Notes under the pieces: generated by a model
Told to the model about the DNA's origin: nothing
The model's database searches: none
What the model saw: the letters and a program-made list of their open reading frames with translations, nothing else
Translations under genes and position numbers: made by a program
DNA from: Enterobacteria phage vB_EcoM_IME540
Length of the DNA stretch: 64,000 bases
Reading direction: 5' to 3' (one strand)
Sequence record: MT150133.1
Shown: piece by piece, positions 1 through 64,000 of the stretch
Layout of the letters: each line of letters opens with the position of its first letter
How positions within the stretch are numbered: the stretch's first letter is position 1

Positions 1-8
1 ATATTCAT

Positions 9-149
9 TTATTCCTCACCTTCATGTTTATGAGCAATTTCTTCGAATTCGCTGTCACAGTCTAAACAGGTTGCGTTATCCCAAGCATCAAATACCGCTT
101 GGTCTTCATAGACTGAACAACCACATACTACACATTCAAATTCTTCCAT
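9..149 (-). CDS. small Cys-rich hypothetical protein (46 aa, below ORF-track cutoff)
   Basis: ATG at 147-149 directly abuts stop of upstream ORF (TAAATG); GAGGA SD upstream; Cys pairs CxxC and CxxC suggest a zinc ribbon. Confidence 0.35.
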   Translation of the reverse strand: MEEFECVVCGCSVYEDQAVFDAWDNATCLDCDSEFEEIAHKHEGEE

Positions 150-344
150 TTAGATTTCCTCAATGCGAGCATCATGTTCATAAACTTCTACGTCGTCGAC
201 ATAGGCCTTGACTAGAATACTATTGACTTCAGCGAATTGGGTAGCCACCCACACAATATCGTTTTCACGCACTGAAGCTTCTTTGGTAGCGGTATCACCG
301 TTGGCGAAATGGCCGACAAATTTTACTTTAATTGATTCAGACAT
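150..344 (-). CDS. small hypothetical protein, possibly Dmd-like (T4 61.5 region)
   Basis: 64 aa ORF next to gene 41 where T4 has the 61.x/dmd genes; size similar to Dmd; similarity recalled, not verified. Confidence 0.4.
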   Translation of the reverse strand: MSESIKVKFVGHFANGDTATKEASVRENDIVWVATQFAEVNSILVKAYVDDVEVYEHDARIEEI

Positions 345-662
345 TTAGATTTCCTCGCAGAAGGCCCATTCAGCATGATAAACCGTAGCGCCTTTAGTAT
401 CATTTAAACAAACCACATCCACCGGAGCAATTACACGATAAAGACGGGGTTCTCCTCCCACTGAACGAGCTGCACGTCCAGCATAAATCTTAGCCAAACC
501 GATATCTTCAGTAAAGAACACACGATTTAGGTTTTTCTTACGACCGGTTTCAGACAGAACTCCTGTTTCCTCAGGAGGACAAAGCATATTACCGATATTA
601 GCGACACTACAACTTCCATGGTAATACACTTTATATTCTGCTTTACAGTCGATGGTTTTCAT
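345..662 (-). CDS. hypothetical protein (105 aa)
   Basis: ORF-track start is TTG; trimmed to ATG at 660-662 with GGAGA SD; early promoter element immediately upstream. Confidence 0.5.
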   Translation of the reverse strand: MKTIDCKAEYKVYYHGSCSVANIGNMLCPPEETGVLSETGRKKNLNRVFFTEDIGLAKIYAGRAARSVGGEPRLYRVIAPVDVVCLNDTKGATVYHAEWAFCEEI

Positions 663-679
663 TTTGTTCTCCAAGTTGA

Positions 680-716
680 TAGGTCTATAGTATCACGCCT
701 ACAGGAGATGTAAACC
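680..716 (-). promoter_or_regulatory. T4-type early promoter element (GTTTAC-N17-TACTAT)
   Basis: rc reads GTTTACATCTCCTGTAGGCGTGATACTATAGACCTATCAAC; member of a repeated family; sits upstream of ORF 345..662. Confidence 0.6.
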
Positions 717-724
717 CTTAAAAA

Positions 725-746
725 CAAAAAAGGAGCCGAAGCTCCT
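725..746 (-). terminator. intrinsic terminator hairpin (UUCG tetraloop) downstream of gene 41
   Basis: minus strand AAGGAGC-UUCG-GCTCCTT followed by T-run. Confidence 0.5.
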
Positions 747-2185
747 TAAAATTTGATAGATGCTGCTAAATCGTCCAAATCACTTCTATTAACACGCGTC
801 TGTCGATTGACCTCGGCCTGGCGATTCATCTCACCTGTAGCCTCACGAACAGTGTTCACTGGGCCTGGGTTGGAATCATCTTCAACTTCGTACCAACGTT
901 GATTTCCTTTCTTAACGCCAATCTTAAATTTGTTGTAGTAGCTCTTATCGCCATAACGAGATTTAAGCTGCTTAACCATCTGCATACCCATCTGAGCGAA
1001 CTCTTCTGTCTCGACCACACCCAACATGAAGTCTGCAGTATGTGCAATACCAAAGGATTCAGCAATATCGGCCATATCGATTTCGGCTGCAACGTTCGCA
1101 CCACGAGTAGTCTGGGCTGCAGTCCACAACAGTAATTTCTTCTCTACTGCAAGTCCACGTAGTTCTTCAGCAACCATCTTAATCAATCCGTAACTGTTTT
1201 CAGAGAAAACTTTCGTACGAGACGATGCACAGATAGCCAAGTAGTCAACGATAACGACCTGTGGGACAAAGTTTTGTTTGAGCTTGTATTCGTTTAATAA
1301 TGCACGGAATGTATCGGCATTAGCACCGCCAGTAGGATACTGTTTAATCTTTAAACGACCCAAGGTAGCAGTTGAACGCCATTTATCCATCTTAGCTTTA
1401 TATTCAGGCCAAGAGACGTGACCATCGTCAATATCGTCTAGTGATACATCCAGAAGGTTGGCATCGATACGCTTAGCACATACTTCCTCTGCCATCTCCA
1501 TGGAGATATAAAGAACATCGTAACCCGATTGAAGATAATCAGCAGCCAATGAACACAGACCCAGAGACTTACCTACGTTTGTTCCTGCCAACAATACGTT
1601 TTCAGTACCAAACTCAGCACCACCCTTGGTAATCTTATTCAGAATATTAAGACGGAATGGAACCTTACGTGCTTTATCAGAATAACTTTTGAATCGTTCT
1701 TCATAGTCATCCATCCAGTCATGACCTAATTCAGAATCGAAACAAATCGATAATGCATCACGCATGATATCTGGAATAGCACCAATACCTGGAAGTTTTC
1801 TATTTTGTTGCTCAACTGGAAGGTCGGCATTAGTTTGGATTTCAATGATTTTTGAAGTTGCATTATACATCGCTGCTTTCTGAACGTATTTCTCCGTCTC
1901 TTTAACCAACCATTCTTGGTCTTCAGGCCCGGAGTTCAGCGAACTTAAAAGCTCTTTAGCGCCTTGATGTTCAACTTCTGAAAGCGTACTGTTATCTAAT
2001 GCAATGCTCAATGCGTTCTTAGAAGGCACTGCATTATATTCATTGACGTGTTTTTTAATTTCTTTGAAAAGGGTCTTTGCAGGACCCTGGTCAAAATAAG
2101 AATCATTCATATAAGGCCAGACCTTAGTGAAATAATCACTATTGCCTAGCAGTTGAGCCAAAATAGTTTCTACCACTTCCACCAC
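746..2185 (-). CDS. 41: replicative DNA helicase gp41
   Basis: 479 aa; near-collinear with T4 gp41 (MVE...FxKVWPYM..., Walker A GTNVGKS, C-terminal LDxLAxxxKF). Confidence 0.95.
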   Translation of the reverse strand: MVEVVETILAQLLGNSDYFTKVWPYMNDSYFDQGPAKTLFKEIKKHVNEYNAVPSKNALSIALDNSTLSEVEHQGAKELLSSLNSGPEDQEWLVKETEKYVQKAAMYNATSKIIEIQTNADLPVEQQNRKLPGIGAIPDIMRDALSICFDSELGHDWMDDYEERFKSYSDKARKVPFRLNILNKITKGGAEFGTENVLLAGTNVGKSLGLCSLAADYLQSGYDVLYISMEMAEEVCAKRIDANLLDVSLDDIDDGHVSWPEYKAKMDKWRSTATLGRLKIKQYPTGGANADTFRALLNEYKLKQNFVPQVVIVDYLAICASSRTKVFSENSYGLIKMVAEELRGLAVEKKLLLWTAAQTTRGANVAAEIDMADIAESFGIAHTADFMLGVVETEEFAQMGMQMVKQLKSRYGDKSYYNKFKIGVKKGNQRWYEVEDDSNPGPVNTVREATGEMNRQAEVNRQTRVNRSDLDDLAASIKF

Positions 2186-2499
2186 CTCTTAGATTTAATT
2201 TTATCCAGTTCTTCTTGTATTTGCATTGTAACACATTTTTCTACATGAAGCGCTAGCTCTTCTTTTCGGTCTTCGGAAGGTGTTCCGAAATCAACCGACA
2301 CTTTTCCATCTTTCTCAATAACAATATTCATCACATAAACGATGTGAGCAGTGCCATCGGGTAAAGTAAGCATAATTTCCTGCTTAACCGATCCCATTGA
2401 CTTACGGATTATATCTAATGATTTCTCATAATAACGAGGGTCACTAGGACCCTCTTCGGTATCTTTAACGAAATTATCTAAATCAGATAAATCAGTCAT
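2170..2499 (-). CDS. 40: gp40-like head vertex assembly protein
   Basis: 109 aa ORF at the syntenic position between 41 and uvsX; size matches T4 gp40. Confidence 0.55.
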   Translation of the reverse strand: MTDLSDLDNFVKDTEEGPSDPRYYEKSLDIIRKSMGSVKQEIMLTLPDGTAHIVYVMNIVIEKDGKVSVDFGTPSEDRKEELALHVEKCVTMQIQEELDKIKSKRWWKW

Positions 2500-3664
2500 C
2501 TAAATCCATCTCTTCCAAATCGTTTTCGATATCAGCGGCGCTTTGGGCATTACCACCTAATTTAACAGCAACGTTCTTAGAGACACGAGAGTTAATAAGG
2601 TCGTTCACTGCATCGTCAACTTCTTTAATAGAATTAATTGCACCGAGCTTATACTTATTCTCGATTGCTTCACGGAACGGGGCATGTTTAAACAGCGGTC
2701 CCCAGAACTCGACACAATCGGTAGCTTTAGCACGCCATGCTTTTTCTTCTTGAACCATTTCGCCTGTGGTTTCGTCAAGGAATGCACGATTATACCAGCC
2801 AGCTTTAGGTTTCACGACAAAGCCAATATCAGTAGCCATTTCAAGCAATCCACTGAATGGGTCGATACCACCTTCGAAGTTAACGGTGATAGGGAACGTT
2901 GATTTCTCTTTAACCGTACGAGATTTCTCAGCCTTCAGTGTGAAGTCATAACCAGTGAGCTCGGTACCATCTTTAACCTGACGTTTAGAGATAAAGAACA
3001 CGGTAGAAGCAGAGTACAGAATACCAGTACCACCACCCATAATCTCTTTAGGATACATTCCACCAATTTCCATAGCCGTGTGGTTGATTGCTACACAAGG
3101 GATATCTTTGATAGTCAGATAAGGTGTTACGATACGGAACAGAGATTTCAGTGACTTAGCACGGGTCATATCACCTACAACTTTCTCGTTCAAAGCATCT
3201 TCGGTTTCTTTCTTAGAAGCAGTGTTACCAATGGAGTCGATAAAGATAATAACCTTTTCGCCACGAGTAATTTCTTCTAACTGGTTGGTCATATCAACTT
3301 TAAGCTGTTCGACTGACTGGATTGGTGTATGAACCACACGTTCCAAATCAACACCCATCGAACGGAAATAAGATTCTGAAGCACCAAACTCAGAGTCATA
3401 GAACAAACAAATTGCGTCTGGATATTTCTTCATATATGCCGCAACCATGGTAAGTCCAAACAACGTTTTAAAGTGTTTAGATGGAGCAGCAAAGATTGTC
3501 AAACCTGATTGTAAGCCTGCATTCAACGCACCGCCTAATGCAATATTCAGCATAGGGATACGAGTAGGAACTTCGTCACGACCATTAAACAATTTAGATT
3601 TGGTCAGGTCGGCGGTCATTTTAGAAGTAGAAGCTTTAATCAAACGGGATTTTAAATCAGACAT
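2492..3664 (-). CDS. uvsX: UvsX recombinase (RecA-like)
   Basis: 390 aa; N-terminus MSDLKSRLIKASTSK and overall sequence match T4 UvsX. Confidence 0.95.
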   Translation of the reverse strand: MSDLKSRLIKASTSKMTADLTKSKLFNGRDEVPTRIPMLNIALGGALNAGLQSGLTIFAAPSKHFKTLFGLTMVAAYMKKYPDAICLFYDSEFGASESYFRSMGVDLERVVHTPIQSVEQLKVDMTNQLEEITRGEKVIIFIDSIGNTASKKETEDALNEKVVGDMTRAKSLKSLFRIVTPYLTIKDIPCVAINHTAMEIGGMYPKEIMGGGTGILYSASTVFFISKRQVKDGTELTGYDFTLKAEKSRTVKEKSTFPITVNFEGGIDPFSGLLEMATDIGFVVKPKAGWYNRAFLDETTGEMVQEEKAWRAKATDCVEFWGPLFKHAPFREAIENKYKLGAINSIKEVDDAVNDLINSRVSKNVAVKLGGNAQSAADIENDLEEMDLDD

Positions 3665-3741
3665 TATATTTTTCCATAGGCATCATTATATTTTACTCAC
3701 GTTTTAAGATAGGGTAATTATATCACTTCACATTTACAGCG

Positions 3742-4635
3742 TTAAAGGACCACGTCCTCATAACTTGGCATTTCGTGCTCAGAATGGATGTGGGCACCGA
3801 AATAAATGAATTCAGCCAGACCAGGATGGAATACTAAACTGGGATTCTCATGATAAATGATATGAGGTCTTGATTTCAGAATCTGATAATATTCAACCTT
3901 ACTCGGTTTGAATTTAATAATCTCTACATCAGGACGATGGTCTTCACGCTTAAATGAATCATTCGGATCGGTGATATAAAGGCGAGAACCTTCAGCCGCA
4001 GCTTGGTCTACAACTCTTTCGAATTGATAGCATTTATCTGAGATACGGAATGGATGGAAAATACCATCAATTTTAATAGGCGCTAGACCTTCAGAGTAAC
4101 GCTCAATTACTGCGGGATTAATTACCTTTTGGTCTACAAAAATCTTATCAGAGGACGCACCTCGTGACACCAGGACGTCTTTCTGACATTGATTCAAGAC
4201 TGTAGTATAAATCGAACGTTCAACTGAGGACACGTCGGTATCAATAAACTCGTCGATATAATAACGAGGAACTTCAGGGTCCATTGTAATGTTAAAGTTG
4301 AATTGTACAGTCTGAGTGCCATCATAACCTGTGATATCGGTTACCAATCCTGAGCAGTCATAGTATTCGATTAACGAATCAACAACGAACTCGTTTTCAG
4401 ACCAAAAATGTTTACGAGTTTCATAAGCATTTTCTTTATACCAAAGCGGTACAAAATTCAGTTCAGGAAATAATTCAATGCATTCTTTGATATCGCTCGA
4501 ATTTCTAGGATAAGCCAGATAATCACCTGGGCAAGCACGGTTTAAATGGAGTTGAAAATTACCGTCCTTAAGGACGGCATATTCACCTGTTTCGTAACTA
4601 CGCATACTGAAAATAGGAACGATAAACAAACTCAT
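3742..4635 (-). CDS. hypothetical protein (297 aa) at the T4 beta-gt position
   Basis: long ORF translationally coupled to gene 42 (ATGA overlap at 4632-4635); no resemblance to T4 beta-glucosyltransferase that I can recognise. Confidence 0.6.
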   Translation of the reverse strand: MSLFIVPIFSMRSYETGEYAVLKDGNFQLHLNRACPGDYLAYPRNSSDIKECIELFPELNFVPLWYKENAYETRKHFWSENEFVVDSLIEYYDCSGLVTDITGYDGTQTVQFNFNITMDPEVPRYYIDEFIDTDVSSVERSIYTTVLNQCQKDVLVSRGASSDKIFVDQKVINPAVIERYSEGLAPIKIDGIFHPFRISDKCYQFERVVDQAAAEGSRLYITDPNDSFKREDHRPDVEIIKFKPSKVEYYQILKSRPHIIYHENPSLVFHPGLAEFIYFGAHIHSEHEMPSYEDVVL

Positions 4636-5330
4636 TTCAGGAATCCTCGAACGTAGTCAAAATCACGTTCAAATACGTGTGCACTAACCATAGTATGGGA
4701 ATACGTACCCAGACCAACACCACACTGTTCAGCAATAAAGGCCATCAGTTTACCCTGCAGATAGAAATCCAGCTGCATAACAATAGCACAGTTCTGTGAA
4801 CGCATATGGGTATGTGCATAAAGACGTCCATCACGAATATAATATGTCACTGAATCAGTACATGGATATTCTAAGGATTCGTCAGAATCAAGGAGGGCTT
4901 GGTCTTGTTCTTGGAGAATTTGGAACACAACTCGTCTTGAGTTAGGCTTCTCTTTAAGCTCTTTAAGTAAGGCTGGGAGTTGGGCCACAATTCTAGGTCC
5001 ATAGAAAGTGTTGAAGTTTGCAGGCAATACGTCACTTTTCGGCTTATCAATGAACTTAGCAACATTAGGGTATTCCTTAAATGCTTCGGCGGCGTCAGTA
5101 CCACCAGAAATCATAAACTTCCAGAAAGATTCGGCATAATCATAGTTGATACGATTAATACGAGGGTCGGTGAATTTATAGGTGCTTGCATCCAGTACTT
5201 CTACCGAAGCAGAACCAATTTCATAACAACAGCCGATACGAGAATCAACTGCAAACTGTGGAGCTTCCAGGATTTCTTCGTTCATTTGCTTAAACGCGTT
5301 TTCAAAACTAACAGCGGTAATGTGTTTCAT
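4632..5330 (-). CDS. 42: dCMP hydroxymethylase (thymidylate-synthase fold)
   Basis: 232 aa; PCTDSVTYYIRD and RSQN motifs parallel T4 gp42 CTNTVQYLIRD / RSND; syntenic with T4 gene 42. Confidence 0.8.
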   Translation of the reverse strand: MKHITAVSFENAFKQMNEEILEAPQFAVDSRIGCCYEIGSASVEVLDASTYKFTDPRINRINYDYAESFWKFMISGGTDAAEAFKEYPNVAKFIDKPKSDVLPANFNTFYGPRIVAQLPALLKELKEKPNSRRVVFQILQEQDQALLDSDESLEYPCTDSVTYYIRDGRLYAHTHMRSQNCAIVMQLDFYLQGKLMAFIAEQCGVGLGTYSHTMVSAHVFERDFDYVRGFLK

Positions 5331-5863
5331 TTATTCACCTTATTTTCAATATATTCATTCAGACGTTTTAATTCTACCATATCGACGTTAAGCAAGTTAT
5401 TATGGCCGTCGTGATTTAAGATTTTAAACACGTTTTCAAAACATGTTTCATATTGCCGGATAGTTAGGTTGAACTCATCTTTGGTTAATTTAATAAGGTC
5501 ATCTTCAAAGTCTTTATCCAGTGGATTACGGGTTAAAATAACCTCAATAATATTGAATTCAGATTTAAACCCTTTCCAATCTTCCAGTTCTACATAAGGG
5601 TCCATTTCACCACGAAGGAATCCAGAGTAAACAATATTACTAGGATACCCACGGTCTAAGATGTAGACAAAATTAGGGTCTAAAAACTTATACAACGTCT
5701 CGACTAAAGCCTTGTCATTATCAGTCCCTAATGAAATGCATTTGCCATTAATCTTTTTAGGGAAATCAATAAGACGATATTTCTTATCAGATAAAAGTGA
5801 TTCAATTAAAGTAGACTTCCCGGAATTATCCGGGCCGTCGATAACAATGATTTTTGGTTTCAC
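5327..5863 (-). CDS. P-loop kinase, thymidylate-kinase-like
   Basis: Walker A IVIDGPDNSGKST and TMK-like DRGY motif (YILDRGYPSNIVYSG); 178 aa. Confidence 0.65.
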   Translation of the reverse strand: MKPKIIVIDGPDNSGKSTLIESLLSDKKYRLIDFPKKINGKCISLGTDNDKALVETLYKFLDPNFVYILDRGYPSNIVYSGFLRGEMDPYVELEDWKGFKSEFNIIEVILTRNPLDKDFEDDLIKLTKDEFNLTIRQYETCFENVFKILNHDGHNNLLNVDMVELKRLNEYIENKVNK

Positions 5864-6234
5864 GGATGATATGCCTTATAGGTTTCAAGAGTTCCTTCAC
5901 GAACCATTTCTTTAAAGTGGTCAGGACGGATTGCTCGGTCATCGATGATAAAAGTATAACTCGGCTTATGTGTAAGCAGATTGTGATATTTCAATCCAAT
6001 CTTTTCAAGGTTCTTAACTAATGCAGGAACTACTTCAACCAAGATTCGACCTGGGCCGCATGAAGTCATACCACGGGCAGTGAACAAGGTAATCTCGTAC
6101 CCTTCATCATAAAGCTTATTAATCACGGACACCATTTCGGTGTCCGGTTTAAAGTTTTCGTAATCACGGTCATCTTGCCAGTGAGTAATGGTATTATCGA
6201 TATCAAAACACAGATGCATTAAATTTTCTTCCAT
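5860..6234 (-). CDS. HAD-superfamily phosphatase (small, capless)
   Basis: all four HAD motifs: FDIDNT, LFTAR, HKPS, FIIDDR; alternative ATG at 6219 couples to upstream stop (TAATG). Confidence 0.65.
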   Translation of the reverse strand: MEENLMHLCFDIDNTITHWQDDRDYENFKPDTEMVSVINKLYDEGYEITLFTARGMTSCGPGRILVEVVPALVKNLEKIGLKYHNLLTHKPSYTFIIDDRAIRPDHFKEMVREGTLETYKAYHP

Positions 6235-7892
6235 TGTTTGTGGAGTTCGGTAGAACCTGTAGGTTTATATTTTACACCAGTTTCCTGGTCAAGCAAAACC
6301 CACTTATCAGGACAACGAGTGATAATTTGAGCCGTGATAGGGTCGCGAACTTCATCAACGAATTCACCTGTGATAAGCTTACGCTTACGAGGATGCCGCT
6401 TCAGCAGCACACTCAGTTGATATAGCCCATTGTAATAAGCGCCCAGAGCTTTCAGAGGGTTATTTTTAAAGTAACCTGCCAATGCCATCCAGATAACAGC
6501 AATCCAGAGCTTGTGCTTAAATGTACACATCGGAATATCATCTAAAGGCATAACCTTTTCAATATCAACGAATACACGAGTTCCGTTACGAGTTAAGCCA
6601 CCCCATAGAGGGTCAGAGTTAAATTTGTCATAACCATCGATAGAATAAAGCACCTTAGCTTCATCATAAATCGCAGGGCCTTTAGAACTATTACCAAAAT
6701 AACCACGTGGGTCGATGATTTTAATATTACCTTCGTCCGACAACATAATATTACTGTAGTGCGGGTCGCCATGAATAAGTTGGTACGGTTCTTTATGTTC
6801 AGACAGAATTTCTAAGGCGTGACGAAGAAGTTTTTCTGGGTCGCCTACCTTGAAGTCGTTAACATGGGTAATACCCTGTGGAGCAAAGCCTTCAATCAAT
6901 CCGGCAATAGAAGCATTACGAATAAGGACCTTGTCCAATACTTCTTTCTTAACATCAGAATACCATTGCTCATCGGATGGATTATCGATAGTTCCACCGA
7001 ATGAACGTAATGCACTAATGACCTTATAAACCATGAGGACTTTAGTTTCTTTAGACATAAACCGATAGGCGTCTGCCATGGTGCGACCAAAGATACGTTC
7101 CATTTTAATGAATTCACCTGGAGCAAAGTCTACAATGCTAGGAACGAATTCAGAATCAATAGAATTGTACCAATTGATTTCTTTAGATTGGATTTCTTTA
7201 CCTAATTCGTTTGTAGGTACTTTAATAGCTAGATTCTCAGTGAACTCTAATTTATTAAATTCACGGTTAATTTCAGAATCTTCATGGGCCTTAGCCAGTT
7301 TCAGTTTGTCACCAACATCAACTACAAAGTCTAACTTACGTTCAGTCAAATGGACCATTGAATCCAGGTTGTCAGCAAGGTCTTCACCATAATTAGAACG
7401 GTCGAAACCTGTCCAATTAGCCACCTGATACAAGCCAACTACGCCACCACCGGTACCAATTTCACGCAAGTACGGTTCTTCAAATGTAAAACGACAGTCA
7501 GTCCCATAGGTATAACAGTAGTCGTTATCCCACTCAACTTTATGACCTTCAGGAATAATATCACACCAGTTAAACAAGACATTGTGCCCAATGATATCTT
7601 CGGCAATGCAATCGATAGCATGAGCCGAACCATTGGCAACATCAACGTTACGAATAGTGAATTTAGGCTTATCACTATTAATCATGTTAATGGATTTAAT
7701 ATAGCCTTTAACGAGGTCGTTAAATTTGCTGTGAATAACCAGAATAATTTCATCTGATTGATTACTATACAAATCATACAAATGTTTTAATACAGTATGT
7801 TGTTTGTAGTTAACCAGTACCTTCGGGATTTCGTTGGTAATTGGATACAACCGTGAGCCAAGACCCGCGCCTAAAATAACAACCTTTTTCAT
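6219..7892 (-). CDS. bifunctional nucleotidyltransferase (N-terminal) / APH-ChoK-like kinase (C-terminal)
   Basis: N-terminus VVILGAGLGSRL (sugar-1-P/LicC-type NTase glycine loop); C-terminus LIHGDPHYSNIM...IIDPRGY (Brenner HGDxxxxN kinase motif); start trimmed to MKKVVILG with GAGGAA SD. Confidence 0.7.
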   Translation of the reverse strand: MKKVVILGAGLGSRLYPITNEIPKVLVNYKQHTVLKHLYDLYSNQSDEIILVIHSKFNDLVKGYIKSINMINSDKPKFTIRNVDVANGSAHAIDCIAEDIIGHNVLFNWCDIIPEGHKVEWDNDYCYTYGTDCRFTFEEPYLREIGTGGGVVGLYQVANWTGFDRSNYGEDLADNLDSMVHLTERKLDFVVDVGDKLKLAKAHEDSEINREFNKLEFTENLAIKVPTNELGKEIQSKEINWYNSIDSEFVPSIVDFAPGEFIKMERIFGRTMADAYRFMSKETKVLMVYKVISALRSFGGTIDNPSDEQWYSDVKKEVLDKVLIRNASIAGLIEGFAPQGITHVNDFKVGDPEKLLRHALEILSEHKEPYQLIHGDPHYSNIMLSDEGNIKIIDPRGYFGNSSKGPAIYDEAKVLYSIDGYDKFNSDPLWGGLTRNGTRVFVDIEKVMPLDDIPMCTFKHKLWIAVIWMALAGYFKNNPLKALGAYYNGLYQLSVLLKRHPRKRKLITGEFVDEVRDPITAQIITRCPDKWVLLDQETGVKYKPTGSTELHKQWKKI

Positions 7893-7952
7893 TATCTGTT
7901 CCTCAAGTGAATGTAGGTACATTATACACTATTTTTAATAAATTGGTATTGC

Positions 7953-8453
7953 TTAAATCTTATCTTTACCGATTTCAATACACTGTTCTATTGCCGCCGG
8001 TGCTTTGGTCTTGAGCTTATCGATTTGTTTCTTATAATCACGAGCTTTACCGAAGCTCTCGGTTTCGAGCATTTCGTAATAACGAGCCTCGTGGATGGAA
8101 ATCTGTAGATTGATATGGTTTACGCACATCGCATACAGTTTCTGCTTTTTGTACAAATCATCTTGACGCTTCATTTCTGCCTGGTGTTTGGCTAGTACCG
8201 CTTCACGCTTGGACTCTTGTTCACGTTGGAATTCGATTTCTTGTTGAGCATATTTTGCACAGTTATTACCGCATTGATTATTAGCTCGGGTGTACACAAG
8301 TCCAGAACCTGCACGGAATTTCATTTCGCCATCGAATTGTTTCTGTTCAGCTGCGATACGAGCTTTACCAACTTCATCGGCCGAAACTGTATCACCATAT
8401 TGGACCGCGCAACCTGATAGGAGCATACTCATTGCGATAATTAACTTTTTCAT
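7953..8453 (-). CDS. lipoprotein (signal peptide + lipobox LLSGC)
   Basis: MKKLIIAMSMLLSGC lipobox; charged coiled-coil-like mature part; adjacent to imm. Confidence 0.65.
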   Translation of the reverse strand: MKKLIIAMSMLLSGCAVQYGDTVSADEVGKARIAAEQKQFDGEMKFRAGSGLVYTRANNQCGNNCAKYAQQEIEFQREQESKREAVLAKHQAEMKRQDDLYKKQKLYAMCVNHINLQISIHEARYYEMLETESFGKARDYKKQIDKLKTKAPAAIEQCIEIGKDKI

Positions 8454-8460
8454 AATATCC

Positions 8461-8598
8461 TCAATTAAAACAGTTATACTTAATTTGTGCTATAAGAATA
8501 ATCCATCCAATGATGAGTGTCGGAATCATTGGGGGAATTGCCACTGCCCAATAAATGGTAAAGGCAGTCATTATAAGAAATAAAATAATTATTTTCAT
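8461..8598 (-). CDS. small hydrophobic membrane protein (45 aa, below ORF-track cutoff)
   Basis: ATGA overlap with imm stop at 8595-8598; MKIIILFLIMTAFTIYWAVAIPPMIPTLIIGWIILIAQ is almost entirely hydrophobic. Confidence 0.4.
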   Translation of the reverse strand: MKIIILFLIMTAFTIYWAVAIPPMIPTLIIGWIILIAQIKYNCFN

Positions 8599-8831
8599 TG
8601 CTTAACAATAATGATTTGTGCGTTTGATTTACGTTCAGCGACGATAGCCCAGATTAAAGCCACTACCCAACCAATCATCGTCCAGCCTAACAGGAGATTA
8701 AGGAAGAAAATTCCGACATTACTACGAGTGCCTCGCAGAAGAGCCAGAATCCATGGTAAAAAGTAACCGATGAACATAATAACCAGAGAACCGAATCCTA
8801 AAACACCAGCACTAACGATTAAAGCTTCCAT
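8595..8831 (-). CDS. imm: superinfection immunity protein Imm-like (two TM helices)
   Basis: 78 aa membrane protein with GWVVALIWA-type motif; syntenic with T4 imm beside gene 43. Confidence 0.6.
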   Translation of the reverse strand: MEALIVSAGVLGFGSLVIMFIGYFLPWILALLRGTRSNVGIFFLNLLLGWTMIGWVVALIWAIVAERKSNAQIIIVKQ

Positions 8832-8849
8832 TGTAATTTCCTCATGTAG

Positions 8850-8892
8850 TTGATAGGAAGGATACTACCACGTTCCTTGTGGTATGTAAACA
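8850..8892 (-). promoter_or_regulatory. early promoter-like element upstream of imm (degenerate copy)
   Basis: rc GTTTAC-N17-TAGTAT with TG two bases upstream of -10. Confidence 0.4.
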
Positions 8893-8893
8893 C

Positions 8894-11605
8894 TTAAAAG
8901 TCGAACATATCAAATAATGTTGCTTTTTTCTCGTAGTCGATTTTAGCAGACTCAGTAAAACCGGTCAGAGGTTTGATAAAGGTCTTTTGGAACAGTACGT
9001 TGTAGTCCATCCAACGGAGGACTTGGTCACGAATCTGAACCGGAAGTTCAATACCTGACGGCCATGCCATACAAGCTTCACCAAACGGGTTGCCTTCTTT
9101 AAGTGGCAGTACATATACCTTTTCACCATCAACGATACGAGGCATAGTCAAATCACCTGCAGAAGCACGCATGTAAGCTAAGCAACCTTTGATGTGGTAT
9201 GGACATTTAGAACCCGGGAATCCACCTTCATTATATTTCTCGATGTTGTTAGCACTGGATACTGCTGCAATGCTTACATAATCGAGTTCGTTAAATTCCT
9301 TATTAAACTGTTTGAAATATTCTTGCAAAGATGCCTCGCCTTCCTGAAGCATACGACGGATACATTCCTTCAGAGCTTTCTGAACTGCTTTAGGTGTACT
9401 TGATTTCTGAGTTTCGAGACCCATGATTTTCAAGTGTGGTTCAGCATAACGAGTACCTTCCATGTCCCAAACGTTAAGTGCATAACGTTTCTTGCCTGTC
9501 CAGAATCCACCAAGGCCTTTAGAACCAAGTGGAGGACCTGCGATAGCTTCTCGGTCCATGAACATCAAGTGTTGTTTGTTGTTCATGTATTCGCACATCT
9601 CACGGAAGCCTGCATCAATAGCTGGTTCCATACGTTCACGTGCAAATTTATCTAAGAAGTCTACCCAGTGGTTAGTATCACGGAATTTATCTTCGCCTAC
9701 TTTATTGATGATTGCATCTGCCTTAACATAAATGGAGTCAGTATCACCGTAGAGCACGAACTTCTGGTTTTCAGTCTTACACACGCTATTCAGATATTCG
9801 TTAACCTTACGTTCAATCCATTGGAGGGCCATTTGACCAAACAATGTGATTGCAGTTGCGTTCCTGAGGTCATAGTAACGGAACCATACGTTACCAAGTG
9901 CACCATAAAGGGAGTTGATAAGCAACTTACGGTTAATCTGAGCAGTGTTACCTGCAACTTCAGTGAGCTCGGCTTTCTTCAACATTTCTCTTAAAGAAGG
10001 CGCTGACAGTGCTTTAATCTGGGCTTTTATTTCGTCAGAGAAGTCAAAACGATAATCGATATCCAGTGGACTATCAACTGAGAGATTAGGATTTTCCAAT
10101 GCTTCTTTAATTAACTCACCATTACGTTGAGCTGCAAGCATGTAACCTTTATGTTCTTTACGCTGCAAGAATACCTTGGTGATTTCTGTCGGAATCACAC
10201 CTTCACGGTCTTTATAGTACATCATGCCGTTAGGAGAGCAACTGTAGGTGTCGCTAGGACGCTGAGCAGTTCCGGCAATATATTCATGTATCGGTGCGTT
10301 AGCGAATGTCCCTGCGATGGTCTCTGGGCTTATATTCACTTGTCGAATGATACTCGGATACAGAGATGTAAGGTCGAAACTCATTACATATTTGTAAGCG
10401 TTAGGAATCGGTTCCTTAACGAAAGCACCAGGATAAGGTTGGACCACGTGCGAACGAGCTTGTGGAATTACCTTGCCTTGTTCTTTAAGGCTATTAAAGA
10501 TAATAGCGTCCCAAGTCTTAATTGGGCTGAACACCGACTGAATCTGCATCTTGGCATAATAACCCATGTCCAAACTCAGAAGAATGAACTGACGCTTCAT
10601 ATCAATCTGCACTACACGATATACGTCGATAATGTTATAGGAAATATATCGTTGGTGGTTCGTCTCACGTAACTTGGAGATTGGGCCATCATATTTCAAC
10701 TTACCTACTTTCAATTCATATTCAGAAACATAATCCAGAGAATAAGAAGGCTGGTTGGTGAAGCTGAATTTTTTATAGAGGTCGATATAATCCAGAACAG
10801 AGATACCGAACAATGTAATGATTTCACGAGCACCGTACATGTTCTCAATAACTTTAACACGAGTTTTACGATGTGGGCTTAATCGCTTAGCAGTGTTCTC
10901 ACCGAACAGATTTTTCAGACGGTTATAAACGTACGGTACGTCAAACGACTCAACGTTCCATCCAGTCAAAATCACAGGAGTTTTCTGTTGCCAGAAATTC
11001 AAGTACTCAAGCATCATTTCTTCTTCAGAATTAAACGGAAGATAAACGATTTTGTCAATGATTTCCTGTGGAACTTCGTCACCACCTTCGTCTTGGAGTT
11101 TCTCAGCGATTTTAATCGACCACTCTTCAACAGTACCATAAGGCGAAACTAAAAGGTCGAATACATAGAATTTATCGTCAATCGAGTCGTAGTGGGTAAT
11201 GGCATCGATAGGATGTTTAGCCTGAGCTGGTTCAGGGAATCCATCAGGAGATGTTACCTCGATGTCGAAGTTAGCAATACGAATCTTAGAAGAATCATAT
11301 TTGATTTCTTTACGATAGGTATCAGACAAATAGGCTAATTTATAGTCGTCCATACCCAGGGCTTCGAGACCCATATCATCCATACGTTTCATCCATTGGG
11401 ATGCATCACGCATAGAATCGAATTCTTTCTTAACACAACCCTTACCATAGATATCAATGTATTTTACGGCTTGCTCTGGATTAGCATGCATAAACATTGT
11501 AGGCTTGTATGGAACTTCACGACTACGTTCGTTACCATTTTTATCGATGTAACGTTCGAGAATATTATCACCGATTTGTTCGACTGTCAAATAGAATTCT
11601 TGCAT
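8894..11605 (-). CDS. 43: DNA polymerase gp43 (family B)
   Basis: collinear with T4 gp43; ORF-track TTG start trimmed to MQEFYLTVEQIGDN (T4 starts MKEFYISIE) with AAGGA SD. Confidence 0.95.
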   Translation of the reverse strand: MQEFYLTVEQIGDNILERYIDKNGNERSREVPYKPTMFMHANPEQAVKYIDIYGKGCVKKEFDSMRDASQWMKRMDDMGLEALGMDDYKLAYLSDTYRKEIKYDSSKIRIANFDIEVTSPDGFPEPAQAKHPIDAITHYDSIDDKFYVFDLLVSPYGTVEEWSIKIAEKLQDEGGDEVPQEIIDKIVYLPFNSEEEMMLEYLNFWQQKTPVILTGWNVESFDVPYVYNRLKNLFGENTAKRLSPHRKTRVKVIENMYGAREIITLFGISVLDYIDLYKKFSFTNQPSYSLDYVSEYELKVGKLKYDGPISKLRETNHQRYISYNIIDVYRVVQIDMKRQFILLSLDMGYYAKMQIQSVFSPIKTWDAIIFNSLKEQGKVIPQARSHVVQPYPGAFVKEPIPNAYKYVMSFDLTSLYPSIIRQVNISPETIAGTFANAPIHEYIAGTAQRPSDTYSCSPNGMMYYKDREGVIPTEITKVFLQRKEHKGYMLAAQRNGELIKEALENPNLSVDSPLDIDYRFDFSDEIKAQIKALSAPSLREMLKKAELTEVAGNTAQINRKLLINSLYGALGNVWFRYYDLRNATAITLFGQMALQWIERKVNEYLNSVCKTENQKFVLYGDTDSIYVKADAIINKVGEDKFRDTNHWVDFLDKFARERMEPAIDAGFREMCEYMNNKQHLMFMDREAIAGPPLGSKGLGGFWTGKKRYALNVWDMEGTRYAEPHLKIMGLETQKSSTPKAVQKALKECIRRMLQEGEASLQEYFKQFNKEFNELDYVSIAAVSSANNIEKYNEGGFPGSKCPYHIKGCLAYMRASAGDLTMPRIVDGEKVYVLPLKEGNPFGEACMAWPSGIELPVQIRDQVLRWMDYNVLFQKTFIKPLTGFTESAKIDYEKKATLFDMFDF

Positions 11606-11639
11606 TTCATTTCCTTTATAGACGAGTGATTGTCTTTTG

Positions 11640-11686
11640 TTTGTTGATGAATCATTATACTCCAAAAGGGACCGAAGTCCCTTTGC
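11640..11686 (-). promoter_or_regulatory. UUCG hairpin plus TATAAT upstream of gene 43 (candidate terminator / translational-operator region)
   Basis: minus strand AAAGGGAC-UUCG-GTCCCTTT then TGGAGTATAATGA about 45 nt before the 43 start. Confidence 0.4.
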
Positions 11687-11899
11687 TTAAATTTCTATTG
11701 TCTGACGTTTAATAGTTGAATTACCATCTTCGTCTTTAGTTTTAATCATAGCCTGGAAGACTTGCTGGCCAGGATGTAGTAACTTTTGGAGGTCCTTTTG
11801 AAATTCTATTTGGAGCTCTTCGGAAAGGTCAAAAATCGTTTGAGTTGGAGAAAGTCCGTATACCTCTTTAAGACGTTCACACGTTTCAATTTCAAGAAT
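11687..11899 (-). CDS. hypothetical protein (~70 aa)
   Basis: ORF between regA and 43; start trimmed to an internal ATG to avoid a 65-nt overlap with regA. Confidence 0.4.
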   Translation of the reverse strand: MLEIETCERLKEVYGLSPTQTIFDLSEELQIEFQKDLQKLLHPGQQVFQAMIKTKDEDGNSTIKRQTIEI

Positions 11900-11903
11900 C
11901 ATA

Positions 11904-12266
11904 TTAATTACCAATGGTATACTTAGACAGTAGTTCCCAGTCATTTTTCTGCTTAAAGGAAATGACACGGAAATTATTAGTGATTTCGAACAGCTCAGAG
12001 TCGTCTACTATATCAATCAGTCCCCACTCCTTAAGAAGCTGGGCAATTGAATCACGACGTTGGTAGTCTTCACCATCGATATCAACTTGGCGGCCATCCA
12101 TACGTAACATCTCTTTAAAGTGGACGATATAATATAGCCCTTGCTTTTGCAGAATGTGGCAGGATTGATATAGTTTCTTTTCTTTATTATTAGCGATACC
12201 CATACGAGTTAGGGTCTCTTTCACTTTCAAGAAGTCTTCAGGTTGTTTCAGAGTAATTTCAATCAT
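11904..12266 (-). CDS. regA: translational repressor RegA
   Basis: 120 aa; MIEITLKQPEDFLKVKETLTRMGIANNK... nearly identical to T4 RegA. Confidence 0.95.
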   Translation of the reverse strand: MIEITLKQPEDFLKVKETLTRMGIANNKEKKLYQSCHILQKQGLYYIVHFKEMLRMDGRQVDIDGEDYQRRDSIAQLLKEWGLIDIVDDSELFEITNNFRVISFKQKNDWELLSKYTIGN

Positions 12267-12272
12267 TTTAAT

Positions 12273-12845
12273 TTACCATTCCAATGCTTTCTTTTTCAAG
12301 TCTTTTTGTTCTTTAACATTTTTGGTTACGGATTTCAGGAACTCGTCCGTAACCAACCCTTTCATCTTCTTAAGCATCGCCGGAAGATGGCCTTTAATTT
12401 TATAAGTCTCGAGATAACGATAAGCGTCATCATTATTAATTGAATGGTATTTCATCAATAAACGAGTAATAAAAACTACACTAACTTCATCATCATGGGC
12501 CTTAGCCCATTTACCAAATCTCTTACCCTTAGGAACCGCGTGTAAAAGATAGTTAAAATGACTTTGGTCATCAAGTTTCAAACAGTTAACCATTGCAGCT
12601 TGCATAATGCAATCCACATGTTGGCTCAAACTATTATCGAGCCAAAATTGATTGTAGTTTTCCGACTGAGCCAAGTTACGTTGGTTCTTACCATATGTGA
12701 TATCGTTCATAATGGCAAACAATTCGTTTTCAGCCTTTTCTTTAAATGAATCGGCCAAGGCTTGAATAGCGGCATCGTTACGTTGTTTCCAAGCAACTTC
12801 ATGTTCGTTCAGTTCGACGTCATCATCAAAAAGACTTATAGCCAT
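12273..12845 (-). CDS. 62: clamp-loader subunit gp62
   Basis: 190 aa; collinear with T4 gp62 (C-terminal VTDxFLKxVTKNVKEQKxLKKxALEW). Confidence 0.9.
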   Translation of the reverse strand: MAISLFDDDVELNEHEVAWKQRNDAAIQALADSFKEKAENELFAIMNDITYGKNQRNLAQSENYNQFWLDNSLSQHVDCIMQAAMVNCLKLDDQSHFNYLLHAVPKGKRFGKWAKAHDDEVSVVFITRLLMKYHSINNDDAYRYLETYKIKGHLPAMLKKMKGLVTDEFLKSVTKNVKEQKDLKKKALEW

Positions 12846-13795
12846 TGGAGCTCCAGAGCAAGTTGGATGAACAGATAAGTCATGTGAATTTCTGGGTTAG
12901 CCGCAATACCGTGGTATTGGTTATTTTCACCGACAATTTCATACATTCTAACAATGCTTGGCCCAGGCAATTTACCATAGAGTTCGTTAGCCAGCGCCAT
13001 AATAAAGTTGGAATAGTCATTGACATGGCGTGGAGCTAATGCACGGAGTTCTTTAAAGTTTTTATCTTTAAGTGCAGCCACTACTTCATCAATAGGCGAA
13101 TTGGTATTCATTACAATACTCAAAATGCCTGTATCGATTTTACCACTGGATGAGTAACGGTCTAGTTGGTTAACTGTTTTACGGAAGTCAGGAAAGTTTT
13201 GTTTAACTAAGGCAGCAATAACTTTAAGGTCTTCGACTTCGATATTTTCGTTTTTACAGATTGCTACAGCACGATGAATCATTTCTTTCATCATGGATGT
13301 TTGGTCGGCCGGAGTGGCTTCACCAAATTTAATAACACGACAACGGGATTGAAGTGGACCGATAATACCATCAATATTGTTTGCTGTAATAATTACAGAA
13401 CAGTTTGAGGAATAGGCTTCTAAGAACGAACGAAGGTGACGTTGAGCTTCAGCAACACCGGCGCGGTCGAATTCGTCGATAACAATTACCTTACGCTTAC
13501 CTTCGATAGATTTGGAAGATGCAAAACGAGTAAGTTCATTACGAACGAAATCAATACGGCAGTCAGAACCGTTAACAAACAACATGTCTGAATTTGTATC
13601 AGCACACAATGCTTTAGCTACGGTAGTTTTACCTGTGCCTGGTGAAGCAGAGACTAGGATAATGTTAGGGATTAGGCCCTTATTAACAATGGCTTGGAGG
13701 GTTTCTTTATCATGCGCAGGCAGAATACACTCAGATAAAGTACCTGGACGATATTTCTGTTCGAACATGAATTCATTATTGTTTACTGTAAGCAT
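12836..13795 (-). CDS. 44: clamp-loader ATPase gp44 (AAA+)
   Basis: 319 aa; Walker A SPGTGKTT, VIVIDEFDR, SRC motif; collinear with T4 gp44. Confidence 0.95.
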   Translation of the reverse strand: MLTVNNNEFMFEQKYRPGTLSECILPAHDKETLQAIVNKGLIPNIILVSASPGTGKTTVAKALCADTNSDMLFVNGSDCRIDFVRNELTRFASSKSIEGKRKVIVIDEFDRAGVAEAQRHLRSFLEAYSSNCSVIITANNIDGIIGPLQSRCRVIKFGEATPADQTSMMKEMIHRAVAICKNENIEVEDLKVIAALVKQNFPDFRKTVNQLDRYSSSGKIDTGILSIVMNTNSPIDEVVAALKDKNFKELRALAPRHVNDYSNFIMALANELYGKLPGPSIVRMYEIVGENNQYHGIAANPEIHMTYLFIQLALELQWL

Positions 13796-13821
13796 ATTAA
13801 TTTCCTCAGGTTTGTTTTTAC

Positions 13822-13841
13822 ATTATACTCCAAGGGAGGAA
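13822..13841. repeat. perfect 18-bp palindrome GGGAGGAATATTCCTCCC between genes 45 and 44
   Basis: read directly; followed on the minus strand by GGAGTATAATG (-10-like) and the SD of gene 44. Confidence 0.5.
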
Positions 13842-13857
13842 TATTCCTCCCTATGCT

Positions 13858-14556
13858 TTAGAACGAGTGGCTTGAGCCTGCTTCCATAGCCAATACATAA
13901 GAAGCTTGTGAACCTTCAAACTTGGCTGCGAAACGAGCGTCCTGGCCTTCACCACGGGCCCATAACAATACATGGTAATCGGCAGGCATCATTTTCATAT
14001 TAGTTTTGTTGATAATGAATTTGAATTCAGGGCCATCATGGTCTGCAACCACTAAGGAATACAATGGACGGGCCAGGTCCTTATCATCAACTTGTTTGTA
14101 GCCATTGATTACAATTTTACCATTGTCTACAGTAATAGCAAATGTATCAATACTCAGTCCAGAGGACACACGCATCAACTGTTGGTAATCTTCGGCTTTA
14201 AGGTCAAAAATAACTTCAGCCACCGGGAACGGAATAGCTTTGCTTGGGAATGCAATTGTACTTGGGTCGGCAATAGGCCACTTAATAGTTGAACGTTGGT
14301 CTTTAATAATTAGAGTGGTTTGGTCTTCACTTACCGAAACTTCAGCACTATCAGATACCAATGACAGAATACTTAAGAAGCCGTTCAAATCATAGATTGC
14401 GGCTTCGATATCAAAGGTATCACTTACAGTAGCTTCACCATAACTTGCACCCGTTACTGAACGAGTTAGAATAGTGTTACCAGGCTTAAGCATGATACCT
14501 GGGTTAATACTGGAGAAGTTTTTCAGAATGTTCAGAGTTTCTTTAGAGAATTTCAT
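13858..14556 (-). CDS. 45: sliding clamp gp45
   Basis: 232 aa; syntenic and similar in length to T4 gp45 (228 aa); AAGGAAA SD. Confidence 0.9.
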   Translation of the reverse strand: MKFSKETLNILKNFSSINPGIMLKPGNTILTRSVTGASYGEATVSDTFDIEAAIYDLNGFLSILSLVSDSAEVSVSEDQTTLIIKDQRSTIKWPIADPSTIAFPSKAIPFPVAEVIFDLKAEDYQQLMRVSSGLSIDTFAITVDNGKIVINGYKQVDDKDLARPLYSLVVADHDGPEFKFIINKTNMKMMPADYHVLLWARGEGQDARFAAKFEGSQASYVLAMEAGSSHSF

Positions 14557-14580
14557 AATGTTTCCTTATCAAGTCAAAAA

Positions 14581-14994
14581 TTAAGCAATAACGATCATTT
14601 GTTTACGAATGGATTCAGGCAGAGATTCAATATACTCTGGAATCTGGGAAGCAACAATAGCACCAGCTTCAAGCAGTTGTTCGTCAAAATCTACACAATA
14701 ATCATCTTCGAGACGTTCAGAACCATCACGGTCGATAACCAGTTTAGCACCTGCGGCCAGTGAATCATTATAGTGGCGACGCATAATTTCTACCCACTTA
14801 TCGGATACGTCGTTATCAATGATACCGTAGAGCATGAACTTAGTTTCTTGTGGAAGAGACTGCAGACGACGTGCAGAGTCGGTATCAATATTCAGTACCC
14901 ATGATTTACGGATACGGTTTTGATTATGTGGGTTGGAATCAGTACGAATGGTTTTAACTTGGATATCTTTAACAGTAATAGCGTTAGCAAACAT
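14581..14994 (-). CDS. rpbA: RpbA-like RNA polymerase binding protein
   Basis: position between 45 and 46 as in T4; start trimmed to MFANAITV; identity by synteny only. Confidence 0.45.
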   Translation of the reverse strand: MFANAITVKDIQVKTIRTDSNPHNQNRIRKSWVLNIDTDSARRLQSLPQETKFMLYGIIDNDVSDKWVEIMRRHYNDSLAAGAKLVIDRDGSERLEDDYCVDFDEQLLEAGAIVASQIPEYIESLPESIRKQMIVIA

Positions 14995-15054
14995 AATATT
15001 TTCTCTCATTTGGTTGGTAGATGTATTATAAATCAATATTTTAAAGCACTTAAT

Positions 15055-15246
15055 TTAATCAAAGTATTCATAAACGAACCAGGCAGGATTCCTGTTCGAC
15101 ATGATTCTATCATACTCTGACTTAAAAGCATTTCGGAGATAATCTTCAGTAACAAGATGTTCGTCTCCAGAGAAGTTATTAACTAAAACATACCGCTTTA
15201 GTTCAGGAACGGCCAACAAATGCTGGCCTGTTATAAAATCACTCAT
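15055..15246 (-). CDS. hypothetical protein (T4 45.2-like, 63 aa)
   Basis: small ORF tightly packed upstream of rpbA; size and position as T4 45.2. Confidence 0.5.
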   Translation of the reverse strand: MSDFITGQHLLAVPELKRYVLVNNFSGDEHLVTEDYLRNAFKSEYDRIMSNRNPAWFVYEYFD

Positions 15247-16925
15247 TCCAACACCGTGAATCGTCCAACTTTCTTCATTTGAAGATGTTGGCCATAAGCT
15301 TGTGGGTCATGGTCTCGGTGAGAGATAATGAACACGTTCGTATCCTCAAGGCTATTCAAGATGGTTGCAATGGTCTTAACGCCTTCAGCGTCAGTAGCAC
15401 TGTCAAATACCTCATCAAGAATTAACGTGCTGATATTAACACCTGATACCTTAGAAGCAATATCGCGCCATGTAAAAAGTAGTGCGATATCAATACGTGC
15501 TTTCTCACCCTGTGAAAATGAAGCATAACTAAAGTCTTCACGTCCACGTGATTTAATCGTCTCATTGAACTCTTCGTCTAGTGTAAAGACGTAGTCAGCT
15601 TCCATAATCTTCAAATAAGAATTTATCTGCTTATTAAAGATAGGAATGTATTTCTTAATAATGGAACCTTTAATACCAGTATCCTTCAACATTTCTGTCA
15701 GAATTCCACGATGATATTTTTCCATTACTAAGGACGATTTGGTAGAGACGATTTTATCAAGCTCTGCTTGAAGCGCGGCAATCTCTTCGGCATTACTTAC
15801 GAACTCAGCAGCTGCTTGGTCAATTAATACCTTAACTTTTTTGGCTTTCTCTACAGCAGTAATAGCTTGTTGCTTATGAGTAGCTATCTGAGATTTAATA
15901 GCCAGCGCTTTATTACGTTGTTCGGTTACTTGGTCCTTAATGAGCTTGAGTTCTTGGTACTGCTCATTAATCTTATCCAAAGATTTTTGAAGCTCAAAAT
16001 TCTTATCCTTAATTTTAGTAAGGATATTTCCATGCTCTTCCAATCCTTGCATACATGTAGGACAACTACCACCGGTTTCGTATAACTTAACAACCTTAGT
16101 AAAGGTCGCCATATCATTCTTGATTGCAAATCCTTTATTGCTCAGGTCACTCATAGAGTCGCTAGGGTCATCATCGACGATGACATTGAGTAATTCATCA
16201 GTTAGTTTTTCTATATTGCCCTTCGCAGTCCTGGCTTCTTTAACGAGCTCGTCATACATTACTTGTAGACGTGCTGCGTTCTCGCCGGATAATTTACGCT
16301 GTCGTTCTTCGTTATCATTATAAATTTTAATTTGCTGGGTAATAGAATCCTGTTTAACATCGATTACTTGGATTTGGCTATTAGTCTCACGAATCAAAGA
16401 TTTGTTCAACTTATCCATATCCGCTAATACAGAAACCTCTAAGAGGTCTTCGACGAGTTTTCTTCTTGCAGGAGTGGATAGGCCCATAAAAGGGGTATAT
16501 CCAGCTGTGCCGAGTACGACAATCTGTTTGAAGCTTGTGTAGGACATTCCGATAAGCTGTTCAAATTCCGCTTGGAAGTCTTTACTGCTGGCAGATTCAT
16601 CAAGACGTTCACCGTCACAAGAGATTTCAAAAACGTTGGGTTTTTGCCCGCGTTTGATGTAGTATTCTTTGCCATCATATTCCATCCACAGTTCGACCAA
16701 AAGGTCTTTCTTATTACTTGAGTTAATCAACTGCCCTTTCTTAACATCACGAAAAGGCTTACCGAACAGAGCAAATGTAACGGCTTCAAGGAACGTAGAT
16801 TTCCCTGCGCCGTTTTTACCCGTGACTAAGGTCTTTTGGACCTTATCAAGTTGGATTGTAATAGGTTGCTGGCCTACCGACATAATATTTTTATATGTTA
16901 CTTTCTTTAACTTAAAAGTCTTCAT
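15243..16925 (-). CDS. 46: recombination endonuclease subunit gp46 (Rad50/SbcC-like)
   Basis: Walker A TGKNGAGKST, coiled-coil middle, signature FSQGE, Walker B LILDE; start trimmed to MKTFKLKKV (T4 MKNFKLNRV). Confidence 0.9.
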   Translation of the reverse strand: MKTFKLKKVTYKNIMSVGQQPITIQLDKVQKTLVTGKNGAGKSTFLEAVTFALFGKPFRDVKKGQLINSSNKKDLLVELWMEYDGKEYYIKRGQKPNVFEISCDGERLDESASSKDFQAEFEQLIGMSYTSFKQIVVLGTAGYTPFMGLSTPARRKLVEDLLEVSVLADMDKLNKSLIRETNSQIQVIDVKQDSITQQIKIYNDNEERQRKLSGENAARLQVMYDELVKEARTAKGNIEKLTDELLNVIVDDDPSDSMSDLSNKGFAIKNDMATFTKVVKLYETGGSCPTCMQGLEEHGNILTKIKDKNFELQKSLDKINEQYQELKLIKDQVTEQRNKALAIKSQIATHKQQAITAVEKAKKVKVLIDQAAAEFVSNAEEIAALQAELDKIVSTKSSLVMEKYHRGILTEMLKDTGIKGSIIKKYIPIFNKQINSYLKIMEADYVFTLDEEFNETIKSRGREDFSYASFSQGEKARIDIALLFTWRDIASKVSGVNISTLILDEVFDSATDAEGVKTIATILNSLEDTNVFIISHRDHDPQAYGQHLQMKKVGRFTVLE

Positions 16926-17175
16926 CGTTATAAGCATCCTTGATGCATGATTCAGCCATATGAATTAATGTTTCTGGAGTATCATCTACCATTACATTAA
17001 AGCTAAATTCCACAGCCCAATCGGTAGCAACATAGACTTTAATAAGCTCGTTGGTATCGCGAGTGCTCACGGCTTCAAACCAGAACTTGATTGTACTAGG
17101 CTGTCCATCGTCATCAATAACGATACAGTCGTGTTCTAGTTCGAGGCCTGATTTTTTGAATTCATCTAAAGTCAT
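16912..17175 (-). CDS. hypothetical protein (T4 46.1-like)
   Basis: 87 aa ORF between 47 and 46. Confidence 0.5.
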   Translation of the reverse strand: MTLDEFKKSGLELEHDCIVIDDDGQPSTIKFWFEAVSTRDTNELIKVYVATDWAVEFSFNVMVDDTPETLIHMAESCIKDAYNDEDF

Positions 17176-18194
17176 CGTGTAACCTCATTATAAAGTTGTG
17201 CAGCCATGGTCTTAAGGGCTTTAACATCGTCTTCAGTGTGGCCGTCAGGAAGGGCATCGATATAATCATACATCATATCCAAGAGGGACTTGACTTCATC
17301 TTCCTCTTCAGAATCATCGATATCAACACTGTTATCTACCTTAGACACAATACGTAAAGAATGGACGACCTTTTCAAGCTCTGATTCGAACTTGGTAAGC
17401 CCGTCATCAATTTTATCGACTATAACACGAACCGCAATATTTGTAAAATCTTTGTAATCGATAGTCGCATTCGGATAATGAATCTTACGATGCCAACAAG
17501 TTTCATTGATGATGAAATCCATTTTATGGGTTTCTGTATCGAAAATCCAGAAGCCACGAGGGTCGTTCTCATCACCTGCAGTCAGGGTCCATGGCGTACC
17601 AATATACTTAACGTTTGCTGCATCAGAAATAGTGTGGAAGTGCCCAGACCATACCTGCTTATACTTCTTAAGGAAATCAGGTTCTAAACCATGAGATTTC
17701 ATTCCTTTATAGAAATAGAAACCATTTAATTCCCAGTGACCTATACAGAAATCTGCTGTGGTATTTTTGATATGGTCCATGATATCGGTCGTGTTTTCTT
17801 CACACATCCATGGAATCAAATCAATTTCGGTGCCATCAAAGTTAACCGTAGTGGGTTTCTCAATAACCTTGATATGGTCATATTTACCCAGAACTTCAGA
17901 AGCAGCGTTCGGTGTCAAGGTATTTTTGTAGTGGGCATCGTGGTTGCCTACGACAGTATACATGGTAATGCCGTTGGTTTTAAGCAAATCTGAAATATGT
18001 CTAGCAAATTCCATGCACTTATGAGTAATTGCTTTACGAACATCAAATATATCACCGTACTGAATCCATACAGTAATGCCATTTGCTTTAGAATAATTGA
18101 TGGCATCTTTGATGCCGGCCAATTGGATGTTTTGCACCCAAGGGTCGTCGTTCTTCACTCCAAGGTGCCAGTCACCCGTATTAAGAATTTTCAT
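17172..18194 (-). CDS. 47: recombination nuclease subunit gp47 (Mre11/SbcD-like)
   Basis: phosphoesterase motifs GDWHLG, GNHD, GHxH; start trimmed to MKILNTGDWHLG (T4 MKILNLGDWHLG). Confidence 0.9.
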   Translation of the reverse strand: MKILNTGDWHLGVKNDDPWVQNIQLAGIKDAINYSKANGITVWIQYGDIFDVRKAITHKCMEFARHISDLLKTNGITMYTVVGNHDAHYKNTLTPNAASEVLGKYDHIKVIEKPTTVNFDGTEIDLIPWMCEENTTDIMDHIKNTTADFCIGHWELNGFYFYKGMKSHGLEPDFLKKYKQVWSGHFHTISDAANVKYIGTPWTLTAGDENDPRGFWIFDTETHKMDFIINETCWHRKIHYPNATIDYKDFTNIAVRVIVDKIDDGLTKFESELEKVVHSLRIVSKVDNSVDIDDSEEEDEVKSLLDMMYDYIDALPDGHTEDDVKALKTMAAQLYNEVTR

Positions 18195-18798
18195 TACGTA
18201 TTCGTTCCCACATTTTGGAGGCTGCTTTAGAAGCAGAGCCAGGAAGTTTACCTTTGACCCACCCATCAGGAATATTAGATGGGTTAATCAGTTTATGTTC
18301 TATTCCGTTATTATACCACTTCCTGCCCTTATTATGACTAGATGCTTTATAATTAGGTGAACGACCTTCTACGTATCCTTCCGGGACTGTAGGTGCAAAG
18401 GTTTGTTCCAATGTAACAGGATTATAGGAATGAATATACCCTTTAGCATTATGAGAGCCGTAAAGAGGGTGTTGCTCTTTAGGTAGCGAAAGCCCAAAGA
18501 ATCCTTTAGGAGCTGCGACAGCCCTATTAAAGAATAGAGGATTTTGGGCCGCATCGGTTCTTAACTGGTACATTCTTTCAGCTTCTAAAGCCTCTTCTCT
18601 TGTAGGGTGTTCACTTACAATACACGAGTCAAATAATTCTGGATGCTCTAAAAGCTCATTTTTATAGATTTCTTTATATGCTTTAGAAAGGACACTCCCG
18701 TGATATCCTTTTAAATGCTTCTCTAAAGTGGTAGACCCTATATAAAACGGTGGAAGCTTAGTCCCGGAATATATTGTCAGGTATGTGATGTATTTCAT
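18181..18798 (-). mobile_element. homing endonuclease-like gene (GIY-YIG-like N-terminus, NUMOD3 C-terminus)
   Basis: FYIGSTT near N-terminus; C-terminal KGRKWYNNGIEHKLINPSNIPDGWVKG matches the NUMOD3 DNA-binding motif; occupies the slot where T4 has alpha-gt. Confidence 0.6.
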
Positions 18799-18828
18799 AG
18801 ATTTATTTTATCATCCATTCAGAAAGCA

Positions 18829-18852
18829 AAAAAGGAGCCTAAGCTCCTTTAC
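18829..18852 (-). terminator. intrinsic terminator hairpin
   Basis: minus strand AAGGAGC-UUAG-GCTCCTT followed by TTTTTT. Confidence 0.5.
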
Positions 18853-19070
18853 CAACTAATACACCATACAGAGGTTCATGAGAAGACCTGAACTTAATAG
18901 GCTTATATGTAATAGTACCTTCATTTTCTGCTTTAATACGAGCGGCTTCAAATTGAAGAATCATCTCGTTTTTGTCAGATTTAATCTTATCAAAATCCAT
19001 CGAATTCGTCATTCATACAACCTCTTAAACTTTTTCGTATTCGTCTTTCATTAGCCGCCTGTCCACGTTA

Positions 19071-19271
19071 TCATCGTTGCCACCATTTCTTAAGTTGATG
19101 AGAATCTACCCAAACCTTGGCTACGGGCTCAATCCGAAAAATTCCATCGGAATACTGGCCGACCATTTTATATTCGGTTTCGGACTGCTTAATACAGATA
19201 TTACCGTATGAGCGAAGTCTAAAGGCGGCTCCAATAAGAAGCCGTTTAAAGGGTTTATTTACTAGGGCCAT
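19071..19271 (-). CDS. hypothetical protein (66 aa)
   Basis: ORF on the coding strand downstream of 55; no recognisable motifs. Confidence 0.35.
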   Translation of the reverse strand: MALVNKPFKRLLIGAAFRLRSYGNICIKQSETEYKMVGQYSDGIFRIEPVAKVWVDSHQLKKWWQR

Positions 19272-19566
19272 TGACGATTTCCCAAATTTGTTTGCGGGTA
19301 GATTCCCACATCAATTGAACAAGTTCATCAGTAACAGGTTGACGGTAAATACCACGTAATTTAATTAAAGCGTACTTATATGCTTCAAAGTTGTTTTCAA
19401 GTACAGCGCCTTGGGCATGGAGATTTAAACGACGGATTTCACGAGCATTCTTCTTAAGAATCTTGGCCGCTTGAGAATTAGCTTCTTTAATATTGTGCTC
19501 TTCTAAACGTTGCTGGGCTTCTTCAATTTGCTCATCAGTCAATTGAGAAATGTCATGGCTTTGCAT
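19255..19566 (-). CDS. hypothetical protein (103 aa)
   Basis: ORF in the 55.x region, tightly packed. Confidence 0.5.
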   Translation of the reverse strand: MQSHDISQLTDEQIEEAQQRLEEHNIKEANSQAAKILKKNAREIRRLNLHAQGAVLENNFEAYKYALIKLRGIYRQPVTDELVQLMWESTRKQIWEIVNGPSK

Positions 19567-19567
19567 A

Positions 19568-19834
19568 TTAATCCTTTGGAGTCAATTCAATAGTGAAGTA
19601 GAAATTAGCGTTCTCAACATGATAACGGTAATCTACGTTATTGTCAGGAGAAGTGAATTCAATATTCCTGACGTTAAGTGGGTCAATATCAATAGGAAGA
19701 CCTTTAACATCCCGTAATATCAATTTAATAAAATAAGGGAGTGCTTCAAAGTCTTCCATTCCATCTAAAAGTGGAGTGATATTAATCTGATGTTCCATAT
19801 AAAAAATCCAGTTCACCAACTTTAGGTTCGGCAC
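19568..19834 (-). CDS. hypothetical protein (start uncertain)
   Basis: 88 aa ORF overlapping the 3' end of gene 55; ORF-track start is GTG. Confidence 0.45.
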
Positions 19835-20339
19835 TCTTATCAGACCCTGGCGCTTTAGTTAAAGAGGTTTCATACTGTGTCATTTTATCGTAGATATCTT
19901 GGATAAAGGTTTCATCTGCAATACCTACCATATCGTCATCATTACTGTCATAGACATTATGGACGAAGTAGCTATATTTCTTTGCCATTTCTTTACGTTC
20001 TTTTTTGATACGCTGAACGAAGGCATTAAAACAAGCCATAGTGATATATGCATGCGGGTTGTCGTATTTTGTTTCGTCGAAGTTGTGAAGACCTTTAATC
20101 GAAGCTTCGATTCCATCAGCAATCATTTCTTGCTTCCAAGATTGGGTATATCCTGAGAAGTTGAAACGTTTACTTAGTCCTTCAGCAATGAGCATAATAG
20201 CCAAGCCGATAACGTCGTTCTGGCGAACTATTTTATTAGGATCGGTATTTTCTCTAAGCTCTGTTTTCCATTGGGTAATAGCTTTCAGAAGCTCCTTATT
20301 ATTTACATAGTTATTTTTAGTCAGTTTAATTTCGGTCAT
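19782..20339 (-). CDS. 55: late-transcription sigma factor gp55
   Basis: 185 aa; NYVNNKELL...[46 protein letters not shown] matches T4 gp55. Confidence 0.95.
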
Positions 20340-20405
20340 TGTTACCTCAGATAACTCAAATCATAGGTCTATTATATCATAGTATTTGAAGACCCTTTTA
20401 AAGCA

Positions 20406-20669
20406 TCAACGGAGTAAGCAATAAGCCTGAAATACGGTTTCAAGGATTTGTGTGAACTCGGAATAAGAAATTGTATCAGTACATCCATGTTCAGACATAT
20501 ATCCACAAAATTCTTTAAAAAGACCTGGATATTCGCGATGGTTGTATTTGGAAATATGAGACTTCCATACTAAAGAAGTCTCACCACAAACAAACTCAAC
20601 ATCCATACAGTTATCTATTAAGAAAAATCCGAGACCTTCGTAGGCGAGGGTGGTGGATATGGGTTTCAT
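20406..20669 (-). CDS. hypothetical protein (87 aa)
   Basis: coding-strand ORF. Confidence 0.45.
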   Translation of the reverse strand: MKPISTTLAYEGLGFFLIDNCMDVEFVCGETSLVWKSHISKYNHREYPGLFKEFCGYMSEHGCTDTISYSEFTQILETVFQAYCLLR

Positions 20670-20932
20670 TGTAGGAATCGAGCTCCTTCCAAGGCATCAT
20701 CTAGGTTATCGAACTCGTCGACGTAATCAACACCGCCAACCTCATCTTTTGCATACAGCCAATACTGTTTAAACTCGTATTCAATAATAAAGTGGTCGCC
20801 TTCAATTTGAAGAACCCCATCACCATTAAATTGAACTGCATAACCTGTAAAGCGGACATCATTCAAGAGTTCTTCTTTCATAGCAATCATTTCCAAGTTT
20901 TTATCGTAATTAGAGAGTTTTATTTTAATCAT
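20666..20932 (-). CDS. hypothetical protein (88 aa)
   Basis: coding-strand ORF, 4-nt overlap coupling. Confidence 0.5.
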   Translation of the reverse strand: MIKIKLSNYDKNLEMIAMKEELLNDVRFTGYAVQFNGDGVLQIEGDHFIIEYEFKQYWLYAKDEVGGVDYVDEFDNLDDALEGARFLQ

Positions 20933-21258
20933 TTCGCTGCCTTAACAATTTTCAGGTCAACGAATTTTTTCTTACGTTGGTTTTTCATACGACGGATAGT
21001 TTTATCAGAGATTTCACCAGGGGCCCAAGCTTTAGATTCTACACCAAAGGCAGCGACATCGAATTCATCGAGGATATATTGAACCAGAATTTCACGAATA
21101 CCGTTCTTACCAATTTTCTGGTCTTTAGAGTGCATGATAGGTAACAGTTCAGCAACCCATTGGTCAAGAACCTGAGGAGTTACAAAACCAGTTTTCATCA
21201 GTTCGTTTACTTTATCGAAAGCGAAAGAGTTCAGTACGTTTTTAATAGCTTGTGACAT
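20929..21258 (-). CDS. hypothetical protein (~110 aa)
   Basis: start trimmed to MSQAIKNV with GAGGAAA SD, downstream of a consensus early promoter at 21299-21327. Confidence 0.5.
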   Translation of the reverse strand: MSQAIKNVLNSFAFDKVNELMKTGFVTPQVLDQWVAELLPIMHSKDQKIGKNGIREILVQYILDEFDVAAFGVESKAWAPGEISDKTIRRMKNQRKKKFVDLKIVKAAK

Positions 21259-21298
21259 AATAATTTCCTCAGTTTTAAATTTATAATCCGTAGGACCA

Positions 21299-21327
21299 TT
21301 ATACTCTGGTCCCAAGAGTTTGTAAAC
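21299..21327 (-). promoter_or_regulatory. early promoter (GTTTAC-N18-TATAAT) with -10 inside an inverted repeat
   Basis: rc GTTTACAAACTCTTGGGACCAGAGTATAATGGTCC; inverted repeat GGACCA...TGGTCC brackets the -10. Confidence 0.55.
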
Positions 21328-21527
21328 TATTTTTGTGTTTTGGCGCCTTTCCAACCTTCATACATCATTGCTGCGGAAATTAACAAAGCACCTGAGCAAC
21401 TTGAATATTTGTGATTCCAAAACCAGTTCAGAAAAACTTCATCATCAATACCTTGGGCCATCATATTTTCAAAGAACTGACGACGGGCTTCAGCAATTCG
21501 CTGTGATAATTTAGATTCAGGATTCAT
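21327..21527 (-). CDS. hypothetical protein (66 aa)
   Basis: coding-strand ORF. Confidence 0.4.
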   Translation of the reverse strand: MNPESKLSQRIAEARRQFFENMMAQGIDDEVFLNWFWNHKYSSCSGALLISAAMMYEGWKGAKTQK

Positions 21528-21659
21528 TTAAATTTTCCAATTGCCATTTTCATCAATGAATTTAACCCAGTCATTTACTGACCACTTGGTTGTATCGCCT
21601 TTTGGAGCAGAATTTAAAGTATATAGTCCTTGCTTAAAAAGCATTCGTTTGATATTCAT
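21528..21659 (-). CDS. hypothetical protein (~43 aa; may extend to 21752)
   Basis: internal ATG preceded by TGAGGAAAAT, overlapping the stop of the upstream ORF. Confidence 0.35.
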   Translation of the reverse strand: MNIKRMLFKQGLYTLNSAPKGDTTKWSVNDWVKFIDENGNWKI

Positions 21660-21666
21660 ATTTTCC

Positions 21667-21960
21667 TCAGCTGTAACGATAGCACTCGTTTGATTTACGT
21701 TTTGCAACTCGATGAGAAGTATTGTAATCAGGTTCATCATCGTTGTAAACATCTTTTTTCAGCTTTCTTACTTCTTTACGAAGCTGTCGATTCATTTCAT
21801 TCTTAACTTCAGAATCAACGCCTCTCATACGTTTCCACTTGTCAGAACGGAAGATATTTTCTTCAACCAAATCCTGACTTACGCCGTCTGGTGCTTTACG
21901 ACGTCCGGAATAATAAAAATCTTTTACAGACAATTCTTTACGACGGATAGTTTTACCCAT
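21667..21960 (-). CDS. hypothetical basic protein (97 aa)
   Basis: Lys/Arg-rich ORF. Confidence 0.5.
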   Translation of the reverse strand: MGKTIRRKELSVKDFYYSGRRKAPDGVSQDLVEENIFRSDKWKRMRGVDSEVKNEMNRQLRKEVRKLKKDVYNDDEPDYNTSHRVAKRKSNECYRYS

Positions 21961-21962
21961 AG

Positions 21963-22217
21963 TTACCTCAGCAGTTTGTATCCAATAAGATTTTTAATGT
22001 ATTGGACATCTTTGACATCCAAATCCAACTTAATATCTTTCAGGCGTTCAGCCAGAGTAAGAAATGTTACACGTTTCCAATTCTTAACAGGACAGCAATA
22101 AGTTTTTGGGCCGTTAGCGATTTCAATATTTTTATCAGTGATGGTGAGAAAAATCAGGCGCTCATCATCCAGATTAAGGGTGACGATATTTTTCATTGAA
22201 TGTAATTTCAGGCTCAT
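21963..22217 (-). CDS. hypothetical protein (84 aa)
   Basis: ATGA coupling to the upstream small ORF. Confidence 0.5.
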   Translation of the reverse strand: MSLKLHSMKNIVTLNLDDERLIFLTITDKNIEIANGPKTYCCPVKNWKRVTFLTLAERLKDIKLDLDVKDVQYIKNLIGYKLLR

Positions 22218-22390
22218 AATTTGATTTCCTTAGCTATCGAACAAAATACACCACGGTCACAAATCATTTTAATATTAAGATCAATTATGATATACCACAC
22301 ATCCAGGCTAGATATTTCAGTTACTAGAACAGCTTTGCCGTTGATTGAATAATACTGGTCGACTTTAATTTCTTTATCTTGGATAGTCAT
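22214..22390 (-). CDS. hypothetical protein (58 aa, below ORF-track cutoff)
   Basis: ATG with GAGGAG SD just downstream of a promoter element; stop overlaps next start (ATGA). Confidence 0.45.
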   Translation of the reverse strand: MTIQDKEIKVDQYYSINGKAVLVTEISSLDVWYIIIDLNIKMICDRGVFCSIAKEIKL

Positions 22391-22419
22391 AATGTTCTCC
22401 TCATGTGTTGATAGGATAG

Positions 22420-22448
22420 ACTATAACACATGAGGAGAGGAAGTAAAC
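22420..22448 (-). promoter_or_regulatory. early promoter element (GTTTAC-N17-TATAGT)
   Basis: rc GTTTACTTCCTCTCCTCATGTGTTATAGT. Confidence 0.5.
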
Positions 22449-22449
22449 A

Positions 22450-22815
22450 CTAATCTTCAATTAAATCTCGGTCATAACCAAGTTCAATCAAAAGTGACTT
22501 AAAGGCAGGAATATTTTCTATTTTCTTATTATCGACAAAGATGACAGGATAGCGTATCGCTAAGCTCTTGAAACCGGCGCGTTTGGCCAATGATACTATA
22601 AGAGGCTTGTCATATACTGCGCCTGACGGCGTCTGGTTAATCACAGGATAGAAAGTATGTGGGATAGAAAGGGAATTTAGGAGCGATAGAACTGCAATGC
22701 ACCCTGGACAGCGCATGACTGTCTCAGGGATGCCATAGATTTCGATTTTAGTTAACTTTTGGTCCACAGGAAATAACTCCTTGGTAGTCCCAAGTTTTGA
22801 TAACTTCGTCTTCAT
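22450..22815 (-). CDS. glutaredoxin/NrdH-like redoxin (start uncertain)
   Basis: CPGC active-site motif after a beta-strand (KIEIYGIP); C-terminal YPVIFVDNKKIENIP resembles the glutaredoxin fold; upstream extension to 22911 is possible. Confidence 0.45.
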   Translation of the reverse strand: MKTKLSKLGTTKELFPVDQKLTKIEIYGIPETVMRCPGCIAVLSLLNSLSIPHTFYPVINQTPSGAVYDKPLIVSLAKRAGFKSLAIRYPVIFVDNKKIENIPAFKSLLIELGYDRDLIED

Positions 22816-23044
22816 TAGTTCTGTATGGGACGTAAATCTGTACAAGGAAACCTGTGTCATCAAAAGAGAAGTAGACAGTAGGTTTAATACCATGAATCTC
22901 TGACAGAGCATAGATGTCTTTAAGGTCTTCTTCCTTACCTTTAAAGAATTCAGGGTTCAGGTCACAGTCATGGAAGTACCAGTCATCACCGAACTTTTCC
23001 CAAGTGGTCCAATTCAAAGCTACATACTCTTCAAAACGTTTCAT
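22748..23044 (-). CDS. hypothetical protein (98 aa)
   Basis: ORF; its 3' end overlaps the redoxin-like ORF in another frame. Confidence 0.45.
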   Translation of the reverse strand: MKRFEEYVALNWTTWEKFGDDWYFHDCDLNPEFFKGKEEDLKDIYALSEIHGIKPTVYFSFDDTGFLVQIYVPYRTNEDEVIKTWDYQGVISCGPKVN

Positions 23045-23268
23045 TCTTTCACCTTCATCATTTTTGCAATAACACTATGAACAGCCTGGATTCGTTTGTC
23101 GAACTCGGCCCCTTCAAGACCTTTTTCAGTACTCAGAGCACCAATAATCATGAACAGCAATCCAAACGGAATAGCCAGGATTAAAAGGCATACGATAAAC
23201 AGAACCAATGTTATATTAGCCAGGATATCAGAAACAGCATTACGAAATTTATTCATACGATAGTCCAT
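23041..23268 (-). CDS. small membrane protein (75 aa)
   Basis: one long hydrophobic segment ITLVLFIVCLLILAIPFGLLFMIIGAL. Confidence 0.5.
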   Translation of the reverse strand: MDYRMNKFRNAVSDILANITLVLFIVCLLILAIPFGLLFMIIGALSTEKGLEGAEFDKRIQAVHSVIAKMMKVKE

Positions 23269-23362
23269 GTATTAGTTACAACAAATAACCATTGAGCAGG
23301 ATACTCAACACCCATGCGCCGGATAATATCATTCATAGATTCGGTTAAGCCATAAAAATTAA

Positions 23363-23836
23363 TCATTTAAGCGATTTCCTCAGTTGTTTTTTGAATGAAT
23401 CCACCATTTGTTTCTTAGTGTCAGATTCATTATAAGTCATTCCATGTGAAAGCATTTCAGCAATCATTTCTTCCTTACCCAACCTGCTGAACTCTTTGGT
23501 TTTATCAGGAACGAAATTAGGATGAATATTGTTTTCAGTATAATCAGCTTTCAGATAGACCAGCAAATTCTCTAACCATTCGAGGTAGTCAACGTTTTGA
23601 CCTTTAAGACCAGAACGGTTGAACTTATGCTTCATTTGTCCTTCTGCAGCATTGCACAGGTTACATAGTAAACCACGAACCTTACCGGCTTTTGGCCCGT
23701 TTAACTCGTGGTCGTGGTCAAGGTGGTTACTTTGAACATCAGGGTTTAATTCACGTTTACAAATCAAACACTTACCACATTGTGCATCATAAAGTTTTTG
23801 TTTTTCTTCTTTGTATAATTTGCCGGTCAACAACAT
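23363..23836 (-). CDS. 49: endonuclease VII (Holliday junction resolvase) gp49
   Basis: 157 aa; MLLTGKLYKEEKQK...HLDHDHELNGPKAGKVRGLLCNLCNAAEGQ nearly identical to T4 endo VII. Confidence 0.95.
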   Translation of the reverse strand: MLLTGKLYKEEKQKLYDAQCGKCLICKRELNPDVQSNHLDHDHELNGPKAGKVRGLLCNLCNAAEGQMKHKFNRSGLKGQNVDYLEWLENLLVYLKADYTENNIHPNFVPDKTKEFSRLGKEEMIAEMLSHGMTYNESDTKKQMVDSFKKQLRKSLK

Positions 23837-23871
23837 AATAAACCCTTACCATTATTAGATAAGGGTATTTA

Positions 23872-24081
23872 TTATTTTTCAAATGTACTATAAAACGAGC
23901 GATGCAACCGTTTAAATTGTCGAAGCATCTTTTTAGTAGGACGGGTGTATAATCCTACACAGGTGGCCATAAACTGGTCGGTAGGACTTCCTTTAATAAG
24001 AAGTTTCCAGACCTTACCACCGTTTAACTTTTCGGTATAAATCAATTCAGTTTTCATAGTAAAACCCAAACTCCATATCAA
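23872..24081 (-). CDS. hypothetical protein (69 aa)
   Basis: coding-strand ORF. Confidence 0.4.
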   Translation of the reverse strand: MIWSLGFTMKTELIYTEKLNGGKVWKLLIKGSPTDQFMATCVGLYTRPTKKMLRQFKRLHRSFYSTFEK

Positions 24082-24179
24082 TTAAATCATTGTTTGAAGG
24101 TTCATTATACTCTATTTCGGAATCGTTGTAAACAGGTTCCTCTGGCTCGACAGTTTCCCATCGAGCGGTATACCATGGC

Positions 24180-24488
24180 TTAACGGTCACACCACCAACT
24201 ACTTACTTCAAAATCAGGTTCACCGTGTTCCCAGTACCAAGGGCCGACTGGATGCCAATCACCGTGTTCATCTTCTTCAAATTCTTCAGATTCAAGCCCA
24301 ACGTATTGCCATTGGACTTCATAAGCAGTACCACCGATTACAACGGTGTTCTCGCCATATGGATGGGCTACAACAAAGTCAATACCTTCTGCTTTGGCTA
24401 ACCAAACCATATATTCGTATAGTTTATATTCCAGGTCATCTTCGGTGCCATCACCTAGAAAAATGGTTTGTTCGTTTAATTCAATCAT
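24180..24488 (-). CDS. hypothetical acidic protein (102 aa)
   Basis: coding-strand ORF, Trp/Glu rich. Confidence 0.5.
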   Translation of the reverse strand: MIELNEQTIFLGDGTEDDLEYKLYEYMVWLAKAEGIDFVVAHPYGENTVVIGGTAYEVQWQYVGLESEEFEEDEHGDWHPVGPWYWEHGEPDFEVSSWWCDR

Positions 24489-24673
24489 AACTCCACCATA
24501 AATTCAAATAGCTGGCCATGTACACAGGTATCAGTCCAACCCCATTCGTTGGCTTCTTCTTTTAACCAATCCGGGAGATTTGCCAATACGGTTTCTTTAC
24601 TAGGCGCAGGAGTATTAAACTCACTTGCAAACTCTCTTGCGCAGGTTTCATAAGCTGTATCAAATTCGGTCAT
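24485..24673 (-). CDS. hypothetical protein (62 aa)
   Basis: coupled ORF (ATGA overlap). Confidence 0.45.
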   Translation of the reverse strand: MTEFDTAYETCAREFASEFNTPAPSKETVLANLPDWLKEEANEWGWTDTCVHGQLFEFMVEL

Positions 24674-24831
24674 TTAAAGTTCCAGAATGAAGCACCAACC
24701 AGAAATAAAGGCCAACAAATCATAGACGTCAGCCACCAACAAAAATCACCGGAATCATCTAATTTAGCTAGGGTCTTAGCATAACCAATACCGATGATAA
24801 GATACAAAACAACCAACATTAATTCAATCAT
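24670..24831 (-). CDS. small membrane protein (53 aa, below ORF-track cutoff)
   Basis: ATGA overlap with the nrdC stop; two hydrophobic segments. Confidence 0.4.
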   Translation of the reverse strand: MIELMLVVLYLIIGIGYAKTLAKLDDSGDFCWWLTSMICWPLFLVGASFWNFK

Positions 24832-25091
24832 TTGAAATAAGCTCGCAGTCGGTCAAAGCCACCAATAGAAGTTCCGTCCGGAGCAAATACCTGAGGCATA
24901 GTCAAACCTACCTGAGATTCGCGACCAAGAGCAGTCAAGAGTTCAGCAATCTTCTCATCATCAAATACACCTTTTTCCGGCATCACGTTAATGAATTCGT
25001 AAGGTTGTTTCTTAACATCAAGCAGACGTTTGGCATTATCACAGAAAACACAACGGTGGATATTTGAATCGTAACCATAAACTTTAAACAT
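24828..25091 (-). CDS. nrdC: thioredoxin/glutaredoxin NrdC
   Basis: 87 aa; MFKVYGYDSNIHRCVFCDNAKRLL... near-identical to T4 NrdC, CVFC active site. Confidence 0.9.
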   Translation of the reverse strand: MFKVYGYDSNIHRCVFCDNAKRLLDVKKQPYEFINVMPEKGVFDDEKIAELLTALGRESQVGLTMPQVFAPDGTSIGGFDRLRAYFK

Positions 25092-25092
25092 T

Positions 25093-25329
25093 TTAAATTC
25101 CTAATATTTGTTTGAATGCTTCAGAACGGTCGAGTTCTGTTCCATATTTTTCCATGTGCTCATATTTTAAATTATACACATCAGATAGTATATTATTATA
25201 CGAGCGAGTTAAAGCAGATTTTAAAACTGAATAACTGTCTGGGAATTTACCATGCTCTTTATAATAAGCTAGGGTAAGTTCGCGGACCGCCTTATCGGCC
25301 GCCTCTACATATTCTTTGCGCTTTGCCAT
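25093..25329 (-). CDS. hypothetical protein (~78 aa)
   Basis: start trimmed to MAKRKEY; N-terminal extension in the ORF track looks non-coding. Confidence 0.4.
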
Positions 25330-25627
25330 TTTCGTCTCGCTCAAATCGGTGTTTACAATGACGGCATTTGTAACGAAGATTACTAGTCTGCCAATGGACC
25401 AATTGGACCTGTTCTGTACCGCACTCAGGACAGTTAGGAACATCCTTAGAAGCTTGTTCTCGTCGTGCGACCATAGCCATTACAGCATCCCAATTAACGG
25501 CATCACCATAATCATCACAACCATGAATTTTACCAACCAATTCAACTTCAACATCCTCGGCTTTAATAAATTTCAATAAACCAGTATTAGATGCTGAAGC
25601 AATATCTTCAGCTAAACGTTGTTTCAT
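25292..25627 (-). CDS. zinc-ribbon protein (111 aa)
   Basis: CPECG...CRHC four-Cys motif. Confidence 0.5.
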
Positions 25628-26634
25628 TTCAGCAGCTCCAGAGCCTGTTCAAGACGGTCTAAACGATTGGTAGACTCTTCCCAAAGTTTCTTGGCGGCGG
25701 TATATTGGCCAGTCAGTTTTTTGTTGATAGCAAGGGCGTCTTTATACGCTTTTTCCAAGGCAACGACTTCCGGTAACTTGGATTTAGTAATTGGTGTAGG
25801 GGCCATGATAGGGCTGTTCAAGTCGTTAATCAAGTCTTCTAATGTAGCAGGCTCTTTATCAGTGTTCACAATTTCCTCACATTTTTCTTTGTAAATTTCA
25901 GCATCAGTTTTTGGAACGGTACATTTGATTTCACGGACTGTTACTAAGACCTCATATCCTTTCCAGCCTAAGTGGTGTTTAACTTCTTGGGTCTCATATT
26001 TCTCTACGGTATCCATCAGAGCTAAAGCTTGTTCGATAGTATTCAAGGTATCGTAAGCAATATCTTGATACTTTACAACTTCCGCATCATCTTTAGGTTT
26101 CCTATTAGGTGACCAAATAACAGAAATAATAGCTTTTCCTTTATAACTATTTGTTTTAATCATGCAATTAGCCATCGGGTGAATAGTACGACAATCACCG
26201 GAAACTATAGTTTTAGAGGCCGCTTTGAGAATTAATGCAGAGTTAGCCTTGAATTCGCTAACCCAACGTTGCGGAAATAAACTATTAGGGTCCATACCTT
26301 TAATTTTGATATAACCTTTTATGGTATCACCAAACCATTTGTAGCTAACAACACGGTTGGAACCTGGATATTTCTCTTTACCGAACTCAGAAAGGATGTC
26401 CTTATTGACCAGGCGCGAAAGCAGTCGAGAACCTTTAAATGTTTTAATGATATCATGAATGCACAAACGGCCTGCAATCTTTTCGATTTCAGCTTTGAAA
26501 CAGCGCGATAATGCATCATCAATTTGGTCGACCCATTTATTGATATTAGAAACTATTACCTCGTATGGGGTTAACGGAGGGGTGTTGGTAGTGATATACG
26601 TAGTAAAGGCATTGATGTATTCAGTACGAGTCAT
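25624..26634 (-). CDS. hypothetical protein (~336 aa) with C-terminal coiled coil
   Basis: start trimmed to MTRTEYINAF with GAGGAG SD downstream of the promoter at 26662-26690. Confidence 0.55.
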   Translation of the reverse strand: MTRTEYINAFTTYITTNTPPLTPYEVIVSNINKWVDQIDDALSRCFKAEIEKIAGRLCIHDIIKTFKGSRLLSRLVNKDILSEFGKEKYPGSNRVVSYKWFGDTIKGYIKIKGMDPNSLFPQRWVSEFKANSALILKAASKTIVSGDCRTIHPMANCMIKTNSYKGKAIISVIWSPNRKPKDDAEVVKYQDIAYDTLNTIEQALALMDTVEKYETQEVKHHLGWKGYEVLVTVREIKCTVPKTDAEIYKEKCEEIVNTDKEPATLEDLINDLNSPIMAPTPITKSKLPEVVALEKAYKDALAINKKLTGQYTAAKKLWEESTNRLDRLEQALELLK

Positions 26635-26661
26635 GATATTCTCCTCAGTAGATTTAAAAAG

Positions 26662-26690
26662 ATTATACTCCATCCGTCCTTGGATGTAAA
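26662..26690 (-). promoter_or_regulatory. early promoter (GTTTAC-N17-TATAAT)
   Basis: rc GTTTACATCCAAGGACGGATGGAGTATAAT. Confidence 0.55.
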
Positions 26691-26692
26691 CA

Positions 26693-27574
26693 TTATTTTA
26701 GAGCTAATACTGCCGCGCTAAGCTTGTCACGCTGGATTTCCATGTTCTTGATGCGAATCAATACGTCTTGAATACTCTTTTTCTCATCTTCGATCTGGCC
26801 GTTTAAACGGTGGATTGATTCCTGGAGGTGGTCCTCATGATACTTCTCGATAGGTTTCATCGTAGGGTTAGTAACAACCAAAGAATTATCAGGTTTAATT
26901 TTCCAATGATACGGTTCAGAATTGAATGGACTCGGTACAGCCGTGGTTTTGAATCTGTCATAGGCTGCATACTGGCCTACGCTGTCACATGATACTGCAG
27001 AGATACGTCGTTCCATTTCCGGTTCCTTTTGTTGGGATTGATAAGGGGCATAAGACAAAAGATATTCACGAGTTAGTTTAACATTAAAATACACTGCATC
27101 GGGCCGTCCGGAACAATCAGCATATTCATCTGTTGTAACCTTATATGATTCTACAGCCTTAATACGGGTCATTGCTTCCCTGAATAAGGTTTCAAATGCT
27201 TCACGAAGGGCCTTATTACCTTTTGAGGTAGGACGGAAACGAACTTGAATGCCGTCATTCAGAATATTAATGACTAGGTTACGAGCCGTAAAATTAATAT
27301 TCTTGATATTGACAGGAACCGTAGAAATACGTCCCGCGGTAGCCAAGAGGTCTTTGATATTAGCTCGCAATGTTACACCAAACAGGTGGGCTGGGCCACG
27401 GCAATAATCGTTCAAAGAACTAATATAAGTCCCTTTACGACCTACACCATAAGTATAATTACCATTACAAATATGGCCGAAGTCGGCCAGCCGATCGATA
27501 GCGATACGCTTGGTTACACCAAAATCATATCGGGAATATTCTTTACGTGTTTTAATGTTCATATTAAAGTCCAA
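26693..27574 (-). CDS. hypothetical protein (293 aa)
   Basis: coding-strand ORF; C-terminal heptad-like region. Confidence 0.55.
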   Translation of the reverse strand: MDFNMNIKTRKEYSRYDFGVTKRIAIDRLADFGHICNGNYTYGVGRKGTYISSLNDYCRGPAHLFGVTLRANIKDLLATAGRISTVPVNIKNINFTARNLVINILNDGIQVRFRPTSKGNKALREAFETLFREAMTRIKAVESYKVTTDEYADCSGRPDAVYFNVKLTREYLLSYAPYQSQQKEPEMERRISAVSCDSVGQYAAYDRFKTTAVPSPFNSEPYHWKIKPDNSLVVTNPTMKPIEKYHEDHLQESIHRLNGQIEDEKKSIQDVLIRIKNMEIQRDKLSAAVLALK

Positions 27575-27779
27575 ATAATTTTTTATAGAATTTAGCCATA
27601 GGCCACACTATAGCCAGAACAATACCTGTAACCCAGAATATAGGCCAGGCGAGAGTAGTGAACACTGCATCATACTCATCACCTTTTTCAAAACAGCTGT
27701 CAAATTTGTGGATTAATACAGTAGTAATGAATCCTATCACAAGGTATCCAAAAATAGAACCAATAATTAAAGTAGCCAT
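27564..27779 (-). CDS. small membrane protein (71 aa)
   Basis: two hydrophobic helices. Confidence 0.5.
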   Translation of the reverse strand: MATLIIGSIFGYLVIGFITTVLIHKFDSCFEKGDEYDAVFTTLAWPIFWVTGIVLAIVWPMAKFYKKLFGL

Positions 27780-27780
27780 A

Positions 27781-28620
27781 TTAATCCTTAAGAAGATTTA
27801 GGATATCGATATATTTCTGGCGTTCAGCCTTGGCTTTAGCATTCAAACCAGAGAGTCGGAAAATCTCATCATCTTGTTGCTGAATTGTAACATTCAAGCA
27901 AGTAAGCAAATTGCTAAAATACTCGATTTGAGCTTGATGCTTCTCATTGCTGCGCACTGGTACAGGTTCCGGTTTAGGAGCTTCTGAATGACTCTTAACT
28001 TCATTACCTGGCTTAACAAGTTTAATACGCCAGCCTGTACTGGTATTAACATTATCGAAGGTAAGAATACCGCTACGTTCGAGTTCAGACAAAGCCAATC
28101 GAAGATGGAATTTCCAGTTGTCATATTGACAACCACTAAAAGTTGAAGTAAGATACTCGTTTTCGTTACCTGGTTGGTTGACAATATTAAAGATAATCCA
28201 ATCGCCTGAACCATTAGTCTTAAATGGCATTTGCTTATCTTTACCTAAAGCTAGACGAGCACCCAGTGCTAGTAAACGTCGTTGGTTAGTACGAAGGTCT
28301 TTAACAACTTCATCAAATGACATCGCCGGGATTAAACGACCATAGAGGTCATAGCCTTTGTTATAATTTCTAAGAATAATTCTGGCGTTAGCACGAGTCA
28401 ACATACCGGCCCTGTGAAGAGATTTCATGACTCGGTCTTCTAACGTAAACATCCTAGTCTTGTCAAAGATTTTAGTGAATTCATCTACAGAAATACAAAC
28501 TTCAAACTTTTCCCACATCATGGCCAAAACCTTTTCAACCACTTCTTTAGAACTCGGAATACGTCCGAATTTAACAACTTTTTTAACTTCAGAACGAATT
28601 TGATTAATTGCCTGTGACAT
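27781..28620 (-). CDS. hypothetical protein (279 aa)
   Basis: coding-strand ORF with AGGAAA-type SD. Confidence 0.55.
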   Translation of the reverse strand: MSQAINQIRSEVKKVVKFGRIPSSKEVVEKVLAMMWEKFEVCISVDEFTKIFDKTRMFTLEDRVMKSLHRAGMLTRANARIILRNYNKGYDLYGRLIPAMSFDEVVKDLRTNQRRLLALGARLALGKDKQMPFKTNGSGDWIIFNIVNQPGNENEYLTSTFSGCQYDNWKFHLRLALSELERSGILTFDNVNTSTGWRIKLVKPGNEVKSHSEAPKPEPVPVRSNEKHQAQIEYFSNLLTCLNVTIQQQDDEIFRLSGLNAKAKAERQKYIDILNLLKD

Positions 28621-28683
28621 AATAATTTCCTCAGTAAGTAATTAAGAACCTAGAACCATTATACCATCCTTGGTATAAAGCGT

Positions 28684-29208
28684 TTATGCGAGAACCGTCT
28701 TTAAACGCTCTTCAAATTTCTGAAGCAGAGCTTGGCGTTCAGCTCGTTGTGATTTGTACTGCTCGATACGACCTGAAGTGAGGGCGTACTGTTCGTTTAC
28801 TGATTCCCGCATGAATTCAGGAATCTCTTTACAAGCTTTGATTTCGTCAAACTTATCAATAACAGCTTGTTGTTCAGCAATCAGATTATCGAAATAAGCG
28901 ATATCAGATTTAACGTTTGCCAGGTCGGATTCGGTAGGCATTAAACGTTTGTTACGTTCAGCTTGATAAGCTTGATTGGTTTCACGGCTCCAGTGAAGAG
29001 TACGTTTTTTGTTGGTGTTTTTATAGAGCTCTACAATACCAACTGAATCGATGATAACAATCCAGTTCCAACGGCTTTTGTAAATCTCTCCTCCAGATAC
29101 AGTAATCTCATTACCACAAGCAACGTCGTTAAAGAACTTGCTTTGTTTTTCAGATTTGAAATTACCGTTGTTGAAATTAATCAGTGAAAAAATATCTTTA
29201 GCGTTCAT
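28684..29208 (-). CDS. hypothetical protein (174 aa)
   Basis: coding-strand ORF preceded by a promoter element. Confidence 0.5.
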   Translation of the reverse strand: MNAKDIFSLINFNNGNFKSEKQSKFFNDVACGNEITVSGGEIYKSRWNWIVIIDSVGIVELYKNTNKKRTLHWSRETNQAYQAERNKRLMPTESDLANVKSDIAYFDNLIAEQQAVIDKFDEIKACKEIPEFMRESVNEQYALTSGRIEQYKSQRAERQALLQKFEERLKTVLA

Positions 29209-29234
29209 GATAACCTCCAGTAGTTGATATGTCT

Positions 29235-29263
29235 ATAGTATCATTTCTACTGGAGATGTAAAC
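29235..29263 (-). promoter_or_regulatory. early promoter element (GTTTAC-N17-TACTAT)
   Basis: family member: gtctatagtatcatttctactggagatgtaaac. Confidence 0.55.
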
Positions 29264-29265
29264 AA

Positions 29266-29607
29266 CTAATAGAAACTTTTTTCACCTGCTTGTCCACTAA
29301 ACCACGCTGATTGGGTCACAGTTTTCCTTTGTTGAGCGATACGCTCTTGATAATCACTACGAATGGCGCGCTGCTTATCTCTGAAGTCGCCTGCCAACTT
29401 TACCTGCTTGCGGTCTAGATTTATTAAGGCCTGGGTCTTCGCGGCCAAGAGCAATCTCCTGTAGTCTCCTTCTTCGGATTCAGTTTTATAAACTCTATTA
29501 GTATATCCGTCGACAACTTCTTTATCATAGTCCTCGACGGACTGTTTCATGGCATCACGATGGGCCAAACCTGCGTTATAAAGATTGTAAATAAATTGTT
29601 CGAACAT
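29266..29607 (-). CDS. hypothetical protein (113 aa)
   Basis: coding-strand ORF. Confidence 0.45.
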   Translation of the reverse strand: MFEQFIYNLYNAGLAHRDAMKQSVEDYDKEVVDGYTNRVYKTESEEGDYRRLLLAAKTQALINLDRKQVKLAGDFRDKQRAIRSDYQERIAQQRKTVTQSAWFSGQAGEKSFY

Positions 29608-29616
29608 AATTTATCC

Positions 29617-30597
29617 TTATTTCAGAAGTGTAACTTCAGAGATTTCACCCCAGTCATTTTTATCGGTGGCAATGAAATCCGCCAGATAAAGAGCTGTACG
29701 TAATGATACGTTACGAAGACGAGATACATTAGCCTTCATCCATGCTAAAGCTTGGTAAGTCTCGGCGTCAGTCAGACCACGGTTTTGCATCATATCAGTG
29801 GACAGGATAACGTCTTCAACACGAACCATAATCTCTTCGTTCGAGTGAACTCCGAGGTCTAAGTAAACTGAACGCGATACTAAAGCCTGGAGGTGTGGAG
29901 CAAGTTTAGTTCCACGCTCTAATTCACGGTCGATATCAACGTTGGTGATGAACACGATGGTGCCTTCGTATTCGAATTCTTTATCGATGTTTTTATCATC
30001 GAGATAAGAACTTGAAGTGCTCCAGCACACCTTACGTTTTTCACCGGTATCCAATGCCGCTTTCAGAAGGTTCAGGATATCCATATCAGAGAATACATCA
30101 ACATCATCGATAAGAAGAACACTATTAGGGCCGCGGTTATTCCAAAGCTGCTCGTAAAGACCGATTCCACTAATCTTTCCGTTGATTGATTTATATTCGA
30201 TAGTTTCATTTTCGTGGGCATTCTGTAATGCTTTATCCAAAGAATACGTTTTACCAATACCTGCGGCACCAGAGATGATAAGGGAACGAATTTTACCATC
30301 GATGATTCCGTTGGTCATCATGTTCATTACTTTAAAACGTTTGTTGATGCGATGTTTCATTTCTTCAGCGGATTCAGTAACAACTGCAGGAGCTTCAGCA
30401 CCTTCGGTTTCGATATCACATTTGAACACCCATACACCACGTTCAACACCATCAATCTGTACGAATACCTTGCCATCACCGAGGTGAGCTTCGGATTCAT
30501 GAATTTTATTAGGGAACCAGGTTTTACCTGAACTCATGAACGTACCAGAGATTACATTACCGCGATAGATACCTTTGTTGATTTTGATAGTTAACAT
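29617..30597 (-). CDS. P-loop NTPase (AAA-like), unknown function
   Basis: Walker A SGAAGIGKT and Walker B VLLIDDVD; start trimmed to MLTIKINKG with GGAGA SD. Confidence 0.55.
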   Translation of the reverse strand: MLTIKINKGIYRGNVISGTFMSSGKTWFPNKIHESEAHLGDGKVFVQIDGVERGVWVFKCDIETEGAEAPAVVTESAEEMKHRINKRFKVMNMMTNGIIDGKIRSLIISGAAGIGKTYSLDKALQNAHENETIEYKSINGKISGIGLYEQLWNNRGPNSVLLIDDVDVFSDMDILNLLKAALDTGEKRKVCWSTSSSYLDDKNIDKEFEYEGTIVFITNVDIDRELERGTKLAPHLQALVSRSVYLDLGVHSNEEIMVRVEDVILSTDMMQNRGLTDAETYQALAWMKANVSRLRNVSLRTALYLADFIATDKNDWGEISEVTLLK

Positions 30598-30634
30598 TAT
30601 ATTCTCCATTTCACTCAGTAGATTTGATAGGTCC

Positions 30635-30663
30635 ATAATAACATGCTCTACGAGAGTGTAAAC
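30635..30663 (-). promoter_or_regulatory. early promoter element (GTTTAC-N17-TATTAT)
   Basis: rc GTTTACACTCTCGTAGAGCATGTTATTAT. Confidence 0.5.
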
Positions 30664-30702
30664 TCTTTTTTGCACTAAACCCAAAAAGGAACCCGAAGGT
30701 TC

Positions 30703-30891
30703 CTAAATTGCATTCCAATAATTATGGAAGCGGATATTATTAATGGCCCACTCAACAAATCGTCTTATCTGTTTAGGCGTTGGTTTACATACGTACTTGA
30801 TATTGCCGCGGCGTCCAGTTTCTTTACATACTGCTTCAAGATACCATCGGCGAGTTTTATGAGGCCTTCCATATGATAAAAAGACCTTCAT
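30703..30891 (-). CDS. hypothetical basic protein (~62 aa)
   Basis: ORF-track start is TTG; trimmed to MKVFLSYGRPHKTRRW. Confidence 0.4.
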   Translation of the reverse strand: MKVFLSYGRPHKTRRWYLEAVCKETGRRGNIKYVCKPTPKQIRRFVEWAINNIRFHNYWNAI

Positions 30892-30898
30892 TTCTTCG

Positions 30899-31909
30899 TT
30901 ATCGATAATAAGCGTTGTGATTGTCAAGGTATACCTCTTCAACAAACTTGTCCCAGAACTTCATATCTACCTTCTCAGGCATACCGTTCTTAGCAGCCTG
31001 GATGGCTAGGACTTCAACCAAATCAACAGTATCTTCAAGAAGTTCTTGAACTTCTTTAAATGGTAATTCACCGGCTTTAATAAGCTTAATGATAGAGGCT
31101 TCGCGCAATGGGAACACCAGGTCGCCTGTTTGGTAGATTTCCAACAATTGATACCCTGCGCGATAAGCATGGCTCAGAGCTTTCCAGTCAATACCTTCGT
31201 TAGCTTCAGCTTTACGGGCCCGTTCACCATATTCCGCATCGAGCTTATTCAGAGATTGCTTGAGCTCGATTAAAGATAAAGTAGTTTGGTACTTACGTCC
31301 GAGAACAGTATAGAACGTTTGAGGGCCTGTTTTCTCATGGTTATGGAATACCCATTCACAGAACTCGTTTTCAGGGAGTCGATGTTTAATATCTTCTACA
31401 CGAGTACGACGTTGCTTAGTCGAACCATCTTCTTGATAATCGACCCACTGTTCAGGAATCTGGTTGACTATTGCCAATACACCACGCAGAGCAGCCAGAC
31501 GAGAACCCTTAACACCATATTTAGAAGCTTGCTTGCGGACGTACCCTAAATAGGCTTTCATGTTGGTTGTATAGAACCGTGAACGGTTGTCTTGGATAAA
31601 TTTCCATACATCAGGTAAATCAGATTTAACCACCATTTCGGGTGGAGTGTGGAGCATATCCAGAGCAACGGTTTCGCCATCAGCAGCCAGTTTAAAGAAA
31701 TATTTCAGGCTATAAAGCTCATGGTCAACATCATCTTTAGTGTTTTTGGAAGCAGTGTTATTCGTGTTCAGGTTGGTATGGTTCATAGCCGTACCTAACA
31801 GAATATCACGCGGATGCGGAACAAAGATTTCTTTAAAATCGACATCAGATTCCGGAGTACTTGTTCCATAAAGGTGGCTACCGAAGTAGCCCTTCATAAT
31901 TGTTCTCAT
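30899..31909 (-). CDS. nucleotidyltransferase-fold protein (Pol-beta superfamily-like), unknown function
   Basis: GSHLYGTSTPESDVDF fits the minimal NTase GS-x(9-13)-DxD signature; ORF-track start is GTG, ATG candidates at 31909 and 31897. Confidence 0.5.
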   Translation of the reverse strand: MRTIMKGYFGSHLYGTSTPESDVDFKEIFVPHPRDILLGTAMNHTNLNTNNTASKNTKDDVDHELYSLKYFFKLAADGETVALDMLHTPPEMVVKSDLPDVWKFIQDNRSRFYTTNMKAYLGYVRKQASKYGVKGSRLAALRGVLAIVNQIPEQWVDYQEDGSTKQRRTRVEDIKHRLPENEFCEWVFHNHEKTGPQTFYTVLGRKYQTTLSLIELKQSLNKLDAEYGERARKAEANEGIDWKALSHAYRAGYQLLEIYQTGDLVFPLREASIIKLIKAGELPFKEVQELLEDTVDLVEVLAIQAAKNGMPEKVDMKFWDKFVEEVYLDNHNAYYR

Positions 31910-32364
31910 TCTTTGTTCTCGAAGTGGATTACAGGACACATCTTAGATTTACGAGCTTTAATGTATTGAATAACGATATTTTCTTTAATTTCCTTTCCTT
32001 CACGTTTAGCTTTAATTAGTTGCCATTCCTTTTCTTCTTTACGTAAATCATACCAGGACCATAAATTCATTAGGCCATACATTAAACCAACGGCTACCGC
32101 TAGAATAAGAGCCAGTGTAACCAGTCCTAAAATAAAACCTAAACTTAAACCAACAGGAGTACTCAATACAAAGAACTGCTCCAATATACCGGCACCTGCA
32201 ACAGTTAAGCCGAAAATAGTACTACCTGCAAGCACAGAACATATAAAGCACACCCAAACCATTTTCCAGAAGTAAGCACACAAAGAGTGTGGTCGAGAAT
32301 GACGGTCATAAAAACGGTCATGAAGTTTAGCGTGCCAAGAGTTTGCATTGATAATCATAATCAT
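31906..32364 (-). CDS. membrane protein (152 aa)
   Basis: two long hydrophobic helices, charged C-terminus. Confidence 0.5.
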   Translation of the reverse strand: MIMIINANSWHAKLHDRFYDRHSRPHSLCAYFWKMVWVCFICSVLAGSTIFGLTVAGAGILEQFFVLSTPVGLSLGFILGLVTLALILAVAVGLMYGLMNLWSWYDLRKEEKEWQLIKAKREGKEIKENIVIQYIKARKSKMCPVIHFENKE

Positions 32365-32374
32365 AATATTTTCC

Positions 32375-32935
32375 TTAAGAGTTCATAGTTGGGATAACAG
32401 AGTTCAGATAAGAGACTAAAACTTTTAGTTCGTCTTTAGTAAATACCACTTCACTTTCACCATCGTGTCTTTGGGTCAAGGATAGCAAATCACGACCCTG
32501 ATATTGATACACGGTTAATTCAGTATCATAATCCAGTTCTTCTTCGTCGCCTTCAAATGTTTCACTAGAGCGAATTACAGCATCTTGGCCAGGGACTTTC
32601 CATTCGACTTCTGGCTTGCATTCTTCCTGGAACAGTTTGAAAATACAATCAAAGAATTTATCAGAATCGCTGATGCTCAGACATTCAATACCATTTTCCA
32701 GATTAAACCCAGTTTCATTTTTATAGATATAGGCAAACACATCATCATTGATATCGATAGGAGCCCTATGTCGACCGTTAAGATAATCATGTCTATCTAA
32801 AACCATTAAATCATAAAGCGGTTTAATATCAGCGATAGTCAGTACGATTTTATCGTCTTCTTGTGAAAGCTCAATTGCGTTATTAACTACTTCAGCGGAC
32901 AGTTCGCCAAACAATTCAGTTGTTTCAATAATCAT
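32375..32935 (-). CDS. hypothetical acidic protein (186 aa)
   Basis: coding-strand ORF. Confidence 0.5.
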   Translation of the reverse strand: MIIETTELFGELSAEVVNNAIELSQEDDKIVLTIADIKPLYDLMVLDRHDYLNGRHRAPIDINDDVFAYIYKNETGFNLENGIECLSISDSDKFFDCIFKLFQEECKPEVEWKVPGQDAVIRSSETFEGDEEELDYDTELTVYQYQGRDLLSLTQRHDGESEVVFTKDELKVLVSYLNSVIPTMNS

Positions 32936-32945
32936 TTTCTATTCC

Positions 32946-33212
32946 TCAACGGTTATGTTTTAAAATACTATAAAGCTCTTCGACTTGGTCTGCATTCAGA
33001 CAAATCATATCATTTTCTTGTTGGAGCGTAATTCCACCTTTTTCTTCCCAATCTTTAACAAAGACGTCATCGTCAGATTCTTCAACATCTGCTAAAAGGA
33101 CAATCACACCATCTTCAGAACAACCATTTGGGTCATATAACATTACAGTTTCCTCGCTAACCATGAAAAGAATAAACCAATTAAAACAGGCCCTACAGCC
33201 ATTGTTAACCAA
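32946..33212 (-). CDS. hypothetical protein (88 aa; TTG start in ORF track)
   Basis: coding-strand ORF; likely begins at internal MLYDPNG. Confidence 0.4.
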   Translation of the reverse strand: MVNNGCRACFNWFILFMVSEETVMLYDPNGCSEDGVIVLLADVEESDDDVFVKDWEEKGGITLQQENDMICLNADQVEELYSILKHNR

Positions 33213-33262
33213 GCCCAGGGTTCTAAGTAATAAATCATCTCATACTCCTGTGCCAATAGCCA

Positions 33263-33445
33263 TTATGCTTTCAACTCATTAAGATACTCAACCAATGCCG
33301 CTTTAGAGTTATCCAAATCTCGTTTACACTGCTCTATTGCGGAATATGAATAGCCTTCACAATGTTCTACTGCACTATCATAAGAATCACGTTCAATAGC
33401 AGTAGCCAGCTTAAGGATTTGTTCAATCTGTTCAGTAGTTAACAT
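33263..33445 (-). CDS. hypothetical protein (60 aa)
   Basis: coding-strand ORF. Confidence 0.4.
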   Translation of the reverse strand: MLTTEQIEQILKLATAIERDSYDSAVEHCEGYSYSAIEQCKRDLDNSKAALVEYLNELKA

Positions 33446-33449
33446 ATTA

Positions 33450-33686
33450 TCACCAGTATTTGTTGATGGTAGAAATCAATTCTTGGGCTTGAGTAGTCTT
33501 CAGCTTACACCCACAACCCTTTAATGTATCTTTAAGGAGCCATGGTTCCTTGAGCTCGTCCTTTTCTAGGCGAATTCTGTATCCTCGATAATCGACAAAG
33601 ATGCTTCGGTCGTCGAATATCTTAACCTCAAGAAGGCGGTTATTAATTTCATATTCTAATGAAACCGTAGTACTTGTAAGTTTCAT
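33450..33686 (-). CDS. hypothetical protein (78 aa)
   Basis: coding-strand ORF preceded by a promoter element. Confidence 0.5.
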   Translation of the reverse strand: MKLTSTTVSLEYEINNRLLEVKIFDDRSIFVDYRGYRIRLEKDELKEPWLLKDTLKGCGCKLKTTQAQELISTINKYW

Positions 33687-33714
33687 TTTGTTCTCCTCAT
33701 TAGTTGATAGGTCT

Positions 33715-33743
33715 ATAGTATCACGTTCCTAGAGGATGTAAAC
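33715..33743 (-). promoter_or_regulatory. early promoter element (GTTTAC-N17-TACTAT)
   Basis: family member: gtctatagtatcacgttcctagaggatgtaaac. Confidence 0.55.
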
Positions 33744-33756
33744 ACCTAAACGAAAA

Positions 33757-33782
33757 AAGGTCCCACCGAAGTGAGACCTTTG
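33757..33782 (-). terminator. intrinsic terminator (8-bp stem, UUCG loop, T-run)
   Basis: minus strand GGTCTCAC-UUCG-GTGGGACC then TTTTTTCGTTT. Confidence 0.55.
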
Positions 33783-33783
33783 A

Positions 33784-34167
33784 TTATTCTAACGTTAGCA
33801 AATACTTAGTCTGGTAAAAGACCCCAGTGATATCGTCCAAAGTCGACTGGATGGCCTTAGGAAGGGTATCATAGATTTTATCAGATGCTTTAAGAAGCTC
33901 GTCAAGAAAATCTACCGGGTCCTTAGGCAAGTCTGAAGCAGACGGTAATGATGCTTTATATTCTTTGCCACTGAACCCGAGATATTGCTCGCTAAATTGG
34001 TCCAGCGGTCCTTGAACTTCTACATAATAGAAGTCATATGCTTTGTGTCTTGCATAGCTTTTGGTTTCTAAATGGGCTGACTTAAAATAGGCTAAAGAAA
34101 CCAGTAGCCAACCAATATAAGAATCCACTTCAGACCCTCGACCGGGTACGAAATCATTGAACTTCAT
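33784..34167 (-). CDS. hypothetical protein (127 aa)
   Basis: coding-strand ORF ending at the terminator. Confidence 0.5.
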   Translation of the reverse strand: MKFNDFVPGRGSEVDSYIGWLLVSLAYFKSAHLETKSYARHKAYDFYYVEVQGPLDQFSEQYLGFSGKEYKASLPSASDLPKDPVDFLDELLKASDKIYDTLPKAIQSTLDDITGVFYQTKYLLTLE

Positions 34168-34447
34168 CTTCCACCTTCATTAGTTTTGCATAACGCTCTC
34201 CGATGGCGCGACCTTCAATTGAGCACGCTTCTATAGTCCGACAACTTGAAATCTTCCAAGAAGCCGTAACATAGGCCCAATAGTCTTCGGAGGCTTTTAC
34301 GCTGGGTCTACTCATTTGCGCATAAACAGGCATCGCACTACTAGCAAATGCATCCATCAATTTATCGTTGGTACCATTTGCTAGTGAAACTGTAGGGCTT
34401 AAACATCCCGCCATAAGGATACAAGCCGCTGTACGGAAAATATCCAT
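34154..34447 (-). CDS. putative lipoprotein (97 aa)
   Basis: N-terminus MDIFRTAACILMAGC has a lipobox-like LMAGC; TATAAATA late-promoter motif about 95 nt upstream. Confidence 0.45.
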   Translation of the reverse strand: MDIFRTAACILMAGCLSPTVSLANGTNDKLMDAFASSAMPVYAQMSRPSVKASEDYWAYVTASWKISSCRTIEACSIEGRAIGERYAKLMKVEDEVQ

Positions 34448-34538
34448 ACAAAAGTCCTTTGTTGTTTTATACTATTTGCCTTTCGGCCTTAACCGATAGC
34501 GATTACCAAAAGCTAAAGCTCTACGGTTAGTATTATTA

Positions 34539-34546
34539 TTTATAGC
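34539..34546 (-). promoter_or_regulatory. late promoter motif TATAAATA
   Basis: rc of tatttata; upstream of ORF 34154..34447. Confidence 0.35.
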
Positions 34547-34693
34547 TTTTTAAGCTTACGACAATAAGAATAGAACACGTCGTTAAAATTATGCTCAACC
34601 CAATTCCTCTGTATAGGCGAGGTAATGGAAAGCATATAATGCGCTTTAATTAAATCCATCCCATTTTTATTAGGACACTCTTTATTATTAGCA

Positions 34694-34819
34694 TTATACG
34701 TCGCTGCTACAACCTTCTATCTCTCTTTTGTAAGCCACATCATCCATGATAGGCGAAAGAACAATATAAGAAATAGCCACAGCGAACGCTAGAATTAAAA
34801 TCTTTGAATTTAGGTCCAT
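34694..34819 (-). CDS. small hydrophobic peptide (41 aa, below ORF-track cutoff)
   Basis: ATG with GAGGG SD; MDLNSKILILAFAVAISYIVLSPIM. Confidence 0.3.
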   Translation of the reverse strand: MDLNSKILILAFAVAISYIVLSPIMDDVAYKREIEGCSSDV

Positions 34820-34826
34820 AGTACCC

Positions 34827-35399
34827 TCAACTCGTTATTTCTATCCAGTGCTTCCTGCACAATGACACGTAAGAATCGTTGCCACCTATAGAAACTTGGG
34901 CTCCGTCCTTAATTGCGATACCATCTTGGATACGAGCCGTCATAGTAGCTTTACGGCCGCAATGGCACACACCTTTGTACTCAACGAGTTTATCTGCCGT
35001 AGCGAGTAATTCAGCAGAGCCAGGAAACAGTTTACCCTGAAAATCAGTTCTTAGCCCATAACACATAACTGGAACATTATAATTGTCTACTATCTTCGCC
35101 AGTTGTTTTATCTGTGCAGGTTCTAAGAACTGTGCTTCATCCACAAATACACAGTGGATATCTTTTTGAGATTCAGCCCAACGATAGAACTCGTATAGGT
35201 CCATATCCGGAGTCACGGCATTAGCCTCTTGACTAATCCCTATACGAGACGAAATGCTATGGCTTGATTCTCTATTGTCTACCGCGGGCTTTAAAAGGAG
35301 TACGCCCATACCACGTTCTTTGTAGTTATGAGCTGCCGTTAGCAATGAAGCGGTTTTCCCGGAATTCATCGCCGCATAGTGAAACATCAAGCTTGCCAT
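34827..35399 (-). CDS. tk: thymidine kinase
   Basis: 190 aa; P-loop YAAMNSGKT and C-terminal Cys cluster typical of type II TK; syntenic with T4 tk. Confidence 0.9.
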   Translation of the reverse strand: MASLMFHYAAMNSGKTASLLTAAHNYKERGMGVLLLKPAVDNRESSHSISSRIGISQEANAVTPDMDLYEFYRWAESQKDIHCVFVDEAQFLEPAQIKQLAKIVDNYNVPVMCYGLRTDFQGKLFPGSAELLATADKLVEYKGVCHCGRKATMTARIQDGIAIKDGAQVSIGGNDSYVSLCRKHWIEITS

Positions 35400-36124
35400 T
35401 TAAATACAACTCCTCTATAAGAGCAATTAGGATAACCTTTGCTTATAGCTATCTTTTTAAACATATATGCTGAAGGCTTATTGGATTCTTCCCATAAGAG
35501 TTTTAATTCATCGTAAAATTTCCAAGATTCGTTTCTTATAGGAGAAGGTTTTCCTGCCATAGCGCCCTTTTTACCGTACATGGGATTCTTTTTGCCCTTT
35601 TTGGCGTTACTCATATTTTCTATGGTTTCAGCGCTATGTTTAAATCCTTTTAATTTTTTAGAGGCTAATCCTATTTTAGCTTTATGCTCATCACTAAATC
35701 CTATTCTATTGGAATAATGGTTTAAACCTTTATTAGAAGTGGTGAATTTAGAAGCTTCTATTCTGGCTTTGCTCCATTTAACTCCTTTTCTAGACCTAGA
35801 CATTTTCTGTTTAGTTAAATTAGATAATTTGGTTCCTTTCTTTTTACCTCTTCCGCCATCAGCAAAATTTAAAGAATGCTTACCATATTTTAATTTAGCC
35901 TTTTCAACTAAAGGAATTTCGGCGGCATACGCCTCTTCTTCAGATTCGAAGAATTCTAATATACGAGTTTTATAAGGATGCTTTTTACAAATATTTTTAA
36001 CTACCGTACCACTTCCATAATACCCGTCTGAAAGATTATCAGTGGAGTGTTTACCTACATAGTAATAATTTGCCTTATGGGTTTTTATTACAGTCAAGTA
36101 ATTATAATGGAATTCCTTTGCCAT
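35387..36124 (-). mobile_element. GIY-YIG homing endonuclease (Seg-like)
   Basis: YYYVGKHST...DGYYGSG GIY-YIG core plus a basic repeat-rich DNA-binding tail; overlaps the tk start by 13 nt. Confidence 0.75.
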
Positions 36125-36133
36125 ATTACCTTC

Positions 36134-36340
36134 TTAAAGCGTATTCACATAAGCTATTAATTCGTTTTCTTTCTCATCAAATCGATTGACAAATTCTTCC
36201 TGATGTTCGGGAGATAGCGGGCCATATTCATCATAAAAAGAATTTGCTTCTGCATGCTCATCTAGAAGTTCATGGATAAGCTCAAACAATTTATCTTTCT
36301 GTTCTTTACTCAGACTCATAACCATTGTACCTTTAAGCAA
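36134..36340 (-). CDS. hypothetical acidic protein (68 aa)
   Basis: coding-strand ORF. Confidence 0.45.
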   Translation of the reverse strand: MLKGTMVMSLSKEQKDKLFELIHELLDEHAEANSFYDEYGPLSPEHQEEFVNRFDEKENELIAYVNTL

Positions 36341-36528
36341 TATTCTTCTACATGCTGCTTACGTTTATTTTTATCTATAAAAGTATATTCAACATATTCA
36401 CCGATATACCATTTATCGGTGTTGTGTTGACTTTTTATAGGGCATTTAGTTACTCGGGTTTCGGACCAGTGTCGAATAATTTCCGCTTTATTTTTAGGGT
36501 CAAACGGATGCGGGTAATGGGCTTTCAT
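36316..36528 (-). CDS. hypothetical protein (70 aa)
   Basis: coding-strand ORF. Confidence 0.45.
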   Translation of the reverse strand: MKAHYPHPFDPKNKAEIIRHWSETRVTKCPIKSQHNTDKWYIGEYVEYTFIDKNKRKQHVEEYCLKVQWL

Positions 36529-36967
36529 AATCTACCACCACTAAATTAATATCAGGAGTAAACAAATTAATCAATTGGTAAACCTTGTCCCAATCACCAC
36601 CAGCAATACCACAACCGATGCGAGGAATATAAATTCTTGGTTTAAACAAAAGACCTTTTGCTTGTTGATTTAATTCTATCATACAGTTTACTAAAGCACC
36701 GTAATCAAGATTAGGGCCTGGTTCGTATTGGGTGTATAAATTATAGCAAATTTGGCCCTTATTACCTGTGGCTTGAGTAAACGTGCCAAGTTTTTCCAAA
36801 TGGCCTAAATAAGTGGTTTTATCGATAGCGAGAATAGGCGGATAAGCCTTAGCCAATTGCCCAGCTACACCTGAACCCATTGTGTGGAAACAGTTACACC
36901 CGTGTGCAACATTATTACCTTGAAGAAATAGGGCGACAATATCGCCCTTAATATAATCAATAATCAT
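36500..36967 (-). CDS. macro-domain-like protein (ADP-ribose binding/processing)
   Basis: GDIV...NNVAHGCN...GSGVAGQL...IPRIGCGIAGG resembles macro-domain GDIT / NAAN / GGGV / I-P-x-IS-G-GxxG motifs. Confidence 0.5.
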   Translation of the reverse strand: MIIDYIKGDIVALFLQGNNVAHGCNCFHTMGSGVAGQLAKAYPPILAIDKTTYLGHLEKLGTFTQATGNKGQICYNLYTQYEPGPNLDYGALVNCMIELNQQAKGLLFKPRIYIPRIGCGIAGGDWDKVYQLINLFTPDINLVVVDYESPLPASV

Positions 36968-37320
36968 TTAGAGTTTAATCCTCGATTGTATGAATCAACG
37001 AGTCTGTCTACCATAGACGCGCACATTTCTTTGTACTTTTTATCAGATGGAATACATTCAGTAACGTTTAGACGTTGCTCGTATCTTTTAGAAAGAGTTT
37101 TCTCTTTCATTCGACGATGCTCTACGTCGTTCTGCCCATCTTTAAAAGCAGCCGTGATTTTTGAACTGAATTCGATAATGCATTCAGTATTACTCGGATG
37201 ACAATAATCTTTTGCTGTACGGGTAGCATACTCGACAATTGAATTATTACTATCATAAACTTGTGACGCTAATACTCCCGGAGCAATCAACATAAGCGCT
37301 ATAGTCATCTGCTTAATCAT
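36964..37320 (-). CDS. secreted protein (signal peptide)
   Basis: N-terminus MIKQMTIALMLIAPGVLASQ is a signal peptide; Cys-containing mature domain. Confidence 0.5.
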   Translation of the reverse strand: MIKQMTIALMLIAPGVLASQVYDSNNSIVEYATRTAKDYCHPSNTECIIEFSSKITAAFKDGQNDVEHRRMKEKTLSKRYEQRLNVTECIPSDKKYKEMCASMVDRLVDSYNRGLNSK

Positions 37321-37884
37321 TTAATATACCGCCTCAAACATCTTTTTAGATTTTAGATAATTGGCCTTTTCTAGAACTTCAGAAGCATATTTACTGCCTG
37401 CTTCGACGTTCCAGCCCGCATTATAAGAAGCAATCGCTTTTCTCAGGTCACCTTTGTGAACATCAATCCAATAAGACAGTTCAATGTAGGCCCAAGAGGC
37501 ACTGTTCTGTCGTTTTTGGACCATACGAATTATTTCTTTGTCTGACATCTTCCAACCTACCTGTTGAACACGACTTCTTAACGTAGGCAAGTAATTTTGG
37601 AACATGCCATAAGCATGGTGCTTATCTTTATTTAAACCCTGATTAATTCCGGCAGATGATTCCTGCCATAGTAATCCGGCCATAATATATCCTAATCCTT
37701 TTTGATTAGGGGTTTCTTTGAACTTTCCCGACTTTTGGTATTGTTCACCGAAAGCATACGCATAATGTAAATTATCGAGCTGGGTTTCTGTAAATACGGG
37801 TTCTGCTGCACTTACAGAAAACGAACCACACATAATAGCCGCTATTAAAGAATATTTAAGTTTTTTTAGAAAAATCATAATCAA
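37321..37884 (-). CDS. lytic transglycosylase (SLT-domain) with signal peptide
   Basis: LLWQESSAG (catalytic E-S) and AYNAG-like ASYNAGW motifs; N-terminal signal peptide. Confidence 0.55.
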   Translation of the reverse strand: MIMIFLKKLKYSLIAAIMCGSFSVSAAEPVFTETQLDNLHYAYAFGEQYQKSGKFKETPNQKGLGYIMAGLLWQESSAGINQGLNKDKHHAYGMFQNYLPTLRSRVQQVGWKMSDKEIIRMVQKRQNSASWAYIELSYWIDVHKGDLRKAIASYNAGWNVEAGSKYASEVLEKANYLKSKKMFEAVY

Positions 37885-38590
37885 TAAGTCCTCGGTAATC
37901 TACATTAGGGAAGCCGTTCTTAATTGCGATTTTACTAAATCTTCCACACTTGAGCTTATTATTATCTACCCATAATTTATATAATTGTGAATACATCGGT
38001 TCATGCCATATAGGGGATTTACGCAAAGAGGCTTTTTTCCTTTCTATAGTTTCTTTAGAATTTTGTATGGCTTTAAATTTTTGTCTATTTTCAGGATTTT
38101 CAAAATACTTAACCCGTTTTTCAGACATTTTAGCTTTTACTTTTGGCGAATTTAAAATTTCTTTGAGCCGTTCTTTAGAGCCTTCCTTTTCAAAATACTT
38201 TATTAAAGCCATTGAATGAGCAGCCCTATTTTCCTTTTTAGAGAAAAATAAAATTTTATTAATAGATTGCAATTTTGAAAATGATTCTTTAGCCAACTTA
38301 TAATTTTCAGAATCTACAAAATAAGACCTTTGTTTTGAATTTGAAGTAGAGCTCATATTTAACCAGGCAAAATTCAACCCATAGTGGTTTGGATTAGCTT
38401 TGGCTAGATACATATGGGCCAAATAATGTTCATCAGCATAAAGCTCAACTAAATTGTCTTGAGTGTCAGGACCACCAACACAACTCGGAATTATATGATG
38501 CTTTTCTGTATAGGCGTCATTAGGTGTATCCCTAGATAAGGCCGCATTTATTATTTTATAGTAGTCATATGGATATTTTATAGTTTCCAT
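37856..38590 (-). mobile_element. HNH homing endonuclease (Mob-like)
   Basis: EKHHIIPSCVGGPDTQDNLVEL...EH HNH motif; C-terminal tail resembles that of the Seg-like protein at 35387. Confidence 0.7.
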
Positions 38591-38597
38591 ACTGTCC

Positions 38598-39056
38598 TCA
38601 CAAGTAAATTACTTTCGTGCTGGTTTTACCTTCTAAACGTTTAGAGTTAACAAATGCCATACGACATTTAAGGGAATATCCTTTATCAGGATGTTTACGG
38701 TCTACTGTCATACCTAGCCATAAGGTTTTATCGGTAATTTCGAGACGCAATGGCCGATACACTTTACCAGGGACAATTTCGGATTCTACATCAGGCAGAG
38801 GTTCCTGGATTAAGAATTCATGGATTTCTTTAACATGGTTATGGAGTTGCTTGAATAAAGCAAAAACGTATTTTTCGTCGATTTCACGTTGGATAGCACG
38901 GTCCAACAAGTGGTTAGAGTACTTAATAAAGAAGGCTGGGACTCCGCTCTTAATGGCGGCTTTTTTGATGGACGTATTCAGTTCACGGAATTCGGTTTCG
39001 AACTGACGACGTAATTTATTGCGGCGGATGAATACTTCTGAATTAATTTCTGACAT
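38598..39056 (-). CDS. regB: endoribonuclease RegB
   Basis: 152 aa; EVFIRRNKLRRQFE...HLLDRAIQREIDE matches T4 RegB. Confidence 0.85.
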   Translation of the reverse strand: MSEINSEVFIRRNKLRRQFETEFRELNTSIKKAAIKSGVPAFFIKYSNHLLDRAIQREIDEKYVFALFKQLHNHVKEIHEFLIQEPLPDVESEIVPGKVYRPLRLEITDKTLWLGMTVDRKHPDKGYSLKCRMAFVNSKRLEGKTSTKVIYL

Positions 39057-39084
39057 TTTGTAATCTCCTGTAGTTGATAGGTCT

Positions 39085-39113
39085 ATAGTACCACGTCTAC
39101 AGGAGATGTAAAC
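39085..39113 (-). promoter_or_regulatory. early promoter element (GTTTAC-N17-TACTAT)
   Basis: family member: gtctatagtaccacgtctacaggagatgtaaac. Confidence 0.55.
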
Positions 39114-39117
39114 TGCT

Positions 39118-39327
39118 TTATTCTTGGAATGGGGTAAGTTTTCCAGCAGCTGAACAAATTTCTACCAGTACAGGGTAAAACTCTTTCACTTGTTCAAGGC
39201 GTTGGGCTGCATACTGTACTTCACCTTCTTCGAGACAAGCCATTTGGTCGTCAAGCAAGTATTTGTGGTAGCCAGTACAGGCTTCACCGATGATACGCTG
39301 GAAATCTTGTAAACTTTCAATTTTCAT
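39118..39327 (-). CDS. hypothetical protein (~69 aa)
   Basis: start trimmed to MKIESLQDF, giving an ATGA overlap with the upstream ORF. Confidence 0.45.
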   Translation of the reverse strand: MKIESLQDFQRIIGEACTGYHKYLLDDQMACLEEGEVQYAAQRLEQVKEFYPVLVEICSAAGKLTPFQE

Positions 39328-39605
39328 CAGTATTTTTCCTCGGGTTGGAAAACGGAACGACACGCCCACATACTTGCTTCTTTCAGACGGTCAATTGCAT
39401 TACGAATCTGGGTGATGCGTTCATGAGCCTGGTCTAGTTCTTGTTCAGAAACCTCTTCGGTATCTAAGTTCATATAATGAGTAACATGTTCTTCTTCCAG
39501 AGCTTTAAACATTAACCCAAGACGAACTTCAGCATCTTTGATAGCGTTTACTTTACCGATTTTATCGTCGGTATGCGGCTTATAACCCTTGATATCTTCA
39601 ATCAT
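39327..39605 (-). CDS. hypothetical protein (92 aa)
   Basis: coding-strand ORF. Confidence 0.5.
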   Translation of the reverse strand: MIEDIKGYKPHTDDKIGKVNAIKDAEVRLGLMFKALEEEHVTHYMNLDTEEVSEQELDQAHERITQIRNAIDRLKEASMWACRSVFQPEEKY

Positions 39606-39820
39606 TTCACTTCCTCGCCAGTTGCGATATCATATTCTACCAAACGAAGGCCTTCAGTCCAACCTTGCACGGAGATATAGGTAGTCGGGTAAATCATTTC
39701 TTTACCATTCCACCGACCGCCATCCCAGACTTCCAGAAAGTCTTGTTCACCTGGTCCATTAAGCCATTCAACAAATCTTTTCAGAGCTTCTTCAGAACCT
39801 TCAATTGTCAATTTAGACAT
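39602..39820 (-). CDS. hypothetical protein (72 aa)
   Basis: coding-strand ORF. Confidence 0.5.
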   Translation of the reverse strand: MSKLTIEGSEEALKRFVEWLNGPGEQDFLEVWDGGRWNGKEMIYPTTYISVQGWTEGLRLVEYDIATGEEVK

Positions 39821-40106
39821 ATTTTTTCCAATCAGAAATCATATGAATCTCTTGGTCATAAGTCAAGAGACTACGAGCAATAATACCCTTACAAGGCCCT
39901 GAGATGAACTCGAGAGTGAAGTAAGGAACCTGTTTCATTAATCGGATACTAGGAGCATGACATCTAAAACGAGAGCCCTTAAAGGGCCCTGTCATGAATA
40001 CATATTCCAATGGGTAGAAATAAGCATATTCGAAATTTGCAGTAAGGTCCTCTCTTCGAACCTTACGTGAGAAATAACAGAACTCAAAAAGTTCTTCATC
40101 AGTCAT
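39813..40106 (-). CDS. hypothetical protein (~97 aa)
   Basis: start trimmed to MTDEELFEF to avoid a 52-nt overlap. Confidence 0.45.
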   Translation of the reverse strand: MTDEELFEFCYFSRKVRREDLTANFEYAYFYPLEYVFMTGPFKGSRFRCHAPSIRLMKQVPYFTLEFISGPCKGIIARSLLTYDQEIHMISDWKKYV

Positions 40107-40633
40107 CATTGCATTCCTATCACAAAGAACAGAGGCAAAGGCTTGTCGCCTTGGCACATAAATTTATTAATCATTACCTGGTAAGCTTCATAGAACTTAT
40201 CCATCGCTGGAAGGCGCATTGGCTCTTCGATAATAATCAATAATCGAGTAACAGATAGTCCACGATACTTATGGAAATTGTCTTCATCAAGGAAACTGCG
40301 CACAGTATCATAGACAACAAAACCAGGACCTTCGACTTGGAGATGTGGGTGTGCCTTAGAAACCTGTTTTATTACATTACAAATTTCTCGCGAGCGATGC
40401 GAAGAACTCGACATAACAATCACATCATTACCCTTGGAAACCCAATCAGCGGCGAACTGAGCAAGGGCACTTGTTTTACCTGTTTGGCGTCCGCCATCAA
40501 GTCGAAGAGTACCAAACTCTTGCATTCTTGAAGCAGGTTCATACCATGTGTATTGGTCTGAGTCTAAACGTTCAATGGCGCGTTCAGCGAAGGCGTGCAT
40601 TAAGGTTAGATAAATGGGAGTTAAAAATTTCAT
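40106..40633 (-). CDS. P-loop protein (175 aa), unknown function
   Basis: Walker A GGRQTGKTS; hydrophobic Walker B-like LLIIIEEP. Confidence 0.5.
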   Translation of the reverse strand: MKFLTPIYLTLMHAFAERAIERLDSDQYTWYEPASRMQEFGTLRLDGGRQTGKTSALAQFAADWVSKGNDVIVMSSSSHRSREICNVIKQVSKAHPHLQVEGPGFVVYDTVRSFLDEDNFHKYRGLSVTRLLIIIEEPMRLPAMDKFYEAYQVMINKFMCQGDKPLPLFFVIGMQ

Positions 40634-40793
40634 AGTAGTCTCTTAGTGGTGGGGCCATTCCTTGGCACATAATTCGTCCATGTATCCGTATGTAAACCCT
40701 TTACCGCACTTGGGCTCGACCTTATTACAGGTAGGGAAAGGTCCATCACTCAGAGGACGCGACGTTCATGAGGAGAGGGCCGGCTTGCCTTTA

Positions 40794-41093
40794 TTAGAAA
40801 GAACCAGAACCTCTAATTGTGTTCTGGCGACCTTTATTTTCTAATTCGGAGTGGTCGATTTCATATGCTTGTGCTACGCCAAAGGCCTTTTTAACTTTAG
40901 CTAAAGAACCTTTAGATGTAACAATATTAAAAGTATTACCTTTGGTAAAATCAACAAAATCGACTTGTACGCCCTGTTTACCGAGGCTTGCTACAATAGC
41001 ATCAACATATTCTTGGTCTAAATTGCCTTGAACTCCAATTTGAAATGCTTTAGGAGCTTTGGCTTCTGTGATAAATTCTTGATAAGTTTTCAT
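40794..41093 (-). CDS. internal-protein-like capsid-targeted protein (IPII/IPIII region)
   Basis: N-terminus MKTYQEFITEAK matches the T4 internal-protein capsid targeting leader MKTYQEFIAE; sits beside denV as T4 ipII/ipIII do. Confidence 0.6.
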   Translation of the reverse strand: MKTYQEFITEAKAPKAFQIGVQGNLDQEYVDAIVASLGKQGVQVDFVDFTKGNTFNIVTSKGSLAKVKKAFGVAQAYEIDHSELENKGRQNTIRGSGSF

Positions 41094-41136
41094 TGTTATT
41101 CCTTAAGTTGATAGAAGTATTCTATCACGGATTTAA

Positions 41137-41553
41137 TTAAGCGTAAATAGCCTTGCCATAATGTTTGTACCAGGTAGGACGCTGTGCAATTTTTTCATCC
41201 AAACGGGTCTGAGATATAGCAATAGAAGCTTCGTGTGGAGTATAGTCACCACGGAATTCCTGAGGAATGCCACTAATGTCCTGGACAGTAGTATCCTTGA
41301 TATTAAAACCACGTTTTAAACATTCGGCTATAAGCTCAATTTGTCGCTTACGTAAAAATTCAAGCTTATCGTAAAAGAATGTAACATGGCCTGTGCCAAG
41401 GATAAAAGTAGGACTGATTTTGAAATCACGGACACGTTTACCATTAGCAACATGCTTACGAACTGCACCGAAAACACGTGGTAATTCACGATATTCAGCC
41501 ATTAAGTGTTGGTCGGCCAATTCAGATACTAAGGTAAGGTTGATACGAGTCAT
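41137..41553 (-). CDS. denV: endonuclease V (pyrimidine-dimer DNA glycosylase) DenV
   Basis: 138 aa, essentially identical to T4 DenV ([29 protein letters not shown]...). Confidence 0.95.
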
Positions 41554-41581
41554 TTTTTAATCTCCTGTAGTTGATAGGTCT

Positions 41582-41610
41582 ATAGTATCATGCCTACAGG
41601 AGATGTAAAC
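41582..41610 (-). promoter_or_regulatory. early promoter element (GTTTAC-N17-TACTAT)
   Basis: family member; the adjacent TATAAATA at 41612-41619 is formed by the last codons of the upstream ORF. Confidence 0.55.
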
Positions 41611-42009
41611 TTATTTATAGGTTTTCATCCAATTCTTGAACAAAGCTGCGACGTCTTTCTCTTTAACGTTCAGTTTAACGTCCAACATTTTACCACCGGC
41701 AGCACGTGTCTGACGAATCTTAGCAGTACCGGTTTCGCCATTCCACTCAACATAATACTGTCCGGTGTTCATTGCAATACCGTCGCCGTAGTCTTCATTT
41801 TTAGAAGTGGTGAATGCCAGCTTCATAGTCTTAGATACACGAGCCTGCATGCCTGTCTGAAGGGCATTACGAACGCGAATAACCTGAGGAGTGGCCTGGG
41901 TCAGGTTTTCATTCAGTTCTTCAGTGAACTCTTCAGATTCAAACATCGCCAAAAGTTCTTTAGATGCAGGAATTACATTCTCTGCGATAAATTCATTATA
42001 AGTTTTCAT
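41611..42009 (-). CDS. internal-protein-like capsid-targeted protein (132 aa)
   Basis: N-terminus [11 protein letters not shown] (CTS-like leader). Confidence 0.6.
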
Positions 42010-42490
42010 ATGCTTTCCAAGTACCTGTTTTAAATGTGGAAATCACGCGCTTAGCACGATTAGGAGTTTGTTTATACCAACGGGATTGAGCCAGGTTAAC
42101 TGCTGCATCATCCCAACGTTTTTGCTGAAGCATACGCAGAGAGTTAGTGAACCCTGCTACGCCTGCTTCACCCATTTGGAAGACCATGTTAATTAAAGCA
42201 CAACGACGAACTTCGTCCAGTACATCATAAACAGGTTTCAATTTAGGATTACGCAGAATAGCTCTACGAGCATTTTCAACCGACCGGTTAAAGAGTTGTT
42301 CGGCTTCAGCCATAGTAATACGACCATTGCAAACTCGACCCATAAGCTTATCAAGTTCAGCCCGAGCAACATCTTTAGAAGGATTCTTAGTAATCAATTG
42401 GCCAATACCAATAGTATAGTATCCCTCAGTATCCTTATATAAGTCTAATTTACAGCCTTCATCAAGGCGTAACATATCAAAAATATCCAT
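41996..42490 (-). CDS. e: lysozyme (endolysin) E
   Basis: 164 aa; [12 protein letters not shown]...[13 protein letters not shown]...[14 protein letters not shown] matches T4 lysozyme. Confidence 0.95.
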
Positions 42491-42520
42491 AATACCTCCT
42501 GAGTATAGGAGGTATTTATA
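42491..42520 (-). promoter_or_regulatory. gene e leader: late promoter TATAAATA overlapping an SD-sequestering hairpin
   Basis: minus strand TATAAATA-CCTCCTATACTCAGGAGGTATT-ATG; inverted repeat ACCTCCT/AGGAGGT pairs the SD. Confidence 0.55.
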
Positions 42521-42970
42521 TCAAAAGAGCGAGTCTAAAACCTTAAACATCGACGGGCCCATGACATATTCCCATTGAGGTCGTTTAATCAAGGCGAACG
42601 CATCGAATTCAGGAATAGTACGACCCTCAGGGAATGTATGGTAAGCCGTACATTTGCAATCCTTGAACTGCTCGTGTTCCACAGGCACCGTATATAAGAA
42701 CAGATGTAGATTCTTATTGCTTGAATATTTGAACTCACCTAGGTCTTTCAGGAATGCAGGATCGTATGCTGTGAATCCAATCTCTTCTTCGGTTTCGCGC
42801 ATTGCCGCTTGAATAGGCTCTTCGCCTGGTTCGACATGACCTTTAGGAATGTCCCATTTATGACGCATATTCTCTGGATTACGAGAGCCTGTTACACGAC
42901 CCATGACCAGTTCTTTATCAACGGTCATGAATAAAATACCTGCCGATAATTCCTTAGCTTTCTTACTCAT
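42521..42970 (-). CDS. nudE: Nudix hydrolase NudE
   Basis: Nudix box GHVEPGEEPIQAAMRETEEEIG; start trimmed to MSKKAKEL (149 aa). Confidence 0.8.
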   Translation of the reverse strand: MSKKAKELSAGILFMTVDKELVMGRVTGSRNPENMRHKWDIPKGHVEPGEEPIQAAMRETEEEIGFTAYDPAFLKDLGEFKYSSNKNLHLFLYTVPVEHEQFKDCKCTAYHTFPEGRTIPEFDAFALIKRPQWEYVMGPSMFKVLDSLF

Positions 42971-43199
42971 CGTCTCGTTCCCATGATTGTTTAAAAATAT
43001 CTTGCATAATAATTTGAAGTCTATTTTCTGTTGATGGACTTTCACTATCAGACACTTGAAGCATATAGTCACCAATAGGACAGAACATATCCAAGTCGCT
43101 TTCTAAATCTTCTTTGATTTTCTCTTCTGACGTTCCGGTATCATAGGAATACAGATAAGAATCACATGACTCGGATTTAATATAAATCGCAATACTCAT
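42963..43199 (-). CDS. hypothetical acidic protein (78 aa)
   Basis: coding-strand ORF. Confidence 0.45.
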   Translation of the reverse strand: MSIAIYIKSESCDSYLYSYDTGTSEEKIKEDLESDLDMFCPIGDYMLQVSDSESPSTENRLQIIMQDIFKQSWERDDE

Positions 43200-43789
43200 T
43201 TACGGCATTCCTCAATAAACTCATTTAAATTCCGTTTGATTTTACCTTCGTCGTAAAGACGTTGTTGACGACGTAAACGCCATGGCATTTCAATAGCCAA
43301 GCACCAAATACTTAAAGCAGCGCCAGCTGTGAAAAGGTTCATTAATCCAGCACCAATAATAGTTCGTTCTAGCGCATCATTCCAGTTAGCATCGATTAAA
43401 AATGAACTCAACACTAACATTGGAAGTAAAGTAATAAAATATGCTACAACATATCGTCTGAACGTAAGCCATTCAGTATCGATGAGCTTAGCCTTTCCAT
43501 CTTGGAGACAAATATACTTATCGTCAGTGCGGGTGATTTTCTTTACTGGTTGCCAGCCGTTTACGATATAGCCCATTTTATATTCCTCAATTAAAAGCTG
43601 TTTCATTTCGGCAGTACAACCTGACCAATCTATTGTACTGGCTGAAATTCCTTCATCACCGTCATCGATATTTCGCCAGGACTTTTTAATAATCATATGT
43701 TCACCACTTGGGATAATAATTCCAGCATTTTCCGACCGACGGATGAAGTTTGTATCAATACCCATACAACCGGGTTCATAAAGGGCCAT
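43196..43789 (-). CDS. hypothetical membrane-associated protein (197 aa)
   Basis: hydrophobic stretches; C-terminal NLNEFIEECRK motif shared with two other ORFs. Confidence 0.5.
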   Translation of the reverse strand: MALYEPGCMGIDTNFIRRSENAGIIIPSGEHMIIKKSWRNIDDGDEGISASTIDWSGCTAEMKQLLIEEYKMGYIVNGWQPVKKITRTDDKYICLQDGKAKLIDTEWLTFRRYVVAYFITLLPMLVLSSFLIDANWNDALERTIIGAGLMNLFTAGAALSIWCLAIEMPWRLRRQQRLYDEGKIKRNLNEFIEECRK

Positions 43790-44478
43790 TACCAGCCCTC
43801 CATAGGGAATTCCAGATATACTTGAGCATTAACGCGGATTTCATTAGTAATCTTTTTAACTCGGTCGGTATTACGAGACACACGACCAAACCAGCGCCAA
43901 CCGTTACTTACTGCACGAGAACCTGTATGCCATGTCTGCCAATCAAACTGGAGCAACGTGCGGTCGGGGGCATCCCACTTGGTTAATTCATTAGACTCAA
44001 TTTTTTCCAGAACTTCTTTATGCCACTGGCGATAGATAAGTTCGCCTTCAGGAATCTGACTGAATTGTGCAGTTCCGGTTGCAAAATGAGTAGGACACAC
44101 ATCAGCGTTAACAAGACCAAGAATATGTTCAGAATGGTATCGAGGATTATCATAATCAGGTTGCCCTGCGGTAATAAAGTGTTGACCCACCGGAATATCC
44201 GGGCGTGGTACATCATCATGGTGGAAGCCTGGAATTGCAGGGTACCAGCCAGGCATTAACATGTGTACACGGGAATCAAATACAATATCAGGGCCACATT
44301 GCCAATCTTCAGGCAGGTTTTCAATAAAGCTACGAGTAATAGGACCGCCATGTTTATGAGCAAAATAAGCATCGCAATTAAAGAACATAGGCTCATTTTT
44401 AATCATATCATTACTGATATCTTGAGCAAAACCACCTACTGCACGAGCTTTAGAATTAAAAATTTTTGGACCGTTCAT
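43789..44478 (-). CDS. hypothetical protein (229 aa)
   Basis: coding-strand ORF with His/Asp-rich segment PGFHHDDVP. Confidence 0.5.
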   Translation of the reverse strand: MNGPKIFNSKARAVGGFAQDISNDMIKNEPMFFNCDAYFAHKHGGPITRSFIENLPEDWQCGPDIVFDSRVHMLMPGWYPAIPGFHHDDVPRPDIPVGQHFITAGQPDYDNPRYHSEHILGLVNADVCPTHFATGTAQFSQIPEGELIYRQWHKEVLEKIESNELTKWDAPDRTLLQFDWQTWHTGSRAVSNGWRWFGRVSRNTDRVKKITNEIRVNAQVYLEFPMEGW

Positions 44479-44492
44479 AATATTTTCCTCAC

Positions 44493-44705
44493 TTACTTTT
44501 TGTTGAAAAAGTACATTTTACCTTTAGGGGATAAGGATACACGAAGTGCGTTACCAATACCAACTGAACATTTAACCAGGTCAGCAGATTTCAATTCACC
44601 AAATGCTTGACGAAGGTCACCGTCACGAGTGTTAACCATCAGGCATTTAGCACCAGCTGCACGAACTTCGTTTAACATGTTGATTGCTTGGTTAGAAAGT
44701 TTCAT
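44493..44705 (-). CDS. hypothetical protein (~70 aa)
   Basis: start trimmed to MKLSNQ with ATGGAGAATAAAATG leader; promoter element lies further upstream. Confidence 0.45.
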   Translation of the reverse strand: MKLSNQAINMLNEVRAAGAKCLMVNTRDGDLRQAFGELKSADLVKCSVGIGNALRVSLSPKGKMYFFNKK

Positions 44706-44742
44706 TTTATTCTCCATTTCACTCTGTTGTTTTGATAGGTCT

Positions 44743-44771
44743 ATAGTATCACACCTATAGACCTTGTACAC
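44743..44771 (-). promoter_or_regulatory. early promoter element variant (GTGTAC-N17-TACTAT) with perfect inverted repeat
   Basis: ggtctatagtatcacacctatagacc: 9-bp inverted-repeat arms GGTCTATAG / CTATAGACC. Confidence 0.45.
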
Positions 44772-44783
44772 TGTTTTGTGCAA

Positions 44784-45743
44784 TTATTTTTCGAAAGGAC
44801 GAATTAAATGTTGGTTACGCTTAAACCGTTCAATGTAGTCGTTTTCACCTAAAGTCTTGTACATATTAACCACAGCTTGGTAGTTTTCCCATGCATAAGT
44901 GCGGAACCAACCTGAAGTGATTGAGGTGCACACTTTCTCAAGGGCCATATAGAAACTTAATGATGGTGAAATATTGAAGTCATTAGGAACCTGTGAACGT
45001 TCTAGTGCCAGGACACAAGTTTCTTCATACACACCAGCCAGTTTAATAGCTTCAGGCAAAGCCTCGAACTTCTCACGAGAGGTCATGACTTCAGAACCTT
45101 CCTTCATATAAAAGGTATATGCAGGGCGCCCTGCCAATGCCACTGCTTCATGGATAGAGTCGTGGTCCAGAGTATAAATGGGATCATTAAAGAACGATGA
45201 TTTGTTTACATCCAATTTAGGGTGGGAATAGCTCAACGTTTCTTTTTGACGTTGCAACATAATTTCCTGGAGTTCTTCGTTAAGGGTGATACCTTTATTA
45301 CGAAGGTATTTGATGTGGGACATGGTTTTCAAGAAGAACGGATTATTCTTCAAGAAACGATGGGAGGTTTTGATAGCCAGACAGATATCAGGGGTTGCCC
45401 AATAGAAACCTGTAAGACGGTCCTTTTTAATATGATTTTCGGCATATTTCAGGAGACGATAACTTGAGGTGAAATCTTCGTCTTGAAGCTCACCGGTAAT
45501 TTCTCGTACGTTAGTCAGGGCACGAACGATATAAGCTTCAAAATAGGTTTCTTTACCATTGTACATGCATTTAAAAGCCTGGACATCAGGGTTATCCACA
45601 GGAACATGGGCACCAAACATCCGAGCTTTAAAGTGATTCCATGAGCCTTGGTCGGCAATGAAATCCCAATCAGAATTTTCGATATGCTTACTTTCAATCA
45701 GACCAGCGTGGTGCAGTGCACGAGAACCAATAACTAACATCAT
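44784..45743 (-). CDS. hypothetical protein (~320 aa)
   Basis: start trimmed to MMLVIGSRAL with GAGGA SD. Confidence 0.55.
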   Translation of the reverse strand: MMLVIGSRALHHAGLIESKHIENSDWDFIADQGSWNHFKARMFGAHVPVDNPDVQAFKCMYNGKETYFEAYIVRALTNVREITGELQDEDFTSSYRLLKYAENHIKKDRLTGFYWATPDICLAIKTSHRFLKNNPFFLKTMSHIKYLRNKGITLNEELQEIMLQRQKETLSYSHPKLDVNKSSFFNDPIYTLDHDSIHEAVALAGRPAYTFYMKEGSEVMTSREKFEALPEAIKLAGVYEETCVLALERSQVPNDFNISPSLSFYMALEKVCTSITSGWFRTYAWENYQAVVNMYKTLGENDYIERFKRNQHLIRPFEK

Positions 45744-45762
45744 AATATTTTCCTCAGTAAAC

Positions 45763-46002
45763 TTAAATTTCAGCGACGTAATCGTTATGCAATTCCCACA
45801 TATCATCAGAATTATTCTTAATGATAGGAATTATCTCATTAGAGATTTCTTCAGCATAAGGGTCATTGATACAGTGGGCATCTTCAAAACGAACACCGTA
45901 ATCAGACTTCTTATAAGAGAAGCCATAAATCTTTTTAAACTTGGCGCGAGTAATGCGTACCGGTTCATTAGACTTATCGGACATCGGAGCGTAATACCAC
46001 AT
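45763..46002 (-). CDS. hypothetical protein (79 aa)
   Basis: coding-strand ORF. Confidence 0.5.
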   Translation of the reverse strand: MWYYAPMSDKSNEPVRITRAKFKKIYGFSYKKSDYGVRFEDAHCINDPYAEEISNEIIPIIKNNSDDMWELHNDYVAEI

Positions 46003-46045
46003 ATGTTCTCCTCATGTTTGTGTAGGGTAATAGTAACATGATTTT

Positions 46046-46396
46046 CTAGAGTTGTACATCACTTCTGCAATATTCTAAAAATAATTTATCATTGTCTACT
46101 GTATCCCAACGACGCCAAGACGGGTTCCAGACCAAAGCGTTGTCACCACAATCATTGAGCTTAAAATGGTCGTAGTACATAGCTATGTGTCTAGTCTCGT
46201 CACCAGAGAACCCCAGTATAGGCTCACCGTGGGTGTGATACATATGATGGTGCATTGAGAGGTCGCATTTGTAAAACATCTCACGTTTACCACGAACGAA
46301 CAAGAAGGCCTGTCCATTCATATAGAATTCTTTATTTGTTTTCAAAAGATATTTGAATACTGAATCTTTATGCATAAGTCCTCCTACCACATCCAT
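46046..46396 (-). CDS. hypothetical His-rich protein (116 aa)
   Basis: coding-strand ORF; HHHMYHTH segment. Confidence 0.5.
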   Translation of the reverse strand: MDVVGGLMHKDSVFKYLLKTNKEFYMNGQAFLFVRGKREMFYKCDLSMHHHMYHTHGEPILGFSGDETRHIAMYYDHFKLNDCGDNALVWNPSWRRWDTVDNDKLFLEYCRSDVQL

Positions 46397-46405
46397 GTGG
46401 TTAAA

Positions 46406-46633
46406 TTATTTTCCTAACGAAATACGAGTAGGTTTTTTACCGAAATAGTCTTCATAAGAACCATCTAAACGACCTGCTTTAGACCGACAATATGAATCGT
46501 ACTTTTTGTAATAAGTCATCTCAGTATTATAACGCGGGTGTCTATCAGCCATAATAATACTTAACGGCCAACCTTTGGCATAATCGCGAAGACCATTTAT
46601 TTTACGAATGTATCTTTTCTTTAATTTTAGCAT
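46406..46633 (-). CDS. hypothetical basic protein (75 aa)
   Basis: coding-strand ORF. Confidence 0.45.
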   Translation of the reverse strand: MLKLKKRYIRKINGLRDYAKGWPLSIIMADRHPRYNTEMTYYKKYDSYCRSKAGRLDGSYEDYFGKKPTRISLGK

Positions 46634-46851
46634 GAGCTCGGATACCAGATTTTACCATCGGCCTGAGCAACGAAGGTGCGTCCAGCTTCTTCACCATAAC
46701 AAGAGCTATTCAGCCAATCTTCGAGACGAACTTCACCGTCATAATCGTCGAGCTCAACACCAAAACTTTGAGCAGAAGCCATATCTTTTACTTTCTTATA
46801 CAGTGCAGCCAGTTCAAGTGCGGCTTTTTCTAATTCATTAATATCAGTCAT
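46627..46851 (-). CDS. small paralog family member A (C-terminal WYPSSC)
   Basis: start trimmed to MTDINELEK; C-terminus ...GKIWYPSSC. Confidence 0.5.
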   Translation of the reverse strand: MTDINELEKAALELAALYKKVKDMASAQSFGVELDDYDGEVRLEDWLNSSCYGEEAGRTFVAQADGKIWYPSSC

Positions 46852-46861
46852 TTTTATCACC

Positions 46862-47074
46862 TTAGCAAGACATAGAGGATGTAAACCAGAAACCTTCACC
46901 ATCTGGGATACCGTAATCATCACGGGCCCATTCATAATCATCATATTCCGGATTCTTTGGAGAAATGTATTGTCCACGACCAGAAACATGGAACTCTTCA
47001 CCCGTTTCGTCAGCCACGGCCTGGCCTTTACGTACTAATTCGCGGATTTGTTTTTCAATTTCATCAATAGTCAT
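46862..47074 (-). CDS. small paralog family member B (C-terminal WFTSSMSC)
   Basis: 70 aa; N-terminal helix MTIDEIEKQIRELV; C-terminus GFWFTSSMSC. Confidence 0.55.
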   Translation of the reverse strand: MTIDEIEKQIRELVRKGQAVADETGEEFHVSGRGQYISPKNPEYDDYEWARDDYGIPDGEGFWFTSSMSC

Positions 47075-47083
47075 TTTATTTCC

Positions 47084-47365
47084 TTAACATTCAGAAGAAG
47101 AGGACACCCAACCGCCATTTTCTAGGCTGGTGGTGTAATCATGCTGGTTTACAATAGCATACTGGGCTTCACCGTATTCTTCCCAGTGGGCAAGGTCGGC
47201 TTTCAAGGCGCCAGGAGAATAATAGTCACCGCCCATACCGCGAGCAGGGTATATATTAAAATGAGTCTCATATTTGTTAGCAATTTCCTCGGCACGACGA
47301 ATAGCTTTATGGATATCATTTACTGCGTCAGCCAGCTCTTTATTTTTACGGTAATCATTCATCAT
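47084..47365 (-). CDS. small paralog family member C (C-terminal WVSSSSEC)
   Basis: 93 aa; C-terminus GGWVSSSSEC. Confidence 0.55.
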   Translation of the reverse strand: MMNDYRKNKELADAVNDIHKAIRRAEEIANKYETHFNIYPARGMGGDYYSPGALKADLAHWEEYGEAQYAIVNQHDYTTSLENGGWVSSSSEC

Positions 47366-47374
47366 AGCGTTTCC

Positions 47375-56748: not shown

Positions 56749-57185
56749 CCTAATTTTTTCAGTGAGTTTTCGGTAATCAATCTGAAATTAATTCCCATTT
56801 TATCTGCTGTAGCTTTAGCAGCTTTCCATTTATCTTTATTTACACTCCATGTATAATGTTCGTTGATATATCTCTTTTTAGCAGCTGTAGTCATTTTAGC
56901 AGGCGCCGCTGGAGGATGGGTCTCTTTAAAAGGTTTGACTTCGAAAAAGAATTGTTGACCATTGTCGAACTTCACCCAGAAGTCCATAAAATACCGACGT
57001 TTCTTTCCATCAGCGTTACTAAAATATGGAATCACAACCTCTTCCGAGTTCCACTGGACGACATTAGGATGGTTATCAAGCCAACGCATAAGCCATGCTT
57101 CCCAAGAGGAACGATATTGGATTTTCTTCCAATCACCTTTATATTTTTGTAAGTTTGTAGGTTTAAATTTCCCTGAGTAGGCCAT
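56736..57185 (-). CDS. 4: head completion protein gp4
   Basis: 149 aa, syntenic; size matches T4 gp4; GGAGGCACTATG initiation region. Confidence 0.8.
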
Positions 57186-57230
57186 AGTGCCTCCTTATAA
57201 ATATTAATATTATTTATACTCGGAGGCACT
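57186..57230. promoter_or_regulatory. divergent late promoter region between genes 4 and 53
   Basis: TATAAATA on both strands (57196-57203 plus; about 57209-57216 minus) flanked by inverted repeat TAGTGCCTCC / GGAGGCACTA carrying both SDs. Confidence 0.55.
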
Positions 57231-57833
57231 ATGCTCTTCTCATTTTTCGATCCCATCGATTACGAATCAAAAACAGTCAAGCCAGATTCCGGCTCATTAA
57301 CTGATGCCGATGTACTGAGCGTACCGATGACTGATATATTTAGAAACTATAAAGAATATTTTGATAAAGTGGCTAAAAATTATACACTTAAAACATATTA
57401 TATCAGTGGGGCCCCTCGTCCAGAAGAATTAGCCCATCAACTTTATGGTAACGTGCAATTATATTGGGTCCTTTTAATGTGTAACAATATCTATGACCCT
57501 TATTACGGCTGGATTACAGGCCAAGAATCTGCGTATCAAGCAGCTATTCAACGTTATGCTACTGCAGGCGGAAACCAAGTCCTTTATCATGTCAATGAAA
57601 AGGGTGAGAAATTCTGGAATCTAGTAAATACTCCGGAAAATCCTTATACTTGGTACGATAAAGGTGATACAGAAAAACGTTATCCTCAATATGAAGGTCC
57701 TTTGGCTGCAGTAGATATTTACGAGGACGCCATTCGTAAAAATGAATATAAGCGCGAAATAAAGATTATAGACCCTAATGACATCGAGTCCTTTGTTTCC
57801 GCTTTAATTAGAGAAATGGAGAAGTCACTCTAA
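57231..57833 (+). CDS. 53: baseplate wedge protein gp53
   Basis: 200 aa, syntenic immediately before gene 5; late promoter upstream. Confidence 0.8.
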   Translation: MLFSFFDPIDYESKTVKPDSGSLTDADVLSVPMTDIFRNYKEYFDKVAKNYTLKTYYISGAPRPEELAHQLYGNVQLYWVLLMCNNIYDPYYGWITGQESAYQAAIQRYATAGGNQVLYHVNEKGEKFWNLVNTPENPYTWYDKGDTEKRYPQYEGPLAAVDIYEDAIRKNEYKREIKIIDPNDIESFVSALIREMEKSL

Positions 57834-58468
57834 TGTTTTATTACGTCTATAAAATAACCAATATAATTAATGGTAAATTTTATATCGGTGCTCATAGTAC
57901 ATCAAATATGGATGACGGTTATATGGGCTCAGGTAAATTAATTAAACGCGCTATACTAAAATATGGCATTGAAAATTTCAAAAAAGAAATATTAAAATTT
58001 GTTGATTCTAAAAAAGAAATGTATGAACTCGAAAAAGAACTTGTTGTCCTTACTGAAAATTCATACAATTTAAAACCGGGCGGTTCCGGTGGGTTTTTAA
58101 AACATGATAACTTTAAAGGCAGGTCCCATAGTCAGAAAACCAAAGATATTATGAGCGCTAATAACTCAGGCAAAAACAATCCTATGTATGGTAGAAAACG
58201 AGACCAACACGGAGAAAAAGCACCTAATTATGGTAAAAAGTGCTCTGAGGCTAAAAGAAAATTACTTTCTGAAAAATCTAAATCCTATTTTGAAAACCTT
58301 CAAACCATAACTAAAAATCTCGGCTTTGGTCCTACATCGGTTGAAACTAGATATGTATCAAGACATATTAAAAAGCTAGGATTAGATTTTTATAAATTTA
58401 ATCGTGATATAACAGAAACTAATGTTTCCATAGTTAGAAATATTTTAGAACAAAGGAAAGCGCTATGA
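57833..58468 (+). mobile_element. GIY-YIG homing endonuclease (Seg-like) between genes 53 and 5
   Basis: YKITNIINGKFYIGAHST...DGYMGSG; shares a nucleotide with the gp53 stop (TAATG at 57833). Confidence 0.8.
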
Positions 58469-60207
58469 TTAACATGTCTGATAATGTAAGTTGGTTCGTC
58501 GGTGTGGTTGAAGACCGTATGGACCCACTCCAACAAGGACGCGTTCGAGTTCGTGTCTGGGGCCTGCATCCTTACGAAAAGGTCCAAGGTCCTGTAAAAG
58601 GCCTTCGTACAGAGGATTTACCGTGGATGTCCGTATTAATGCCTACATCTTCTGCCTCTGTTTCTGGTATCCAAACCGCTATGACTGGTATGGTTCCAGG
58701 TACTCAGGTTTATGGGCACTTTCTTGATAAGTGGAAATTAAACGGGCTTGTCCTCGGTACATATGGTTCCGCTTCAAGACAAAAGGCTAATCCTAATGAA
58801 GGTTTTAGTGACCCGACAGGTCAATACCCACTTTATTTGGGTAATGATGCTGCAGCACTAAACCGAGGTGGTGAAGTTGGATACGATGCCACTTCTAACG
58901 TAATACAAGATGCAAACACCGATGTAGGTATTAACCCAGACGGTTTGGATTTGAGCCAAGTCAAGCCTGATGATAATCCTAATTTCACAATAGAAAACAT
59001 GCTTCATCGTGATGAAGGGCTTAGACTGAAGGTATATTGGGATACCGAAGGTTATCCTACTATAGGTATAGGCCACCTTATCACACCACAACCTATTAGA
59101 GATATGAATCGAATAAACAAAATATTATCTAATCAGGTAGGACGAGAAGTTAAAGGTAACCCTGGTGCAATATCAATGGATGAGGCTTCTAAATTATTCC
59201 AAGAAGACCTTAAAAAAGTCCAAAACGATATAGGTCGGCATAGTGTTGTAGGTCCTGTTTACAATAAAGAAAACCGTTCAAGACAAATGGCTCTTGAAAA
59301 CATGGCTTTCCAAATGGGATTAGGTGGATTGGCTAAATTCCGTGGAATGCTTAGTGCAATGCTAATAGGCGATTATAAAAAGGCATTTGAGGAAGCTCGT
59401 AATTCAGTATGGTTTAACCAAACTAAAGGTCGCGCATCAAGGGTGTCAATGATTATCCTCACAGGTAACATGGAATCATATGGTATTATGGCCCCTAAAG
59501 AAAGGTCATTTAATGGCCGTTCGTATAGAATGATTCAAACCTTTGTGGCCCCTACAAATTCAGACCCTGCCGACCCGTGGACTCCAGAAGACACAAGGAT
59601 TCTTTTTAAAGAACCTGATTCTAGTTATAAAGGCGAATATCCATATGTCCAAACCATGCAAACTGAAGGCGGGCATATCCAAGAATTCGATAATACCCCA
59701 GGGCAAGAACGATACCGTTTAATCCATCCTACCGGTAGTTATGAAGAAGTTGCTCCTGACGGACGTAAAACTTCTAAGACGGTAGCCGATGGTTATTATA
59801 TGACCCAAGGCGATTCAAATACTTATGTTGGTGGTAATAATAAGGTCAATATAGGCGGCGATGAAACCTATTATAATATGGCAAACGTTCGTCGTCAAAC
59901 TGACGGGTCTGAAAGCATCCATATTCGTGGTAATGAAACTAAAACAGTAGAAGGTGACGGAACCCTTATTGTTAAAGGAAACGTAACAATTCTTGTCGAG
60001 GGTAGTGCTGATATAACTGTTAAGGGCGATGCTAAAACATTAGTTGAAGGCAATCATGACTATACCGTAAATGGAAACGTTAAATGGTCTGTAAATGGAA
60101 ACGTTGATATGACTGTTGCAGGTAATTGGTCTGAAACTATGTCAACTATGAGTTCTATTGCATCAGGTCAATATACTATTGATGGTTCGAGGATTGACAT
60201 TGGCTAA
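58465..60207 (+). CDS. 5: baseplate hub / tail lysozyme gp5
   Basis: 580 aa; N-terminal NVSWFVGVVEDRMDPLQQGRVRVRVWGLH OB-fold region, central lysozyme domain, C-terminal beta-helix repeats. Confidence 0.95.
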   Translation: MINMSDNVSWFVGVVEDRMDPLQQGRVRVRVWGLHPYEKVQGPVKGLRTEDLPWMSVLMPTSSASVSGIQTAMTGMVPGTQVYGHFLDKWKLNGLVLGTYGSASRQKANPNEGFSDPTGQYPLYLGNDAAALNRGGEVGYDATSNVIQDANTDVGINPDGLDLSQVKPDDNPNFTIENMLHRDEGLRLKVYWDTEGYPTIGIGHLITPQPIRDMNRINKILSNQVGREVKGNPGAISMDEASKLFQEDLKKVQNDIGRHSVVGPVYNKENRSRQMALENMAFQMGLGGLAKFRGMLSAMLIGDYKKAFEEARNSVWFNQTKGRASRVSMIILTGNMESYGIMAPKERSFNGRSYRMIQTFVAPTNSDPADPWTPEDTRILFKEPDSSYKGEYPYVQTMQTEGGHIQEFDNTPGQERYRLIHPTGSYEEVAPDGRKTSKTVADGYYMTQGDSNTYVGGNNKVNIGGDETYYNMANVRRQTDGSESIHIRGNETKTVEGDGTLIVKGNVTILVEGSADITVKGDAKTLVEGNHDYTVNGNVKWSVNGNVDMTVAGNWSETMSTMSSIASGQYTIDGSRIDIG

Positions 60208-60241
60208 TATCCTACCGATGAGCACTGATTTAGGAGATTCC

Positions 60242-60739
60242 ATGGAAGGAAGCTCTATCGATGTTACGTTTACCGCTCAACTAGAAACAAACGAAACATT
60301 AGTCGAAATAAATATAACAGAATATGAGCCAACAGAAGGCATCACAGTTGATGGAGCTCATTTATATGGAACCTACGAATCGGTATTTGGATTCTCTGAG
60401 GATGCATTAAAATACCGATTAGGTGACGAATTTAAAACTGCTGGTTCATGGAAAGATTTACCGGAGGACGAGAGCACCCAATTATACCTCTGGAAAGCCC
60501 CTAGTAATCTCCAGAAGACTTTTTCTTATACGGTCACATTAATCTATGACTTTCAGGAAGAGACGTCAGGAGGTGATACAGGGAACTCAGGAGGTAGTAA
60601 TTCCAGAGCCGGTAACGAAACCGATCCGCCTCCTGCTCCAATAAGAAAAACCCTTACTAAGGTTTATACCAAGGTTATAGTGGGTAATTGGAGTCGCTGG
60701 GGAGACCAATTAAGAGAATATGTATATGCGAGGCCATAA
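60242..60739 (+). CDS. gp5.1-like protein
   Basis: start trimmed to the ATG after AGGAG SD at 60232-60236; syntenic between 5 and 5.4. Confidence 0.5.
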
Positions 60740-61032
60740 TGTCGGGCTTAAGTTATAACCAATGCGTAACCGCAGGTCATGAAGCATGGCCTCCTACAGT
60801 AATAAACGCCACCCAAGGTAAAGTATTTACGGGTGGTATTCCTGTATTAGTAGATGGTGACCCTATTACAGAACACACCGAAATTAAAAAACCATATGAA
60901 ACCCATGGTGGGGTAACCCAACCTAGAACATCAAAGGTATATGTTACAGGCAAAAAGGCCGTCCAGATGGCAGACCCTATTTCGTGCGGAGATACAGTCG
61001 CACAAGCCTCATCTAAAGTATTCATAAAATAG
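60739..61032 (+). CDS. 5.4: PAAR-repeat spike tip protein gp5.4
   Basis: [21 protein letters not shown]... near-identical to T4 gp5.4; start trimmed to the internal ATG (97 aa). Confidence 0.9.
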
Positions 61033-61040
61033 GAATTAAA

Positions 61041-62999
61041 ATGGCTACTCCTACGAATTACCAATTAACAAGAACCGTTAACGCTATCCCAAAAGTATTT
61101 GTGGGAGCTACGTTTGAAGAGATTAAAAAGAATATTATCGATTGGCTTTCTAGTCAGAAAGAATTCCAGGATTATGATTTCGTAGGTTCGCGAATGAATA
61201 TCCTGATTGACATGTTAGCTTACAATACCCTGTATATGCAGCAATTTGCTAACACTGCTGTATATGAATCATTTATTGGCACAGCTAACTTGCGTTCCTC
61301 TGTAGTCCAGGCTGCACAGGATAATGGCTACCTTCCTAGTTCTAAATCAGCAGCAAAAACAAGTATCATGTTGACCTGTACCCAGGCTCTTAATGAAAAG
61401 AATATTCGTATCCCACGTGGTACTAAATTCTTGGCTTATGCCCGTGATACTTCGGCCGACCCGTATGCTTTTGTTACCACGGAAAACGTTATTGCCGTAC
61501 GTGATGTTAACAACCAATATCTTCCTATTGTATCTTTAGCACAGGGTCGTATTATCCGTACCGAACTCAAGTATGACCCTAAAACTCCTATTCTTATTCG
61601 CGACCCGGATATCGACCGTCAAGAAGTTAAGCTTTATGTTGATGGTGCAGAATGGATTAACTGGACTAATAAATCAATGGTTCACGCTGGTAGCACATCT
61701 ACCATTTATTATATGCGCGAAACCGTAGATGGTAATACAGAATTCTTCTTTGGTGAGGGTGAAGCTGAGAAATCTGTTGCTGGTGGAGTATTGGAAGCTA
61801 ATTATATTGGTGGTCTAAAACCGGTTAAAGATTCTACCATTGTTATAGAATACCTTCGAACAGATGGTGAAGTTGCAAACGGTGCAGTTGACTTTAGTTA
61901 TGCTGACTCCTTAGCATATATTACGGTAGAAAAAATTACTGAAAACTACAACAACGACCCTGATTATGTGGGTGCTGATGGTGGTGGTGACCCTGAAGAT
62001 ATTGAACGTATTCGTGAATTGGCTGTAGTTAAGCGCGAAGCCCAGATGCGTGCTGTAACTGGTACAGATTATGATACATTCGTTTCGGAACGATTTGGGT
62101 CTATTGTACAAGCAGTACAAACCTTTACCGATTCAAATAAACCAGGTTATGCTTTTGTTACTATTAAGCCTAAATCCGGATTATATTTGACGGCGGTACA
62201 ACGCGAAGATATCCAAAATTATCTTTCAGAATTTAACTTGGCACCTATTACTCCTTCGGTTATTTCTCCTGACTACTTGTTCTTGAAGCATAAAATTAAG
62301 GTTTCATATGCACTGAACAAATTACAGGAATCTGAACAGTGGTTGTCAGCCCAAATCCTTTCCCAAATAGACCGTTATTATATTAACGAAGTTGAGATAT
62401 TCAACCATGGGTTCGCTAAGTCTAAAATGTTGTCTTATATTGATAATGCCGACCATAGTATCCTTGGTTCTTCTGCTACGGTGACCATGGTTCGCGAGGT
62501 ATTGAACTTTTTCAAAACACCTGAATCAGGTATTAAATACTATAATCAATACACCAACCGTTCTGTAGCTTCTAGTGAATTTGAGTTCGTCCCAACAAAC
62601 GTATCTGATGATATTAAATCTTATAACGTGCGTATTGTTGCTACAGATAAAGACGAACGGGGCGATGGTAAAATGGTTATAGGTCCTTTCCGACCTGGTG
62701 ATGTAATTGAAAACCAATACATCCAACCTTATACCGGAGATGACTTCGATAAAATGGCAGCGCCTGCAGACCAATCAGTTTACTATGTTATTGGCGAAAT
62801 TGATTATTACTCAGACTTTATTTTCTGGGATATCGCCGCAATAGGCCTTACTTCAGATCGTTTTGAAGTCCAGTCTATTGAACTTTATGCAGGGCCAGAC
62901 CAAGACAACATCTTTACCAAAGACGGTTCTTTAATCGTATTTGAAGATGACCTTCGCCCTCAGTACACAACTATAGAGTTGGAACCCATTACAATATAA
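61041..62999 (+). CDS. 6: baseplate wedge protein gp6
   Basis: 652 aa, syntenic; size matches T4 gp6 (660 aa). Confidence 0.9.
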   Translation: MATPTNYQLTRTVNAIPKVFVGATFEEIKKNIIDWLSSQKEFQDYDFVGSRMNILIDMLAYNTLYMQQFANTAVYESFIGTANLRSSVVQAAQDNGYLPSSKSAAKTSIMLTCTQALNEKNIRIPRGTKFLAYARDTSADPYAFVTTENVIAVRDVNNQYLPIVSLAQGRIIRTELKYDPKTPILIRDPDIDRQEVKLYVDGAEWINWTNKSMVHAGSTSTIYYMRETVDGNTEFFFGEGEAEKSVAGGVLEANYIGGLKPVKDSTIVIEYLRTDGEVANGAVDFSYADSLAYITVEKITENYNNDPDYVGADGGGDPEDIERIRELAVVKREAQMRAVTGTDYDTFVSERFGSIVQAVQTFTDSNKPGYAFVTIKPKSGLYLTAVQREDIQNYLSEFNLAPITPSVISPDYLFLKHKIKVSYALNKLQESEQWLSAQILSQIDRYYINEVEIFNHGFAKSKMLSYIDNADHSILGSSATVTMVREVLNFFKTPESGIKYYNQYTNRSVASSEFEFVPTNVSDDIKSYNVRIVATDKDERGDGKMVIGPFRPGDVIENQYIQPYTGDDFDKMAAPADQSVYYVIGEIDYYSDFIFWDIAAIGLTSDRFEVQSIELYAGPDQDNIFTKDGSLIVFEDDLRPQYTTIELEPITI

Positions 63000-63026
63000 G
63001 CCTCTTCGGAGGTTTAAGGAGATTTA

Positions 63027-64000
63027 ATGTCTGTACAAGCGCCTTATGTTACTAGTCTGAGAATTGATAAACTCTCGGCTAACCATGTGAGCATTCTTTG
63101 GGATGACGTAGGCGCCAACTTCTATTATTTTGTAGAACTGGCCCAAACGAAGGATGCGGGTGTAGAAATTCCCGACGATAGATTATTTTGGAGAAATTTA
63201 GGTTACACCCCTAACAACGAATGGTTTGAAGAGGCATTCATTTCTCCTAATTCGTTTTATAAAATGCGAGTTGCGGTGGCAGCCCAGGGGTTTGAGCAGT
63301 CTGAATGGGTTTATACTGAAGAATTTGAAACTTTCTCTACCAACGCATATACATTTGAGCATATGCGTGAATTCACTTTGTCTAATAAGTTTATTGAAGA
63401 AAAATTCACAAACAATAACCAGAATTATGTGAACTTTAATACTGACGCCATTATGGCTTCTTTGATGAGTGAAGATTTTAACTTTACCCCTGCATATTCG
63501 CATTTGTCATCTATATCGAATTATGTTTTAAAAGCCGATCGTTTCCATGAAATCCAAGGAAGCATCCAAGCTGTTTGTAAAGACCCTAAACGTTCTATTT
63601 TAATGGAACTTGGTGGTGTACTTTACCTTTTAGAAAGATTCCAAAGCACCGCTAAGGTTTCTAATGATAAAGGGCAGAACTGGCATTATATCCGTTTGTT
63701 TAATGACCGGGTAGGTAATCCTGTTTCACGTACGGTACATTACCAAACCGACACGACCACTTATGTTCTAGGTTATGACCAAATATTTTACGGGCGTAAA
63801 TCAAGTGATATTCGTTGGTCTGCTGATGATGTTAGATTTAGTTCCCAAGATGTAACATTTGCTAAAATCGGTAGTGATATTGACCTTCCATTTGAAATCG
63901 AGATATTTGGTTCTTATGCGAAACTTCCTTTGCCTATTTCCACTATTGCTGAAGCTATGTGTGCTTCGGACGATTTCATTTATGTTGCAGGTAGAGACAG
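63027..64000 (+). CDS. 7: baseplate wedge protein gp7 (5' partial, runs off window)
   Basis: open frame from the ATG at 63027 (AAGGAG SD) to the window end; syntenic after gene 6; not in the ORF track because it has no stop. Confidence 0.8.
   Translation, partial: MSVQAPYVTSLRIDKLSANHVSILWDDVGANFYYFVELAQTKDAGVEIPDDRLFWRNLGYTPNNEWFEEAFISPNSFYKMRVAVAAQGFEQSEWVYTEEFETFSTNAYTFEHMREFTLSNKFIEEKFTNNNQNYVNFNTDAIMASLMSEDFNFTPAYSHLSSISNYVLKADRFHEIQGSIQAVCKDPKRSILMELGGVLYLLERFQSTAKVSNDKGQNWHYIRLFNDRVGNPVSRTVHYQTDTTTYVLGYDQIFYGRKSSDIRWSADDVRFSSQDVTFAKIGSDIDLPFEIEIFGSYAKLPLPISTIAEAMCASDDFIYVAGRD

Follow-up and report, generated by a model that had tools for sequence, protein, structure and literature searches.

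A gene of Enterobacteria phage vB_EcoM_IME540 (MT150133.1), located on the minus strand at positions 6219–7892 of the 64,000 nucleotides analysed here (the window), is very probably the Dhakavirus orthologue of AfhE (RB69 ORF53_52c), and as such would supply the activated sugar for the arabinosylation of 5-hydroxycytosine. Its open reading frame encodes a bifunctional nucleotidyltransferase-kinase of 557 amino acids plus stop, with matches to Pfam PF00483 and PF01636 and to PHROG 4098. [quoted passage not shown] The enzyme is already known, because Thomas et al. (2018) named gp43 of IME08 as a homologue (PMC6024577) and Lee et al. (2026) list the Dhakaviruses among the carriers of the arabinosylation cluster (PMC13326640). 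The family has been described and was characterised biochemically in a related phage, and the gene does not represent a new kind of enzyme.

The protein is 100% identical in the Dhakaviruses QL01 and WG01 (gp045) and Bp7, and its homologue in IME08 is 99.3% identical. The alignment with XAN60479.1 of HY126 spans the full length of the proteins (557 of 562 residues) at 43% identity (E = 7e-144), and identity to RB69 p052 and p053 is 41–44%. XAN60479.1 is near-identical in sequence to RB69 p053 plus p052, and from its gene position and architecture, together with the account in PMC13326640, we infer that it is AfhE. Our protein and AfhE have the same two-domain architecture over their full length, with the same catalytic motifs and residues. 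Homologues in Serratia 92A1 (47% identity) and Thanatos (TH1_060, 44%) belong to phages in which arabinosyl or pentosyl 5-hydroxycytosine was demonstrated by experiment (PMC13326640; PMC12838424), and TH1_060 is essential for propagation (PMC12838424). The gene had been thought unusual for a T4-like phage. T4 itself indeed lacks it, yet full-length copies are present in 367 phage records.

The position 6219–7892 given in the original prediction was right, although the strand had been left unstated: the plus-strand translation is riddled with stops, whereas the minus strand provides 557 open codons. These coordinates do not encode the 567 amino acids previously assigned to them, which belong to a mechanically called ORF at 6219–7922 (minus strand) that starts from an in-frame ATG further upstream. 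Judged from the sequence, the ATG at 7892 is the better start, because GAGG (7904–7901), part of a Shine-Dalgarno-like GAGGAA that can be read directly at 7899–7904 on the minus strand, sits 8 nt ahead of it, because every homologue begins with MKK(V/A)VILG, and because RefSeq annotates the same start in QL01. We also observed that a TATAAT overlaps the upstream ATG. A scan for promoters and terminators found site numbers no higher than in shuffled sequence.

The proposed fusion of a nucleotidyltransferase and a kinase was confirmed by a Pfam domain search, in which both NTP_transferase (PF00483; 34.3 bits, cut-off 21.2) and APH (PF01636; 26.1 bits, cut-off 23.2) exceeded their cut-offs. PHROG 4098 matches from end to end (E = 5e-269), and these domain and motif matches in the sequence are far above chance. 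The N-terminal domain (approximately residues 1–205; 7278–7892, minus strand) is a sugar-1-phosphate nucleotidyltransferase with the corresponding signature (G-x-G-x-R loop, K24, D111 and D192/D195), and its top fold matches are all nucleotidyltransferases. It is predicted to convert arabinofuranose-1-phosphate and UTP to UDP-arabinofuranose. The C-terminal domain (approximately residues 206–557; 6222–7277, minus strand) is APH/choline-kinase-like and a predicted D-arabinose-5-phosphate 1-kinase. It contains the Brenner H-x-D-x4-N motif and a downstream metal-binding aspartate, and ends in a tail of ~55 residues that is restricted to T4-like phages. All three motifs quoted in the original prediction are present in the minus-strand product of 557 amino acids, at residues 4–15 (VVILGAGLGSRL), 374–381 (HGDPHYSN) and 392–398 (IIDPRGY). 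Loss of catalytic residues was not seen in an alignment of 44 homologues, where the motif residues are invariant at identities down to 30%. The protein retains 62 of the 62 family-invariant residues in this alignment, including a D-P-R-G-Y-F-G loop and several basic residues, among which R325, R396, K413 and K481 lie in the kinase domain. A sequence search of the PDB yielded only distant nucleotidyltransferases, and found a solved structure neither for our protein nor for AfhE.

The gene cluster lies between uvsX and gene 43 (DNA polymerase), the same interval as in RB69 and HY126. In RB69, HY126 and DLP3, the cluster between UvsX and DNA polymerase makes arabinosylated 5-hydroxycytosine DNA. 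The adjoining genes are orthologues of RB69 gp45, gp46:47, gp48 and gp51, so that the interval includes a predicted dCMP hydroxylase and a putative DNA arabinosyltransferase. The HAD-family phosphatase (119–124 aa; 5860–6234, minus strand), the orthologue of RB69 gp51 and of the protein at the AfhF position in HY126, overlaps the 3' end of the nucleotidyltransferase-kinase gene and is predicted to act as arabinose-1,5-bisphosphate 5-phosphatase. It is 62% identical to both RB69 p051 and HY126 XAN60478.1, matches HAD-IIIA and the NCBIfam capsule phosphatase TIGR01689 (E = 2e-14), and is described as GmhB-like in Table 1 of PMC13326640. RefSeq wrongly calls it 'phosphoheptose isomerase'.

The P-loop thymidylate-kinase-like protein of 178 aa (5327–5863, minus strand; PHROG 761) is the orthologue of RB69 gp45, with 37% identity to p045 and weak Cmk/Tmk P-loop matches. 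The thymidylate-synthase homologue of 232 aa (4632–5330, minus strand) is a predicted dCMP 5-hydroxylase (5hodCMP synthase). It matches PDB 9iqu/9iqc with E = 1.7e-124 and is 78% identical to RB69 gp48, for which synthesis of 5hodCMP has been demonstrated (PMC13326640). The 297-aa orthologue of RB69 gp46:47 (3742–4635, minus strand; PHROG 3891) is 69% identical to p047 and 63% to p046, and gave no sequence match in Pfam, NCBIfam or PDB. It is the putative DNA arabinosyltransferase 1, a function taken from Table 1 of PMC13326640. The idea that the cluster is a horizontally acquired island is unsupported, with a flat GC content of 0.37–0.43. For this gene itself, the analysis establishes the domain folds, the conservation of the catalytic residues, the orthology and the genomic neighbourhood.

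For the substrates, the order of the steps and the nucleotide, we rely on what has been published for the homologue of 43% identity. According to the text of PMC13326640 on He et al., the kinase of HY126 AfhE makes arabinose-1,5-bisphosphate from arabinose 5-phosphate, and dephosphorylation at position 5 by a separate HAD phosphatase precedes uridylylation. In our phage, D-arabinose 5-phosphate would be drawn from the host pool made by KdsD and GutQ, which is proposed as the source because the phage apparently lacks an isomerase of its own. The C-terminal kinase domain would then phosphorylate C1 with ATP to give arabinofuranose-1,5-bisphosphate, with D376 as the catalytic base (H374-G-D-x4-N381) and N381 and D394 as metal ligands. 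The overlapping HAD phosphatase would strip the 5-phosphate, and the N-terminal RmlA/MurU/LicC-like domain would join arabinofuranose-1-phosphate and UTP to UDP-arabinofuranose. Finally, the 297-aa transferase would place the sugar on 5-hydroxycytosine, which would enter the DNA through the thymidylate-synthase-like dCMP hydroxylase.

This scheme resembles NDP-heptose synthesis by GmhA (SIS isomerase), HldE/HddA (kinase), GmhB (HAD phosphatase) and HldC/HddC (nucleotidyltransferase), with the same four-step logic of an isomerase, an anomeric kinase whose substrate is a sugar phosphate, a phosphatase for the distal phosphate and a nucleotidyltransferase. In E. coli, HldE combines the kinase and the transferase in one protein, and the phosphatase is separate. 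However, the sugar would be a pentose here and a heptose there, the product would go to DNA instead of LPS or capsule, and the kinase has an APH/choline-kinase-like fold instead of a PfkB or GHMP fold. HddC is the best match of the N-terminal domain both by sequence and by Foldseek, but the NCBIfam HddC equivalog scores 19.8 bits, with a cut-off of 300. Several phage records annotate the gene as GlmU, which is wrong (TIGR01173, 21.8 bits; cut-off 366.85). The N-terminal uridylyltransferase-type fold is common to both, but our protein lacks the left-handed beta-helix acetyltransferase domain and has a kinase as its C-terminus.

With the AfhE loci, the cluster shares the HAD phosphatase, the dCMP hydroxylase, the transferase and the Tmk-like protein, although the Tmk-like gene is positioned differently within it. 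In contrast, tblastn found no homologue of the arabinose-5-phosphate isomerase (API) in the window, the cluster has neither a U32-like gene nor a gp49 homologue, and in QL01 a second transferase like RB69 gp3 is missing from the place that it has in RB69. Neither a SIS nor an isomerase gene is annotated in the QL01 records, and Pfam detected no SIS domain in eight selected hypothetical ORFs of QL01 (152–212 aa, outside the span of the window; RB69 p055 as positive control). API was also not found beside the gene in Marfa and PSTCR6, and it occurs in 276 phage records compared to 367 with the enzyme. We rejected the idea that a 166-aa ORF at 7953–8453 replaces the isomerase without being homologous to it: the ORF gave no SIS signal, shows no relationship to the PSTCR6 ORF in the equivalent position, and has homologues in isomerase-carrying phages and in Gapriverviruses.

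Elsewhere, API adjoins the gene in RB69 and HY126, a 316-kb contig has a SIS gene directly upstream of a homologue with 32% identity, and HAD, SIS, nucleotidyltransferase and kinase are fused into single chains in metagenomic sequences (P0068, P0074 and P0093). Fusions, SIS-gene neighbour and adjacency provide an independent link between the enzyme and arabinose-5-phosphate isomerase. Presence of the isomerase does not define the enzyme itself. E. coli produces arabinose 5-phosphate constitutively for Kdo synthesis via KdsD and GutQ, and a phage isomerase would therefore be dispensable. The API role of KdsD and GutQ is cited in PMC6024577. The Dhakavirus clade, which apparently has no API of its own, therefore probably draws upon host arabinose 5-phosphate.

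The missing API, the divergence of the enzyme and changes in its catalytic loop count against our main explanation. Alternatively, the isomerase-less clade might use the same chemistry with another host pentose phosphate, such as ribose 5-phosphate, or another NTP, yielding a different pentosyl-5-hydroxycytosine, an alternative that we consider unlikely. It would fit the absence of API from the window and from beside the gene in Marfa and PSTCR6, as well as the excess of enzyme records over API records. The clade of Dhakaviruses, Marfavirus and Providencia phages has the most diverged copy of the enzyme in our comparison of T4-like homologues. Identity to the Mosigvirus RB69 is only 41–44% for the enzyme, versus 62–78% for its HAD, transferase and hydroxylase partners, and the clade has switched from HGDPNFSN to HGDPHYSN in the catalytic loop (N378H and F379Y). 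Furthermore, arabinose was not established as the sugar of Thanatos DNA (PMC12838424), and our literature search found no chemical analysis of Dhakavirus DNA. Yet, the host supply by KdsD and GutQ makes a phage isomerase dispensable, and only 16 of the 179 columns conserved in T4-like homologues outside the clade (mostly from API-carrying phages) are switched, most of them conservatively. The retention of all 62 family-invariant residues, including the D-P-R-G-Y-F-G loop and several basic residues, also speaks against this alternative, and the 63–69% identity of the transferase to RB69 gp46:47 argues for the same donor.

Slightly less probable still is a salvage-like order, in which the HAD phosphatase first frees arabinose, an AmgK-like anomeric kinase acts on the free sugar, and the product passes directly to the transferase. 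The original prediction implied such a salvage-like order, by analogy with AmgK/MurU (MurNAc recycling) and LicA/LicC (phosphocholine activation). In those systems the two activities are on separate proteins and the kinase product is the direct substrate of the transferase, whereas here one chain carries both, starting with the transferase, and in the characterised homologue a HAD phosphatase has to act in between according to PMC13326640, so that the pathway logic is instead that of NDP-heptose synthesis. The protein is also not a member of the MurU families (NF045697, 24.0 bits versus 370; NF045761, 20.1 bits versus 250). A kinase-transferase fusion would nevertheless suit direct hand-over, and the nearest structural relatives of the kinase half use non-phosphorylated substrates (choline, glucosamine, maltose and aminoglycosides). 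Table 1 of PMC13326640 likewise states that the C-terminal domain 'phosphorylates Ara to Araf1p' and that the HAD protein 'dephosphorylates Araf5p to Ara'. This order, with the phosphatase first and the kinase on free arabinose, conflicts with the text of the same paper, whose report on He et al. contradicts it. Moreover, the HAD protein best matches phosphatases of bisphosphate pathways (GmhB-like in the same Table 1; HAD-IIIA and TIGR01689), and the invariant R325, R396, K413 and K481 would fit a phosphorylated substrate.

It is highly improbable that the N-terminal GT-A-like domain is a glycosyltransferase that adds the sugar to cytosine or DNA, a role suggested for Thanatos TH1_060. CDD does place the domain in the glycosyltransferase family A superfamily (PMC6024577), and Brandt et al. 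kept TH1_060 as a glycosyltransferase candidate after finding no pyrophosphorylase activity with xylose-1-phosphate (PMC12838424). However, the G-x-G-x-R-L loop, the invariant Lys24 and two acidic positions mark the domain as a sugar-1-phosphate nucleotidyltransferase, and all its top fold matches are nucleotidyltransferases. UDP-arabinose pyrophosphorylase activity has also been reported for AfhE (PMC13326640), and the cluster already holds a separate transferase orthologue.

The assignment of the gene as the AfhE orthologue corrects three misleading labels that are spread over many phage records without all occurring together: the gene is called 'hypothetical protein' or 'GlmU', and the HAD protein 'phosphoheptose isomerase'. 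With arabinosylated 5-hydroxycytosine, phage DNA is protected against CRISPR-Cas as well as restriction enzymes, and becomes exposed to modification-dependent defences. The Dhakaviruses JS98, Bp7, IME08 and QL01 are therapeutic coliphages, in use or proposed, and a gene set that apparently includes no transferase beyond the first, and no isomerase, would predict their DNA chemistry and restriction profile. If the modification indeed relies on the Kdo-precursor pool of the host (KdsD/GutQ), this might be an exploitable host dependency.

The nucleotidyltransferase-kinase gene at 6219-7892 lies on the minus strand: the plus-strand translation of this interval is rich in stop codons, and the reverse strand is open. 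The original prediction had correctly placed an open reading frame here, and only its strand and its length (557 aa, not 567 aa) had to be revised. Counted from the first ATG, the mechanical ORF spans 6219-7922 (-) and gives 567 aa, and the interval 6219-7892 encodes 557 aa, with translation beginning at ATG 7892. The latter is the better start, because GAGG lies upstream of it (7904-7901), because the resulting N-terminus MKKVVILG is common to all homologues, and because the RefSeq start in phage QL01 is identical. A perfect TATAAT at 7921-7926 (-) overlaps the upstream in-frame ATG (7920-7922, minus strand) of the 567-aa ORF; neither a -35 hexamer nor a MotA box could be recognised, and a consensus scan did not rise above shuffled expectation.

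The structural reading of the original prediction, a nucleotidyltransferase and a kinase in one chain, proved correct. All three motifs that it had quoted (ILGAGLGSRL, HGDPHYSN and IIDPRGY) were located in the translation, and Pfam placed both domains above cut-off: NTP_transferase at residues 3-100 (34.3 bits, cut-off 21.2) and APH at residues 346-417 (26.1 bits, cut-off 23.2). PHROG 4098, annotated as function unknown, matched end to end (E 5e-269). When the protein was aligned with 43 homologues of 81% to 30% identity, the catalytic residues were retained throughout. Invariant in the N-terminal half were G10 and R14 of the G-x-G-x-R-L loop, P23-K24, G88-S89, W109, D111, D192, G194-D195 and K198; this is the set expected in an active sugar-1-phosphate nucleotidyltransferase, with its glycine loop, a lysine for catalysis and a pair of aspartates that bind metal. 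Invariant in the C-terminal half were K224, E238, H374-G375-D376, S380-N381 and the entire I393-D-P-R-G-Y-F-G400 loop; R325, Y409, D410, K413 and K481 were likewise invariant. They comprise what an active APH/choline-kinase-type enzyme among the eukaryotic-like kinases should have: the ATP lysine with its glutamate partner, the Brenner H-x-D-x4-N motif and the downstream metal aspartate.

The AlphaFold2 model built with the same 44-sequence alignment reached a mean pLDDT of 92.3 and a pTM of 0.88. Foldseek against the PDB returned HddC, RmlA, GalU, MurU and inositol-phosphate cytidylyltransferases (E ~1e-7 to 1e-8) as well as APH(2'')-IIIa. Structural matches of the N-terminal part were RmlA 4ecm (score 20.7), LicC 1jyk (19.7), MurU 4y7t (19.5) and HddC 6jq8 (18.4); those of the C-terminal part were the choline/ethanolamine kinase family member 3dxq (15.7), LicA 4r77 (15.5), glucosamine kinase 6hwj (15.2), APH(4) 3tyk (15.2) and maltokinase 5jy7 (14.9). 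The C-terminal tail of ~55 residues (~500-557; window 6222-6390 (-); …PITAQIITRCPDKWVLLDQETGVKYKP…QWKKI) is conserved in T4-like phage homologues and absent from distant ones (87-89% query coverage), and is the least confident region of the model (pLDDT 66-84).

At the DNA level, this region shares 99.4% identity with Escherichia phage QL01; for the remaining 29 of the top-ranked records, among them WG01, Bp7, IME08 and MX01, the figure is 93-99%. These five named phages belong to the genus Dhakavirus, Straboviridae. The protein is 100% identical in QL01, WG01, PSD9, E33 and LHE83, and 98.4-99.8% identical in the remaining Dhakavirus records (IME08, 99.3%). The minus strand carries gp41 helicase (746-2185), gp40 (2170-2499), UvsX (2492-3664), a 297-aa protein (3742-4635), a thymidylate-synthase homologue (4632-5330), a thymidylate-kinase-like P-loop protein of 178 aa (5327-5863), a small HAD protein of 124 aa (5860-6234; TIGR01689/HAD-IIIA), the nucleotidyltransferase-kinase, a 166-aa ORF of PHROG 1754 (7953-8453), a small unannotated ORF (8464-8571), Imm (8595-8831) and DNA polymerase gp43 (8894-11665). 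The small ORF between the 166-aa ORF and imm has 58% identity (tblastn) to RB69 gp54, a hydrophobic protein of 36 aa. The corresponding interval in T4 holds gene 42 and the beta-glucosyltransferase gene.

The genes around it are orthologous to those of the RB69 cluster located between uvsX and gene 43. The 297-aa protein matches RB69 gp47 and gp46 (69% and 63% identity), the thymidylate-synthase homologue gp48 (78%), the P-loop protein gp45 (37%) and the HAD protein gp51 (62%); the nucleotidyltransferase-kinase matches gp53 with its N-terminal part (44%) and gp52 with its C-terminal part (41%). The P-loop gene is present in all these clusters, and its place in the gene order differs from that in RB69. 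RB69 gp52 and gp53 are a single gene, split through a sequencing error (PMC6024577; PMC13326640).

The literature settles the function of the RB69-type cluster. Thomas et al. (2018) detected arabinose on RB69 DNA and suggested that ORF53_52c (gp53 plus gp52) and the isomerase ORF055c serve UDP-arabinose synthesis; they mention IME08 gp43 by name as a homologue over the full length (PMC6024577). Lee et al. (2026) showed poly-arabinosylated 5-hydroxycytosine in RB69 and DLP3 DNA, demonstrated flavin-dependent hydroxylation of dCMP by gp48, and included Dhakaviruses among the genera with a syntenic cluster (PMC13326640). [quoted passage not shown] The cluster of HY126 (PP658200.1), found through its isomerase, is laid out as in RB69. 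Its nucleotidyltransferase-kinase XAN60479.1 (562 aa), by position and architecture presumably the characterised AfhE, is near-identical to RB69 p053+p052 and aligns over its full length with the Dhakavirus protein (43% identity, E 7e-144); the two HAD proteins share 62% identity. Three PDB entries that carry the label 'thymidylate synthase' (9iqu, 9iqc and 9ir2) match the hydroxylase at 4632-5330 (E 1.7e-124) and differ very little from RB69 gp48. Instead of the salvage enzyme suggested originally, the protein is the Dhakavirus orthologue of a UDP-arabinose synthesis family that was predicted in 2018, with biochemical characterisation following in 2026. Dhakavirus members already feature in both the earlier and the later work.

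The pathway would run from an isomerase through an anomeric kinase acting on the sugar phosphate and a distal phosphatase to the nucleotidyltransferase. This order of steps is like that of NDP-heptose synthesis, with GmhA, HldE/HddA, GmhB and HldC/HddC acting in turn. RefSeq phage records name the HAD-family phosphatase at 5860-6234 'phosphoheptose isomerase', a misnomer propagated through many records, probably because of this resemblance in pathway logic.

The full-length enzyme occurs in 367 phage records, compared with 276 for the isomerase; the claim that it is unusual in a T4-like early region does not hold outside T4 itself. The homologue of Serratia phage 92A1, whose DNA is reported to contain arabinosylated 5-hydroxycytosine (PMC13326640), has 47% identity. 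The homologue TH1_060 of Shewanella phage Thanatos-1 has 44% identity; it is essential, and the phage DNA carries a pentose on a C5-attached oxygen (PMC12838424). Three metagenomic proteins of 922-946 aa (P0068, P0074 and P0093) combine HAD_2, SIS, nucleotidyltransferase and kinase domains in a single chain, a predicted covering of all four pathway steps. They are strongly AT/Asn-rich and possibly come from a large virus; at one locus (L002), the fusion gene at 14-2854 is followed by a sulfotransferase gene. Thomas et al. had already described comparable fusions from bacteria, with the SIS domain at the C-terminus (PMC6024577). On a 316-kb contig (locus L011, 7297-9665), a homologue with 32% identity has an SIS gene directly upstream; the contig also has genes for topoisomerase II subunits and for a UvrD-like helicase, and looks like a jumbo phage contig inside the eukaryote-sized assembly GCA_013565635.1. 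The SIS fusions, the SIS neighbour and the homologues in arabinosylated phages lend independent genomic support to the arabinose link.

In the 64-kb window, tblastn detected no homologue of RB69 gp55 (the SIS arabinose-5-phosphate isomerase), gp50 (U32 peptidase-like) or gp49. No isomerase adjoins the gene in the clade nearest to it, comprising Dhakavirus, Klebsiella phage Marfa (80% identity), which retains the U32 gene, and Providencia phage PSTCR6 (71.5%). Pfam scans found an SIS domain in none of eight hypothetical QL01 ORFs beyond the window's span (the RB69 control was positive), nor is an isomerase among the annotated genes of the QL01 records. The 166-aa ORF (7953-8453, minus strand), at the RB69 isomerase position, gave no SIS signal and was rejected as its counterpart: it is an unrelated conserved gene, with homologues (28-50% identity) in Gapriverviruses as well as in Serratia and Enterobacter phages that have the isomerase.

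E. coli produces arabinose 5-phosphate for Kdo via KdsD and GutQ. Since the host already supplies this compound, the most economical reading is that the isomerase-less phages draw on the host pool. An alternative explanation, that the diverged enzyme of this clade has changed its sugar specificity, seems improbable. Its identity to RB69 is low (41-44%, versus 90% for UvsX, 83% for gp43, 78% for the hydroxylase, 63-69% for the transferase and 62% for the HAD protein), and 16 of 179 columns conserved in other T4-like homologues are switched in the Dhaka/Marfa/Providencia clade, including N378H and F379Y within the H-G-D-P-x-x-S-N loop; most switches are conservative, and gp40 (40%) and gp62 (50%) are similarly diverged. 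An RB69 gp3-like second transferase was not found in QL01 in the interval from rIIA.1 to gene 39, so the simplest prediction is that the DNA would carry a single arabinose per base.

What the first reader, a model, noticed from the sequence alone, without database searches (positions are those of the whole stretch)
7953..8831. Lipoprotein + small membrane peptide + Imm-like protein: candidate superinfection-exclusion cluster
Three consecutive envelope-targeted products lie between the modification module and gene 43: a lipobox lipoprotein of 166 aa, a 45-aa hydrophobic peptide missed by the ORF track, and a two-TM Imm-like protein. The lipoprotein is not a T4 feature I recognise.
Basis: partly seen in the sequence, partly recalled or inferred. 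Interest (0 to 1): 0.45.

Follow-up and report, generated by a model that had tools for sequence, protein, structure and literature searches.

The report
T4 imm, Y02C and imm.1 counterparts
The three small envelope genes are real; they match T4's imm, an unannotated T4 micro-gene and T4's imm.1 lipoprotein gene, but only Imm has a known job (blocking a second phage's DNA entry), and the lipoprotein has a swappable tip that makes it worth testing.

Summary
On the minus strand lie a 78-aa Imm (8595-8831), a 45-aa membrane micro-protein (8461-8598) and a 166-aa lipobox lipoprotein (7953-8453).

The window is a Dhakavirus, 99.9% identical to GenBank phages. None of the three is new to T-even phages:
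- Imm matches PF14373 and keeps R33 and W50, which a T4 preprint reports as needed for function.
- The micro-protein belongs to PHROG 3610 / Pfam Phage_T4_Y02C. T4 encodes it right after imm, unannotated in RefSeq.
It does not match Pfam DUF5481.

A conserved GTTTAC-type early promoter sits 3 nt after the gene 43 stop.

The lipoprotein lies at or near imm (adjacent, or separated only by the micro-gene) in seven lineages. In Mosigvirus the pair moved together to sit beside spackle. However, phage EcS1 has the lipoprotein and the micro-protein but no Imm, and one Dhakavirus lacks the micro-gene.

The lipoprotein's C-terminal helical hairpin is a swapped cassette: 35-48% DNA identity inside 92-100% flanks.

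No fold or sequence relative has a known function. An exclusion role for the lipoprotein is plausible but untested. The finding is a new member of catalogued families, of moderate interest.

The parts
8862..8891 (-). Sigma-70 / T4-early-type promoter, GTTTACA - 17 nt - TAGTAT. It starts 3 nt after the gene 43 stop codon and is the putative start of the imm / micro-protein / lipoprotein transcript.
   Evidence: Promoter scan. The same GTTTAC(A)...TAnnAT arrangement follows gene 43 in T4, SP18, Melville, PM2, Kc304, Q7622, Ursula and L022. GTTTAC is the T4 early -35 consensus (PMC1524935). Promoter activity itself is inferred.
8595..8831 (-). imm: a 78-aa inner-membrane superinfection-immunity protein of the Imm family.
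   Evidence: PF14373 E 5e-18, 65.1 bits against a cut-off of 27.9. PHROG 1039 E 3e-32. 44% identical to T4 Imm, with R33 and W50 invariant. 16 synonymous and 0 non-synonymous variants. GAGGAAA ribosome-binding site.
8461..8598 (-). 45-aa membrane micro-protein of the T4 Y02C family. Its start is coupled to the imm stop by an ATGA overlap.
   Evidence: PHROG 3610 E 1.4e-21. Homologues in T4, RB69, SP18, PM2, PEi20, Kc304, Q7622 and EcS1 share the invariant PxMIPT..W..Q..C pattern. The orthologue on contig L023 carries the precomputed Pfam label PF26865 Phage_T4_Y02C.
7953..8453 (-). 166-aa lipoprotein of the Imm.1-like family (PHROG 1754), predicted to be anchored to the outer membrane and to face the periplasm.
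   Evidence: PHROG 1754 E 5.7e-52. Lipobox LSGC, Cys15, Ala at +2. Family invariants G49, G51, Y54, C110 and C158. AF2 model with pLDDT 79.6: helix 27-39, beta-hairpin 42-56, long helical hairpin 62-131/134-162.
8409..8453 (-). Signal peptide and lipobox of the lipoprotein (codons 1-15, MKKLIIAMSMLLSGC).
   Evidence: Direct reading and regular-expression match. Lipobox Cys15 is nearly invariant across the family (at least 90% of sequences) and the lipobox is present in nearly all retrieved members.
7953..8159 (-). Exchangeable C-terminal 'head' cassette of the lipoprotein (about aa 99-166, the disulfide-stapled helical hairpin).
   Evidence: Against a metagenomic Dhakavirus contig (L021), DNA identity is 92-100% on both sides but 35-48% in this stretch. 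Protein identity is 94% over aa 16-100 and 26% over aa 101-166. The alternative head has no closer relative in the family set, at most 26%.

Best explanation
What it is (well supported). This is the Dhakavirus version of a gene set that T4 also has: imm.1 (lipoprotein), imm, and the small ORF Y02C. Here the order is imm, Y02C-like micro-gene, imm.1-like lipoprotein. The set lies just downstream of a conserved T4-early-type promoter that directly follows gene 43. No terminator-like site was found before the next gene.

How it works, Imm step (shown elsewhere for T4, inferred here from conserved residues). Imm inserts in the inner membrane. It binds the tape-measure protein of a superinfecting T-even phage, so the phage's DNA cannot cross the membrane.

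How it works, lipoprotein (inferred).
- It is exported, lipidated at Cys15 and sorted to the inner leaflet of the outer membrane, because residue +2 is not Asp.
- A conserved N-terminal module (helix, beta-hairpin, CGNNC) and a charged helical stalk of about 40 residues hold a Cys110-Cys158-stapled helical hairpin head several nanometres into the periplasm.
- The head is exchanged as a cassette between otherwise near-identical phages, so I take it to be a specificity determinant.
- My best guess is that it acts as a second, periplasmic layer of exclusion or envelope protection alongside Imm and spackle, acting on tail-tip or ejected proteins of an incoming phage.

Micro-protein (function unknown). 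It is a dispensable inner-membrane accessory whose translation is coupled to whatever gene lies upstream.

Confidence. Identity with the T4 gene set: about 0.9. Exclusion role of the lipoprotein: about 0.35. The overall figure of 0.45 reflects the combined statement.
For: Identity with the T4 genes.

Early promoter conserved in nine lineages. No terminator-like site between the genes.

Imm mechanism and the importance of R33 and W50: bioRxiv 10.64898/2026.03.06.709160. Both residues are invariant in alignment A5.

The lipoprotein lies at or near imm, in three different orders and at two genomic loci:
- Dhakavirus, Gaprivervirus and the L022 type (imm, micro-gene, lipoprotein; imm and the lipoprotein separated only by the micro-gene).
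- T4 (imm.1, then imm).
- Melville and Ursula (lipoprotein, then imm).
- Mosigvirus LF82-16, where the lipoprotein-imm pair has moved to lie directly beside spackle.

The cassette swap is confined to the head. The Cys pair is invariant over 26 sequences and over 22 sequences including T4 Imm.1 and Melville.

Model architecture.

The family is found only in T-even-like phages, with 18 representatives among 1.8 billion proteins.
Against: There are no functional data for any member of the lipoprotein or micro-protein families.

EcS1 has both the lipoprotein and the micro-protein but no Imm anywhere in its 175,437 bp.

In PM2, PEi20, Q7622, Kc304 and EcS1 the lipoprotein is followed by an arabinose-5-phosphate isomerase, not by imm.

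The locus is a known plastic region between core genes, so adjacency is weak evidence.

Plasmid-borne T4 Imm alone excludes T4, so Imm needs no partner.

T4 Imm.1 shares only about 15% identity with the window protein. Only the first 50-60 residues align with confidence, and Pfam DUF5481 does not hit the window protein.

The fold is a generic helical hairpin with no informative neighbour.
Confidence: 0.45

Rival explanations
1. The lipoprotein and the micro-protein are independent early accessory envelope proteins with no role in exclusion. Possible roles include envelope stabilisation, lysis timing, or countering a host or prophage envelope-based defence. On this view they lie near imm only because the stretch between gene 43 and genes 42/uvsX is a plastic region where small non-essential genes accumulate.
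For: EcS1 keeps both genes without any Imm. Five phages in four genera place an isomerase of the DNA-modification module between the lipoprotein and the micro-gene. RB69 has the micro-gene but no lipoprotein at this locus. vB_EcoM_005, Melville and Ursula lack the micro-gene. Imm alone suffices for exclusion in T4.
Against: The lipoprotein-imm pair stays together after relocation in Mosigvirus and lands next to spackle. The two genes lie at or near each other in seven lineages despite reordering. The cassette-like head exchange suggests recognition of a variable partner, which fits phage-phage or phage-defence conflict better than housekeeping.
Confidence: 0.35
2. The lipoprotein masks the phage's own outer-membrane receptor from the periplasmic side, as T5 Llp does with FhuA. 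This would prevent superinfection and the loss of progeny on cell debris.
For: It is a predicted outer-membrane lipoprotein with conserved cysteines. It sits just downstream of an early-type promoter. The variable head could track receptor type. The precedent is T5 Llp (PMC9586334, listed; the mechanism is from my own knowledge).
Against: There is no sequence or fold similarity to Llp or Cor; the Cor PHROG hit has E 0.014 and covers the signal peptide only. The gene is not linked to tail-fibre or adhesin genes. T4-type Imm.1 is 96-100% identical in about 500 Tequatrovirus genomes, a genus whose members use different receptors (own knowledge). That argues against receptor-specific recognition, at least for that branch.
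Confidence: 0.1
3. The lipoprotein is a lysis component, either an o-spanin-like protein or a lysis-inhibition factor.
For: It is an outer-membrane lipoprotein with a periplasmic helical domain.
Against: EcS1 carries this lipoprotein and also a separately annotated spanin pair (I-spanin plus outer-membrane lipoprotein) at 141198-141823. No i-spanin partner lies next to the window gene. The promoter context is early, not late. At 166 aa with a long helical hairpin, it is unlike the short o-spanins (own knowledge).
Confidence: 0.05

Closest known systems
T4 Imm (immunity to superinfection; Pfam PF14373, PHROG 1039)
   Same: The window protein is 78 aa against 83 aa for T4 Imm. It has two hydrophobic segments and is 44% identical, with R33 and W50 conserved. 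It sits in the same neighbourhood next to gene 43, behind an early-type promoter.
   Different: In the window, imm follows gene 43 directly and precedes the lipoprotein. In T4 the lipoprotein gene imm.1 comes first. Which phages the window protein excludes is untested.
T4 Imm.1 (gene imm.1; Pfam DUF5481; PHROG 1754), function unknown
   Same: It has a lipobox signal peptide, and the first mature residues are similar (AVQYGDTVSADEVGK against VAQGPVVNQSDVGK). The C-terminal Cys pair is invariant. Both belong to the same PHROG and lie at or near imm and gene 43.
   Different: Overall identity is only about 15%. The window protein is 41 residues longer, with the G-S-G-L-x-Y beta-hairpin, the CGNNC motif and a longer helical hairpin. 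Pfam DUF5481 does not match it, and hhalign aligns only the first 50-60 residues.
T4 Y02C / RB69 ORF054c micro-protein (Pfam PF26865 Phage_T4_Y02C; PHROG 3610), function unknown
   Same: It is 45-49 aa, with invariant PxMIPT, W, Q and C residues and a C-terminal KY.CFN. Its start overlaps the stop of the upstream gene.
   Different: The upstream partner differs: imm in T4, Dhakavirus and Gaprivervirus, but arabinose-5-phosphate isomerase in RB69, PM2, PEi20, Kc304 and EcS1. It is absent from vB_EcoM_005, Melville and Ursula.
Lipoprotein superinfection-exclusion factors (T5 Llp, phi80/N15 Cor, Streptococcus phage TP-J34 Ltp)
   Same: These are phage-encoded lipoproteins made to protect the infected or lysogenic cell envelope. 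Ltp is thought to act on the tape-measure protein, the same target as Imm (PMC3952083 is listed; the mechanism is from my own knowledge).
   Different: There is no detectable sequence or fold relationship. This protein is a helical hairpin on a stalk and is not linked to a receptor-binding gene. No phenotype is known.
T4 Spackle (Sp), periplasmic inhibitor of the gp5 tail lysozyme
   Same: It is an early periplasmic exclusion factor. In Mosigvirus its gene lies directly next to the imm.1-like / imm pair.
   Different: It belongs to a different family (PHROG 1586). It is secreted, not lipid-anchored. The window itself has no sp gene.

Membership tests
Imm_superinfect (PF14373) | Pfam model match above the gathering score | tested here: met
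   65.1 bits against a cut-off of 27.9, E 5e-18, residues 23-63.
Imm_superinfect (PF14373) | Small membrane protein with two hydrophobic segments, and conservation of the residues reported as functionally important in T4 Imm (R33, W50) | tested here: met
   Hydropathy analysis. R33 and W50 are invariant in A5. Their importance is reported in bioRxiv 10.64898/2026.03.06.709160.
Imm_superinfect (PF14373) | Confers exclusion of superinfecting T-even phage | not testable with these tools
   This needs a plating or DNA-entry assay.
PHROG 1754 (T4 Imm.1-like lipoproteins) | Full-length match to the family profile | tested here: met
   Window protein: E 5.7e-52, residues 1-163 on profile positions 2-147 of 148. 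Other members: T4 Imm.1 6e-43, Melville 4e-46, SP18 3e-47, LF82-16 4.5e-29.
PHROG 1754 (T4 Imm.1-like lipoproteins) | Lipobox signal peptide and an invariant C-terminal Cys pair | tested here: met
   LSGC with Cys15. C110 and C158 are invariant in 22 and in 26 sequences.
Pfam DUF5481 (PF17578; T4 Imm.1 proper) | Pfam model match | tested here: not met
   T4 Imm.1 scores 239 bits. The window protein gives no hit at E up to 1. It is therefore not filed under DUF5481, only under the wider PHROG.
Phage_T4_Y02C (PF26865) / PHROG 3610 | Profile match and the invariant PxMIPT..W..Q..C pattern | tested here: met
   PHROG 3610 E 1.4e-21; T4 ORF E 1.2e-25. Alignment A4 shows the pattern. The Pfam model did not appear in the local Pfam scan of the window or T4 peptides. 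The label comes from the precomputed hit on the 59%-identical orthologue in L023.
Bacterial lipoprotein (signal peptidase II substrate) | Positive n-region, hydrophobic h-region, lipobox [LVI][ASTVI][GAS]C | tested here: met
   MKK / LIIAMSMLL / LSGC.
Bacterial lipoprotein (signal peptidase II substrate) | Lipid modification and outer-membrane sorting | not testable with these tools
   Only the +2 rule can be applied: Ala in the window, and no Asp at +2 in the family members read directly (T4, LF82-16, Melville and the sequences). Outer-membrane location is an inference.
Llp/Cor-type receptor-masking exclusion lipoproteins | Sequence or fold homology to Llp or Cor | tested here: not met
   The Cor PHROG 1119 hit has E 0.014 and covers residues 1-18 only, the signal peptide. 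There is no structural neighbour.
Llp/Cor-type receptor-masking exclusion lipoproteins | Genetic linkage to the receptor-binding protein gene | tested here: not met
   The neighbours are gene 43, imm and DNA-modification genes.
Two-component spanin (o-spanin) | Adjacent or embedded i-spanin partner; late expression | tested here: not met
   There is no i-spanin neighbour. EcS1 has a separate annotated spanin pair in addition to this lipoprotein. The promoter is of the early type.

The most novel reading that the evidence does not exclude
The Imm.1-like lipoprotein is a previously unrecognised third exclusion factor of T-even phages. It would be an outer-membrane-tethered periplasmic 'stalk and head' whose exchangeable, disulfide-stapled helical head recognises a variable tail-tip or ejected protein of incoming phages. 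It would thereby set which relatives are excluded, and would work with Imm (inner membrane) and spackle (periplasm) as a three-layer, trans-envelope barrier.
Probability: 0.25. Interest if true: 0.65.

Novelty: new member of a known kind. Interest (0 to 1): 0.35.

Why it matters
T4 superinfection exclusion has been attributed to two genes, imm and sp, for about fifty years.

The gene next to imm encodes a conserved lipoprotein that has never been characterised. It occurs in about 780 phage genomes in the collection searched (657 plus 127 records). In Mosigvirus it moved together with imm to lie beside sp. Its tip is exchanged as a cassette between near-identical phages.

If it contributes to exclusion, or sets its specificity, that would add a new layer to a textbook system. 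It would also bear on the design of T-even phage cocktails, where mutual exclusion limits co-infection.

If it does not, the result is still useful housekeeping:
- The 45-aa gene should be annotated, including in T4 RefSeq.
- Labels such as 'capsid and scaffold protein' or 'iduronate sulfatase' on these lipoproteins look unfounded.

Tried and rejected
Searches that gave nothing informative:
- Pfam, NCBIfam and PADLOC scans of the lipoprotein and the peptide gave only sub-threshold noise.
- A profile search against PDB sequences gave nothing below E 0.17.
- Literature searches for imm.1, DUF5481, Y02C and lipoprotein exclusion in T-even phages found no functional study. The only mention of Imm.1 is as a gene that distinguishes the T4 group from the RB69 group.
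- The search for related loci failed with the diverse alignment and gave only 7 loci with the closer one.

Hypotheses considered and set aside:
- That the 45-aa ORF is a chance ORF. Rejected on conservation, profile matches and the substitution pattern.
- An o-spanin identity. Rejected.
- Receptor masking of the Llp type. Judged unlikely.
- A role in the DNA-modification module. Rejected, because T4 and Melville (glucosyl-hmC genes) and SP18 (no modification genes at the locus) also carry the lipoprotein.
- A weak Imm-like hit in EcS1 ORF143. It proved to be a different membrane-protein family, PHROG 2203.
Full report
**Origin of the window**

The 1.4-kb stretch around the finding is 99.9% identical to Salmonella phage vB_SalD_ABTNLS3 and to Escherichia phages vB_EcoM_FB and LHE83. 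It is 95-99% identical to about 40 further JS98/QL01-like genomes of the genus Dhakavirus (Straboviridae, Tevenvirinae). In that sense the sequence is already public. The question is what the three genes are.

**Checking the observation**

On the minus strand, directly downstream of gene 43 (DNA polymerase, ending at 8894), lie three ORFs:
- 8595-8831, 78 aa.
- 8461-8598, 45 aa.
- 7953-8453, 166 aa.

Details of each:
- The 78-aa protein matches Pfam Imm_superinfect, scoring 65.1 bits against a cut-off of 27.9, and PHROG 1039. It has two hydrophobic segments and a GAGGAAA ribosome-binding site.
- The 45-aa ORF starts with an ATG that overlaps the imm stop codon (ATGA). It is hydrophobic throughout.
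- The 166-aa ORF begins MKKLIIAMSMLLSGC, a standard lipoprotein signal with lipobox LSGC. Ala follows the Cys, and a GAGGA ribosome-binding site lies upstream. It is the only credible lipobox ORF in the 64-kb window.

Downstream lies a 557-aa nucleotidyltransferase/kinase and other RB69-type DNA-modification genes.

**The 45-aa ORF is a gene**

- It matches PHROG 3610 at E 1.4e-21.
- Homologues of 46-49 aa lie at the corresponding place in T4, RB69, SP18 and VR25 (Gaprivervirus), PM2, PEi20, Q7622, Kc304, EcS1 and a metagenomic relative.
- In their alignment M1, Y16, P22, M24-I25-P26-T27, W32, Q38 and C43 are invariant.
- Within Dhakavirus the ORF shows 7 synonymous and 4 non-synonymous variants.
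- The orthologue on contig L023 carries the precomputed Pfam label PF26865 Phage_T4_Y02C.
- T4 encodes it at NC_000866 26227-26376, overlapping the imm stop, but RefSeq does not annotate it. The RB69 annotators noted the similarity to the 'T4 42-imm intercistronic region'.
- JS98 annotates a 36-aa version from an internal Met, and several Dhakavirus records omit it.
- In every genome examined its start overlaps the stop of the upstream gene, whatever that gene is. The upstream gene is imm in T4, Dhakavirus and Gaprivervirus, and an arabinose-5-phosphate isomerase in RB69, PM2, PEi20, Q7622, Kc304 and EcS1.
- It is precisely absent from Dhakavirus vB_EcoM_005 and was not found in Melville or Ursula. 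It is therefore dispensable.

**The lipoprotein is a T4 feature after all**

A tblastn search with the window protein finds 127 phage records, none of them T4 or RB69. They comprise:
- Dhakavirus.
- Gaprivervirus, at about 50% identity.
- Mosugukvirus, Kanagawavirus, Winklervirus, Kagamiyamavirus and Gelderlandvirus, at 25-35%.

However, T4 gene imm.1, which lies between gene 43 and imm, encodes MKIAILVIALGLAGCVAQGPVVNQSDVGK... This has a lipobox, and the first mature residues resemble the window's CAVQYGDTVSADEVGK.

Evidence for a relationship:
- Both proteins match PHROG 1754 over their full lengths: window E 5.7e-52 and T4 Imm.1 E 6e-43. So do Melville, SP18 and a Mosigvirus protein.
- A profile of 26 window-type sequences, with no T4 sequence in it, aligns to T4 Imm.1 with 96% probability and E 2e-9. 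The alignment covers only the first 50-60 residues (a weaker result with a shallower profile; hmmsearch E 1.2e-6).
- In the joint alignment the two C-terminal cysteines (C110 and C158 in the window protein) are the only invariant columns; the lipobox Cys15 is nearly invariant (at least 90%).

Evidence for distance:
- T4 Imm.1 defines Pfam DUF5481, scoring 239 bits, and that model does not hit the window protein.
- Overall identity is about 15%.

I therefore call the window protein a distant homologue and positional counterpart of Imm.1. It is a member of PHROG 1754 but not of DUF5481. The family is small and phage-restricted, with 18 representatives among 1.84 billion clustered proteins. All those I read are lipoproteins or carry signal peptides.

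**Structure of the lipoprotein**

With a 26-sequence alignment, AlphaFold2 gives mean pLDDT 79.6, and above 90 for residues 90-160. The predicted elements are:
- A disordered tether after Cys15.
- A helix at 27-39.
- A beta-hairpin at 42-56, carrying the invariant G49, G51 and Y54.
- The near-invariant Q-C-G-N-N-C motif (C61, C65).
- One helix running from 62 to 131.
- A return helix at 134-162.

Residues 62-102 have no intramolecular partner and are 39% charged. Residues 103-131 and 134-162 form the hairpin. C110 and C158 lie at similar distances from the turn, so a disulfide staple is plausible, but this is an inference because I could not read the model coordinates.

**A swapped head**

Homologues P0004 and P0005 are 94% and 78% identical to the window protein over residues 16-100, but only 26% and 37% identical over residues 101-166.

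P0004 lies on a metagenomic Dhakavirus contig (L021) with the same gene order. Compared with the window in 60-nt bins, DNA identity is:
- 92-100% through gene 43, imm, the micro-gene and the first 98 codons of the lipoprotein.
- 35-48% from 8159 down to the stop at 7953.
- 95-98% again within the next gene.

The replaced piece is exactly the hairpin head. It keeps both cysteines and has no closer relative among the family members I hold, at most 26% identity. This is the signature of a cassette exchange in a recognition module. It is the most interesting thing I found here.

**Transcription**

Three nucleotides after the gene 43 stop lies GTTTACA, then 17 nt, then TAGTAT (8891-8862, minus strand). 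The same arrangement directly follows gene 43 in T4, SP18, Melville, PM2, Kc304, Q7622, Ursula and L022, whatever the first downstream gene is. GTTTAC at -36 to -31 is the T4 early-promoter consensus (PMC1524935).

No terminator-like site lies between imm and the modification genes. I infer that imm, the micro-gene and the lipoprotein form one early transcription unit. This was not measured.

**Is it an exclusion cluster?**

Only Imm has a known function. A 2026 preprint reports that T4 Imm binds the helical-bundle domain of the tape-measure protein gp29, that R33A and W50A weaken exclusion, and that plasmid-borne Imm alone excludes T4 (bioRxiv 10.64898/2026.03.06.709160). Both residues are invariant between the window protein, T4 and four other Imm proteins. 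Within Dhakavirus, imm shows 16 synonymous and no non-synonymous changes.

Gene orders found, as association evidence for the other two genes:

| Lineage | Gene order |
|---|---|
| Dhakavirus, Gaprivervirus, L022 type | 43 - imm - micro-gene - lipoprotein |
| T4 | 43 - imm.1 - imm - micro-gene - 42 |
| Melville, Ursula | 43 - lipoprotein - imm - 42 |
| PM2, PEi20, Q7622, Kc304, EcS1 | 43 - lipoprotein - isomerase - micro-gene - nucleotidyltransferase |
| RB69 | 43 - isomerase - micro-gene (no lipoprotein at this locus) |

Two further observations pull in opposite directions:
- In Mosigvirus LF82-16 an Imm.1-like lipoprotein (PHROG 1754, E 4.5e-29, lipobox LTGC) and imm lie together at a different locus, between dmd and spackle. 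The order is lipoprotein, Imm, Sp. The pair has therefore stayed together after relocation and now sits beside the other known exclusion gene.
- I assembled the complete EcS1 genome from four fetches. It has the lipoprotein and the micro-gene but no Imm homologue: the best hmmsearch E is 0.02, tblastn finds nothing, and the weak hit belongs to PHROG 2203. The lipoprotein therefore does not depend on Imm.

Receptor masking of the Llp type seems unlikely. T4-type Imm.1 is 96-100% identical in about 500 Tequatrovirus genomes, a genus whose members use different receptors (own knowledge). The gene is never next to adhesin genes.

It is not the o-spanin, because EcS1 has a separate annotated spanin pair.

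**Verdict**

The locus is the Dhakavirus arrangement of T4's imm.1 / imm / Y02C set. Imm is an exclusion protein.
- An exclusion role for the lipoprotein is a reasonable hypothesis, which I put at about one in three. It is supported by conserved association with imm and, in Mosigvirus, with sp; by the early promoter context; by periplasmic targeting; and by the swappable head. No experiment bears on it.
- The micro-protein's role is unknown.
- The finding is a new member of catalogued but uncharacterised families. Its interest is moderate, mainly because a simple deletion or expression experiment in T4 or a Dhakavirus could reveal a third exclusion component.

Noticed in passing
L028:3495-4530 (Escherichia phage LF82-16, Mosigvirus): An Imm.1-like lipoprotein, Imm and spackle lie side by side between dmd and the gene 61 region. 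All three are at one locus, away from gene 43.
   Followed up: partly
L024-L027 (Escherichia phage EcS1, LC371242.1, whole genome): This T-even phage of E. coli has no detectable Imm homologue anywhere in its 175,437 bp. It still carries the lipoprotein (25585-26001) and the micro-gene (24816-24959).
   Followed up: yes
L008:4980-5005 (Escherichia phage vB_EcoM_005): The 45-aa gene is precisely absent. The imm stop is followed after 9 nt by the lipoprotein start. About 6 of 51 Dhakavirus records gave no tblastn hit for the peptide.
   Followed up: partly
window 8866-8884 (minus strand): An inverted repeat, TACCAC-AAGGAAC-GTGGTA, fills the spacer of the promoter after gene 43. A similar CCACAAGGAxGTGG element is kept in PM2, PEi20, Kc304 and EcS1. 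Its role is unknown; it could be an RNA end or stability element of the gene 43 transcript, or a regulatory site.
   Followed up: no
L016:2940-3008 and L019:2884-2948 (PEi20, EcS1): In these two phages the GTTTAC -35 element after gene 43 is replaced by ATTTGCTG/ATTTGCTT. This resembles a MotA-box middle promoter (own knowledge) and suggests a switch in promoter class at the same site.
   Followed up: no
window 11665-11684: A stem-loop, GGGAC-UUCG-GUCCC on the coding (minus) strand, lies just upstream of gene 43. It is a C(UUCG)G-type tetraloop hairpin in the regA-43 intergenic region. It was reported as the only terminator-like site in 5500-12000.
   Followed up: no
window 6219-7892 (minus strand): The nucleotidyltransferase and the kinase-like domain form a single 557-aa ORF here and in JS98. 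In RB69 they are two overlapping ORFs, 053c and 052c.
   Followed up: no
GenBank records MT682711.1, MK310184.1, OK254198.1; NC_000866 and NC_054906.1: The window-type lipoprotein is labelled 'capsid and scaffold protein' in three records. T4 and RB18 imm.1 is labelled 'iduronate sulfatase' in RefSeq. Many records call Imm.1 'immunity protein'. Nothing found here supports any of these labels.
   Followed up: no
L003:6228-6377 (T4, NC_000866 26227-26376, minus strand): The T4 reference record does not annotate the conserved 49-aa ORF that overlaps the imm stop (PHROG 3610, E 1.2e-25).
   Followed up: yes
L006:3530-4590 (Shigella phage SP18, Gaprivervirus): This genus has imm, the micro-gene and the lipoprotein followed directly by uvsX. 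There is no gene 42 or sugar-modification gene at this locus.
   Followed up: no

Follow-up and report, generated by a model that had tools for sequence, protein, structure and literature searches.

The nrdC.11 orthologue of phage vB_EcoM_IME540 encodes an RlaP-family nucleotidyltransferase that most likely acts in the repair of damaged RNA ends

The genome of Enterobacteria phage vB_EcoM_IME540 (MT150133.1) contains a gene between nrdC and tk, which had initially been annotated, from the sequence alone, as a Pol-beta-superfamily nucleotidyltransferase-fold protein of unknown role, and which raises the question of what kind of enzyme it encodes and what this enzyme does during infection. We addressed this question for the gene within a stretch of 64,000 nucleotides of the phage sequence (hereafter, the window). 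The open reading frame is indeed present at positions 30899-31939, where it comprises 346 aa when read from a GTG start codon, but it lies on the minus strand and is shorter than this maximal frame. Since all homologues begin at the equivalent of ATG 31909 (MKT or MRT in 31 of 31 close and 40 of 40 distant homologues in the alignments) and since this ATG overlaps the TGA stop codon of the upstream 152-aa open reading frame as ATGA, the true start is almost certainly ATG 31909 rather than GTG 31939, which gives a protein of 336 aa; the in-frame extension ahead of it is probably untranslated. The same overlap suggests translational coupling of the two genes. The GenBank protein of phage IME540 is 100% identical and NrdC.11 of phage Bp7 99% identical. 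A chance open reading frame can be excluded because of the matches to PHROG 388 ("nucleotidyltransferase", E = 1e-133) and to PF10127, the 3351 matching clusters (50% identity, E ≤ 0.001), which come from phages, bacteria and archaea, and the conserved gene order. Judged from its sequence, the gene is the Dhakavirus-type orthologue of T4 NrdC.11. Many phage copies of this family carry the database label "thioredoxin".

The placement in the nrdC-tk accessory region was confirmed by synteny with Bp7 and T4, with tk corresponding to the open reading frame at 34827-35399. The features of the locus are listed in Table 1. The small DUF7279 open reading frame on the downstream side, which would reach into the 3' end of nrdC.11 if it were translated from TTG 30945 (80 aa), is missing from Bp7, where only about 30 bp separate nrdC.10 and nrdC.11; the Bp7 match consists of two pieces, which together cover 93% of the query. 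This reading frame is no part of the NrdC.11 enzyme. The C(UUCG)G hairpin probably marks the 3' end of the nrdC.11 transcription unit, with the reservation that the promoter and terminator scan gave no enrichment over shuffled sequence. Two neighbours were considered as functional partners and rejected, since their co-occurrence with nrdC.11 is essentially confined to T4-like phages: nrdC.10, which encodes a P-loop NTPase with sub-threshold AAA matches, was found at one of 48 loci with less than 62% identity, and the upstream membrane-protein gene at four of them. The window also contains phage tRNA genes.

Table 1 Features of the nrdC.11 locus. Positions refer to the window; residues are counted from ATG 31909.
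Feature	Positions	Strand	Remarks
Upstream open reading frame, predicted membrane protein, 152 aa	31906..32364	minus	TGA overlaps the nrdC.11 ATG; holds the position of T4 mobD
In-frame 5' extension of the maximal open reading frame, from GTG 31939	31910..31939	minus	Inside the upstream gene
nrdC.11 orthologue	30899..31909	minus	336 aa plus stop codon (30899..30901); RlaP-family (PF10127) nucleotidyltransferase
N-terminal minimal nucleotidyltransferase domain, residues 1-95	31625..31909	minus	Strand 2-9, GS turn, strands 23-30 and 61-67, helices 68-86
GS-x10-DVD catalytic motif	31838..31882	minus	G10-S11-HLYGTSTPES-D22-V23-D24, read from the sequence
D62, putative third catalytic carboxylate	31724..31726	minus	On strand 61-67; from conservation and hhalign
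Helical segment, residues 96-139	31493..31624	minus	Block GYVRKQAxKYGVKGSRL (Y123, Q127, K130, Y131, G135, R137)
Beta-rich insert, residues 140-212	31274..31492	minus	Strands 154-158, 164-168, 184-191, 195-202 and 205-208 (model)
C-terminal helical domain, residues 213-336	30902..31273	minus	Resembles HEPN or the C-terminal domain of kanamycin nucleotidyltransferase
Conserved motif ERARKAEANEGIDWKALSHAYR, residues 229-250	31160..31225	minus	R230, D241, W242, K243, H247, R250
Downstream small open reading frame, DUF7279	30703..30891	minus	About 62 aa from ATG 30891; PF23945, 41 bits
Terminator-like C(UUCG)G hairpin and T-run	30687..30704	minus	Consensus scan; number of sites not above shuffled controls

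The assignment to the Pol-beta superfamily is borne out by the family match, the catalytic residues and the predicted fold. The protein matches PF10127 (RlaP, RNA-ligase-associated Pol-beta nucleotidyltransferase) with 45 bits, compared with a gathering cutoff of 23 (E = 1.4e-11), and this match spans residues 7-134 (profile positions 24-142 of 249), i.e. only the N-terminal ~130 residues; a precomputed PF10127 match exists for every listed homologue. For the conservation analysis, we used an alignment of 31 T4-like sequences (A1), one derived from an unbiased HMMER search (A2) and one of 75 sequences (A3), as well as a profile of canonical RlaP (A4). The N-terminal GS-x10-DVD signature noticed in the initial annotation fits exactly and is invariant in A1-A3. 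With one exception, all full-length homologues have G10, D22 and D24, and position 11 is S or A, so that the claim also survives the check for motif conservation in homologues. D62, which is invariant in A3, conserved to at least 90% in A2 and an Asp in 148 of 150 members, completes the Pol-beta signature, in which a G[SA] turn and a DxD motif are followed by another acidic residue in a later strand. Of the roughly 150 members compared across bacteria, archaea and viruses, nearly every one retains G10, S11, D22, D24 and D62. In hhalign comparisons, the catalytic residues align to SG...DxD...LDxNGWD of canonical RlaP (E = 3e-5), with D62 pairing with the invariant Asp of LDxNGWD. Neither the protein nor the A2 and A4 profiles gave a relevant match when searched against PDB sequences.

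Structure prediction revealed a nucleotidyltransferase fold and no different one. The AlphaFold2 model based on A3 (pLDDT 87.6) begins with a minimal nucleotidyltransferase domain and continues into a helical domain, an arrangement like that of kanamycin nucleotidyltransferase, and its C-terminal domain has HEPN-like or kanamycin-nucleotidyltransferase-like structure matches. It replaced a model based on A1, which was discarded with its meaningless Foldseek matches, having a pLDDT below 50 at residues 1-29, 48-66 and 82-85, including the catalytic motif. The segment of residues 96-139 is the most conserved region of A1 (91% mean pairwise identity) and may bind the substrate or the triphosphate. 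The insert that follows is hypervariable in sequence and length, with a mean pairwise identity of 55% in T4-like phages compared with 80-91% in its flanks, and of 18% compared with 42-44% in the diverse set, but it is present with 53-78 aa in all members of the subfamily; it may contribute to substrate recognition. In the C-terminal domain, residues 229-250 have a high conservation score, R230, W242, K243, H247 and R250 being invariant in A2, and the motif ERARKAEANEGIDWKALSHAYR presumably acts in RNA or NTP binding. When the C-terminal halves of NrdC.11-type proteins were compared with those of canonical RlaP by hhalign, the result was not significant (E 0.12-0.18); a K-x3-[HY]-x2-R spacing common to both was seen by eye.

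The kind of enzyme is thus already known, since RlaP is a catalogued family with a published predicted role. The original paper on RlaP is reportedly that of Burroughs and Aravind from 2016. The textbook case of a phage reversing host RNA damage is the repair by T4 Pnk and Rnl1 of the cut made by PrrC, and RloC-type nucleases have been proposed to beat T4 tRNA repair by removing the wobble nucleotide as well. RlaP is predicted to replace nucleotides excised by RloC-like nucleases, ahead of ligation (PMC7824862). According to a preprint of December 2025, the RlaP enzymes of Pseudomonas fluorescens and P. aeruginosa (PfRlaP and PaRlaP) attach one or two NMPs to an RNA 3'-OH in vitro, prefer Mn2+, favour nicked-tRNA mimics and do not use DNA as a substrate, and aminoacylation of a tRNA lacking one anticodon-loop nucleotide rises after RlaP repair (PMC12776372). 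Nucleotide addition is untemplated, so that most products would carry the wrong nucleotide, which leaves a gap in the published repair model (PMC12776372). In the classification of this preprint, the assayed enzymes belong to PF10127 cluster 1a and T4 NrdC.11, which is named there, to cluster 5 (PMC12776372); the description "of unknown role" is therefore out of date. In T4, the nrdC.11-mobD.3 segment can be deleted in a laboratory host (PMC9825161), which fits an accessory counter-defence gene.

The genomic context across the subfamily points to RNA repair. NrdC.11-type genes are housed in RNA-repair operons (RtcB/Rsr, Pnkp/Hen1, or Rnl1 with a kinase) at 32 of 72 bacterial or archaeal loci and at 14 of 33 distant viral loci; these figures are raw counts with no formal background control, with the neighbour families confirmed by Pfam. 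Representative gene orders are Rsr-RtcB-x-NrdC.11-like-RlaP-Hen1 (L034), Hen1-Pnkp-NrdC.11-like-RlaP (L070), RtcB-NrdC.11-like-RlaP (L072) and kinase-HD/kinase-Rnl1-NrdC.11-like (L155); the gene context of one further distant homologue (L002) was uninformative. No RNA-repair gene adjoins nrdC.11 in the window or at any of 45 T4-like loci, and in Bp7, the nearest annotated phage, rnlA and pseT are located elsewhere in the genome. A canonical RlaP gene occurs near the NrdC.11-like gene at 23 of the 72 bacterial or archaeal loci, in about 20 cases directly adjacent and on the same strand. This tandem arrangement argues against an identical function of the two proteins, which are paralogous subfamilies and probably have different jobs.

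By analogy with the bacterial enzymes, NrdC.11 would most likely restore nucleotides at damaged tRNA or other RNA ends before repair by Pnk and Rnl1 and thereby counter host anticodon nucleases. In this mechanism, D22, D24 and D62 would hold two divalent metal ions, probably Mn2+, and the N-terminal domain, with its G10-S11 turn, would move an NMP from an NTP onto the RNA 3'-OH, in a template-free addition of one or two nucleotides only. The phage enzyme would thus share the activity of bacterial RlaP on RNA 3'-OH ends, and its natural substrate would be nuclease-damaged tRNA: when, during infection, a host anticodon nuclease such as RloC has cut a tRNA (or another RNA) and also removed a nucleotide, the 3' phosphate could be taken off by Pnk, a nucleotide put back by NrdC.11 and the break sealed by Rnl1, so that some functional tRNA would be recovered. 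As a whole, the explanation that NrdC.11 adds NMPs to RNA 3'-OH ends in the manner of RlaP and thereby repairs nuclease-cut tRNA is the best one, and we consider it probable.

The enzyme could also be an RNA 3'-end nucleotidyltransferase with another job, either rebuilding the damaged 3'-CCA of tRNAs or tailing host or phage RNA and thereby altering its stability or translation, which we regard as unlikely. The dependence of some T4 tRNAs on the CCA-adding enzyme of the host speaks against a CCA activity of the phage, and the head domain of class II CCA-adding enzymes and poly(A) polymerases is absent among the Pfam matches at E ≤ 1. Moreover, the association of the subfamily with ligases and end-healing enzymes in RNA-repair operons points to a step before ligation. 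On the other side, nrdC.11 is unlinked to rnlA or pseT in T4-like phages, tRNA genes of the phage itself lie in the window, and the assayed RlaP enzymes have little NTP specificity and label rRNA-sized and full-length tRNA-sized species of total E. coli RNA (PMC12776372).

It is improbable that NrdC.11 transfers a nucleotide to a protein or a small molecule, like MNT antitoxins or kanamycin nucleotidyltransferase, and thereby inactivates a defence protein of the host. HEPN toxins are AMPylated by MNT antitoxins, and aminoglycosides are the substrates of kanamycin nucleotidyltransferase; among the neighbouring open reading frames scanned there was no HEPN match that could represent the toxin partner of an MntA, no Rx4-6H HEPN motif was seen when the helical domain was read by eye, and the genes conserved nearby encode RNA ligases and RNA end-healing enzymes, not toxins. 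The NCBIfam MntA match remains at 15.3 bits, where the cutoff is 60, and is limited to the GS..D motif, and bacterial RlaP showed no protein labelling (PMC12776372). Synthesis of a nucleotide or oligonucleotide signal, like that of CD-NTases or Hailong HalB, by which the phage copy would imitate or interfere with an immune signal of the host, appears very improbable. The similarity to HalB comprises the generic nucleotidyltransferase core only (12-14% identity) and is undetected by HMMER profile searches even at E = 10, the PADLOC and NCBIfam searches gave motif-level noise only, without a CBASS cyclase in PADLOC or a CD-NTase (SMODS) match in Pfam, and the gene neighbourhoods show no recurrent partner with a signalling or effector function. 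Among the roles that the initial annotation had offered, the RNA-modifying and anti-defence ones thus fit best, given the extension of RNA 3'-OH ends by RlaP in vitro and the RNA-repair operons, whereas nothing was found in favour of nucleotide signalling.

Returning to the repair of nuclease-cut tRNA, the tandem genes and the insert allow a more specific and so far tentative proposal, which we consider rather doubtful in its entirety: NrdC.11-type proteins might form a functionally distinct RlaP clade, in which the hypervariable insert of 55-75 aa reads a particular damaged tRNA or RNA end, which in bacteria works as an obligate pair with canonical RlaP (e.g. as a heterodimer or by successive additions), and which in T4-like phages provides an overlooked third enzyme beside Pnk and Rnl1 against RloC-type nucleases. 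The repair role itself has already been proposed in print, while we infer the specialised clade and the two-enzyme arrangement from the present analysis. If NrdC.11 does replace the lost nucleotide, the arms-race loop against RloC would be closed and a two-enzyme pathway would gain a third enzyme. Furthermore, the gene is so widespread (about 3350 clusters) that an experimentally grounded function would correct many database labels.

Among the known systems, T4 NrdC.11 (NP_049709.1; "nucleotidyltransferase" in RefSeq) is the closest, with 82% identity to the protein of the window over all 336 residues without gaps, the same catalytic motif, and a location downstream of mobD.1, upstream of nrdC.10 and between nrdC and tk. 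In the T4 reference sequence, residue 60 is N and one residue is ambiguous, but D62 is retained. The two loci differ in that the homing endonuclease gene mobD lies directly upstream in T4, where the window has the membrane-protein gene, and in that the DUF7279 reading frame is found downstream only in the window. Canonical RlaP of cluster 1a shares the homologous N-terminal domain, in which three acidic residues are conserved, the layout of a nucleotidyltransferase and a C-terminal helical domain, and the association with RtcB, Pnkp or RNA-ligase operons. However, canonical RlaP has about 255-270 aa and lacks the insert, NrdC.11-type proteins being about 60-80 aa longer, and activity on RNA 3'-OH ends has been shown for cluster 1a only (PMC12776372).

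The resemblance to kanamycin nucleotidyltransferase ANT(4') and to the nucleotidyltransferase-like protein 3c18 is confined to about 10% identity and TM-scores of 0.25-0.3, and ANT(4') acts on aminoglycosides, whereas NrdC.11 has no resistance context. Hailong HalB (9dbh, 9dbj) is an oligodeoxyadenylate synthase of 217 aa, which works with the HalA channel; it has no detectable similarity to NrdC.11 at the sequence level, the match to it covers 117 residues only, and a HalA-like partner is lacking. The pathway proposed for NrdC.11 is that of T4 Pnk (PseT) and Rnl1 (RnlA) against PrrC, both enzymes of which are encoded by Bp7 as pseT and rnlA, and distant viral homologues of NrdC.11 adjoin Rnl1 and kinase genes. 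The classical T4 pathway has two enzymes and does not include NrdC.11, and a simple PrrC cut is repaired without it; NrdC.11 would matter only after nucleotide loss.

We assign nrdC.11, initially annotated as a Pol-beta nucleotidyltransferase-fold protein of unknown role, to the RlaP family (PF10127, 'RNA repair pathway DNA polymerase beta family'). The Pfam score is 45 bits (gathering score, 23), with the match limited to residues 7-134, which correspond to positions 24-142 of the 249-position profile, and PHROG 388 'nucleotidyltransferase' is matched end to end (E = 1e-133). When 1.84 billion cluster representatives were searched exhaustively with HMMER, 3351 relatives had E <= 0.001, of which 845 reached E <= 1e-30; the majority of the relatives are 305-345 aa long and align over their full length. 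Among 40 diverse representatives (35-51% identity), G10, S11, S21, D22, D24, G78, Y131, R230, W242, K243, H247, R250, P267 and G280 are invariant, and D60, D62, D84, K26, N56, Y123, Q127 and K130, among others, are conserved in at least 90%. The catalytic residues are also kept almost without exception in about 150 further members from bacterial, archaeal and viral contigs, with S or A at position 11; these loci were fetched by peptide patterns including DWK..HAxR, so that the conservation of residues 241-250 is partly built in there, a bias of which the 40 representatives are free. The GS-x10-DVD signature read from the sequence is matched exactly by residues 10-24 (GS-HLYGTSTPES-DVD) and is conserved in both sets.

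The maximal ORF, located in a long co-directional gene run, comprises 346 aa with a GTG start at 31939. However, the ATG at 31909 shares ATGA with the TGA stop codon of the upstream 152-aa ORF, and every homologue examined begins with MKT or MRT at the equivalent position, from which we conclude that the protein has 336 aa. It is 100% identical to a phage vB_EcoM_IME540 protein and 99% identical to Bp7 NrdC.11; T4 NrdC.11 (RefSeq product 'nucleotidyltransferase') shares 82% identity over 336 residues with zero gaps. The T4 reference (L165:3436-4446; NC_000866 55435..56445) carries an ambiguous X at position 101, and N at position 60, which is D in nearly all relatives. Many homologue records in GenBank/UniRef bear the name 'thioredoxin', which seems to have been taken over from the gene name nrdC.11, and single records are named 'putative HNH homing endonuclease' or 'ArsR family regulator'; these labels are annotation errors.

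With 30000..33000 as megablast query, hundreds of T4-like phages were matched, the best at 93-94% identity, including the Dhakavirus phages vB_EcoM_IME281 and QL01 (Bp7, 92%). The gene order nrdC ... nrdC.10 - nrdC.11 - (mobD in T4, a membrane ORF in the window) - mobD.1 ... tk is conserved. The DUF7279 ORF more likely starts at the ATG at 30891 (62 aa, 8 nt past the nrdC.11 stop) than at a TTG (80 aa). Bp7 lacks this ORF, and in vB_EcoM-E33 the matched interval exceeds the query by about 1.1 kb and contains an annotated homing endonuclease, which together looks like an insertion hot-spot around nrdC.11. If the sigma-70-like promoter is real, it lies downstream of the listed nrdC.10 TTG, which makes the nrdC.10 start codon uncertain. 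Pfam matches of nrdC.10 to AAA_14, AAA_22 and STAND-type families are all sub-threshold, and its N-terminal ~110 residues are uncharacterised; nrdC.10 and nrdC.11 occur together essentially only in T4-like phages.

Features of the window, predicted segments of NrdC.11 and selected gene orders at homologous loci
Feature	Location	Strand	Remarks
nrdC.11, ORF	30899..31939	minus	maximal ORF
nrdC.11, coding sequence	30899..31909	minus	including stop codon
Upstream ORF	31906..32364	minus	152-aa predicted membrane protein, in slot of T4 mobD homing endonuclease
DUF7279 ORF	30703..30945	minus	PF23945, 41 bits; between nrdC.11 and nrdC.10
C(UUCG)G tetraloop hairpin, then T-run	30687..30704	minus	directly after DUF7279 ORF; consensus match only
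Sigma-70-like site	30635..30662	minus	10/12 positions, extended -10 TG; just downstream of hairpin; consensus only
nrdC.10	29617..30684	minus	P-loop NTPase, Walker A GAAGIGKT
tRNA-Arg(TCT)	50953..51027	minus	one of only two tRNA genes found in window
tRNA-Met(CAT)	51740..51810	minus	the other
Minimal nucleotidyltransferase core	residues 1-95		strand-turn-strand; model
Conserved helical segment	residues 96-139		model
Beta-rich insert	residues 140-212		model
Helical domain	residues 213-336		model
Locus L034			Rsr - x - RtcB - x - NrdC.11-like - RlaP - Hen1
Locus L070			Hen1 - Pnkp - NrdC.11-like - RlaP
Locus L072			RtcB - NrdC.11-like - RlaP
Locus L059			Pnkp - NrdC.11-like
Locus L155			kinase - HD/kinase - Rnl1 - NrdC.11-like
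Loci L152 and L154			NrdC.11-like - HD - ... - RtcB

An AlphaFold2 model based on a 75-sequence alignment reached a mean pLDDT of 87.6 and a pTM of 0.71. It places the GS turn after strand 2-9 and D62 on strand 61-67; strand 23-30 has D22 and D24 at its beginning. Foldseek matches in the PDB had modest E-values (>=0.01), but the top ones were consistently nucleotidyltransferases: 3c18, Hailong HalB, kanamycin nucleotidyltransferase ANT(4'), LinB, MNT antitoxin and Tam41. Model and matches thus predict the Pol-beta-type fold proposed initially, and no different one. A model from T4-like sequences alone was discarded, its N-terminal domain being unreliable and its Foldseek matches noise.

The genomic neighbourhoods of NrdC.11-type genes were surveyed in one genome per species plus IMG/VR viral contigs, by ORF calling, clustering of neighbours and HMMs built from the clusters, whose identities were checked with Pfam. 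Canonical RlaP, the shorter PF10127 protein, was present in 23 of the 72 bacterial or archaeal loci and immediately adjacent on the same strand in about 20, mostly on the downstream side and in many cases with an overlap. Other recurrent neighbours are RtcB, the Ro60-like TROVE protein Rsr, Pnkp and Hen1, and 32/72 loci have at least one neighbour of this kind. In 14 of the 33 viral loci (<49% identity), the vicinity encodes an Rnl1-type RNA ligase, RtcB, an HD-domain protein or an HD-kinase. RNA-repair linkage was found in none of the 45 T4-like loci; the repair genes of Bp7 are sited elsewhere in its genome (rnlA 99273-100421, pseT 102076-102984). Judged from raw counts, chance is a poor explanation for NrdC.11-type genes lying directly beside, and on the same strand as, RNA-repair genes from each of the three known types of system.

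In the tandem loci (L010, L013, L020, L045, L058, L063, L070, L072, L075, L077, L082 and others, around positions 6000-7800), catalytic residues are kept in both the NrdC.11-type protein and the canonical RlaP (~255-278 aa), and this arrangement points to a putative two-nucleotidyltransferase module of bacterial RNA-repair operons. An HD-domain protein of ~171-177 aa directly follows and overlaps the NrdC.11-type gene in viral loci L152, L154, L141, L149, L157 and L159 and genome contigs L023 and L061; it may be a candidate RNA end-healing phosphoesterase partner.

According to a December 2025 preprint (PMC12776372), the RlaP enzymes of P. fluorescens and P. aeruginosa label no E. coli macromolecule other than RNA. 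They extend the RNA 3'-OH by one or two NMP, or by dNMP, preferring Mn2+ or Co2+ and using neither 3'-phosphate ends nor DNA. In a nicked tRNA mimic the favoured substrate is the 5' half, and RlaP raises aminoacylation of repaired tRNA earlier deprived of one anticodon-loop nucleotide; its proposed role is that of an antidote to RloC and other 'smart' ribotoxins. The tested enzymes belong to PF10127 cluster 1a, and the same study puts T4 NrdC.11 in a separate one, cluster 5. Iyer et al. 2021 (PMC7824862) reported that the distribution of jumbo-phage RlaP mirrors that of RNA ligases and predicted that RlaP puts back nucleotides lost to RloC-like action prior to ligation. Fragments missing from viable T4 mutants with reduced genomes include the nrdC.11-mobD.3 segment (PMC9825161), so nrdC.11 is dispensable in the laboratory host.

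The best-supported reading is that NrdC.11 is probably a template-independent RNA 3'-end nucleotidyltransferase of phage RNA repair, which would add nucleotides at the RNA 3' end before ligation. That it modifies RNA 3' ends for another purpose appears rather unlikely, given the RNA-repair neighbourhoods. Nucleotidylylation of a protein or small molecule would fit the fold, which is common to kanamycin nucleotidyltransferase and MNT proteins, but is improbable, since protein labelling is lacking in the published RlaP work (PMC12776372). Synthesis of a signal of the CD-NTase or HalB kind is more improbable still, family matches being absent for the rivals.

Canonical RlaP was compared using 14 proteins (255-278 aa) from genes adjoining NrdC.11-type genes in bacteria; the one scanned, from L045, matches PF10127 with 246 bits. 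In the profile-profile alignment, residues 4-90 of NrdC.11 align (E = 3e-5, probability 72%): GS falls on SG and D22/D24 on the DYD motif, the invariant Asp of 'LDxNGWD' pairs with D62, and the invariant Glu of 'EW' pairs with D84. The RlaP crystal structure combines an N-terminal nucleotidyltransferase domain with a C-terminal helical domain (PMC12776372); between the C-terminal halves of the two types, the alignment is not significant (E 0.12-0.18), although its best path sets DWKALSHAxR on KxYxYALR. Canonical RlaP is ~60-80 aa shorter overall than NrdC.11-type proteins, which have 53-78 residues between positions 139 and 213. This insert is their least conserved part: its mean pairwise identity is 55% (flanks, 80-91%) among T4-like phages and 18% (flanks, 42-44%) in the diverse set. 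Across 31 T4-like proteins that are otherwise 80-90% identical, the insert (31274..31492) falls into three or more sharply distinct sequence types, and some proteins pair one insert type with another C-terminus type, a pattern suggestive of recombination or diversifying selection. Databases and literature already cover the protein, its T4 orthologue, the family and the predicted role, and the finding is real but known. A distinct NrdC.11-type subfamily with a hypervariable insert, its frequent bacterial tandem with canonical RlaP and its occurrence in RtcB, Pnkp/Hen1 and Rnl1 repair cassettes alike may be undescribed so far.

What the first reader, a model, noticed from the sequence alone, without database searches (positions are those of the whole stretch)
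36500..36967. Macro-domain-like protein in the tk-regB accessory region
The motifs GDIV, NNVAHGCN, GSGVAGQL and IPRIGCGIAGG are consistent with an ADP-ribose binding/hydrolysing macro domain. A phage macro domain could reverse host ADP-ribosylation-based defence or process NAD-derived signals.
Basis: inference. Interest (0 to 1): 0.55.

Follow-up and report, generated by a model that had tools for sequence, protein, structure and literature searches.

The report
Phage tk.4/adfM macrodomain, anti-DarTG2 factor
This 155-residue gene is a real macrodomain enzyme, the counterpart of phage T4 gene tk.4 (adfM), which was recently shown to protect T4 from a bacterial defence that ADP-ribosylates phage DNA; it is a correct but already explained finding.

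The parts
36500..36967 (-). tk.4 / adfM coding sequence (155 aa plus stop): a stand-alone ALC1-like macrodomain.
   Evidence: ORF. Pfam Macro and PHROG 335. 53% identity over the full length to T4 Tk.4. Same position as Bp7 tk.4 and T4 tk.4. AF2 model and fold searches.
36893..36904 (-). Codons for H22-G23-C24-N25, the N-terminal active-site motif.
   Evidence: H22, G23 and N25 are invariant in 59 family members. The motif aligns with SCO6735 H24-V25-C26-N27 (alignment, assuming a 20-residue tag offset in the PDB chain); the Val25 backbone is proposed to position the catalytic water (PMC9411070). N25 aligns with N23 of PhiKZ AdfM, whose N23A mutant has reduced DNA de-ADP-ribosylation (PMC13309987).
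36854..36877 (-). Codons for G31-S-G-V-A-G-Q-L38, the first glycine-rich ADP-ribose-binding loop and helix (the macro GxG motif).
   Evidence: G33 and A35 are invariant and G31 is 54/59. The segment aligns with TARG1 'MGAGIAVLF'. The GxG loop is described as part of the ADPr cleft in PMC9503650.
36728..36742 (-). Codons for N76-L-Y-T-Q80; Q80 occupies the position of the catalytic Lys of TARG1 (K84) and DarG (K80).
   Evidence: N76, Y78, T79 and Q80 are invariant in 59/59 sequences. The profile alignment puts 'NlYTq' on TARG1 'YLITK' and BT1257 'NMIGQ'; an independent MAFFT alignment gives the same register. PMC9411070 states that SCO6735 Gln85 is equivalent to K84/K80 and that Q85A and Q85E are inactive.
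36590..36625 (-). Codons for P115-R-I-G-C-G-I-A-G-G-D-W126, the second glycine-rich (diphosphate-binding) loop; A122 sits where TARG1 has D125.
   Evidence: P115, G118, G120 and W126 are invariant. The segment aligns with BT1257 and SCO6735 'PRIGCGLAGGxW' and TARG1 'PRIGCGLDRLQW'.
36964..36967 (-). ATGA overlap: the tk.4 start codon overlaps the stop codon of the upstream gene vs (36964..37320), suggesting coupled translation within one transcription unit.
   Evidence: Read directly from the sequence (+ strand 'tcat' at 36964-36967) and the ORF coordinates. The same arrangement occurs in Bp7 and T4.

Best explanation
The ORF is the Dhakavirus ortholog of T4 tk.4 (adfM), a stand-alone ALC1-like macrodomain expressed from the early/middle minus-strand gene block tk-tk.2-tk.3-tk.4-vs-vs.1-regB. 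It most likely acts as a DNA ADP-ribosylglycohydrolase. When the host DarTG2 system is triggered, DarT2 attaches ADP-ribose to thymidines in single-stranded phage DNA and blocks replication. The phage macrodomain binds the ADP-ribose between its two glycine-rich loops (GSG 31-33 and GCGIAGG 118-124) and hydrolyses the thymidine-ribose bond. This restores replicable DNA and acts as an orphan antitoxin. Catalysis is inferred to follow the SCO6735 type. The invariant Gln80 positions the distal ribose and the transition state, and a backbone carbonyl in the H22-G23-C24-N25 motif positions the water. There is no lysine nucleophile of the TARG1/DarG kind. What is shown: the fold, the orthology, the conservation, the T4 knockout phenotype and the SCO6735 biochemistry. 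What is inferred: that this ortholog has the same target, and that its chemistry is the Gln type.
For: (2) Orthology: 53% identity end to end with T4 Tk.4. The gene has the same neighbours, vs upstream and tk.3 downstream, in T4 and Bp7. PHROG 335 gives E=3e-67.
(3) Function of the ortholog: in a T4 transposon library, tk.4 was the single significant hit on a DarTG2 host, and a clean knockout sensitised T4 to DarTG2 (10.1101/2025.11.20.689424). T4 lacking adfA and adfN stays DarTG2-resistant, which predicted such a factor (PMC11825919).
(4) Chemistry precedent: SCO6735 is a Gln-type ALC1-like macrodomain that removes DarT-made thymidine ADPr and rescues cells from DarT; Q85A and Q85E are inactive (PMC9411070). 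Q80 of this family aligns to TARG1 K84 and to the BT1257 Gln and is invariant in 59/59 sequences.
(5) A second, DarG-type phage macrodomain (PhiKZ gp104) removes DarT2 ADPr from DNA in vitro (PMC13309987).
(6) Purifying selection: dN/dS is 0.08-0.21.
Against: No biochemistry exists for any Tk.4-type protein; the T4 result is genetic and comes from a preprint. This protein is only 53% identical to T4 Tk.4. T4's diphosphate loop (GAGIGKGNW) differs from the one here (GCGIAGGDW). The elongated lysine-bearing 'mobile loop' that PMC9411070 links to efficient DNA handling in SCO6735 and BT1257 is absent: the loop is 6 residues shorter than in BT1257 and carries no lysine. The protein is mildly acidic (pI 5.8), although the DNA-active PhiKZ AdfM is more acidic still (pI 5.05). 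Similarity to DarG models is weak (PADLOC 23.8 bits; NCBIfam 20.3 bits against a cut-off of 250). Poa1p, a small-molecule phosphatase, is as close structurally as DarG.
Confidence: 0.7

Rival explanations
1. The protein processes small ADP-ribose derivatives rather than DNA adducts. Candidate substrates are ADP-ribose-1''-phosphate (Poa1p-like phosphatase, the origin of the 'phosphatase' annotation), O-acetyl-ADP-ribose, or ADPr-derived immune signals and toxic metabolites. It might also feed ADP-ribose into NAD+ salvage.
Against: The only experimental phenotype for an ortholog is specific to DarTG2, which modifies DNA. The 'phosphatase' label is transferred annotation, not a test. No 2'-phosphotransferase (Tpt1/KptA), which would generate ADPr-1''-P, was seen among the ORFs scanned in this window. 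The activities are not mutually exclusive.
Confidence: 0.12
2. The protein neutralises DarT2 mainly by binding it (interaction-inhibition, an antitoxin mimic), and hydrolysis is dispensable.
For: Catalytically dead SCO6735 Q85A, DarG K80A and TARG1 K84A all inhibit DarT in vitro, SCO6735 most strongly (PMC9411070). ICP1 AdfB is described as an antitoxin mimic (title of PMC11481870).
Against: The family's invariant residues (H22, G23, N25, G33, N76, Y78, T79, Q80, G118, G120, W126) are the ADPr-binding and catalytic positions, which is what an enzyme would conserve across hosts with different DarT proteins. The protein lacks the C-terminal DarT-binding domain of DarG: it is 155 aa, and it matches only positions 3-142 of the 329-position DarG model.
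Confidence: 0.08
3. The protein reverses ADP-ribosylation of proteins or RNA rather than DNA. Possible targets are marks written by the phage's own Alt/ModA/ModB enzymes or by other host ART defences such as mRNA-targeting systems.
For: TARG1 and SCO6735 also hydrolyse protein-linked ADPr (PMC9411070). T-even phages encode several ARTs (PMC9503650).
Against: As far as I know from the literature (not tested here), Alt, ModA and ModB modify arginine, and ALC1-like macrodomains are not known to cleave that linkage. The TARG1 Lys84/Asp125 dyad used for Glu/Asp-linked ADPr is absent; the equivalent residues are Q80 and A122. No phenotype supports this role.
Confidence: 0.07

Closest known systems
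Phage T4 Tk.4 = AdfM (anti-DarT factor Macrodomain), HIDEN-SEQ preprint 10.1101/2025.11.20.689424
   Same: Both are 155 aa with 53% identity over the full length. The gene order vs-tk.4-tk.3 is the same, with the same overlaps. Every family-invariant residue is shared, including Q80. Both belong to PHROG 335.
   Different: The diphosphate loop is GCGIAGGDW here (the family consensus) and GAGIGKGNW in T4. Residues 60-75 are diverged, with a 3-residue indel. Other Tequatrovirus phages (for example L14) carry an allele 77% identical to this one, closer than T4's own. Anti-DarTG2 activity has been tested only for T4.
Streptomyces coelicolor SCO6735 (PDB 5E3B) and Bacteroides BT1257 (2FG1/2AFC): Gln-type ALC1-like macrodomains
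   Different: Identity is only 24-29%. The 'mobile loop' after the Gln is 6 residues shorter here and lacks the Lys residues. The protein is acidic rather than basic (pI 5.8 against 8.4 for BT1257). It is phage-encoded rather than chromosomal.
DarG antitoxin of DarTG2 (T. aquaticus and M. tuberculosis macrodomains 5M31/5M3E/5M3I) and the DarG-type phage AdfM of PhiKZ (gp104)
   Different: Gln replaces the catalytic Lys80 ('FPTK'). There is no C-terminal DarT-binding domain and no adjacent darT. Matches to DarG models are weak (23.8 and 20.3 bits, against 132.9 bits for PhiKZ gp104). The family alignment is 18% identical to PhiKZ AdfM. The two proteins named 'AdfM' therefore look like independent recruitments from different branches of the class.
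Human TARG1/OARD1 (4J5S) and yeast Poa1p (6LFQ)
   Different: The TARG1 dyad Lys84/Asp125 is replaced by Q80/A122. Poa1p is a phosphatase acting on free ADPr-1''-P.

Membership tests
Macro domain superfamily (Pfam PF01661) | Sequence match above the curated gathering score | tested here: met
   32.6 bits against a cut-off of 22, E=8.5e-8, covering residues 22-132.
Macro domain superfamily (Pfam PF01661) | Three-layer alpha/beta macro fold with two glycine-rich loops lining the ADP-ribose cleft | tested here: met
ALC1-like macrodomain class (TARG1, DarG, Poa1p, SCO6735/BT1257) | Closest structural and profile neighbours are members of this class rather than the MacroD, PARG, macroH2A or viral nsp3 types | tested here: met
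T4 Tk.4/AdfM orthologous group (PHROG 335) | Full-length similarity to T4 Tk.4 | tested here: met
   53% identity over 155 aa, E=8e-62. PHROG 335 E=3e-67.
T4 Tk.4/AdfM orthologous group (PHROG 335) | Conserved position between vs and tk.3 in the tk-regB block of Tevenvirinae | tested here: met
   Window order is tk.3 36316..36528, tk.4 36500..36967, vs 36964..37320. The order is the same in T4, Bp7 and L14.
T4 Tk.4/AdfM orthologous group (PHROG 335) | Protects the phage from DarTG2 | not testable with these tools
   Shown only for T4 by knockout.
SCO6735/BT1257 subclass | Gln at the position of TARG1 Lys84 / DarG Lys80, with no Asp125 equivalent | tested here: met
   Q80 lies under TARG1 K84 and the BT1257 Gln; A122 lies under D125. 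Q80 is invariant in 59/59 sequences.
SCO6735/BT1257 subclass | Mobile loop about 5 residues longer than in TARG1/DarG, carrying Lys89 and Lys94 (PMC9411070) | tested here: not met
   BT1257 has a 6-residue insertion relative to this family. The loop here is of TARG1 length (YEPGPNLDY) and has no Lys.
DarG antitoxin (DarTG2) | Match to the curated DarG equivalog model | tested here: not met
   NCBIfam NF048014 gives 20.3 bits against a cut-off of 250. PADLOC DarG gives 23.8 bits, against 132.9 for PhiKZ gp104.
DarG antitoxin (DarTG2) | Catalytic Lys80 in the macrodomain | tested here: not met
   The position is Gln. This follows by transitivity: the alignment to TARG1 K84 and the K84=K80 equivalence stated in PMC9411070. 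The direct alignment to the DarG-type PhiKZ protein is ambiguous by one or more positions at this site.
DarG antitoxin (DarTG2) | C-terminal DarT-binding domain and an adjacent darT toxin gene | tested here: not met
   The protein is 155 aa and matches only positions 3-142 of the 329-position DarG model. Its neighbours are vs and tk.3.
TARG1-type glycohydrolase | Lys84/Asp125 catalytic dyad | tested here: not met
   The equivalent residues are Q80 and A122.
Poa1p-type ADP-ribose-1''-phosphate phosphatase | Phosphatase activity on ADPr-1''-P | not testable with these tools

The most novel reading that the evidence does not exclude
T4-type AdfM (this family) and PhiKZ-type AdfM may be two independent phage recruitments of different ALC1-like macrodomain branches. 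The T4 type would use a lysine-free, Gln80-dependent mechanism with a short, uncharged loop. That could go with a wider or different substrate range than DarG, for example small ADPr derivatives linked to NAD+ salvage, as hinted by the NamPT/PRS neighbourhood in Acinetobacter phages, or ADPr on RNA or protein. Anti-DarTG2 activity would then be only one facet of its function.
Probability: 0.2. Interest if true: 0.45.

Novelty: already known. Interest (0 to 1): 0.2.

Why it matters
It confirms that this Dhakavirus carries the anti-DarTG2 counter-defence gene adfM. This is useful for predicting phage host range on DarTG2-bearing E. coli, and for correcting the uninformative 'phosphatase' and 'hypothetical protein' labels in hundreds of phage records. 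The one point that goes beyond the literature I could read is mechanistic. The T-even AdfM family has an invariant Gln where DarG and TARG1 use Lys. This places it with SCO6735/BT1257 rather than with DarG. It also suggests that the two phage proteins named AdfM (T4 Tk.4 and PhiKZ gp104) are mechanistically distinct.

Tried and rejected
1. A residue-level alignment to DarG itself could not be obtained. The PDB sequence tool prints only the five best alignments, and DarG ranked 8th and 13th. A C-terminal fragment query lost DarG altogether. I used the DarG-type PhiKZ gp104 sequence from PMC13309987 instead. hhalign and MAFFT align it well overall but are ambiguous by one or more positions around 'FPTK'. 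The Q80=K80 equivalence therefore rests on the TARG1 alignment plus the published structural equivalence.
2. The single-sequence phmmer alignment to BT1257 places 'NLYTQ' on 'GIYKD'. I rejected this register in favour of the profile and MAFFT register, which keeps the invariant N and Q aligned and explains the difference by a loop insertion.
3. Promoter and terminator consensus scans around the gene gave no more sites than shuffled sequence and were not used.
It was rerun without that row.
5. I considered low pI as an argument against DNA binding and dropped it, because the DNA-active PhiKZ AdfM is more acidic.
6. I did not use the metagenome or genome scans, the 1.84-billion-representative search or cluster look-ups. 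The identity of the gene was already settled.

Full report
**Observation.** The window has an ATG-initiated ORF at 36500..36967 on the minus strand that encodes 155 residues. I checked two of them back to the DNA: 36728..36742 reads NLYTQ and 36590..36625 reads PRIGCGIAGGDW. The start codon overlaps the stop codon of the upstream gene in an ATGA (36964-36967). The 3' end overlaps the next gene by 29 nt. Both arrangements are identical in phage Bp7.

**Is it a real gene and a real macrodomain?** Yes.
- Pfam Macro (PF01661) matches residues 22-132 at 32.6 bits against a gathering cut-off of 22.
- PHROG 335, labelled 'phosphatase', matches at E=3e-67.
- tblastn finds relatives in 2732 of 50,697 phage records.
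- A 59-sequence family alignment has 16 invariant positions: H22, G23, N25, G33, A35, D49, G61, N76, Y78, T79, Q80, G84, P115, G118, G120 and W126.
- dN/dS against orthologs in Bp7, L14 and T4 is 0.08, 0.19 and 0.21.
- An AlphaFold2 model built on 58 sequences has mean pLDDT 94.5 and pTM 0.89.
- Foldseek against the PDB returns TARG1, Poa1p, BT1257, DarG and SCO6735 at E 1e-9 to 1e-6 and TM about 0.7-0.85.

The protein belongs to the ALC1-like class of macrodomains.

**What gene is it?**
- Megablast places the window in the JS98/Bp7/JS10/IME08 group of T-even phages, genus Dhakavirus, at 94-97% DNA identity.
- In those records the ORF is annotated tk.4.
- The neighbours confirm this. They are tk (34827..35399, Pfam TK), tk.2 (DUF7438), tk.3 (DUF7202), vs (PHROG 1256), vs.1 (PHROG 600) and regB (Pfam REGB_T4).
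- T4 Tk.4 is also 155 aa, is 53% identical end to end, and lies in the same place between vs and tk.3.

**What is known about it?**
- A November 2025 preprint (HIDEN-SEQ, 10.1101/2025.11.20.689424) screened a T4 transposon library on E. coli expressing DarTG2. The single significant hit was tk.4.
- A clean knockout made T4 sensitive to DarTG2. The authors renamed the gene adfM, anti-DarT factor Macrodomain. They inferred, but did not show, enzymatic removal of ADP-ribose from DNA.
- This fills a gap noted earlier: T4 lacking adfA and adfN is still DarTG2-resistant (PMC11825919).
- Independently, a Cell Reports 2026 paper gave the same name AdfM to PhiKZ gp104. It showed that the purified protein removes DarT2-made ADP-ribose from DNA and that an N23A mutant is impaired (PMC13309987).

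**How it most likely works.** DarT2 ADP-ribosylates thymidine in single-stranded DNA and blocks replication; DarG reverses this with its macrodomain (PMC11825919, PMC9411070). The phage protein is best read as an orphan antitoxin-like glycohydrolase that cleans phage DNA.

The active site, however, is not DarG-like.
- The profile alignment to TARG1 places the family's invariant 'NLYTQ' on 'YLITK'. Q80 therefore sits at TARG1 Lys84, and A122 sits at Asp125. An independent MAFFT L-INS-i alignment gives the same register.
- BT1257 has 'NMIGQ' in the same columns.
- PMC9411070 reports that SCO6735 is 54% identical to BT1257 and has Gln85 at the position of TARG1 Lys84 and DarG Lys80. Q85A and Q85E are inactive.
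- SCO6735 efficiently removes DarT-made thymidine ADPr and rescues cells from DarT. A water held by the Val25 backbone is proposed as the proton donor.
- Val25 lies in SCO6735's H-V-C-N motif. This aligns to the invariant H22-G23-C24-N25 here (assuming a 20-residue tag offset in the PDB chain).
- N25 also aligns to the N23 mutated in PhiKZ AdfM.

I therefore infer a Gln-dependent, lysine-independent mechanism of the SCO6735 type.

One subclass feature is missing. The elongated lysine-bearing mobile loop of SCO6735 and BT1257 is absent; the loop here is of TARG1 length and uncharged or acidic.

**Membership versus mechanism.** The protein is a member of the macro superfamily, of the ALC1-like class and of the Tk.4/PHROG 335 orthologous group. 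It is not a DarG.
- NCBIfam's DarG equivalog scores 20.3 bits against a cut-off of 250.
- PADLOC's DarG model scores 23.8 bits, against 132.9 for PhiKZ gp104.
- The catalytic Lys, the C-terminal DarT-binding domain and an adjacent darT are all absent.
- PhiKZ gp104 carries the DarG-type 'FPTK', and the Tk.4 family alignment is only 18% identical to it.

The two proteins called AdfM thus appear to come from different branches of the class.

**Rivals.**
- Small-molecule ADPr processing is not excluded. Poa1p is as close in fold as DarG. The family is widely labelled 'phosphatase'. A 35%-identical homolog sits next to NamPT and near a PRS-family gene in an Acinetobacter phage. Against it, the only phenotype is DarTG2-specific.
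- Pure interaction-inhibition of DarT2 has a precedent in catalytically dead SCO6735, DarG and TARG1. It fits poorly with invariant catalytic-site residues.
- Reversal of protein or RNA ADP-ribosylation has no supporting data, and the TARG1 dyad is absent.

**Verdict.** The gene is an ortholog of a named T4 gene whose anti-defence role has already been reported, and near-identical proteins (98%) are deposited. Novelty is low. The only increment is recognising the Gln-type active site and its difference from DarG-type AdfM.

Noticed in passing
window 35387..36124 (-) and 37856..38590 (-): Two free-standing homing-endonuclease genes bracket the tk.2-tk.3-tk.4-vs-vs.1 block. One has a NUMOD3 motif (PHROG 314) and lies between tk and tk.2. 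The other is HNH/mob-like (PHROG 655) and lies between vs.1 and regB. Bp7 has neither at these positions, and most close relatives lack one or both (the megablast matches break at their edges).
   Followed up: partly
L004 1501..1980 (Escherichia phage L14, Tequatrovirus), compared with L001 4001..4468 (T4): tk.4 alleles do not follow genus boundaries. The Tequatrovirus L14 protein is 77% identical to this Dhakavirus protein, whereas T4's is only 53%. This suggests allele exchange among T-even genera at this locus.
   Followed up: partly
L003 904..4474 (Acinetobacter phage vB_AbaM_B09_Aci01-1): A 35%-identical Tk.4-family macrodomain lies immediately downstream of a nicotinamide phosphoribosyltransferase gene. 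A ribose-phosphate pyrophosphokinase-family gene and an RNA ligase lie just upstream. A Vibrio phage hit (H48) also abuts a PRS gene. This may link the family to NAD+ salvage.
   Followed up: no
L001 4001..4468 (T4 Tk.4), residues 117-126: T4's diphosphate-binding loop reads GAGIGKGNW, whereas the family consensus and this window read GCGIAGGDW. The experimentally studied T4 protein is the outlier at A122 (53/59 Ala) and G123 (55/59 Gly).
   Followed up: no
window 42521..43075 (-): A nudE-type Nudix hydrolase (PHROG 1185, E=4e-72) lies about 6 kb from tk.4. The literature describes the T4 enzyme as acting on ADP-ribose. It is a second ADPr-handling enzyme in the same early region.
   Followed up: no
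window 36930..36948 (-): A perfect 8-bp GC-rich hairpin (AGGGCGAT-ATT-GTCGCCCT) lies inside codons 7-13 of tk.4 and was flagged by the terminator-like scan. The scan total (6 sites) was not above the shuffled expectation (3.6 +/- 1.7), so this may be chance.
   Followed up: no
window 50953..51027 (-) and 51740..51810 (-): Two phage tRNA genes are present: tRNA-Arg(TCT) and tRNA-Met(CAT).
   Followed up: no
window 37321..37884 (-): As listed, the vs.1 ORF starts at a TTG and its first 29 nt overlap the 3' end of the inserted HNH homing-endonuclease ORF. Bp7 vs.1 is 8 codons shorter (180 against 187 aa), so the true start may be an internal ATG.
   Followed up: no

Follow-up and report, generated by a model that had tools for sequence, protein, structure and literature searches.

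The 64,000-nt stretch of phage DNA analysed here, referred to throughout as the window, carries directly upstream of its gene e a leader that we read as the Dhakavirus (JS98-group) version of the translational switch of T4 gene e; we put the probability of this reading at about 0.88. The anatomy of the sequence, the energetics of its folding, the orthology with T4 and a conservation that includes compensatory change are shown by the analysis. The switch itself is already known, and the leader is an orthologue of a textbook device.

Early transcripts from upstream promoters, the nearest of which is a cassette at about 44.78 kb, would run through nudE into e. On such read-through RNA the anti-Shine–Dalgarno (anti-SD) segment AAUACCUCCU would pair with AGGAGGUAUU, burying the Shine–Dalgarno (SD) sequence up to position −1 of the AUG, and the buried SD would allow no premature lysozyme. 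At late times, polymerase carrying gp55, the phage late sigma factor, would recognize TATAAATA (42520-42513). Transcription would then begin some 6 nt further on, within the 5′ arm, at 42507 or 42506. The resulting late mRNA would be without the anti-SD, so that its SD would be open and e would be translated. The role of the element would thus be to prevent the making of endolysin from early read-through RNA, and so to contribute to the correct timing of lysis. The 5′ ends of the transcripts, the early read-through RNA and the translational outcome in this phage are expected by analogy with experiments on T4 (reviewed in PMC3014915).

Anatomy of the e leader and its locus

The features of the locus, all on the minus strand, are the following.

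44737-44785, minus strand: T4-type early-promoter-like cassette, the nearest upstream, with GTGTAC, 17 nt, TACTAT and a TGTGA extension (from the sequence)
42521-42970, minus strand: nudE, Nudix hydrolase, an early gene (Pfam NUDIX; synteny with T4 and JS98)
42513-42520, minus strand: late promoter box TATAAATA, T4-type, gp55-dependent class (from the sequence; box definition in PMC1524935 and PMC2988020)
42507-42516, minus strand: 5′ arm of the hairpin, AAUACCUCCU, the anti-SD (folding; pair counts across relatives)
42506-42507, minus strand: predicted late transcription start (from the rule that the box occupies −13 to −6)
42501-42506, minus strand: hairpin loop AUACUC, 6 nt (folding)
42491-42500, minus strand: 3′ arm of the hairpin, AGGAGGUAUU (sequence and folding)
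41996-42490, minus strand: gene e, endolysin of 164 aa, T4 lysozyme orthologue (Pfam PF00959; identity with T4)

Gene e begins with the ATG at 42490-42488, and its product shares 75% identity with T4 lysozyme e across the full length of 164 aa, with a match to the Pfam family Phage_lysozyme. The open reading frame (ORF) at 41137-41553 has a Pfam match to the denV glycosylase family, and the gene order nudE, e, internal-protein-like ORF, denV is that of T4 and JS98. Over 1.2 kb the region reaches 95.7% identity with phages of the JS98 group (genus Dhakavirus), which by sequence places the phage of the window as a JS98-like Dhakavirus. Two neighbouring minus-strand ORFs, 41611-42009 and 40794-41093, have no Pfam match, and the second has the N terminus MKTYQEFITEA; both have the look of internal head proteins with the T4 capsid-targeting leader, and the JS98 homologue of the second is annotated as an internal head protein. 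The first of them shares 14 nt with the end of e, and a TATAAATA box (41612-41619) overlaps its stop codon.

The leader itself, read on the minus strand from 42520 to 42488, is TATAAATA-CCTCCT-ATACTC-AGGAGG-TATT-ATG (in full, TATAAATACCTCCTATACTCAGGAGGTATTATG), which matches exactly the sequence given in the earlier note; taken from 42523 down to 42482, the strand reads CTCTTTTGA TATAAATA CCTCCT ATACTC AGGAGG TATT ATG GAT ATT. The space between nudE and e is 30 nt, and all of it is late box and hairpin. The box abuts the nudE stop codon TGA (42521-42523), its last 4 nt are also the first 4 nt of the 5′ arm AAUACCUCCU, and the SD sequence GGAGG (42495-42499) lies within the 3′ arm AGGAGGUAUU, which reaches position −1 of the AUG. 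The inverted repeat that the same note had described over the SD is real and longer than it had stated: by RNA folding, AAUACCUCCU and AGGAGGUAUU form a perfect stem of 10 bp with a 6-nt loop, which reaches from within the late box to position −1 of the AUG.

Taken alone, the hairpin has a folding energy of −10.5 kcal/mol (z = −3.27), a stability equalled in 2 of 200 shuffles, and in a context of 70 nt the minimum free energy is −14.1 kcal/mol (z = −1.81). It is among the four perfect stems of at least 10 bp with loops of 3-10 nt in the window, where dinucleotide shuffles give 1.2 ± 1.6. The box TATAAATA is not enriched in the window (6 copies vs 7.9 expected), so the motif count by itself is no proof. 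No Rfam covariance model matched at E ≤ 1 between 41500 and 43500, and Rfam has no family for this leader. Counts of box and hairpin within the window are thus weakly informative; the feature stands above chance because it is conserved across relatives, and it is the comparative data that carry the argument.

The cassette at 44737-44785 is 2.2 kb upstream of the e leader on the same strand and is the likely source of read-through transcripts. From 44.78 kb down to e the minus-strand ORFs are tightly packed or overlapping, and a terminator scan gave no minus-strand terminator-like site between the cassette and e; the sole minus-strand call was a weak one inside the e coding region. This layout makes early read-through into e plausible. 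When up to 3 mismatches are allowed, the early element TGATACTATAGACCT, an extended −10, matches the window 15 times, compared with 2.1 expected. Of these matches, 14 lie on the minus strand, as exact copies at 695, 33723, 41590, 44751, 50027 and 53753 and at 8 further sites, and the family agrees with the T4 early −10 motif TGTG(A/G)TA(C/T)(A/T)AT. A perfect 10-bp palindrome, AGGTCTATAG/CTATAGACCT, joins the promoter spacer to the −10/+1 region at two places, 44737-44764 and 53739-53766.

Opening costs and conservation of the hairpin

We calculated by RNA folding the opening cost of the start region, that is, the free energy needed to make the segment from GGAGG through AUG single-stranded. 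For read-through RNA with 60, 150 or 300 nt of upstream sequence, the cost is 13.1-14.0 kcal/mol, vs 2.6-3.3 kcal/mol for RNA that begins 5-8 nt past the box. This comparison of early and late 5′ ends is the check that had been proposed from the sequence, and its outcome agrees with what was claimed. The accompanying statement that late transcripts starting just after TATAAATA would be without the 5′ arm holds for a start about 6 nt past the box and fails for a start 1 nt past it, for which the cost is 8.4 kcal/mol because a 6-bp stem, CCUCCU/AGGAGG, remains.

The mechanism depends on the rule that the T4 late box occupies −13 to −6 (Nolan et al. 2006, PMC1524935; see also Geiduschek & Kassavetis 2010, PMC2988020), as the start is needed about 6 nt past the box. 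By this rule, the predicted +1 is 42507 or the adjacent purine 42506, with opening costs of 3.15 and 2.79 kcal/mol, respectively. A start at 42507 strips 9 of the 10 nt of the arm, and either start strips 9-10 of 10, leaving a predicted late leader of about 17 nt, UAUACUCAGGAGGUAUU, without the anti-SD. The same calculation on the T4 leader gives 14.9 kcal/mol for read-through RNA vs 3.9 and 1.2 kcal/mol for its two late starts. Because the costs are alike, the element of the window behaves quantitatively like the characterized one of T4.

Two features could limit the switch. T4 late promoters prefer AT-rich sequence after the box, and box variants with A at −13 are in use (PMC2988020). The e box is followed by the GC-rich CCTCCT and every other TATAAATA in the window by AT-rich sequence, so the e late promoter may be weak. 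The nudE stop codon lies 4 nt from the stem, and a ribosome that terminates there might unwind part of the 5′ arm, with some leakiness as a result.

Conservation was assessed on 13 distinct leaders, drawn from 22 IMG/VR loci that encode close relatives of e, from records of Karam-, Moon-, Jiaoda- and Tegunavirus, and from T4 and the window. Scanning IMG/VR again, with a conserved peptide pattern of e, yielded no contigs beyond those already found. Lysozyme loci L024-L081, which have about 30% identity, lie on non-T4 contigs and have uncertain gene starts, were left out as not being e orthologues. In all 13 distinct leaders, xATAAATA abuts or overlaps the 5′ arm of an SD-covering hairpin, with hairpin energies of −10.6 to −16.6 kcal/mol, and in the 11 distinct leaders aligned (11/11) both ATAAATAC and the SD are invariant. 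The records cover the genera Tequatro-, Dhaka-, Karam-, Moon-, Jiaoda- and Tegunavirus; the seventh, Gaprivervirus, was assigned to loci L007, L014 and L022 on the basis of a close match to Gaprivervirus TH15 at the end of nudE and in the late box. The e leader of the window is identical in four Dhakavirus-like IMG/VR contigs, and several sequenced Dhakavirus genomes have it unchanged, among them QL01 and IME281.

Pairs were counted on a manual, structure-aware alignment of the 13 sequences, with slid partners as the control. Paired cells made up 79.8%, vs 36-52% in the slid controls, and three pairs show double-sided changes among the 13 sequences, a number reached in 8 of 500 shuffles. One clade, probably Gaprivervirus, has a compensatory change from U-A to C-G in the middle of the SD (CCCCU/GGGGG). 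In several genera the helix has slid, losing the basal AAUA/UAUU pairs and gaining apical AUC/GAU pairs. Covariation is modest because the SD is constrained in any case; the alignment nevertheless indicates that the pairing has been kept in evolution, with compensatory changes.

Some relatives have no such hairpin. In the e leader of an Aeromonas T4-like phage, late box and SD hairpin are absent, the SD is free and a terminator-like hairpin lies upstream. The leader of a phi92-like phage has neither late box nor SD hairpin; both cases agree with the list of phages without the structure given by Uzan and Miller (PMC3014915). In two records of the phage collection, and only there, an ORF for an HNH endonuclease with NUMOD3 is inserted at the e leader: at 1262-2032 of locus L106 (Gaprivervirus TH15, MT446392) and at about 208-960 of locus L107 (Dhakavirus 04086, OR842557). 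The insertion point is right past (T/A)ATAAATAC of the e late box (past TATAAATACC in 04086), equivalent to 42511/42510 of the window, and the HNH ORF replaces the SD hairpin of e, overlapping the e start with its 3′ end. The first codons of e in 04086 give MNIFEM, as in the insert-carrying TH15, and those of the window give MDIFDM. From box to HNH ATG there are exactly 5 nt in both TH15 and 04086, so that the predicted late +1 falls on the A of the HNH ATG, and the late mRNA of the endonuclease is possibly leaderless. The HNH gene in place of the hairpin in two related phages and the Aeromonas T4-like phage without a hairpin indicate that the e hairpin is not indispensable, and the rare HNH alleles could serve as ready-made tests of its importance.

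Four other explanations of the leader were weighed against the switch. A stable hairpin right past the nudE stop codon might mark the end of the nudE early operon, as an intrinsic terminator or as a 3′ stability element, rather than act as a translational operator. We consider this very unlikely, as no U tract follows the stem (the tail is AUGGAUAUUUUUGAU), the terminator scan made no call there, the 3′ arm is the SD of e itself and ends at −1 of its AUG, and early RNA of T4 reportedly continues into e (PMC3014915); the absence of a U tract and the negative scan led us to reject the intrinsic terminator. Somewhat less improbable, although still unlikely, is that the hairpin on early RNA mainly guards the GGAG of the e SD from cleavage, by RegB for example, or sets the half-life of the mRNA, with the block to ribosomes being secondary. 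RegB targets GGAG in the SDs of T4-type early mRNAs (PMC3014915), the SD of e is GGAGG, and the JS98-group genome encodes regB. Such protection is, however, compatible with translational repression rather than exclusive of it; the late box is placed such that late RNA loses only the anti-SD, which fits the translational model and not protection, and the roughly 100-fold reduction in T4 was attributed to inhibited initiation (PMC3014915).

That the inverted repeat acts as DNA, as a recognition or homing site of an HNH endonuclease or as a structure that modulates the promoter, draws on the insertions in 04086 and TH15 right past (T/A)ATAAATAC. This has about the same slight chance as a terminator: being a target does not amount to a phage function, insertions are uncommon (2 records), and the conservation of the hairpin obeys the rules of RNA pairing, with G-U pairs and compensatory changes. 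Least probable of all is a functionless coincidence of a palindrome and TATAAATA in an AT-rich genome. Neither the frequency of TATAAATA, which is no commoner than chance, nor that of such hairpins, about 1.2 of which are expected in shuffles, speaks against it; yet box and hairpin are jointly conserved in place across seven genera whose flanking sequences diverge, the helix shows compensatory change and sliding, and the element is orthologous to the experimentally characterized one of T4. The comparative data effectively refute chance, which we rejected on the strength of conservation.

Related arrangements elsewhere in the window

Two other minus-strand leaders in the window have a late box inside an SD-covering hairpin. 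The homologue of gene 49 (endonuclease VII; ORF 23363-23836, Pfam PF02945 and PF09124) has a leader at 23837-23890 with the late-box variant AATAAATA (23873-23866) inside the 5′ arm. Its hairpin has −15.5 kcal/mol (z = −2.98), and the opening cost is 16.5 kcal/mol for read-through RNA vs 4.3 kcal/mol for the predicted late RNA; the gene 49 switch is a known T4 case (PMC3014915). The other belongs to a seg-like ORF of 221 aa for a GIY-YIG/NUMOD3 homing endonuclease (51033-51698, in the stretch 51033-51745), which sits between tRNA-Met (51740-51810) and tRNA-Arg (50953-51027), where JS98 has tRNA-Asn. Here a CATAAATA box at 51728 lies within a hairpin of −18.6 kcal/mol (z = −5.46) that buries both SD and AUG, with opening costs of 14.8 vs 2.8 kcal/mol. 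This case, too, is known from T4, as it resembles segB (PMC2988022), and its hairpin differs from that of e in being stronger and in also burying the AUG.

A comparable pairing occurs with early promoters. Cassettes of the form GTTTAC-ATCTCCTGTAG-..-TACTAT-AGACCTATCAA-CTACAGGAGAT-..ATG at 41553-41610, 39056-39110 and 29208-29262, all on the minus strand, precede denV and two ORFs that start at 39056 and 29208, respectively. The promoter spacer of each cassette contains an anti-SD, which pairs with the SD of the gene that follows. Their opening costs are 9.6-18.6 kcal/mol on read-through RNA vs 2.9-7.4 kcal/mol on RNA from their own early +1. The cassette at 29243 has a compensatory T/A swap (TCTCCAGTAG/CTACTGGAGG), and the spacer–SD pairing of denV is conserved in T4 and JS98. 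Published descriptions of PeSL have the stem-loop upstream of the promoter (PMC2839356, PMC4122927), and a search of the available literature for early-promoter spacer–SD pairing and for a denV leader hairpin found no description. We raise tentatively, and with more doubt than confidence, that the e leader may be one case of a genome-wide grammar in which translation is allowed from a gene's own promoter only, late or early. If so, read-through RNA would be silent, and RNA from a cassette's own early promoter would be open. The e leader would in addition be a site of insertion for the HNH homing endonuclease, with possible leaderless late expression of that gene and natural alleles of e that have no hairpin.

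Several further symmetrical elements were seen in the window. Between the diverging homologues of gene 4 and gene 53 (57183-57233) there are back-to-back TATAAATA boxes, one on each strand (plus, 57196-57203; minus, 57211-57218); as the two leaders are near-identical and end in GGAGGCACTATG, the whole intergenic region is one long palindrome. An intergenic perfect inverted repeat at 52141-52166, AAAGGTTCTT-6 nt-AAGAACCTTT, lies on the early strand and is not followed by a U tract. At 13833-13852 there is a loop-less palindrome of 20 bp, AGGGAGGAAT/ATTCCTCCCT, with SD-like sequence on both strands.

Comparison with T4 e and other known systems

Experiments by McPheeters et al. in 1986 (NAR 14:5813) are said to have shown the mechanism of late promoter and SD hairpin for T4 e. 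In T4, early transcripts that extend into e form an inhibitory structure that lowers synthesis about 100-fold through inhibited initiation, and transcripts from either of two late promoters, without the 5′ portion, are well translated (Uzan & Miller 2010, PMC3014915). For closely related T4-type phages, leaders of this kind have been predicted in which the region of the 5′ strand holds a late promoter (PMC3014915, Figure 5A); our literature search found nothing specific on the e leader of JS98.

The T4 leader, TTTTATAAATACCTTCTATAAATACTTAGGAGGTATTATG, is homologous to that of the window. In both phages the gene comes directly past nudE and the late box overlaps the 5′ arm, and the T4 3′ arm with its start codon, AGGAGGTATT-ATG, is identical to AGGAGGUAUU-AUG of the window. 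T4 has two TATAAATA boxes, the second in the loop, whereas the window has the upstream box only, with TATACTCA in the place of the second. The T4 stem is of 11 bp with one G·U pair and a loop of 8 nt, compared with the perfect 10 bp and 6-nt loop of the window. The orthology of e, the identical 3′ arm, the T4-like opening costs and the published account of T4 (PMC3014915) together bear out the earlier note in its view that the leader reproduces the classic control of T4 lysozyme. Conceptually, the leader adds nothing to that control; it shows that the JS98/Dhakavirus group has the element whole, with one promoter, and that the design is kept across seven genera of the Tevenvirinae. The comparative set of leaders can aid annotation, as it marks the true start of e, the late promoter and the regulatory hairpin.

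Rho-independent terminators and PeSL cassettes of T4-like phages (Arbiol 2010, PMC2839356; Comeau 2014, PMC4122927) are likewise short, stable, intergenic hairpins linked to promoters. Unlike these, the e hairpin has no U tract, and its promoter, a late one, is located in the stem rather than after it. A late promoter inside a hairpin at the ribosome-binding site is also found in T4 genes 49, soc, I-TevI/II/III and segB and in mobE of Aeh1 (PMC3014915; Edgell et al. 2010, PMC2988022). These cases are like e in that read-through RNA is folded and silent and late RNA is without the 5′ arm, and they differ from it in that they concern other genes, with stems of unrelated sequence.
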